A stretch of DNA of 30,058 nt from a virus (lineage: Duplodnaviria > Caudoviricetes), in IMG/VR virus record IMGVR_UViG_3300049485_000020, positions 1-30,058 of that record; one strand, 5' to 3'. The translations under genes were made by a program, and so were the position numbers. A model generated the notes under the pieces. It had not been told where the DNA came from. It made no database searches and worked only from the letters and a program-made list of their open reading frames with translations. Below are positions 1 to 30,058 of this stretch, one piece after another. Position 1 is the first letter of the stretch. Each line of letters opens with the position of its first letter.

Positions 1-300
1 AGCACCACGGAGGTTAGCACCATAGAGGTTAGCACCACTGAGGTTAGCACCACTGAGGTTAGCACCACTGAGGTTAGCATCATAGAGGTTAGCACCACTG
101 AGGTTAGCACCACTGAGGTTAGCACCACGGAGGTTAGCACCACTGAGGATAGCACCATAGAGGTTAGCACCACTGAGGTTAGCACCACTGAGGTTAGCAC
201 CACTGAGGATAGCACCATGGAGGTTAGCATCACTGAGGTTAGCACCACTGAGGTTAGCACCACGGAGGTTAGCATCACTGAGGTCAGCACCACGGAGGTT
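1..300. repeat. Tandem array of 20 x 15-bp units (consensus AGCACCACTGAGGTT), coding
   Basis: Exact 15-bp period, no spacers; encodes the pentapeptide repeats on the minus strand. Confidence 0.97.
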
Positions 301-396
301 TATCTTCTCCCTAATAGCTCTCTCCACAAGCTCTTTCATAGTAGATACTTCGGCGGAGTAGAGGACTTCTTTGGTGTAGCGATGGTAGATGTTCAT
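1..396 (-). CDS. Pentapeptide-repeat protein (3' end runs off the window)
   Basis: Not in ORF track. ATG at 396 with AGGGAG SD; translates [32 protein letters not shown] then 20 x (N/D/I)L(S/R/Y/H)(G/D)A, the canonical A(N/D)LXX pentapeptide repeat. Confidence 0.92.
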
Positions 397-543
397 TTAA
401 TACTCCCTTGTATATAGAGGATGTACCGTGCCACGCTGTCTCACTGCAAACTGCTCAGCGCTGCTACGATCTAGAGTCACATAAGTGGCCCTAACACCAT
501 TAAATTGATAGACCACAAGCCATGCGCTAGGAATTGGTTTCAT
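397..543 (-). CDS. Small hypothetical early protein (48 aa, MKPIPSAWLVVYQFNG...)
   Basis: Hand-translated open frame; its TAA directly abuts the ATG of the pentapeptide gene. Confidence 0.65.
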   Translation of the reverse strand: MKPIPSAWLVVYQFNGVRATYVTLDRSSAEQFAVRQRGTVHPLYTREY

Positions 544-661
544 TTACATGCTCCATTAGTTCAAGGTATCTGCATGCTTCTTCGTATATCTCCCACGTAG
601 TGTAGCTAACTTCGGGTAGGTTGTCAAGGTCTCTGAAGTCAAAGTTTTCTGGTAGTATCAT
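527..661 (-). CDS. Small acidic hypothetical protein (44 aa, MILPENFDFRDLDNLPEV...)
   Basis: C-terminal part of track ORF 527..772; AAGGAG SD precedes the ATG at 661. Confidence 0.65.
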   Translation of the reverse strand: MILPENFDFRDLDNLPEVSYTTWEIYEEACRYLELMEHVNETNS

Positions 662-695
662 GTTGTCTCCTTGAGAGTGATGTTGAATTTCTCGA

Positions 696-800
696 TTAGA
701 TTGTCCACAGTTCACTGGCATGGCACGATTGGATTGAAGCAAACAACATACACAATGCAAATACGATACCACCTGTGATGATTTGTAAGATGCTTTTCAT
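696..800 (-). CDS. Small membrane/signal-peptide-like protein (34 aa, MKSILQIITGGIVFALCMLFASIQSCHASELWTI)
   Basis: Hand-translated; basic N-terminus and hydrophobic core; no clear SD. Confidence 0.4.
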   Translation of the reverse strand: MKSILQIITGGIVFALCMLFASIQSCHASELWTI

Positions 801-834
801 GGTGTGCTTTCAAGTTTGGTTGCGATGTGGTGAT

Positions 835-969
835 TCAATAAGGAGCGGAGGGCAGGGCAGGCTTTACCTGCTTCACAACAACAAGGCCTTTAGGCTTGCG
901 TTCCCTACTTGTTATTGGCTTGCCGAGGTAGGTGGGGAAAGGCCAGTTGTAGGGTGCTACTATATCCAT
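835..969 (-). CDS. Small Pro-rich basic protein (44 aa, MDIVAPYNWPFPTYLGKP...)
   Basis: AGGAG SD at 974-978, ATG 969, TGA 835; overlaps the end of the upstream microgene. Confidence 0.6.
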   Translation of the reverse strand: MDIVAPYNWPFPTYLGKPITSRERKPKGLVVVKQVKPALPSAPY

Positions 970-1055
970 AACACTCCTATTTGTTTAGCAACCATATTAT
1001 GTACAAGCACAATGTGTACACCATCTGTTTTAGTAGGCCAAAATTCAATCATCAT
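960..1055 (-). CDS. 31-aa microprotein (MMIEFWPTKTDGVHIVLVHNMVAKQIGVLWI)
   Basis: GAGGAGGA SD; paralogous (17/30 identical by hand) to the N-terminus encoded at 1705-1794, which supports coding status. Confidence 0.7.
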   Translation of the reverse strand: MMIEFWPTKTDGVHIVLVHNMVAKQIGVLWI

Positions 1056-1212
1056 AGTCCTCCTCATCATCAGCGAAGTCTGCAGTAAATACATGGCTCA
1101 TGTCCTGCACATCATCTTCAGACATGTATTGTAAGCATTCACGTGCCAGGGTTTCCCAGCTAACCATACCATATTCACACATCTCAATTAACCTGTTGGT
1201 ATATTTACGCAC
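1045..1212 (-). CDS. Small acidic protein (55 aa, MRKYTNRLIEMCEYGMVSWETLARECLQYMSEDDVQDM...DDEEDYDD)
   Basis: AAGGAG SD, GTG start at 1212, TGA 1045; below the ORF-track length cutoff. Confidence 0.7.
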   Translation of the reverse strand: MRKYTNRLIEMCEYGMVSWETLARECLQYMSEDDVQDMSHVFTADFADDEEDYDD

Positions 1213-1229
1213 AATGTTCTCCTTAGAAG

Positions 1230-1457
1230 TTAAACAAAAACAAACACACCATTACCATTTGGCAGCCAACCACCCTTAAGCTCACCCTTCCACTCAAGTT
1301 TTTCAGCCAAAGCAACTGCGGCGGCTAGATGCCTATCATTGGTATTTAGGCTATAATCAAATGGCACGGTGATACTACCTCCTTGACATGATGCCTTAAT
1401 ACGTGAACCTCTGTTGTTGGTGGGAGCGAGGTATTTGGTTTCAATAACTTGACGCAT
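1230..1457 (-). CDS. Hypothetical phage early protein (TKYLAPTNNRGSRIKA motif)
   Basis: AGGAG SD; N-terminal motif I recognise from phage hypothetical proteins; function unknown. Confidence 0.8.
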   Translation of the reverse strand: MRQVIETKYLAPTNNRGSRIKASCQGGSITVPFDYSLNTNDRHLAAAVALAEKLEWKGELKGGWLPNGNGVFVFV

Positions 1458-1503
1458 GATGTTTTCTCCTAAATGCCAAGGCCAGTTGTAGGGTGCGATT
1501 ATA

Positions 1504-1794
1504 TCAGTCCAATGACACCACAGAGGTTAGGTTAGCATCACTGAGGTCAGCATCACTGAGGTTAGCACCACAGAGGTTAGCACCACTGAGGTTAGCACCA
1601 CGGAGGATAGCCCAATTGAGGATAGCATCACTGAGGTTTATCTTCTTCCTAATAGCTCTCTCCACAAGCTCTTTTATAGTAGATACTTCGGCGGAGTAGA
1701 GGTATATCCACAATGTTCCGAGGTAGATTACAACACCGTGTTTTACATAGACGATGTCGGTGCCTTGGGTCTTGGTGGGCCAGTATTCAATCAT
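1504..1794 (-). CDS. Chimeric microprotein::pentapeptide-repeat fusion with a late frameshift (possible pseudogene)
   Basis: GGAG SD and ATG at 1794; first 30 aa paralogous to 960..1055; then 62/64-nt identity to 301-364 and 7-8 pentapeptide units; 5-bp AGGTT duplication near 1529-1533 shifts the last codons. Confidence 0.7.
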   Translation of the reverse strand: MIEYWPTKTQGTDIVYVKHGVVIYLGTLWIYLYSAEVSTIKELVERAIRKKINLSDAILNWAILRGANLSGANLCGANLSDADLSDANLTSVVSLD

Positions 1795-1911
1795 GTTAAT
1801 CTCCGGGTTAGATGATATGAGCAAGTTCGGCTTTTGCGATCATGGTTCGCTTTCTGGTTGTTATGTCTGTATCATCGGCTACTTCACCCCACTGTACATT
1901 AGGACAAACCC

Positions 1912-2109
1912 TTAGTCGTCAATGTCTACACGTACACAAGACAAGCTTGTTTGGCGGCCTCTGAACTGATAGCAGACCACACCGTGCTTGTCAGGGCCGT
2001 AGCGATGTGGCATCTCTGCCTCACCTGGACTCTGAGATGATGGTGTGGGACCGCAGGCAGACAGGCAGCAAGCCAGCAACAGTAAGTATTTACGTAGGTT
2101 GGTGTTCAT
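1912..2109 (-). CDS. Small lipoprotein
   Basis: MNTNLRKYLLLLACCLSA-C: basic N-terminus, hydrophobic core and LSAC lipobox; AGGA SD. Confidence 0.75.
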   Translation of the reverse strand: MNTNLRKYLLLLACCLSACGPTPSSQSPGEAEMPHRYGPDKHGVVCYQFRGRQTSLSCVRVDIDD

Positions 2110-2139
2110 GATGTCCTAACAAGTTGATGCTGACACAGA

Positions 2140-2155
2140 TGCACATGTTGTGCCA
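2140..2155 (-). promoter_or_regulatory. Putative sigma54 (-24/-12) promoter for the minus-strand cluster
   Basis: Minus strand TGGCACAACATGTGCA = TGGCAC-N5-GTGCA with exact GG-N10-GC spacing, about 30 nt upstream of the first ORF. Confidence 0.55.
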
Positions 2156-2185
2156 CCCCTGTTTTAGTGGTTTAAACGACATATT

Positions 2186-2254
2186 GTGACACTTTACGTC
2201 ACATCTTAGTGACGTATTTTGTCATATTAATACAATAGTGACAAATATTGTCAT
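2186..2254. promoter_or_regulatory. Three GTGAC-N7-GTCA(C/T) palindromic binding sites
   Basis: 2186-2202 GTGACactttacGTCAC; 2209-2225 GTGACgtattttGTCAT; 2238-2254 GTGACaaatattGTCAT. Confidence 0.7.
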
Positions 2255-2317
2255 ATGTGGTGTAAGTGTTTGTTTATATAAGTTGGTCTATACAACTAAC
2301 TAAAACCCCTCTAAATC

Positions 2318-2340
2318 TAAATGAGAATCATTCTTATTTA
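2318..2340. promoter_or_regulatory. Fur-box-like palindrome
   Basis: TAAATGAGAAT-C-ATTCTTATTTA, an 11-1-11 inverted repeat with one mismatch; core resembles the Fur 7-1-7 motif TGATAATnATTATCA. Confidence 0.45.
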
Positions 2341-3017
2341 CTATAAAACAAGGACTTATAGGTATTTTATACCTTCGTTATGGATTTATACAAGAACTTG
2401 AAGGTTTATAACATTTTCATAAAAAGTATATAAATTCATGTGGCTTTAGGAAAACAATACTGTTTTGTATAGGGGGTAGGGGGGAAAGTTTGTTTCTATG
2501 TGGATTTGGGGTAAGAAGCTTGTACAATTTTTTATTTTTTTTGTAGTCTTAGTTTCTAAGGGTATGTACCTAGAAAGTAGGTTTAAAAGAACAAACCGAT
2601 TTAAACGAGCTACAAGCGATTTAATGGTCTTACCCACATGAGGGTAGCTTGAAGGTCTTAACAAGAGCTTCTAGGTACCTTTAAAGCGATTTAAACAGCA
2701 TTGCTTATTGCCTCCCTAAGGTCGGCATTGGCTTTCTTTTCTCGCGTTTTCTTTTTTTTTTATTGTCGTCGTCTACCTCCTCCTCTTCTTCTTCTTCTTC
2801 TTCTCTTTCTCTTAAAAAGAAAGAGATAGCTTATAGCTCAACAAAGAGCTATAAAAAGCTATCTCTATTGCTTTTATACTATATAGTGTTTTTATTATAT
2901 CACATCTGTCAAGAGGAACACGCTGCTGAAGAAAACTTCGTGTCCAAAAAGAAGTCGTAGACGACGGTGTCCCGTCTTTATCATTGGTGTTTACCCCTAT
3001 ACTTAGGGTATATACTA

Positions 3018-3046
3018 TTGCTATTTCTACTTATTTGTGTTATAAT
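3018..3046 (+). promoter_or_regulatory. Sigma70-type promoter for the packaging/structural operon
   Basis: TTGCTA-17 nt-TATAAT with extended -10 TG, 30 nt upstream of the terS start. Confidence 0.7.
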
Positions 3047-3075
3047 ATATCTAAAGACTATTTTCAAAGGAAAAC

Positions 3076-3642
3076 ATGGCTCTCTCTGACGATCCTCACA
3101 GAAAAACGTTGCCTAGTAGACGTAAACGTCCTGCTCGTGCCATTGATAAAACACGCTGGTCTGACAGCCAAAAGATTGAGTGTGTAACTACTTACATCAA
3201 GCTAGGTAACATCACTCGTGTGGCTGAGCTTCTGAAAATTCCTCGTCCAACCATCATTACTTGGCGTGCCACGGAGTGGTGGGTAAATATTGAAAAAGAG
3301 CTCCGTGCTGAGGAAAACATTGTTCTCTCCTCCTCCATGAAAACCCTAGTGGATAAATCTTTGCTGGTTGTTGAGGATAGGCTTGACAAGGGCGATTGGA
3401 TTTATGACACCAAGCTAGCTAAACTCGTGCGTAAACCCGTGAGTATGAAAGATGCTTTGAAAGTATCCACTGACCTCATTGACAAGCGTATTGAAATTGC
3501 TACACATGAAAACTACACAGTGGCTCAGGAAAACATTGAACAAAAACTACAAAAGCTAGCTCAGAGTTTTGAGGACGCTGTAAAAAACAAGACTCCTGTA
3601 CAGGTCACCGATGTTATTTTTGTAGAGGAAAAAAAGGAATAA
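3076..3642 (+). CDS. terS: Probable terminase small subunit
   Basis: N-terminal HTH-like segment (GNITRVAELLKIPRPTIITWR), helical C-terminus, first gene of the packaging operon, AAGGA SD. Confidence 0.65.
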   Translation: MALSDDPHRKTLPSRRKRPARAIDKTRWSDSQKIECVTTYIKLGNITRVAELLKIPRPTIITWRATEWWVNIEKELRAEENIVLSSSMKTLVDKSLLVVEDRLDKGDWIYDTKLAKLVRKPVSMKDALKVSTDLIDKRIEIATHENYTVAQENIEQKLQKLAQSFEDAVKNKTPVQVTDVIFVEEKKE

Positions 3643-3643
3643 T

Positions 3644-3937
3644 ATGCCTTTCATGAAAGATGGGAAACGCGACTATAAACGTGAAAACGAACTCTACAAC
3701 TCCAAACCAGAACAACGCAAACGTAGGTCTCTGCGTACTATTGCTCGCAACCAAGCTAATGCTGACGGACGCACCTCTAAAGGCGACGGTAAGGATCTGG
3801 ACCACATTAAACCCCTTAGTAGGGGTGGTAGCAATGCAAAGAGCAACACCCGTGTTGTAGCAGCTTCAGCAAATAGAAGTTTCAGCCGCAACTCGGACAG
3901 TAGCTTAAAGAGCCAAAGAAGCAAAAAGGGAAAATAA
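3644..3937 (+). CDS. HNH-family endonuclease
   Basis: DLDHIKPLSRGGSN..SNTRVV...ANRS beta-beta-alpha-metal motif; located next to the terminase genes. Confidence 0.85.
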   Translation: MPFMKDGKRDYKRENELYNSKPEQRKRRSLRTIARNQANADGRTSKGDGKDLDHIKPLSRGGSNAKSNTRVVAASANRSFSRNSDSSLKSQRSKKGK

Positions 3938-4110
3938 TGATTTCTTTTAGACATGAGGGTGATGAGGTTGTACGTGGTCTAAACATCACTACTCCAAGGA
4001 CTTGGCGTTGGCCCTGGATTACATTTGCCTACAAAACAAAATTGGGTGGGGCTTGGTACATTAGGTTTAGAACTAGGTTCTATCCGTTTGTCTTATGGGG
4101 AAAGTATTGA
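3937..4110 (+). CDS. Small Trp/Arg-rich hypothetical protein (57 aa, MISFRHEGDEVVRGLNI...)
   Basis: TAATG overlap with the HNH stop; fills the gap up to the holin ATG; absent from the ORF track. Confidence 0.65.
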   Translation: MISFRHEGDEVVRGLNITTPRTWRWPWITFAYKTKLGGAWYIRFRTRFYPFVLWGKY

Positions 4111-4111
4111 C

Positions 4112-4540
4112 ATGGACCCACTATCGATTGTAAGCGTTTTAACGGGCCTAGGGGACTCTCTAATCAAGCGCCTGTGGCCTGACCCTGCCGACCAAGCAAA
4201 AGCGCAGCTAGAGCTGTTTAAGCTGCAGCAAAGCGGTGAGCTAGCAAAACTAGCTGCTGACACAGAGCTTGCTACCAAACAAAGCGACATCAATGCTATT
4301 GAAGCAGCCAATCCCAATCTTTTTGTATCAGGGTGGAGGCCGGGCATCGGTTGGACTTGCGGTGCTGGGTTTGCCATTCAGTTTGTTGTTGGACCACTGG
4401 CTGAGTGGATTGCTGGGATGATGGGGCACCCAATGCCATTTCCAAAACTAGATCTTTCTGAGATGATGCCAATGTTGTTTGGTATGTTGGGACTTGGTGC
4501 TTATCGTAGCTACGAAAAAGTAAAGGGTGTTACTAAATGA
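4112..4540 (+). CDS. Putative holin (GTA 3TM-holin-like family)
   Basis: FVSGWRPGIGWTCG and GMLGLGAYRSYEKVKG motifs with hydrophobic helices; ATG 4112 preferred to track start 4025. Confidence 0.75.
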   Translation: MDPLSIVSVLTGLGDSLIKRLWPDPADQAKAQLELFKLQQSGELAKLAADTELATKQSDINAIEAANPNLFVSGWRPGIGWTCGAGFAIQFVVGPLAEWIAGMMGHPMPFPKLDLSEMMPMLFGMLGLGAYRSYEKVKGVTK

Positions 4541-6066
4541 CAAGACTCACTCCTGACCTAATAACAGGATTTGTAAAAACTGTCCTTGCTTCTGGGTTTG
4601 AGGGTGCAACAGAAACACCAGATTTTCATAAAGAGATGTGGGAGCTGTGCTGCTCCCCTCATCCACTTGTTGCAATTGCCGCCCCACGGGGCTACGCAAA
4701 AACAACAGCCGTTACTCTATCGTACGGCCTTACTTCCCTTTTATTTAGGGAAAGTAAATATCTACTAATTCTATCTGCCACTATTGACTTAGCAAATGGT
4801 ATGATTGCATCTATAAAAAATCAACTACAAAATAATACAAACATTGCTGAGTTGTTTGGTTTACAGCGAGATGAAAAAGGTGATGTTAAGTTTGTAAAAG
4901 ACACAGAAGATAGTTTAATTGTAAAGATGGATGATGGTTATTGCTTTAGGGTAGTTGCCCGTGGCGCAGAACAGAAAATTCGAGGGCTCAACTGGGATGG
5001 TACTCGCCCTGATCTCATCATCTGTGATGACCTTGAGGAAGATGAGGCTGTTCTTAATAAAGAGCGTAGAGAAAAACTTAGAAATTGGTTTAACAAGGCT
5101 GTTTTTCCAATGCGTAGCTCTAAAGGTAAAATACGTATGGTGGGCACTATCCTACACATGGACAGCCTGCTAGAACGACGTATGCCTAAGCCCAGTCATA
5201 AAGACAGTATTATAGAGCCTCTAAAACTATCTAGTAAAGTAAACATTGGTGGATGGCGCAGTGTGAAATATCGTGCACATAGTGATGACTATTTGCACCT
5301 TTTATGGCCCACTCGCTGGCCCAAGCAGAAGCTACAGGACTATTACGATACACTCTGTGCTGATGGTAGCCCAGACTCGTATAGCCAGGAAATGCTCAAC
5401 ATTCCGTTAGATTCAGCAAACACTTTATTTAAGCGTAATAGTTTTTGTGAAATAACAGATGAGATGCATAAATGCAACCTCAACTACTACATTGCTGCTG
5501 ACTTGGCTGTAGATCAACATAGTAAGGCCGATTACACAGTTTTTATGGTTGCTGGTGTAGATGAGTATAAACGCATACACATCAAAAATGTTATCCGTGA
5601 GCGATTAGACCCACGGGAAATTGTTGACATGCTTATTGAGCTTCAGCGTGTTTATAACCCCGATGTTGTGGGTATTGAGGAAATGCAGGTATCTAAAGCA
5701 ATTGGACCCTTTCTACGGGAAGAGATGATTACAACGGGTGTATTTTTAAACCTATACCAACTAAAACACGGCGGTAAAGATAAAATTATGCGCACTAGCT
5801 CTATCCGTGCGCGCATGCAATGCAACACTGTATTTTTTGATAAGCAGGCGGATTGGTATGCTGCTTTAGAGGAAGAATGTTTACGGTTTCCTAGAGATAC
5901 GCATGATGACCAAGTTGATTGTCTTGCATATTTAGGGATGTTACTTAACCACCTCGTAGAGGCCAACAGCCCAGAGGAACAAGACGAGGAAAACTGGCTT
6001 GATGAACTACGAACAAACCGACAATATGACAGGAGAGATGGAAGATCTAACATCACAGGGTATTGA
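4537..6066 (+). CDS. terL: Terminase large subunit
   Basis: Walker A APRGYAKTT, Walker B LIICDDLE, coupling motif VGT, nuclease ADLA...HDDQVD. Confidence 0.95.
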   Translation: MTRLTPDLITGFVKTVLASGFEGATETPDFHKEMWELCCSPHPLVAIAAPRGYAKTTAVTLSYGLTSLLFRESKYLLILSATIDLANGMIASIKNQLQNNTNIAELFGLQRDEKGDVKFVKDTEDSLIVKMDDGYCFRVVARGAEQKIRGLNWDGTRPDLIICDDLEEDEAVLNKERREKLRNWFNKAVFPMRSSKGKIRMVGTILHMDSLLERRMPKPSHKDSIIEPLKLSSKVNIGGWRSVKYRAHSDDYLHLLWPTRWPKQKLQDYYDTLCADGSPDSYSQEMLNIPLDSANTLFKRNSFCEITDEMHKCNLNYYIAADLAVDQHSKADYTVFMVAGVDEYKRIHIKNVIRERLDPREIVDMLIELQRVYNPDVVGIEEMQVSKAIGPFLREEMITTGVFLNLYQLKHGGKDKIMRTSSIRARMQCNTVFFDKQADWYAALEEECLRFPRDTHDDQVDCLAYLGMLLNHLVEANSPEEQDEENWLDELRTNRQYDRRDGRSNITGY

Positions 6067-8128
6067 AGGCAGTGAAGTTGAAATGCCTGATGCTGAGGGT
6101 CCAGAAGAAGAAAGTATAGAGCGTACTGTTTACGCCCTCAATCTTGCTGACGGTCTAGATGAACAAAAACTTAAAGATATTGGTAGGGAGTGTCTAGAAG
6201 GATTTGAAGCCGATTTTTCCTCTAGGGAAGACTGGGTTTCTGATTTAGATGCTTATACTAAGCTTGCTATGCAAATTCGGGAAAACAAAAGTTTTCCATG
6301 GCAAGGATGCTCAAATGTTAAATATCCTTTGTTATCAACATCTGCTATGCAGTTTGCAGCACGTGCTTATCCAGCTCTTGTACCATCAAATGGTAAAATT
6401 GTAAAAACTGTTGTTGTAGGTAAAGATCCAACAGGAGAGAAAAAGAATAAGGCAGATAGAGTTTCTACCTACATGTCCTGGCAAATCTTAAAGAATATGG
6501 ACAACTGGGAAGAAGATATGGACAAACTCCTTATTATGCTCCCTATTGCTGGCACCATGTTTAAGAAAACCTATTATGATGCTAACACAGAGAAGGTTTC
6601 TTCTCGTCTAGTTCTCCCTAAAAACTTGGTTGTAGATAATTGGACAAAAACACTAGACGAAGCTGAGCGCATTAGTGAAATCTTTACTCTTACACCTCGT
6701 GCACTTAAAGAACGGCAACGTCAAGGTATTTACTTAGATATTGATCTAGGTACACAAAATGCTATTCCAGATAAAGATGACAATCGCTCTCACCCTCGTG
6801 TAGATGATGCTACTCCTTATACTTTTGTGGAGCAGCACACCTACATTGATATGGATGATGATGGATATGCTGAGCCATATATTGTGGTGTTTCATCGTAA
6901 TACAGGTAAAGTATTACGCATCTCCGTAAGATTTGAAAAGGAAGACATTGAAACAAATAAAGACGGGCAAATATCAAAGATCACCCCAATTCAATATTAT
7001 ACCAAGTTTAGTTTTGTACCTAACCCTGATGGTAGTTTCTATGACATTGGCTTTGGTAATCTTCTAGGTCCTCTTAATGAGGCAATTAATACTCACATCA
7101 ATCAACTAACAGACGCGGGTACAATAAACACTCTTGCTGGTGGATTTATTGGTAAAGGGTTACGTATTAAGTCTGGTGATTACGAGTTTAGACCTAACGA
7201 ATGGAAGCCTGTAAATAGCACTGGTGATGATTTGCGTAAACAAATTGTGCCTTTGCCAACCAAAGAGCCTAGCCCTGTGTTGTTGCAACTTATGCAAGCA
7301 CTTATTACCTCAGGTAAAGAACTTGCCTCAGTAGCCGAGATTTTTGTTGGTAAGAGTCCAGGTCAAAACACTCCTGCTACAACTACAATGGCTACCATTG
7401 AGCAGGGTATGAAGGTATTTACTGCTGTTTATAAGCGTATTTATCGCTCACTGGCTAGTGAGTTTTACAAGATTTATGAGCTTAATGAGACCTATATTGA
7501 TCCAAACACCTATGTAGCCGTGCTTGATGAGGCAATTGGTCCTGAAGATTTTTCTGATGATAATTATGATATTTGTCCTGGAGCTGATCCAAACGCAATG
7601 TCAGATACAGAGAAACTGATGAAAGCTCAGGGTCTAATGGAACTTATGCCTATGGGTATTTTAGATCCTGTTAAAGTTGGTCTACGTATTTTGGAAACAC
7701 AGGAGCAACCGAACTACGAAGAACTTCTAATACCTTCAGTTAAAGAAACAGGGCAACCACCACCCCCTCCGCCAGATCCAAAAATGTTAGAGATGGATAT
7801 GAAGGGTAAACTTAAACAACAGGAGCTTGCTCAAAAGGCAGAAATTGCTGATAGGAAGATGAAGCTTGATACCATATCTACAGTGGCAAAGATTGCTATG
7901 GATGGTATGAGTAAAGCACAAGATATGCAAGATAAAGCAGCACTTGCTCAAACACAGGCTGCAGTTGAAGACCACAAACAAAAAATATTCTCTGCCCAGG
8001 CACAAGCAGATCATATCCAACAGTTGATACACAATCAACAAAAGCACAACCAGAACTTGCACCTCACTAAGGAGAAAGCAAAATTATCACTAAGTCAGAA
8101 ATCCAAGAGTGGAAAAACAGCCCAGTAA
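6002..8128 (+). CDS. Portal protein (start uncertain: 6002/6026/6038)
   Basis: About 700 aa after terL; KSFPWQGCSNV, GSFYDIG, TPATTTMA motifs; Q/K-rich coiled-coil C-terminus as in P22-like portals. Confidence 0.88.
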   Translation: MNYEQTDNMTGEMEDLTSQGIEGSEVEMPDAEGPEEESIERTVYALNLADGLDEQKLKDIGRECLEGFEADFSSREDWVSDLDAYTKLAMQIRENKSFPWQGCSNVKYPLLSTSAMQFAARAYPALVPSNGKIVKTVVVGKDPTGEKKNKADRVSTYMSWQILKNMDNWEEDMDKLLIMLPIAGTMFKKTYYDANTEKVSSRLVLPKNLVVDNWTKTLDEAERISEIFTLTPRALKERQRQGIYLDIDLGTQNAIPDKDDNRSHPRVDDATPYTFVEQHTYIDMDDDGYAEPYIVVFHRNTGKVLRISVRFEKEDIETNKDGQISKITPIQYYTKFSFVPNPDGSFYDIGFGNLLGPLNEAINTHINQLTDAGTINTLAGGFIGKGLRIKSGDYEFRPNEWKPVNSTGDDLRKQIVPLPTKEPSPVLLQLMQALITSGKELASVAEIFVGKSPGQNTPATTTMATIEQGMKVFTAVYKRIYRSLASEFYKIYELNETYIDPNTYVAVLDEAIGPEDFSDDNYDICPGADPNAMSDTEKLMKAQGLMELMPMGILDPVKVGLRILETQEQPNYEELLIPSVKETGQPPPPPPDPKMLEMDMKGKLKQQELAQKAEIADRKMKLDTISTVAKIAMDGMSKAQDMQDKAALAQTQAAVEDHKQKIFSAQAQADHIQQLIHNQQKHNQNLHLTKEKAKLSLSQKSKSGKTAQ

Positions 8129-8286
8129 CTAGGGCGTTTATGAATGGGCTTTTAGAAAGACTAGAAGCCACTAAAGACCTACTTACAGCCCAGGATATCA
8201 CAGATCAGCGAGTGCGTTATCTACAAGGATATTTTATGGCTATGCAGGATACTTTAGATACAACCTTTGATGAGGAAAATACATAA
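8083..8286 (+). CDS. Small head-module protein (67 aa from ATT; 48 aa from ATG 8140)
   Basis: Open frame (M)ITKSEIQEWKNSPVTRAFMNGLL...; AAGGAG SD 8 nt before ATT; stop overlaps the groES ATG (TAATG). Confidence 0.7.
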   Translation: MITKSEIQEWKNSPVTRAFMNGLLERLEATKDLLTAQDITDQRVRYLQGYFMAMQDTLDTTFDEENT

Positions 8287-8621
8287 TGGCAATCAAACCG
8301 ACAGGGCATCATGTCCTTGTAAAACCCCAAAAACTTGAAGATGTAGACCAAGTGTATAAAGCAGCCAGTGTCTTTGGTATTGTTATTCCAGAAGATGCAA
8401 CAAAGAAGAAGCAAATTGGTGTTTCTACTGGTGTTGTAGTTGCTATGGGAGAAACTGCTTATAAGGAATATGCTGACGGTACTCCTTGGGTTAAAGTGGG
8501 GGACCTGGTAGCTTATGTACGTCACGGTGGTATGTACATTGATGACCCTGAAAACGACGAGGTTTTCTTGCTATTGAATGATGGTGATATTGCTGCAATT
8601 TTGTCTGGAACTAAGGAATAA
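8286..8621 (+). CDS. groES: GroES/Cpn10-like co-chaperonin
   Basis: IKPTGHHVLVKP...GIVIP...TGVVVAMG...VKVGDLV...DIAAI matches the Cpn10 pattern. Confidence 0.88.
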   Translation: MAIKPTGHHVLVKPQKLEDVDQVYKAASVFGIVIPEDATKKKQIGVSTGVVVAMGETAYKEYADGTPWVKVGDLVAYVRHGGMYIDDPENDEVFLLLNDGDIAAILSGTKE

Positions 8622-8623
8622 AT

Positions 8624-9424
8624 ATGCCTCTAGAAAATGAAGCTAGCCCACAAGAGGGCTCTGTTGAACAAACTATTCCTGAATACTCTGCCGTAGAAGT
8701 ACAAGCAATGGAACTCGGCTGGAGGCCTAGGGAGGAGTTTCAAGGCGACGAGAGTTTGTTTATTGATGCTAAAGAGTTTGTAGGTCGTAAATCTCTTTAT
8801 GACAAAATCGAAACTCTTAAAAATGAAAATAAAACAACAAAACAAGCTATTGAAGCCCTTAAACAGCATTATTCTCATGTTGAGCAAAATGCTTTTAATA
8901 AAGCAATGAAAGAACTTAAGGCAGAACAAAATCGTGCTATTGCAGATGGTGATGTAGAAAAATATACTCAACTTGAAGCAGAAAAAGAAGAGCTTGAGTC
9001 TGAAAAACAGGCGTTTATTGAGGCCACAGAAAAAATTAATACTGAGGCTCCACAAATACATCCAGAACTACAATCCTGGATCAACCGTAATCCTTGGTAT
9101 AACAACCAACCCCACATGAAAGTCTTTGCAGATCAGTTGGGTAATCGCCTTGCTGCTGACGTTCGTGCAGGTAGCCTAACACAGAAAGAGGCCCTTGTTA
9201 AAATCGAGGCAGCGGTAAAGGAAGAGTTTCCTAACAAATTTAGAAACCCAAATAAAGATAGGCCATCTGCTGTAGAAGCAACAGGCAAACAAACAACACC
9301 TAAATCAGGAGGTAGTGTTTTTAAGATGTCACCAGAACAAGAAAAAGTATGGAAGACACTAGAAAGGTCCAAAGTAATGACCAAAGAACAATACATCGCT
9401 GATTTAAAGAAAATGGAGAATTGA
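8624..9424 (+). CDS. Probable capsid scaffolding protein
   Basis: Acidic N-terminus, long coiled coil, position between portal and capsid genes. Confidence 0.65.
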   Translation: MPLENEASPQEGSVEQTIPEYSAVEVQAMELGWRPREEFQGDESLFIDAKEFVGRKSLYDKIETLKNENKTTKQAIEALKQHYSHVEQNAFNKAMKELKAEQNRAIADGDVEKYTQLEAEKEELESEKQAFIEATEKINTEAPQIHPELQSWINRNPWYNNQPHMKVFADQLGNRLAADVRAGSLTQKEALVKIEAAVKEEFPNKFRNPNKDRPSAVEATGKQTTPKSGGSVFKMSPEQEKVWKTLERSKVMTKEQYIADLKKMEN

Positions 9425-9425
9425 T

Positions 9426-9827
9426 ATGTCCGAGCGTACACTTACAACTAAAGAGCCAGCAAAGCGCCCTGTTCGTCCCAGTCCAGGCACACGCAATCGC
9501 CTCACTATTGCAAACCAAGACCCTAACTTTGTATACCGAGTGGTAGCCGTAGATAATGAGTCTAGGATGTTTCGAATTGAGGATATGAAAAGAATGGGAT
9601 ATGAAGTTGTCCCTGGTGTTGAACTTGGTGACAATCGAGCGGACATTGGGAAAGGTATTGGTAAAACTGGTATTGTATCTTTAGGTGGTGGTACTACTGG
9701 AGTTACTATGCGCATTCCTAAAGAGGATTACGAATATTATCAGCAGGAGAAGCATATTCATATTGATAAGCTCTCTGAAGATATTAATGCAAAACTTGAG
9801 CCTGAATCTAAACATAAGGGCTTTTAA
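9426..9827 (+). CDS. Head-module hypothetical protein
   Basis: GGAG SD, tight packing with neighbours. Confidence 0.75.
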   Translation: MSERTLTTKEPAKRPVRPSPGTRNRLTIANQDPNFVYRVVAVDNESRMFRIEDMKRMGYEVVPGVELGDNRADIGKGIGKTGIVSLGGGTTGVTMRIPKEDYEYYQQEKHIHIDKLSEDINAKLEPESKHKGF

Positions 9828-9845
9828 ACAAGAAGGAAATTTTAT

Positions 9846-10433
9846 ATGGCAAACGTACTTGCAGGCTTTCGGCCTGAAAAGCACCTCACAGGTGCGCCTT
9901 TTAATGGACAAGTAAATCGTTATATGGTATCAGCATCGGAAACAGGTGCTATTAACGTAGGTGATTTGGTTGTTCTTTCTGACTCGGCTGCTCTTGGTAT
10001 GTATCCCGCAGTTGAGCGCTCAACTATTACTACTTCTGGTGCTATTGTCGGAGCTGTCGTTGGTTTTGACATTGATCCCGCCAATCTTAATAGCCCTAAC
10101 ATTCGACTAGCGTCTACTCTACGCACTGTGCTTGTAGCAGACTCACCTGATATTATCTTTGCTGCACCACAAGATGCGGTTGGTGGTGTTATTGCTGCTG
10201 CTAGTATTGGTTTGAATGTGGCAATTGCTGTAGGATCGGCTGCAACTACTGCTCCAGGTGCTTCTACAATGACTGTAGACAGTTCTACTGTAAATACTAC
10301 AAATACTCTTCCCTTGAAGATTATGGGTTTTACTGATTCTCCAGATCAAGATGTGACTTCTACAGCACGCCCTGCCGAGGTTTTAGTAATGATTAATACA
10401 CATCAATATGCTCCTAGCATTGCTGGTGTATAA
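9846..10433 (+). CDS. Virion protein, probable capsid decoration/cement protein
   Basis: A/G/T/V-rich beta-type sequence immediately upstream of the capsid gene; AAGGA SD. Confidence 0.6.
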   Translation: MANVLAGFRPEKHLTGAPFNGQVNRYMVSASETGAINVGDLVVLSDSAALGMYPAVERSTITTSGAIVGAVVGFDIDPANLNSPNIRLASTLRTVLVADSPDIIFAAPQDAVGGVIAAASIGLNVAIAVGSAATTAPGASTMTVDSSTVNTTNTLPLKIMGFTDSPDQDVTSTARPAEVLVMINTHQYAPSIAGV

Positions 10434-10449
10434 TAAAGGAATGTAGAGT

Positions 10450-10487
10450 ATGAGTACAATTAATACAAGTAATTTCGCAAAAGCCCT
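10450..10487 (+). CDS. Major capsid protein, exon 1
   Basis: ATG 10450 gives MSTINTSNFAKAL; ends in T, the group I 5' splice-site U; joins exon 2 in frame. Confidence 0.88.
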
Positions 10488-11282
10488 TAACTAAATAGCC
10501 AGGGGGCACTGAAGAGTAATCTTCTTTTAAAAATCCATCGAATTGCGGGGACATCCTTATGGACAATCCGCAGCTAAGCCGGGAGGCACATGATTATTTA
10601 TAGAGCTTTAAATACCATAAACGGTAAATCTTACATTGGTTTAACCACTTTAGACTTAGGTCAACGAAAACACAAACATTGGCTTAACTCTAGAAATCCA
10701 GATAAAAATAAAAAACAAGCCTTTTATCTGGCAATCAACAAATATGGGTGGGAATCTTTTGAATGGCAAGAACTATGTTCTTGTTTAAATAAAAAAGATT
10801 TAAGTGAACTTGAAAAACAATTTATCAAGGAATATGATACATACAACAATGGTTACAATAATACCGTTGGTGGTGAAGGTGTTGACAATCCTAAAAAATT
10901 GGAAAAGTACATTGTAAGGTTTCCAGATCAAACAGTACATATAGTAGAGGGCTGGAAAAAGTTTTGTCGTGAACATAACCTTAACGAAGGTAATTTGTGG
11001 CACACATACAATCCATACAAAAGAACTTACACTATAAAAGGTAAGCACTACACATACTGGATGAAAGCTAAAGCGTGTAAAGGTTATGTGCTTCTCGGAA
11101 AGTTCAACGACTATCTGGGAACAGAGTACATCCAAGTGGATGGAAGCGGTGGACTCCAAGCAGAGATTAATGCCTGTTTGGATGATGATATAGTCTTCTC
11201 TAACGAGCAATCGTTAGCAGGAACAAAAGAACCAACTTTTGTTTCGGATACAGAATAACAATCTGTGTTGAAAATCACCAGG
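10488..11282 (+). mobile_element. Self-splicing group I intron (IA-like, 795 nt) in the major capsid gene
   Basis: IGS GCCAG-GGGGC (10498-10507) pairs the 3' exon CUGGC and the 5' exon GCCCU (U.G); P AATTGCGGG, Q AATCCGCAGC, R GTTCAACGACTA, S GATATAGTC; P3 TCCATCG/CGGTGGA; P2 and P9 with GNRA loops; terminal G. Confidence 0.95.
10590..11258 (+). CDS. Intron-encoded GIY-YIG homing endonuclease
   Basis: IIY-x10-YIG, conserved R, E and GYN motifs, then a small HTH-like DNA-binding segment; GGAGG SD. Confidence 0.92.
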   Translation: MIIYRALNTINGKSYIGLTTLDLGQRKHKHWLNSRNPDKNKKQAFYLAINKYGWESFEWQELCSCLNKKDLSELEKQFIKEYDTYNNGYNNTVGGEGVDNPKKLEKYIVRFPDQTVHIVEGWKKFCREHNLNEGNLWHTYNPYKRTYTIKGKHYTYWMKAKACKGYVLLGKFNDYLGTEYIQVDGSGGLQAEINACLDDDIVFSNEQSLAGTKEPTFVSDTE

Positions 11283-12153
11283 CTGGCCTGGTGTACGTAA
11301 ATGGTGGGGTGACGCTTATGATGCATGGCCTGTTGAGTATCTAGATATTTTTGACAAGTTTACATCCGATAAAAACTTTGAAGAAGAAGTTGGTTTCTCA
11401 GGGTTTGGTTTGTTTGCTATTAAGCCTGAAGGCGCTGCTACTGGTTATGACAGTGCACGTCAAGGGTTTATCGCTCGCTATCGTCATGATACCTATACCC
11501 TTGGTTTTATCATCACCAAGGAAATGATTGAGGATGACCAGTATGGTATCATTGGCCAAAAACGTGCTTCAGCTCTGGCTGAGTCAATGCGTGAAACCAA
11601 GGAAGTTGTTCATGCTAATGTGCTAAACCGTGGGTTTAATAGCTCATATGTTGGTGCTGATGGTAAAGAACTATTTTCTACTAGCCACCCTATGTTCTCA
11701 GGTGGTACTTTTAGTAATACTTTGGCTGTTGCTGCTGACTTGTCTGAAGCTGCTCTTGAGCAAGCATCAATTGATATTTCTAGTTTCACCGATGACCGTG
11801 GTAACAAGAAAAAATTTATGGCTAAACGCCTCATTGTTCCTAAAGAACTGGTGTTTGAGGCACAACGTATTTTGAAGACTGATGGTCGTGTTGGTACTGC
11901 TAATAACGATTTGAATGCTTTGAAGACTTTAGGTATTATTCCTGAAATGTCTGTCAATCATTATTTGACTGATGCAGATGCTTGGTTTATCAAGACCAAT
12001 GCTACTGACGGCCTTAAGACTTTTGAGCGTGTTGCTGATAGTTTTGATGACACTACCGACTTTGATACTACTAACTTGAAGTATATGGGTCGTATGCGTT
12101 TCGTTGCTGGTTGGACAGATCCTCGTGGAGCTTATGCCTCACCTGGTGCTTAA
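11283..12153 (+). CDS. Major capsid protein, exon 2 (spliced product 302 aa)
   Basis: Open frame begins (L)WPGVRKWWGDAY..., upstream of the track's 11410 start; 38+871 = 909 nt; capsid-like motifs LGFIITKEMIEDDQY, LIVP, GWTDPRG. Confidence 0.9.
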
Positions 12154-12198
12154 ACAAAGATGTAAATATAAACTTATGTGTTAATTTAAACACACGGA

Positions 12199-12222
12199 TA
12201 GGGTGAGAGGCCCTTTATTTTT
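12199..12222 (+). terminator. Weak intrinsic terminator candidate after the capsid gene
   Basis: AGGGT-GAGAG-GCCCT followed by TTATTTTT. Confidence 0.4.
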
Positions 12223-12235
12223 GAAGGAGAAAAAT

Positions 12236-12988
12236 ATGGCTCTAAATGGTATTGGTATTAGTGGTAGTATTGTTCATGCGACAGCTAGTCCGCAAGGTCC
12301 TTATGCATATCGCTCAGGTATGGGTATGGTTCCTAGCACAGAATTCCAAGTACTCTTTGATGATTTTACATCTTTGGTTACTACCAACGTCCCTAATGGC
12401 TGGACAGCAGCTATTATTGATACAGGTGCTACTGCAGTTGCCTCTACTACAGCAGCTCTGGGGGCCAATGGTGCCCTTCTAATGTCAGATGCTACTGCGT
12501 CTGAGGGTGTTGCAGTTTACATGCCTAAGGCTATTCAACTTACTGTAGGTAAGCGCTTCTTTATGGAGATGCGTGTTCGTACTAGTGATGTTACAGACAA
12601 CGCTGTTCAGTTTGGCTTAACCGATTTAACAGCAACTACAAATCCAGAGGATCTCTGGACTACTACAGCAGCTAACGTTATTTCATTTGGTATCTTGGAT
12701 GGTTCTGCTGTTACTGGTATGTTGTCAGATGCAGGTAATAGTGGTACAACTGTACAAGCTGGTGCACGGAGTATGGTAGCAGACACTTGGCATATCCTAG
12801 CCATTCAATACGACGGTGTAAAATTACGTGCCTATGTTGATGGGAAGCTCTCTTTGCTATGGTCTGGTGCTGCGTCTACTGTTCCAACAGGTGTTGCTCT
12901 CGCGCCTTTTATTGGTGTATTAAATGGTGATGGTGCTGGAGCTGCTGTTAACACAGTAGATTATCTCCGGTACGTCTCAGAACGTTAG
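12236..12988 (+). CDS. Virion protein with ConA-like/LamG-type beta-sandwich
   Basis: DTWHILAIQYDG..LRAYVDG motif; AAGGAG SD supports ATG 12236. Confidence 0.65.
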   Translation: MALNGIGISGSIVHATASPQGPYAYRSGMGMVPSTEFQVLFDDFTSLVTTNVPNGWTAAIIDTGATAVASTTAALGANGALLMSDATASEGVAVYMPKAIQLTVGKRFFMEMRVRTSDVTDNAVQFGLTDLTATTNPEDLWTTTAANVISFGILDGSAVTGMLSDAGNSGTTVQAGARSMVADTWHILAIQYDGVKLRAYVDGKLSLLWSGAASTVPTGVALAPFIGVLNGDGAGAAVNTVDYLRYVSER

Positions 12989-12995
12989 TTTACAT

Positions 12996-13020
12996 AGGCT
13001 CACATTGGCTGAGCTTTTTT
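12996..13020 (+). terminator. Intrinsic terminator candidate
   Basis: GGCTCA-cattggc-TGAGCT followed by a T run. Confidence 0.55.
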
Positions 13021-13037
13021 CCTTGGGGGAATAAATA

Positions 13038-13385
13038 ATGAGTAATGTATGGGTAAAATGTGGTAAAGTGGTAGATCTTCCTGGACCTTCAACAACAGCA
13101 TTTACTGCTGATGGAACTGGTACTTGGCAGTATAAAGACAGCCCTGATGCCTCAATTCAAGCAACTGCTACAGGTACAGGCTCTATTGCAGCAACTGTAA
13201 CACTACAATGTTCTAATGATGGTGTAAATGCCATAGCTACTTCGCTAGGAGTTATTACACTCTCAGGCACTACCTCAGCTAGTGATGGTTTTATTACACA
13301 GAATGCACCTTGGAAATATATCAGAGCGGTTGTTTCTAGCGCTAGTGGTACAGGGCTTTCAGTTGCTGTGAAGATGGGGATCTAA
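13038..13385 (+). CDS. Small beta-rich virion protein
   Basis: T/G/S/A-rich, ends PWKYIRAVV; structural-operon context. Confidence 0.65.
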   Translation: MSNVWVKCGKVVDLPGPSTTAFTADGTGTWQYKDSPDASIQATATGTGSIAATVTLQCSNDGVNAIATSLGVITLSGTTSASDGFITQNAPWKYIRAVVSSASGTGLSVAVKMGI

Positions 13386-13386
13386 A

Positions 13387-14022
13387 ATGCCTACTATTGT
13401 AAATTCTAGGGTTTCAGGAGGCAGTAGTAATTATATTGGTTCTAGCACATGGGCTGCTAGGCCTACCTCTGCTAATGTGGGAGATGTACTTCTTGTTACT
13501 GACATAGGTATTTCTCCAGGTGCATTGATGACATGGACTAGTGGCAGTATATGGCGGCCTATAGCCCCAGTACCGCTATTAAATCAAACTACTTCTATTA
13601 CAAAAACAGACACAGATACAGCATGGCAAAACGGAGTTTCTGTAACTCTACCAGCAGGTTTAATGTACAATGGCTCCGCCATTAGATGTGATTATATACT
13701 ATCTTGCAATAACTCTGTAGCAGGAAGTAAAGAAATTAGGTGGTTGTGGGATAGTGCTACTATTAATAATCAAAGCTATAATCCAGCCGGGTCACAAGAT
13801 TTCAGGGGTCTGCTGCAGGCACAAGTAATAAACTCAACTACCGCGTTGGGATGGTGGCAAGGACAGTCGGGTGTATTTGGATCATCAGCTCCGGCTTATA
13901 CAGCAGCAACTATTAACACAGCGGTATCTCAAGTCATAACTTGTGATTTTAGATTTGGTACTGCAGGAGCAGGTTCAAACATTTTGACACTACGTGCTCT
14001 AAAAGTTTGGATGGACCCATAA
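13387..14022 (+). CDS. Hypothetical virion/fibre-associated protein
   Basis: S/T/G/W-rich beta-type composition; tightly coupled to both neighbours. Confidence 0.6.
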   Translation: MPTIVNSRVSGGSSNYIGSSTWAARPTSANVGDVLLVTDIGISPGALMTWTSGSIWRPIAPVPLLNQTTSITKTDTDTAWQNGVSVTLPAGLMYNGSAIRCDYILSCNNSVAGSKEIRWLWDSATINNQSYNPAGSQDFRGLLQAQVINSTTALGWWQGQSGVFGSSAPAYTAATINTAVSQVITCDFRFGTAGAGSNILTLRALKVWMDP

Positions 14023-14951
14023 TGTTTATGTCGTCTATTAGGGGAGTAAATATTCACTCTAAGCCATGGGGTACACCAGATCCTTATGTTTGGAATAATG
14101 CTCCCGCAGTTATTAATGCTGTGGCCACTTTGGGATTTAATGCTATTCGTATGGATGCTGGAGGTAGTATGGTAAATACTACAGAAAGACCAAATCCAAT
14201 AGAACGATTAAAAACTGTAATAGCTTTATGCAAAGATAGAGATATTTACACACAAGTAGTTATTACACTTCCATTTAATGGTAATAGGACAGATAAAGGG
14301 ACATTTCCAGATACAGCTCAGGGTAGGTATGACCAGGGTTATACATTAGTAAAAAATATAATTGAGGCTGTGCCTACAATAATACCAGAAATTGAGATTG
14401 AGAACGAGGTCACTCAAAAAGTAGGAATGCTTTGGAAAAATGGTAAAACTTTAGCCGAGTATAACACTACGGCACTAAATGAGTGGGCTGAGTTGATGAA
14501 AGGAGAATATGATGCTATTAGAAAGTATTCTCCTACTACTAAAATTATAGTTGGTTCGTTAAATAATAATTATAAATATATCCCTTGGTTAAAAACTAAA
14601 GGAATAGACCCTGATATTATTGGATACCATTTATATTTTGAACCTGGTAGTAATAGTAATTTAAGTGATTGGCAGTTTGGTGGTTCTTGGCATGATGAGA
14701 TGTTAAGATATGGTAAACCCATTACTATTAATGAAATTAACGGTCATCCTAATTCTGGAGCAACTAGTGTATGGGGTAAAGACGGCCTTGAGCAGCTTAG
14801 AGAGTCGCCTGTTCCTATTCATAGTATATATGTATATGAGCTACTTGATTCTGCAGTTGAACCTGGTTTTGGTTTATGTACATTAAACACAAATAGAATT
14901 CAAAAAGTAAACAATGTAGATACACTTTTAAAAGTACTACCTAAAAAATAG
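14022..14951 (+). CDS. Putative clan GH-A glycoside hydrolase (GH5-like TIM barrel)
   Basis: LGFNAIRMD, EIENEV (acid/base), DIIGYHLY, KPITINEING (nucleophile), FGL; TAATG coupling favours start 14022. Confidence 0.7.
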   Translation: MFMSSIRGVNIHSKPWGTPDPYVWNNAPAVINAVATLGFNAIRMDAGGSMVNTTERPNPIERLKTVIALCKDRDIYTQVVITLPFNGNRTDKGTFPDTAQGRYDQGYTLVKNIIEAVPTIIPEIEIENEVTQKVGMLWKNGKTLAEYNTTALNEWAELMKGEYDAIRKYSPTTKIIVGSLNNNYKYIPWLKTKGIDPDIIGYHLYFEPGSNSNLSDWQFGGSWHDEMLRYGKPITINEINGHPNSGATSVWGKDGLEQLRESPVPIHSIYVYELLDSAVEPGFGLCTLNTNRIQKVNNVDTLLKVLPKK

Positions 14952-14965
14952 TTGTTTGGAGTATT

Positions 14966-15190
14966 ATGGATATATCAATTGTTCTATTTATTATAAATGG
15001 ATTGATGGGAGTAATTATGTTTTTTCAGAATCAGGCAATTATAAATAACAAAGAAAAGTTTAAAGACTTACAAGAACAGCATGATGTTTTACGTGATCGT
15101 GCAATGCTCAAAGATGACTTTCGTGATTTTAAGAAAGAGCTCTGGGAGCGCTTAGACCAGCTCATTAGAACACGTAGTACACATCCATGA
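14966..15190 (+). CDS. Small membrane-anchored coiled-coil protein
   Basis: N-terminal TM helix then charged helix; GGAG SD. Confidence 0.7.
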   Translation: MDISIVLFIINGLMGVIMFFQNQAIINNKEKFKDLQEQHDVLRDRAMLKDDFRDFKKELWERLDQLIRTRSTHP

Positions 15191-15486
15191 GTAAATTTCG
15201 TGTAGGTACTTGGAGTGTCATTTGTGATGTTTGTGGCTTCCGGTTCCAAAACACGGAAGTTATGAAGCGTTGGGATGGTCTTATGGTTTGTGAAAAGGAC
15301 TATGAAACAAAACATCCACAACTCACAATTCGAATTAAACCTGAACGACTTGTTCCTAATTTTGTACGTCCTTTTGGCACAGATACTTTTGTGGAGGTTT
15401 GTACTGAAATTGGGAGACAAGCTGTACCAAGCTATGCTGTAGCTGGTTGTGTAACTGCTGGTTATGTTTCTAGGGCTACTTTTTAA
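15187..15486 (+). CDS. Small Cys-motif protein of the head-tail module
   Basis: ICDVCGFRF...RWDGLMVCEKDYETKHPQ; ATGA overlap. Confidence 0.75.
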   Translation: MSKFRVGTWSVICDVCGFRFQNTEVMKRWDGLMVCEKDYETKHPQLTIRIKPERLVPNFVRPFGTDTFVEVCTEIGRQAVPSYAVAGCVTAGYVSRATF

Positions 15487-15495
15487 GGAGATTTT

Positions 15496-16221
15496 ATGGC
15501 TACTTCAGGAAGTACACTTTGGCAGCTAACCCGTAATGAGCTTATTGCTGCGGCTATTCGTAAACTTGCTCGTTATGATAAAAATGCTACACCTGATAGT
15601 GTAGACTATACTAATGGTGCTGAGGCTCTTAATGCTGTTATAGCAGAGCTACAAGCTATAGGTATGCCTTTATGGGCCCGTAATGAATACACTTTTTCAC
15701 TCACTGCTGGACAAGCTACCTATACAATTGGTGTTGGTCAGGCTCTGAATACACCATTTCCTCTTAAGGTTTCTCAAGCTGTATTGTTAGACACGGCAGA
15801 TGATACACGCCTAGATATGCATATTGGGAGCATTTATGAGTATAACAGATATCCTTCTATTAATACTAGCGGTAGTCCTGTACACTTTTTTTATCAGCCT
15901 AAAATCAATCTGGGAGAAATTAAAATTTGGCCTACACCAGATACAACAGCGGCTTCTAGAAAAACCATTAAAATTGTATACCAACGTCCGTTTGAAGATT
16001 TTACAGCTTCTGGGGAAACTTTAGATTTTCCAAAAGAATGGCATCAGACTATTATTTATAAACTTGCTGCTGCACTAGCTCCTGAGTTTGCTGTACCATT
16101 GCAAGATAGGCAACTACTTATGCAAGAGGCAATGCAGCATCAAACAACTGCTGAGAGCTTTGGGAATGATGAGACATCAATATATTTTAGTCCTGAGCGC
16201 TTTGGGCATTGGAGAAGCTAA
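15496..16221 (+). CDS. Head-to-tail adaptor/connector
   Basis: MATSG start, IKIWPTPD, LDFPKEWHQTIIYKLAAALAPEF typical of podovirus adaptors; AAGGAG SD. Confidence 0.75.
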   Translation: MATSGSTLWQLTRNELIAAAIRKLARYDKNATPDSVDYTNGAEALNAVIAELQAIGMPLWARNEYTFSLTAGQATYTIGVGQALNTPFPLKVSQAVLLDTADDTRLDMHIGSIYEYNRYPSINTSGSPVHFFYQPKINLGEIKIWPTPDTTAASRKTIKIVYQRPFEDFTASGETLDFPKEWHQTIIYKLAAALAPEFAVPLQDRQLLMQEAMQHQTTAESFGNDETSIYFSPERFGHWRS

Positions 16222-17693
16222 TGGCCTATTCAAAAACCCCAGTAGAGAGCACGTATAAAACAAAGATGTTCCCTTTGTTTAAAGAGCTAAATTCACGTGG
16301 TGTATTTTCTGCTGATAACAAAGACAACAACTACGTTAATGTGTTTCCAAACTTCATCAAGAACAAAGTAACACAGGAAAACTTTATTGATGTTTTAAAG
16401 CGTGCTGGAAATAGTCAAATTATTGCTGCTACAGGTACAGGCTCACAACGTGGTTTATACCATTGGGAGGAACAGGAACGATTATTTATTGCTATTGACG
16501 ATGATGTTTATGTTTACAACTCTCAAACAATGGCCTTAGTAACAACATTTACATCTTTGTTTACCTCTGGGTCTACTGAGGTTGGATTTGAAGCATTTCT
16601 ATATGATACAGGTACTGTTAAAATAGTTATTACAGACGGTACAAAGATGGTAACTATAGACAGTGCTATGACTCTTGTCACAGGTGCCGATGCTGATATG
16701 CCTGTGCACTTACCTTATCCAGTTTTCTTAAACGGATACATTTATGTGATTGCAGTTAATTCAGCAGATATCTATAATAGTGATCTAAACGATCCTCTTG
16801 CATGGACTCCTGGTAATTTTATCACAGCGGAAATTTTAGCAGATAGAGCTGTTTATCTAACACGGTTAAACAACTATATACTTGCTGCTGGTACACGTTC
16901 TATGGAGTATTTTTGGGATGCCGCTAATGATAGTGGTAGCCCTCTACAACGTAATGACACTCCGGTTAAGCTCGCTGGCCTATTGGGCGGACTTACACGT
17001 GTAGGTAATAAAATATACTTTGTAGGTAACCAAAACGGAGCACTACCGGATGTATTTATGGTAGAAGAAATGAAACTTACATCGGTAGGTAATGAAGCTG
17101 TTAGGGAACACCTTGCATCTTTAAGTGTAGATTTTGACACAATATTACGAGCAAATATTGTATCTATGTATGGTAGAGAGTTTTATGTATTGTATACAGG
17201 TTCACGAACTTGGGTAATGGAACTTGAAACACAGCTTTGGCATCGGTGGGTATATGGTAATAACCAATATACTTTTCCTATGAAATATGCTACAAATGTA
17301 ATTACAGGTACAACTAGTAAAACAGTATTTACTTACGAAGGTGACAGGGCTGTTTATAAGTTTGATGAAAGTTTATATCAAGATGCAGGTACAAACTTTA
17401 CCTGTATTATTGTTACAGACAAAGAAAACTTTGAGACACATGTTGAAAAGACAATGGGCAGGGCAATATTACTATGTGATAGGCCAACTACTGCTAGCAC
17501 AGTGGACATTAGTTGGACTGATGATGACTACCAAAGTTTCTCAACAAGTAGGTATCTAGATATAAATTCTAAAAAACCTGTAATAACCCAACTCGGAGCT
17601 TTCAATGAGAGAGCATTTAAAATTAAATATACAGACAATTTACCTTTTAGAGTATCTGCTTTAGAAGTAAATATTAATATTGGGAGCGCTTAA
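16221..17693 (+). CDS. Tail hub / packaged-DNA stabilization protein (P22 gp10-like)
   Basis: About 490 aa beta-propeller-like; IYNSDLNDP..W and ISWTDDDYQSFS...LGAFNERAFKI motifs; follows the adaptor. Confidence 0.75.
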   Translation: MAYSKTPVESTYKTKMFPLFKELNSRGVFSADNKDNNYVNVFPNFIKNKVTQENFIDVLKRAGNSQIIAATGTGSQRGLYHWEEQERLFIAIDDDVYVYNSQTMALVTTFTSLFTSGSTEVGFEAFLYDTGTVKIVITDGTKMVTIDSAMTLVTGADADMPVHLPYPVFLNGYIYVIAVNSADIYNSDLNDPLAWTPGNFITAEILADRAVYLTRLNNYILAAGTRSMEYFWDAANDSGSPLQRNDTPVKLAGLLGGLTRVGNKIYFVGNQNGALPDVFMVEEMKLTSVGNEAVREHLASLSVDFDTILRANIVSMYGREFYVLYTGSRTWVMELETQLWHRWVYGNNQYTFPMKYATNVITGTTSKTVFTYEGDRAVYKFDESLYQDAGTNFTCIIVTDKENFETHVEKTMGRAILLCDRPTTASTVDISWTDDDYQSFSTSRYLDINSKKPVITQLGAFNERAFKIKYTDNLPFRVSALEVNINIGSA

Positions 17694-19282
17694 TGGCAGA
17701 TACAACTTTTGTAGATTATATCACAGCCGTACCTGCTGCTTGGTTTCAGGATGTTAATGACTGGGTATATCGAAATTTCTTTAACGAGGTTTCTCCTCGT
17801 TATTATATGACATCTGCCCAGCGTGCTGACGTAGATGCTTTAACTTATTCACTAGATCACACAGCAGCAATGCAAAGTGCCTTTGATAGTGGTAAGAAAA
17901 TCAGGCTCTGTAATGGACTTAGGTTTAGTACTGTAAACATTACTACCCGTGGACAAGAAGCACGTGGTGAAGGCATGGGTAAAACGGATATTCAAATCAT
18001 TGCTGGTGGTAAAGGGTTTAATATTCAGGCACGAAATGTCACTATATCTGATTTTCGTATGTTGCCACCTAGTTATGTCAATGGTACACAAAGCACTACT
18101 GTAGCTGATTGTATTACAATTCAAGAGGCCAGCGCGGATGCCAACTATGTGGAAGGTGTAAAGATTGAGCGGGTGATGTGCGAGAGTATCAAGGGATGTG
18201 CTATCCGTATGATTTCTCCTTTACGTGAAAGTCATATCCGTGAATGCCGATTTAAAGCCATGGGTAACACTAGTACTGGGGATGGGGTTATTCATAGTAA
18301 ACAGCCAAGTAACTCTGATCGTAGCCCTAACTATCTATGGATTGAAAACAACCTATTTTACCAGTTTGAGACACCAGCTATTAATTTTGACATTGATACT
18401 AGCAGTGCTTCAGTAGCTGGACGTAGCAATTTGCCTTTCTTTGGTATTTGGATTCGTAATAATGTTTTCCATGGGCAACTACTCACAGAACCTAGCACTC
18501 CCCCATATGTCCGTGCAGGTACTACAAACCAAGTATATATTAAAGGCTGTGAAAACCTTAAATGTGATGGAAATGAGTTTACTGCTTCTCATCCAAACTA
18601 CTATGGTCTTCGTGTTGATAGTCTTAGCTCACCTGTATTTCAGATTAATACTAACATCTCTGTTACTAATAACCACTTCAGCTACAACGATTTAAGTATT
18701 GCAACACCGTCTGGTGGATATGTTAGAGTTACAGATAGTATCAATCTGGTTGTTGGTAATAACCAATGTGCTGCTGGATATTTCAATACAGGTACTGGAT
18801 ACGATTTTGATGCACGCAGTTCTGGAATCTTTGCTAGTGAGCTTATGTCACAGTTTCTGAACAACAGCAGTTATAATCAGTATGTGGTGAGCTACAACTA
18901 CCCAGCTACTGGAAGTAGTACTACTGTGATATCTCCAGAAGCATTCCAGCTTATTACAAACACACCTCTGATTCAGATGAGGCAGAAAGCGGCTTCAACT
19001 GCAAGAGGTGATATAAAGGTAGATGGTGCTGGAACTATGCAGTTCTTTGCCGATCCTGTAGCTGGCTCTAGTGGAAGTAAGTTTGAGTTTTATGTAGATG
19101 GGACTGGTGCGTCTCAGCGAGCAATGACAATTGATACTTTTTTGCAAATCTCAGACTTGCGTTATTTAGTTATGACGGCAGTAGCCGCAGGGACTGCTGG
19201 AAACAACACAATATTTCGTAATAGTGCGGACAACAAGTTGTACTATAAAGATAATGGTGGTACTTCTAATGCTCTATACTAA
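17693..19282 (+). CDS. Tailspike with pectin-lyase-like beta-helix
   Basis: N-terminal anchor, DHTAAMQSAFD motif, repeated I/V-x-N-N-x-F beta-helix turns. Confidence 0.8.
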   Translation: MADTTFVDYITAVPAAWFQDVNDWVYRNFFNEVSPRYYMTSAQRADVDALTYSLDHTAAMQSAFDSGKKIRLCNGLRFSTVNITTRGQEARGEGMGKTDIQIIAGGKGFNIQARNVTISDFRMLPPSYVNGTQSTTVADCITIQEASADANYVEGVKIERVMCESIKGCAIRMISPLRESHIRECRFKAMGNTSTGDGVIHSKQPSNSDRSPNYLWIENNLFYQFETPAINFDIDTSSASVAGRSNLPFFGIWIRNNVFHGQLLTEPSTPPYVRAGTTNQVYIKGCENLKCDGNEFTASHPNYYGLRVDSLSSPVFQINTNISVTNNHFSYNDLSIATPSGGYVRVTDSINLVVGNNQCAAGYFNTGTGYDFDARSSGIFASELMSQFLNNSSYNQYVVSYNYPATGSSTTVISPEAFQLITNTPLIQMRQKAASTARGDIKVDGAGTMQFFADPVAGSSGSKFEFYVDGTGASQRAMTIDTFLQISDLRYLVMTAVAAGTAGNNTIFRNSADNKLYYKDNGGTSNALY

Positions 19283-19284
19283 CT

Positions 19285-19590
19285 ATGACCTTTAAACTAC
19301 CACCAGCCCCTACGGGCGTACCTCCTGGACATGCTTTTTGGAATGACTGGTATGAGAAACTTAGAACACTTGTTGCTTTAACTGCCGCCATTGACTGGAC
19401 AATAGTTACAAACACTCCAACCACACTTGCTGGATACGGCGTAACAAAAGTAGACGTGCCTGGAGATATTATCTCTGATGATTCTACTAAAGGACTTGTT
19501 TTACAGAGTCCTAATGCTCACTATTGGAGAGCAACTATTAGTAATGCTGGTGTAGTCACCTGGACAGATTTAGGAACAACTAAGCCTTAG
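19285..19590 (+). CDS. Small tail-associated protein
   Basis: TPTTLAGYGVT fibre-type motif; context. Confidence 0.6.
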   Translation: MTFKLPPAPTGVPPGHAFWNDWYEKLRTLVALTAAIDWTIVTNTPTTLAGYGVTKVDVPGDIISDDSTKGLVLQSPNAHYWRATISNAGVVTWTDLGTTKP

Positions 19591-19602
19591 TAAAGGAATA
19601 TT

Positions 19603-21147
19603 ATGGCAAACGAAACAGACTACACCAAACTTGCAGAACTAGGCGTTCTCGGAGGTTTAGGTGCGTACAATGCAAATAAAGCTAGGCAGGATGCTAATAC
19701 TCAGATCAATGACATTAGGTCTTCTCAAGCTCAGTTTGGTCCTGACAGCCCATATGCTCAACAACTACGTCAACAATTAGAGCGCAGAGATGCTCAAAAA
19801 GGCCGTAGAAGTCAATATGGCCCACGTGAAGTAGAGCTCCAAGCAAAACTTGCTGAAGTTAATGCTAGACAACAAGCACAGAATGCACCTACTCTCAATA
19901 CTCTGTATCAACAGAAGCAGGGAGCAAGAACAAGCACAGGTAGGGATGTTGCATCAATTATAGCAAGAAGTGGTGGACTTAGTAAGCTGTCGCCTTTTGT
20001 TCAAGGATTATTTAAGAAACGAGATTTAGGTGATAATAGAGATGCTGGACAAGCAGATGGATATAACTACAGCCCAAATACTTCACAGCCTGGGATAAGC
20101 GTAGATAATAACTATGACAGCTATGATTTTGGTGGGCAGCAAGATTTAGGTTACAATCCATCCACCTATGACAGCTATGACTTTAGTGGTGCTTCAGATA
20201 GTGGTGTAGACTACTCCTCAGCATTTGATACCTCATATGCAAACGACTACTCTGCAGGTTTAAGCGATACAGATTATAGTAGTGTCTTTGCTCCTGGTTA
20301 TGCTGAAGGAGGTAAAGTAAATATTTTTGAGGCTTTAAGCCCAAAGTATCAAGCACAACTTAAACAAAATGAATCTCCATATAGGGCACCCAACCAAAAT
20401 AGTCCTAAGTTACAGGAGAGTATTTTTAAAAAACGTGAGCAAGAGGAACCATCAGACACTCAGACGGCTGCTAACACGGCCCGCACCTTTAATGGCATAT
20501 CTACTACTGCAGGTATGGGTGATTTTCTAGGTCCAGGTGGGTCAATGGTAGCTGCTCTAGCAGGATCTGCAGATAACCAAGACGCCTATGTAAACAGTGC
20601 CTTGTCTTCCGGCATTAGTATGGCAGTTCCTTTATTAGGAGTTGCTAATGTAATGGGTAATTTACTTTTGGATGTTACAGGAAGAAACGAAGGAGATCCT
20701 AGACGAGTAGTAGATACCTTGTACGAGAGAGGAGCAAACAATCGTGGAGGTATTGCTGGACGTGATCGTGTAGTGAGGGGTACTCTAGGTGGTATGGGAA
20801 TGACTGATGAGGCTATTGATAAATATATGCAGTTTAGGGAACAAAACCCAGATAGTAGGATGTTTAGCCCTCCTACTGCTGAAGCCACACCTACTGAAAC
20901 AGAACCCGGACAGCCAACTATGCCAGCAGCTACTAATGATTATGCTACTGGTGGACATGTACAAGGACCGGGTACAGGAACTAGTGATAGTATATTAGCT
21001 CGGTTGTCTGATGGTGAGTATGTTAACACGGCTAAAACAGTAGATAGCTTAGGTACTTCTTTATTTGATAAACTTGAAGCTAAAGCCAAAAGGTCTACAC
21101 CAGAAGAACTAAAGAAATTTAAAGCTGGGCTACAGGCCTTATTTTAA
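19603..21147 (+). CDS. Internal virion/DNA ejection protein
   Basis: Q/A/G-rich, D/S/Y low-complexity tract, YAEGG and YATGG..GPGTGTSDSI.ARLSDGEYV motifs. Confidence 0.65.
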   Translation: MANETDYTKLAELGVLGGLGAYNANKARQDANTQINDIRSSQAQFGPDSPYAQQLRQQLERRDAQKGRRSQYGPREVELQAKLAEVNARQQAQNAPTLNTLYQQKQGARTSTGRDVASIIARSGGLSKLSPFVQGLFKKRDLGDNRDAGQADGYNYSPNTSQPGISVDNNYDSYDFGGQQDLGYNPSTYDSYDFSGASDSGVDYSSAFDTSYANDYSAGLSDTDYSSVFAPGYAEGGKVNIFEALSPKYQAQLKQNESPYRAPNQNSPKLQESIFKKREQEEPSDTQTAANTARTFNGISTTAGMGDFLGPGGSMVAALAGSADNQDAYVNSALSSGISMAVPLLGVANVMGNLLLDVTGRNEGDPRRVVDTLYERGANNRGGIAGRDRVVRGTLGGMGMTDEAIDKYMQFREQNPDSRMFSPPTAEATPTETEPGQPTMPAATNDYATGGHVQGPGTGTSDSILARLSDGEYVNTAKTVDSLGTSLFDKLEAKAKRSTPEELKKFKAGLQALF

Positions 21148-21155
21148 GGAATATT

Positions 21156-22160
21156 ATGGCACAAGTTAATGTACAATATCCAGCTCTAAATCAGCTATTT
21201 GGGGCTCAGAGTGTTATGCCTGCATACTACGGCACACAGCAGATGATGGCTGCAGAAGAAAATGAGAAGATTAACCAACAACAAGCATTACAAGATATGC
21301 TGTTTAAGTCTCAAGATCAGCCTTTAGATCTTCAACAAAAACAAGCAAACATTGACCAGAGTGCGGCAATGCTCCCTGGCTATCAGGCAGATGCTTTCCT
21401 GAAGAAACGTACTGCTGATGTTCGTGCTGGTACCTCTATTCAACAAGAGATTGAAACTGCTGCTAAACATCTGTATAATGATTTTAAGGCAGAAGACATT
21501 AAGATGTTCGATACTGAAACGGATATGATGTTGAGGTCTCGTGATCCTAGGGAGGTAGAGCAAGGTAAACAAAGGTCCATGCTTTCTCGTGCCATTGTAC
21601 AAGAACAAGCTAAGGCTGCTGCTCTTGCGGATAGGGAGAAAGAAAAGCTGAGGATGATGGGGGAGAACAGCCTTGCGGTTGCTCGTGAAAACAACGCAGG
21701 ACGTATGGCTGCTGCGGGTGCCAGGATGCAGGCACCCAAGGGACTGGCAGATAAAATTAAAGGAATGTCTCCGGACAAGGCAGCAGAATTGTACAATGCC
21801 TTAGCTATTGAGGCAGCAGATTCAGGTAACATAGAGCGCGCTAATTTCTACCAGCAAGAAGCTCAGCGTGCTGCTCTGACACATCAAGCAAACCTTAAAC
21901 TACGGGCTGAGGCAGCTAAGGAGGGTAAGTTTGACCTTGGTGCTGCTGGTGTAGAGGTTGTTCCTAGAGCACCCCTACCTGGTATGGTATCAGGCACTCC
22001 AATGGGACAAAACAACCCAATTGCAGCTAGTCCAAACAACAGTGCCTCACCTGAAGCTAAGGCAGCAGCTACTTATAAACAGGCTTTTGGTAGTTATGAT
22101 CCAGATAAATATGACTATCGGATTAGCCCCGACGGTAAACCACAAAGGAAACCTAAATAA
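21156..22160 (+). CDS. Internal virion/DNA ejection protein
   Basis: Q/A-rich helical protein in the ejection-gene position; AAGGA SD. Confidence 0.6.
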   Translation: MAQVNVQYPALNQLFGAQSVMPAYYGTQQMMAAEENEKINQQQALQDMLFKSQDQPLDLQQKQANIDQSAAMLPGYQADAFLKKRTADVRAGTSIQQEIETAAKHLYNDFKAEDIKMFDTETDMMLRSRDPREVEQGKQRSMLSRAIVQEQAKAAALADREKEKLRMMGENSLAVARENNAGRMAAAGARMQAPKGLADKIKGMSPDKAAELYNALAIEAADSGNIERANFYQQEAQRAALTHQANLKLRAEAAKEGKFDLGAAGVEVVPRAPLPGMVSGTPMGQNNPIAASPNNSASPEAKAAATYKQAFGSYDPDKYDYRISPDGKPQRKPK

Positions 22161-25100
22161 TGAGTGATTCTTGGGAAGACGCAACAAACAATCAATGGGA
22201 AGATGCCCAGGGATGGGAGACCGCTGGTCCCAAGACAACTTTGTGGGAAGATGCTAAAATTGGTTTAGCTACTGCTGGTGGTGTACTTGACAAATATATG
22301 ACAGGTGGTCATTTGATGGCTGCCAATATGGTCGGTGCTGATGATTTGGGAGACAAGTTGTATGCTGCTTCTAAAGAGCGTACTCAAGCTATGCAACAAT
22401 GGGCTAACCCCGAGAACAAAGAACAGGGCTTTAGTGGTAAGGTTATATCAGCAATTCCCGGTATTGTTACATTTCCTTTCTCTCCTGCTGACACAGGTCA
22501 AACCATGATTGACAATGGAGAGACTCTGGATAAAGCTATATCTGGGGCTCTTTATGATACAACTGGTAATGTAGTTGGTGCTGCAATACCTATGGGTAAG
22601 GGGGCAAGCACCTTACTTAAAGGTGTACCTGCCTCAATGGCTAAGAAAGCTGTTGTACAAAGACTTGCAACTGGTGTTGCTGGAGCTGGTGTTAACGCGG
22701 CCCAGGACTTTGCAACTAGACTTGCTATTTCTGCTGAGGCAGATCAACAAGCCACCAAGGACATTTTCAAACCTACTCTGGAAACGACAGGTTTGGCTAT
22801 GGTTCCTGGTTTTACACTAGGAGTAATGGCTAAACCCAACTATCGCCCTAAGAGCACAGCAGACAGACTCAACAACCTAAAGCTCATTGCTGAAGCTGAG
22901 AAGGTTAAACAAGCAGATGTTGCTCCTGTTCGTGAGCCTATTGCTAATGAGATGCAACGTGAACTTCCATTTGTATCCGATGCGGAAACTATAGCTAAAG
23001 TACAGAACGAAGCTTCTCCACAAAGAGACTTGTTCATTGATACTCCTGAACAACGTAGTCTAGACCTTACCGCTAAAGAACAACCTGATGTAACAACAAA
23101 GCCGCAGGATAACAATGTCGATGTTACAGTACAAAGAGATGTTAACCCGGACGTGATAGCTAACAAGGCCGAGGTAGAGACTTCCTCTCCTAAAGTAGAG
23201 GTGCGGAAAACAGACACGGGCTTTGAGGCCTACATCGACGGTAAGAAGGTTGGCTATCTGAAAGACAATCTGCTAGAGGGACAAGCTAAACAAATCGGAG
23301 AGAATGCTAACATCGATATGGTGAAGGTTGATGACAGCGTTAAAGGCACTGGTGTTGGTAGGGCCTTGTATGAAGCTTTCTACAACAAGCACGAGGGGAT
23401 GGTAGCCCCGTCAGGTAAAACAACTCCAGATGCTTGGAAGCAATGGCAACGCAATTACCCCGAGAAGGTAACAGAGTTTGTTCAACAAGAGGCTATCCGT
23501 ATTCAAGAAGGAGCTAGTCGTGAATTGGTGTTGGGTAACATCACTGACCCGGTTGTGCGTACTCGTGTAGCAGTAGCAGCAGGAGAGAAGTTTGTACCTA
23601 AAGGCCAACGTGGTGGATTAAATTTCAAAGAAATTGCAGATGGGTTTGCTAAGCTGCTTGAGCCTCTCCGTACACGGGATGTAACACAAGTTTCACAAGA
23701 GCAAGTGCTTAACAACATCATCCAAAGAGAAAAGTCCACAAGCATCCAGCCTGATCCTCTTGCCTCTAGTGTGGTAGCTAAGGCCTTAGAAGGCCCTACA
23801 GGCGGTGCAAACAGGCAGTTTAGTGCTGGTGCTACCTTGGAAGCTTTAAAACGCAACAGCCCCCTTATAAAGGGAGTTGGTGAAATTGTTCAGAACTTCG
23901 GTAAGCGCAGTGAGAAGTGGGTACGTGAACATGTTTTCCCTGTTGAACGTGAGTTTCGTAAGATGTCAGACAACGATCTTGTCGAAATACATGCTACCAT
24001 AAAACAAGAGCTGGACAGCAATTTTAGATATACTCCAGATCATCTTGCTCAAGCTGGATTCAACGAAAAGCAAATTCGTTCACACCAAGCTATTCGTGAA
24101 CTATTCGACCAAATACTTACAAAACAAAACGAAGGTCGTGCTGCTCAGGGTAAAGAACCCATTACGGGAATGGAAGCCTACCATGCTGCACGATGGGATG
24201 GTGATTTTGGTGTAGAGCTTAAGAATGCTGCTGGTGAGGTTGTCTGGAAGGTGCGGGCTGATACACGCCTAGGTGCAGACCTACAAGCTAAAGCCTTGAT
24301 GAAGAAGGTAGATGGTCTTACCCTTGGTCGTAAGTTTGACAGACTCAATGCCCGTGGTGTAGAGACAAATGACCTGCAAAGTGCCTATACAACCCTCATA
24401 GATATCTTAGGTAGGGACAATCCCCTAGTAAAGCAAATACAAGAGGTTGTAGAAGCAGATGCTAGTACTACAGCAAATGCTGCTCTAGCAAACACACAGC
24501 ATTTTAAGAAGAAGACAGGGATGCGGGGATATGTTGGAGACAGGCCCTGGGTAAACCCTGTTAAGGATGCAAAGCAATTCTTTCAACAGCAAATTCAGTA
24601 TGCTAAGAATGCTTCCAAGTGGGCTGAGATCCAGAAGGCCATGCCCAATTTGAAAGAAATTCTTAGCAACGAACAACTCGTTGCTAAGCATCCTCAGCAA
24701 GTCAAATGGGCACAGGAATATGTACAGAATGCTCTAGGATTTGGTGAGAACCGGGCTGTTCGTATGGTAGAAAGTGAATTGGGTAAGGTATTTGGTGTTT
24801 CACCTAAAGCCGTTGGAGATGCAATCGGTGGTGTCAAGTATGTTTGGATTACGCAGAAGCTAATGGGAAGTATTGGTTACAACGCTGTGCAGGTTATTCA
24901 GCTTACCAACACTGCTGCTTGGCATAGCGATCTTTCTGCTAAGGGATATAGTCACAATCCTATTTCGACAGGTATTATGGGTCTCATTGGTGGTTTGCAG
25001 CTTGGTGCAGTGCATACAATTGATGGGGTTCGTGGTACTCTTGACACTGGTAAAATGGCTATGCTTCCTGCTCACATGAAAGCTGCCTTGGAATATGCTG

Positions 25101-26368
25101 AGAACAACAGTGTGACCAATCGTAGCTCTTATGATGAAACACCCATTGGACAAGGCAATATTATCACACGAGGTATTTCTAAAACTGTATCCTTAGTGGA
25201 TACATTTACTCGTGGTATGGCTTATATGAGCTATGTGCAGCATTTACAAGACAGTGGGAAATTTACCAAGGAAACTTGGGGAGACATGTTTAAGCTCGCA
25301 GAAGACTACACCAATGCTTCTATGGGTGATGCTCGTCAAACAGAGAAAGCACCCATCTTTGCTAAGGCAGGGAATGTCGGCAGTGCGTTTAACACGCTGC
25401 AAACTTTCAATGTCAACTGGTTTAATCAGTGGTCCTATTTTAGTCGTGAGCTTGCTCGCGGCAATCCACGTCCGTTCTTTATGGGATTGGTGATACAAGG
25501 GCTTGTTGCTGGTGCTGCTGGACTACCATTTATTAACGATCTTGACAAAGCATGGGAGTTTGTAAAAGCAAACATGATGCCTACCAAGATGTGGAATGAG
25601 GTGAAAGATTGGTCGATTAAGGGAACGATGTTGTCCATGTTCGGACCTAACAACCTATCTACGGGTGAAACATTGACCTATGGTGCTTTGAGTACATCTA
25701 CGGGCATAGGGTTTAATAGCCGCTTGAATGCACCAAGTATCATAGATGCTCCACAGATCCCTGGTGGTATGTTAGTTGACATTACCCGTCAGCTCACAAG
25801 TATTGCCTCAGCAACTGCTGGTGTTGATGATCCTGTTAAATGGAGTCAGGCTGCTTTAGATGTTACACCGCCCGGGTTGAAAGAGTTTGTGGCTCAAAAC
25901 TTGTTAGCGCAATATACACAAGCTAAACGACCTAACGGAGATACCTTGCCATTTGCTCGTAAAGACCTTGCTAAGAGGGAAGCAACCACTGTGAGAGAGC
26001 CTTTCGACCAGAAGGTAGCTAACATGGGCATGAAGTCTCAGAAGGAAGTTGTACAGAACGACTTGTTGTGGAATTTGAAACAGCAGGAAGCTGTTGCTAA
26101 AGACAGACAGAAAGCCTTACTTGAAAAGATGTACAGCGATGTTCGCAATGGGAAGGAAATAACCGACAAGATTGTTCTATACCAAGAGATTGGAGGCAAC
26201 CCTGACAATCTAGAGGAACTGTTTCAGAAGCAGGCTAAGGATGAGTTTATGTCCCGTGTTGAGCGTAAACAAGCAGATCCAAAGAGCACTGTTAAGACAA
26301 TGCTGATGCTTAAAAAACTGAAGGACCTAGAAGATGAAAGAAAATCTAAACAAACTGCTACGCCTTGA
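22160..26368 (+). CDS. Large internal virion/ejection protein (1402 aa) with an embedded GNAT-like domain
   Basis: Last large gene of the structural operon; WEDA N-terminal repeats; IDMVKVDDSVKGTGVGRALYE resembles GNAT motif A. Confidence 0.7.
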   Translation: MSDSWEDATNNQWEDAQGWETAGPKTTLWEDAKIGLATAGGVLDKYMTGGHLMAANMVGADDLGDKLYAASKERTQAMQQWANPENKEQGFSGKVISAIPGIVTFPFSPADTGQTMIDNGETLDKAISGALYDTTGNVVGAAIPMGKGASTLLKGVPASMAKKAVVQRLATGVAGAGVNAAQDFATRLAISAEADQQATKDIFKPTLETTGLAMVPGFTLGVMAKPNYRPKSTADRLNNLKLIAEAEKVKQADVAPVREPIANEMQRELPFVSDAETIAKVQNEASPQRDLFIDTPEQRSLDLTAKEQPDVTTKPQDNNVDVTVQRDVNPDVIANKAEVETSSPKVEVRKTDTGFEAYIDGKKVGYLKDNLLEGQAKQIGENANIDMVKVDDSVKGTGVGRALYEAFYNKHEGMVAPSGKTTPDAWKQWQRNYPEKVTEFVQQEAIRIQEGASRELVLGNITDPVVRTRVAVAAGEKFVPKGQRGGLNFKEIADGFAKLLEPLRTRDVTQVSQEQVLNNIIQREKSTSIQPDPLASSVVAKALEGPTGGANRQFSAGATLEALKRNSPLIKGVGEIVQNFGKRSEKWVREHVFPVEREFRKMSDNDLVEIHATIKQELDSNFRYTPDHLAQAGFNEKQIRSHQAIRELFDQILTKQNEGRAAQGKEPITGMEAYHAARWDGDFGVELKNAAGEVVWKVRADTRLGADLQAKALMKKVDGLTLGRKFDRLNARGVETNDLQSAYTTLIDILGRDNPLVKQIQEVVEADASTTANAALANTQHFKKKTGMRGYVGDRPWVNPVKDAKQFFQQQIQYAKNASKWAEIQKAMPNLKEILSNEQLVAKHPQQVKWAQEYVQNALGFGENRAVRMVESELGKVFGVSPKAVGDAIGGVKYVWITQKLMGSIGYNAVQVIQLTNTAAWHSDLSAKGYSHNPISTGIMGLIGGLQLGAVHTIDGVRGTLDTGKMAMLPAHMKAALEYAENNSVTNRSSYDETPIGQGNIITRGISKTVSLVDTFTRGMAYMSYVQHLQDSGKFTKETWGDMFKLAEDYTNASMGDARQTEKAPIFAKAGNVGSAFNTLQTFNVNWFNQWSYFSRELARGNPRPFFMGLVIQGLVAGAAGLPFINDLDKAWEFVKANMMPTKMWNEVKDWSIKGTMLSMFGPNNLSTGETLTYGALSTSTGIGFNSRLNAPSIIDAPQIPGGMLVDITRQLTSIASATAGVDDPVKWSQAALDVTPPGLKEFVAQNLLAQYTQAKRPNGDTLPFARKDLAKREATTVREPFDQKVANMGMKSQKEVVQNDLLWNLKQQEAVAKDRQKALLEKMYSDVRNGKEITDKIVLYQEIGGNPDNLEELFQKQAKDEFMSRVERKQADPKSTVKTMLMLKKLKDLEDERKSKQTATP

Positions 26369-26771
26369 AGAAAGTGTCGAGAGGAGTGCCTACCAAGACT
26401 CTAAGGGCTACTGGACAATTGGAGTTGGCCGGCTCATTGACAAACGTAAGGGAGGCGGTCTTTCACCAGATGAAATCTCTTACCTGTTGAACAACGATAT
26501 CAATGAGAAGAGTACATTGTTGTTTGATGCTATCCCATGGATTGTAGAGATGCCTGAGCCTGTGCAGGGTGCCTTAGTAAGTATGGCATTCCAAATGGGT
26601 GTTGATGGGCTACTAGGGTTTAAAACAACCTTAGGGCTACTCAAAGAGAGGAAGTTTGAAGAGGCCGCTACTCAAATGCTAAAGAGCAAGTGGGCTAAGG
26701 TAGATTCACCCAACAGAGCTAAGCGCGTAGCCGAACAGGTACGTACACAGAGTTGGGTCTTTCCTAAGTAA
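26334..26771 (+). CDS. Endolysin, T4-lysozyme-like (GH24)
   Basis: E-x8-D-x5-T triad (ESVERSAYQDSKGYWT), TIGVG, MAFQMG, SKWA..SPNRAKR. Confidence 0.9.
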   Translation: MKENLNKLLRLEESVERSAYQDSKGYWTIGVGRLIDKRKGGGLSPDEISYLLNNDINEKSTLLFDAIPWIVEMPEPVQGALVSMAFQMGVDGLLGFKTTLGLLKERKFEEAATQMLKSKWAKVDSPNRAKRVAEQVRTQSWVFPK

Positions 26772-26846
26772 AATCTTATCTAAAAATATTTAGAGAATGT
26801 TTCAAATACTATACATTTGTTGATATTTGTAGACAATTAGAAACAC

Positions 26847-26885
26847 AAAAGCCCCCTTGGATTGCTCCTTGGGGGCTTTATTTTT
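26847..26885. terminator. Bidirectional intrinsic terminator between convergent operons
   Basis: AAAA-GCCCCC-TT-GGA-TTGC-TCC-TT-GGGGGC-TTTATTTTT. Confidence 0.85.
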
Positions 26886-26941
26886 ATCCTTACACTTATG
26901 TGGAATTATCCTTTTCAGGATAAAAGAGGATAAAATTCCTC

Positions 26942-27139
26942 TTACTCTTGTGGATTCTTTTCTTCCTCTTCAAAAGCCTCTGGATCATAGGACAAGATGT
27001 TTACAGACAAAATACCAAGTTGAATGGTAAAGCCCCATTTGAGACCACATTCCTCACATTGCTCCTTGTCTGCAATGAGAAAGCCTACAATGAAGCCAAG
27101 GTTAAAACCAATATCAAGATTCAAAGAAAATGTACTCAT
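26942..27139 (-). CDS. Small hydrophobic hypothetical protein (65 aa)
   Basis: AGGA SD before ATG 27139, directly downstream of the RNR stop. Confidence 0.6.
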   Translation of the reverse strand: MSTFSLNLDIGFNLGFIVGFLIADKEQCEECGLKWGFTIQLGILSVNILSYDPEAFEEEEKNPQE

Positions 27140-27150
27140 TTTGTTTCCTA

Positions 27151-29766
27151 TTATGCACCACAAGTGCCACCTTTACCTGTAATAGAGCAAATATCCACTT
27201 CGTCAAATATTACGTCTTTGTTCTGGAGAGCTTCTTCGTAAGGAACAGAAGTTAGTGGTTGACCTCCTCTACTTCCATCTGGATAGCATGTAAATCCTCT
27301 GAGTCTAGGAGCATACTTAGCAAGAGTCTCTGCAAAACTCTGCACTTTTGTTTCGTTGTTGTCTTCTGATCCCCAAGCGGGGAGATTAATAGTGGAACTG
27401 ATTGACATATCAACGTAATCTTGTATATCTGCCTGGAAGGCAATTCGCTGCTCATACTTTGTACTCAAATCCAATGCCGACTCAATTGAACTAGGGTCCA
27501 CACCGTACTTACTGATAAGGCCACTAGCAGTGCCGTCCACAACATATTGGTACTTCCACTTAGTACCTTCTGTAAGGAACCTACGTTTGTACGCCACTGC
27601 AAAAAGAGGCTCAATTCCAGTAGTAGTACCAGCAAGGATACCAATACTTCCCGTAGGAGCGATGGCACGATAGGCAACAGGATGACTAAGGAAGAAACGA
27701 TCACAATGTTCGTCCGCGGCTCGTTTACTTTCGTCACGATATACTTTAAGCCATTCATGAAGCGTTTCATTTACTTGATAGGGGAGTTTTCTTTGAAGGA
27801 GCCATTCATGAATTCCCATGAGTCCAAGACCGAGCCTCCGATTTTTCTCACGAACCTTGTATACTTTTGTGTAGGGTAGGTCAGCACGGAGAGTTCCACA
27901 GACGAGGAACTTTGAAGCGAGCGATACAACGCTCTGAAACTCCTCCAAACTCTTAATGTTACCCATGTTAATAGAACCAAGATTGCATACGTCTGAGTCA
28001 TCTTCAGATGTAACTTCTGTACAATTTCCCGTAACGATCCCATTAAATGTTCCTGTTCCATTTTTAGCATCCGTAAAACAGAAGGTCTCCACAGCATTTT
28101 GGGCTGATTCAACTGAGACCACCGTGACAAACCTTCGTGCGTCCCGTTGTGGTTTATCGCCATGTAGTACTGCCCGGTGACAGCACAGGCCCTGTTGAAT
28201 AAGGCTGTAAGTGTCTGTATTACCAATTAGCAGTCGATGAGTTTCCTTACAATAGTACTCAGCACTACCACCCTTACCATCAGGCATTTCACGGAGACCT
28301 TCATCGTCACCTGATACCACCTTGGCACGACAACCTAGTTGAGTAAGCATCAGACGTACATCTAACAAAAACTTCCTATTTGTGGAACAAATTTGAATAC
28401 CATTTCCGTTAATGTCACGTGTCACCGTTCCATCAGAATCAATCAGACCTGCAAGCCACTCTAAACAATAAGTCTGATATTTACCTATAGGCACATAGTC
28501 CTTAGGCAGCATTTGTCCGTGTGTCCAGACATACCTATTTGTTTTTTCATTAAAACTTGATACCTTCCCTTTTAGGAAGGGAATTACACTTTCCTTTGGC
28601 TTGTAAATCCAGGAGTGATTGAGGCCTGTGTTGCCATCACCAGAGTAAAACCCCTGACTGTATCCACTAACTCCTACATTAACACAGTAGTCTGGTGATT
28701 TAATAATTGGCATTTCAAACTTAGCAAGGAGGTTACCTACCTGTAAATCTCGTGCCTCAACACGAGAACCATCCGCTAAACACCATTTGTGATAAGGAGT
28801 GCATTCTAGGGAGGTACCATCAGATAAAGATACCAGTACTGTGGAATTAATACCTGTGCTGAATGGAACTACATCGCTCCACTCTATTCCATTCCAAATC
28901 GTTGTAATTTGTCCAACACGATCCTGAATTTGTTTGTAACCACTAGACGTAAGGATGGGTGTTTCCCCTGGAACACATGCGTTACGAAGCGTTTCATTTT
29001 GCTTACTACCAAAGTTAAAGCTAAAACCAGGCTCACCTGTCATAAGAGCTTGTCGACAGTTCTCTAGGAATACGGGGTTATTCTCATTGAAGTTCCATGC
29101 ATCATCGTAGTTTACACTAATGTTTGTCATGTCCAATGGGGCAGCAAAGTTGAAATCTTGCTGCTTAATGTCATGGGCTGTTAAACCACTGGTACCAATA
29201 GGTTGATGCTTCCAGTCCTTGACGTGTAGGAAGGCCTTAATATCCTCATGCTGCCAATTGAGAGAAGCATAAATAGCAGATCGGCGTGAGCCACCTTGCA
29301 TTACGTTACGGCCAATCTCATTGATAGCAGACATCAAAGGTACGGGACCAGATGCTGTACCCCCCGTCCGGCCAAGTGCTTTGCCTGCAGGACGAAGGCG
29401 GCTATAATCAATACCAATACCACCACCCGTCATCAAACAAGACATTGCCCTCCAGGTAACAGCACTCCACTCCTCCCTTGTGTCTTCCTCTGCGCGAAGC
29501 AAATAGCAGTTGTTATATGCCTTATACTCCCGACCAGCATAATACAGATAACGTCCACCAGGGATAAATTTCATTTCCTTGATGTATTCAACAAGCTGTT
29601 TACGCTCATTGTCTGACATAAGCTTGGGCTGTGTTCCCCACCTAGTACCACAAACATCTTCTACAAGGCGCTCAGCAAGTTTATCCCAAGTGTCTCCAGG
29701 TCCTTGTGCATATTTAAACCTAAAGATGTTCTCGCCAAAACTGTTCTTAAACCGAGATGTTTCTAT
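27151..29766 (-). CDS. nrdJ: Class II (adenosylcobalamin-dependent) ribonucleotide reductase precursor with intein
   Basis: FIPGGR, NCY, GGGIG, GGSRRSA, N-A-C-T-E (split by the intein), CNLGS, AIAPTGS, C-terminal Cys pair; frame is open 49 codons upstream of the track start, to ATA 29766. Confidence 0.88.
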   Translation of the reverse strand: METSRFKNSFGENIFRFKYAQGPGDTWDKLAERLVEDVCGTRWGTQPKLMSDNERKQLVEYIKEMKFIPGGRYLYYAGREYKAYNNCYLLRAEEDTREEWSAVTWRAMSCLMTGGGIGIDYSRLRPAGKALGRTGGTASGPVPLMSAINEIGRNVMQGGSRRSAIYASLNWQHEDIKAFLHVKDWKHQPIGTSGLTAHDIKQQDFNFAAPLDMTNISVNYDDAWNFNENNPVFLENCRQALMTGEPGFSFNFGSKQNETLRNACVPGETPILTSSGYKQIQDRVGQITTIWNGIEWSDVVPFSTGINSTVLVSLSDGTSLECTPYHKWCLADGSRVEARDLQVGNLLAKFEMPIIKSPDYCVNVGVSGYSQGFYSGDGNTGLNHSWIYKPKESVIPFLKGKVSSFNEKTNRYVWTHGQMLPKDYVPIGKYQTYCLEWLAGLIDSDGTVTRDINGNGIQICSTNRKFLLDVRLMLTQLGCRAKVVSGDDEGLREMPDGKGGSAEYYCKETHRLLIGNTDTYSLIQQGLCCHRAVLHGDKPQRDARRFVTVVSVESAQNAVETFCFTDAKNGTGTFNGIVTGNCTEVTSEDDSDVCNLGSINMGNIKSLEEFQSVVSLASKFLVCGTLRADLPYTKVYKVREKNRRLGLGLMGIHEWLLQRKLPYQVNETLHEWLKVYRDESKRAADEHCDRFFLSHPVAYRAIAPTGSIGILAGTTTGIEPLFAVAYKRRFLTEGTKWKYQYVVDGTASGLISKYGVDPSSIESALDLSTKYEQRIAFQADIQDYVDMSISSTINLPAWGSEDNNETKVQSFAETLAKYAPRLRGFTCYPDGSRGGQPLTSVPYEEALQNKDVIFDEVDICSITGKGGTCGA
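28024..28977 (-). mobile_element. Intein (318 aa) with LAGLIDADG homing endonuclease
   Basis: LRNA|CVPGETPIL...LECTPYHKW...GFYSGDG...WLAGLIDSDG...FNGIVTGN|CTEV; removal restores NACTE. Confidence 0.95.
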
Positions 29767-29951
29767 TTTTGCTCTCCTCTATTTTTCATGTAGCATACAG
29801 TGCAAACACCACGTGCTTTCTTAGTAATCCAATTATTGCAAATGGGGCATTTGTTTCTCTGACTCACTGCTGTGTTCGTCCCCTGTTGTTTCTTCAAATC
29901 CTCCAACATCCGTATGTTTTCGGGTGTACTCTCTAATGGTTTTATTGGCAT
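29763..29951 (-). CDS. Small zinc-ribbon protein (CPIC...CTVC)
   Basis: Two CxxC motifs; TAG overlaps the proposed RNR ATA start; extensive overlap with the next ORF lowers certainty. Confidence 0.5.
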   Translation of the reverse strand: MPIKPLESTPENIRMLEDLKKQQGTNTAVSQRNKCPICNNWITKKARGVCTVCYMKNRGEQK

Positions 29952-30015
29952 CTTTTGTTTCTTGAATACGCTGTCGGTATTTTTTCTTTTGTTTTTCTTT
30001 CTCGTGCTCAGTCAA
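29833..30015 (-). CDS. Small charged hypothetical protein (MTEHEKEKQKKKYRQR...)
   Basis: GGAGG SD, TTG 30015 overlapping the stop of an upstream partial ORF (...EYIEEHQDMLEEAVFD*). Confidence 0.5.
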   Translation of the reverse strand: MTEHEKEKQKKKYRQRIQETKDANKTIREYTRKHTDVGGFEETTGDEHSSESEKQMPHLQ

Positions 30016-30058
30016 AAACAGCCTCCTCCAGCATGTCTTGATGCTCCTCAATATATTC

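Follow-up and report, generated by a model that had tools for sequence, protein, structure and literature searches.

The intron in the major capsid gene

The window (the whole stretch of phage DNA analyzed, 30,058 nt) contains a head module in which profile matches identify terminase, portal, and major capsid genes. The capsid gene is interrupted by a group I intron, and an open reading frame (ORF) for a homing endonuclease lies within the intron. The features of the locus are as follows.

10450..10487, + strand: major capsid gene exon 1 (MSTINTSNFAKA plus two bases of a Leu codon)
10488..11282, + strand: group I intron, subgroup IA2 (795 nt; U.G at the 5' splice site, terminal G)
10498..10507, + strand: internal guide sequence (P1: 10503-10507 with exon 10483-10487)
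10534..10574, + strand: P3 5' strand, P4, P5, and P6 5' strand (P and Q elements), from folding and alignment
10578..10587, + strand: predicted local 3-bp hairpin, GCC-GGGA-GGC (GNRA type; sequence identical in 18/18 homologs)
10579..10595, + strand: P6a 5' strand (Shine-Dalgarno sequence [SD] GGAGG at 10582-10586, 3-nt spacer, AUG at 10590-10592)
10590..11258, + strand: GIY-YIG homing endonuclease ORF (222 aa), in the P6a loop
11082..11098, + strand: P6a 3' strand, which is endonuclease codons 165-170 (GYVLLG)
11102..11195, + strand: 3' part of the core (P6', J6/7, P7, P7.1, P7.2, P3', P8, J8/7, P7')
11200..11269, + strand: P9, P9.1, P9.2 (ORF stop TAA, 11256-11258, in the P9.2 loop)
11283..12153, + strand: major capsid gene exon 2 (Pfam Phage_capsid_4, E = 8.1e-13)

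Exon 2 also matches the major head protein family PHROG 371 (E = 5.2e-18). In unspliced RNA the capsid frame reaches a TAA at 10492-10494; joining 10487 to 11283 gives a 302-aa open capsid frame, the third base of the Leu codon at the junction being supplied by exon 2. The junction, AK(A/L)L followed by WPG, is present in all 15 homologs with both ends parsed (20 examined). The insertion site is uninterrupted in 58 of the 60 capsid loci read, one of them at 90% identity, and the remaining two have another intron at a distance of 7 nt. In L014 (655-1500), and also in L015, a second group I intron is inserted into this capsid gene at a point 7 nt downstream of the window's site; it carries a different GIY-YIG ORF whose AUG lies 14 nt after Q and whose SD is not obvious. 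A read-through fusion of the endonuclease to capsid exon 2 was rejected, the two frames being one base apart in the window. Elsewhere in the window, a ribonucleotide reductase ORF (27151-29619, minus strand) has an internal LAGLIDADG domain at residues 386-463, which is probably an intein.

Rfam model RF00028 matched the intron with E = 4.4e-6 and 32-36 bits, under its gathering score of 50, because the ORF splits the model; at the gathering threshold there were 0 Rfam matches in the window, and the intron was seen by E-value alone. The core helices P3-P8 with the P, Q, R, and S elements are all present. The splice-site pair is U10487.G10503, the terminal intron base is G11282, and a P10 can be drawn in which 10498-10502 is complementary to 11283-11287. 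The intron is presumably of the self-splicing type.

We aligned 18 distinct introns, six of them retrieved by a query that contained the SD and 12 (the window included) without its help. Left out of the set were L318 (not a member), L348 (incomplete), and L006 and L316 (near-duplicates, removed before alignment A1). Twelve intron helices were 97.7% paired across the 18 sequences. Two-sided changes occurred at 27 of 67 intron pairs, a count reached in 0 of 500 shuffles and above all slid controls. In P1 all five pairs showed two-sided changes, with one row (L308) lacking a normal 5' end. P7.1 (11114-11125) and P7.2 (11129-11142), separated by GUA, were both 100% paired and showed two-sided changes. 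The presence of these two helices places the intron in subgroup IA2, which PMC3428280 defines by a P7.1 and a P7.2 that lie between P7 and P3' with GUA as their link.

Two sets of relatives depart from this anatomy. In L308 (400-770) the intron borders on unrelated DNA, with exon 1, P1, and the greater part of P2 missing, either through truncation or through an assembly join. L075 and L265 have the same endonuclease family and insertion site with another intron body (an added P5 extension, a shorter P8, and a different P3), which suggests that an ORF cassette was exchanged between intron backbones.

The endonuclease frame and the P6a helix

The intron ORF matches the Pfam GIY-YIG family above cut-off (E = 2.3e-7) and the PHROGs homing endonucleases (E = 1.4e-21), and its top fold match is the I-TevI catalytic domain (E = 3.7e-3). 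Residues Y4, Y15, R26, E75, and N90 are invariant in the 18 endonuclease homologs; presumably they correspond to the I-TevI catalytic residues. On the strength of its N-terminal catalytic domain, the product is classed as a GIY-YIG homing endonuclease. A search of the genome collection returned one distant GIY-YIG protein and found no member of the window's endonuclease family, and among named phages matches were limited to the N-terminal domain.

An earlier note on this DNA had pointed to a 13-bp complementarity containing two G.U pairs between the endonuclease ribosome-binding site (RBS) and a strand just ahead of the R element. The complementarity is exact (10579-10591 versus 11086-11098; 13/13 positions pair, two as G.U) and extends to 17 bp (10579-10595 with 11082-11098), so that the whole AUG is covered. 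In whole-intron folding the pair probabilities were at least 0.99. Among 7489 plus-strand windows, the P6a 3' strand formed the best duplex with the 5' arm (-26.3 kcal/mol), the next-best partner elsewhere giving -19.4 kcal/mol. The loop closed by the helix, L6a, is about 490 nt long, and the partner strand lies about 500 nt downstream of the SD. As the earlier note also held, the helix is P6a, a long-range element of the intron; the hairpins of T4, Pf-WMP3, PPWS1, and ECO104 are local.

The long-range pairing is shared by the family. In all 17 homologs folded, 13-16 of the first 16 P6a positions pair long-range, with the main partner 493-519 nt downstream and helix energies from -16 to -28 kcal/mol. 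Covariation, one of the checks that the earlier note had called for, bears the helix out: pairing is kept in all 18 introns, with two-sided changes at three pairs (pairs 10 and 11 in 5/18, pair 12 in 2/18). These may represent just two events, the loop-sequence tree being mostly unresolved, and six of the 11 counted P6a pairs are invariant and hence uninformative on covariation. The two-sided changes cost the endonuclease a Val to Thr replacement, and a fourfold-degenerate G opposite C9 of P6a is fixed in 18/18.

GGAGG is kept in 18/18 introns, among them each of the 12 whose retrieval did not involve the SD. The pair at its central A is broken in 12/18, always via synonymous Leu codons on the 3' strand. 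An SD that is invariant while the opposite strand varies must be kept for something besides pairing. The proposal that the helix hides the RBS is thus borne out in the predicted fold of the window, where P6a takes in the SD and the entire AUG, and weakened in most relatives, in which the central A is unpaired (12/18) or, in L075, the AUG lies outside the helix. The start codon follows the SD at a spacer of 3 nt in eight sequences, 5 nt in six, and 9 nt in three; one of the 18 has none. L281 has ATC (331-333) where the endonuclease ATG is expected, and its ORF stops early in P8, so this endonuclease is possibly decaying or uses a rare start.

Introns without an ORF in L6a offer a baseline. P6a is universal and, where short, begins with CC in 109/117; an SD-like word occurs in its 5' half in 1/117 of these introns. 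The shortest such introns have a P6a of 3 bp, so the SD part of the window's helix is an extension and no core requirement. The idea that the repressor is a helix of the intron itself is supported, with the qualification that the portion containing the SD exceeds that minimal P6a. In L078, L083, and L119, which have no L6a ORF, P6a reads CCGG-GAAA-CCGG and begins like CCGGGAGG of the window's family; an origin of the SD from a stem plus GNRA loop is speculation.

The ORF continues through the ribozyme core, as had been noticed earlier. It extends 51 codons beyond the point where R begins, or 58 when the count is taken from the P6a 3' strand, crossing P6', P7, P7.1, P7.2, P3', P8, S/P7', P9, and P9.1 before its stop codon falls in the loop of P9.2. 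Core read-through as a special property was rejected, since 53 of 54 sequence-frame combinations stay open past the start of R. Among annotated intron ORFs elsewhere, eight of nine end 16-97 nt past R and the ninth lies downstream of the core.

Codon comparisons separate the ORF into parts. Loop codons had 266 synonymous versus 326 non-synonymous alternatives with a strong third-position bias (third-position variability 0.37 versus 0.16 and 0.09), a pattern by which purifying selection on the loop-encoded protein is shown. For core codons the counts were six synonymous versus 48 non-synonymous, and for the codons of the P6a 3' strand nine versus three. Codons 165-170 fall within a beta strand (166-175) of the C-terminal domain predicted by AlphaFold, and residues 176-222, a variable tail encoded by the core, have pLDDT <50. 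Residues 165-175 thus look selected and folded, unlike the rest of the extension, judging from codon usage and the structural model. A stop ahead of the helix would likely harm the protein, and ribosomes must therefore cross the repressor strand. The long tail as a conserved part of the protein was rejected, given stops scattered from R+58 to R+154 among homologs, no protein selection, and the low pLDDT; beyond residue 175 it is likely a by-product of a stop-poor core. Such an overlap fits the idea of core creep, described in PMC3073962 as 3' extension of an ORF into the core, of variable length and without protein selection.

Recurrence of the layout and access of ribosomes to the start

In half of the viral collection we searched for sites where GGAG and ATG come soon after Q. 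The SD had to lie no more than 16 nt from the P6a base, and because the scan selects for SD position in this way it shows recurrence and gives no frequency. From 121 loci we removed 69 without R, 11 duplicates, five with a short P6a, and seven with a short ORF. This left 29 with an ORF between Q and R: six of the window's family, four without S, and 19 others. The long-range layout was scored where at least three of four SD bases pair with the strand before R, better than with any window inside the ORF. It was found in seven of the 19 non-family loci (L463, L470, L475, L477, L483, L493, L519), which belong to six protein clusters; 12 of the 19 fell short. The seven encode HNH or EndoVII-like proteins and interrupt nrdF, polymerase A, DnaB-like helicase, and another capsid gene. 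The capsid gene interrupted in L475 and L483 is of a different family (Phage_capsid_3). In two Vequintavirinae polymerase introns (L433, L438), a 12-bp P6a is closed by the ORF's 3' end, and the SD lies just past P6a in weak local structure.

Release of the endonuclease start by a T4-type internal late promoter, which drops the inhibitory arm, is excluded here by geometry: both arms of P6a are present in every RNA that includes the SD and the complete ORF, so this escape cannot work. A T4-type local hairpin with its 5' arm upstream of the RBS is likewise absent, the only local structure being the weak 3-bp hairpin. No sigma-70-like promoter was found in 10488-10590 by a scan to which phage-specific promoters are invisible; its nine sites versus 8.4 expected are at chance level.

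Folding of truncated transcripts predicted the GGA of the SD to be open (0.82-0.99) when the RNA ends at or before 11085 and closed when it ends at 11100, which makes the co-transcriptional window proposed in the earlier note, before 11086 is synthesized, plausible as a time for endonuclease translation. Within it the local hairpin (predicted at -3.4 kcal/mol alone and -4.9 kcal/mol with flanks) is expected to occlude the final two G of the SD for as long as the P6a 3' arm has yet to be made, and it may stand in for P6a on nascent RNA. The SD-AUG spacer of the endonuclease is only 3 nt; across the phage's own genes the aligned spacers range from 2 to 10 nt, and several measure 2-3 nt (19 of 21 starts scored).

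The account we lean toward, and hold to be somewhat probable, is that initiation is shut off in the folded intron and that nascent RNA yields the enzyme in a brief burst, after which the intron folds and splices. With transcription taken to run at 45 nt/s, ribosomes would have about 10 s to initiate before the 3' arm of P6a is made, and initiation in this interval would likely be weak given the 3-nt spacer and the local hairpin. Once the arm is transcribed, P6a would form, hiding the SD and AUG and ending initiation. A ribosome crossing codons 165-170 would unzip P6a and briefly re-expose the SD, a feedback that in most cases would fade. While ribosomes occupy the core, splicing would be held back, as happens in T4 td; after they leave the RNA, folding and splicing of the intron would go ahead. 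A toy branching model, in which all kinetic rates are assumed, gave 0.05-1.8 proteins per transcript for initiation at 0.005-0.1 per s, and runaway set in only from 0.3-0.5 per s with 2-4 s of opening. The layout is a recurring variant of a known conflict, and splicing is most likely delayed and not excluded.

The feedback could be given a larger role. In a true splice-or-translate switch, ribosome traffic would keep P6a and the core open, and the transcript would commit to nuclease and yield no capsid mRNA. Because the repressor strand is itself translated, the geometry permits positive feedback; the Min Jou pairing of MS2 is a precedent for a long-range helix opened by ribosomes (PMC11339067), and surplus I-TevI translation reduces td splicing. 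We nevertheless regard such a switch as distinctly unlikely. It needs the product of initiation rate and open time to be at least one (0.3-0.5 per s and 2-4 s, both assumed), a rate of initiation that a 3-nt spacer and a local hairpin make improbable. Furthermore, the long core overlap is neither conserved in length nor under protein selection, and, the host gene being the major capsid gene, lost transcripts would be costly (compare PMC3706429). The earlier suggestion that each transcript makes either nuclease or capsid mRNA accordingly went unsupported, since ribosomes leave the RNA and the feedback of the toy model dies below about 0.3-0.5 per s. The boldest form of the idea, that group I introns of phages repeatedly evolved a self-closing gene whose ORF length sets a kinetic timer independent of promoters and whose feedback commits single transcripts to nuclease or to capsid splicing, we consider unlikely.

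P6a could also be a structural helix only, the SD and start codon having been drawn in incidentally because a long loop needs a long closing helix. Enzyme would then come from breathing, misfolded, excised, or cleaved intron RNA, and the nascent window would play no special role. The universality of P6a favors this reading, an SD close to the base of the loop would be paired in any L6a ORF, and the unpaired central A in 12/18 introns may allow leak from folded RNA. It seems rather unlikely all the same: helices of -16 to -28 kcal/mol would rarely open unaided, and the introns of Pf-WMP3, PPWS1, and ECO104 keep the SD outside the long-range helix, so enclosure is not required. That GGAGG is not a working RBS, the ORF being barely translated from AUG 10590 or beginning elsewhere, is in our estimation very unlikely. 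The 3-nt spacer in 8/18 introns and the ATC of L281 would agree with it; the similarly short spacers among the phage's own genes speak against it, as do a frame that is closed just 5' of the SD in the window, purifying selection on the loop, and the invariance of R26, E75, and N90. A burst of translation on nascent RNA thus remains the reading we prefer.

Comparison with known systems

One close parallel is the T4 td intron with I-TevI, also a group I intron, whose P6 loop carries a GIY-YIG ORF; its RBS is sequestered, and the 3' end of that ORF forms P6a, P6, and P7. In T4 td a local hairpin is relieved by a late promoter (PMC2988022); here the repressor is the ORF's own codons 165-170. The core overlap is 20 nt in T4 td versus about 175 nt here, and the host gene here is a capsid gene, unlike that of T4 td. 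Derepressed translation of I-TevI lowers td splicing (PMC3073962, PMC2988022, PMC3014915; Gibb and Edgell 2010, via these reviews), and the same reviews describe ORF/core overlap in many introns and RBS sequestration. The earlier caution that overlap with the core occurs in other introns was thus well placed: it is published, as is interference between translation and splicing (T4 td; PMC3073962, PMC2988022).

The polymerase intron of Pf-WMP3 with I-PfoP3I, like those of T7-like phiI/W31, is an IA2 intron whose ORF lies at P6a and runs through P6, P7, P7.1, and P7.2 (PMC3428280). Its enzyme is an HNH protein and its host gene a polymerase gene, versus GIY-YIG and capsid in the window, and its RBS lies inside stem P6b, which was proposed to lower endonuclease output (PMC3428280). 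On folding, that stem was local (partners within 14 nt), as were those of PPWS1 and ECO104, and a long-range lock shared with Pf-WMP3 was therefore rejected; the other four of the seven named introns folded gave mixed or weak predictions. The Bacillus thuringiensis nrdF intron with I-BthII resembles the window in being a group IA intron with a GIY-YIG ORF at P6a that spans P7 and R (PMC2248736). Its ORF is described there as beginning in the loop, unlike the window's, and the words ribosome, Shine, and RBS were not found in the main text of that paper.

Outside introns, the maturation gene of MS2 has an SD hidden by long-range pairing and a window created by delayed folding (PMC4615214). The Min Jou pairing is unzipped by a ribosome on another gene (PMC11339067), whereas here the ribosome would be on the repressed gene itself, and MS2 represents genome control in an RNA phage, with no ribozyme (PMC4615214, PMC11339067). 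As to the host gene, mycobacteriophage LittleE and lactococcal phage Tuc2009 also have an intron in the major capsid gene, and that of LittleE carries an endonuclease gene, as the window's does (PMC3706429). In LittleE, however, the HNH gene lies on the other strand and such a conflict does not arise; the capsid and the site differ as well (PMC3706429).

Pairing of an endonuclease RBS with its own 3' coding strand as P6a was not found in the text of the intron literature covered; structure drawings in published figures may already show it. The feature is genuine and conserved, in a mobile intron of an ordinary type. The conflict between splicing and translation is, in the reports covered, already published, and our finding leaves that picture unchanged; what differs is a long-range lock that the gene forms with itself, with no escape by promoter. 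T4 explains escape by its late promoter, a route that many phage introns do not have. The anatomy of the window excludes it and suggests that release would come from folding kinetics alone. Found with unrelated nucleases, the layout may be a common and under-described way to host a translated gene in a ribozyme, and the intron offers a small model of ribosome-ribozyme competition during transcription.
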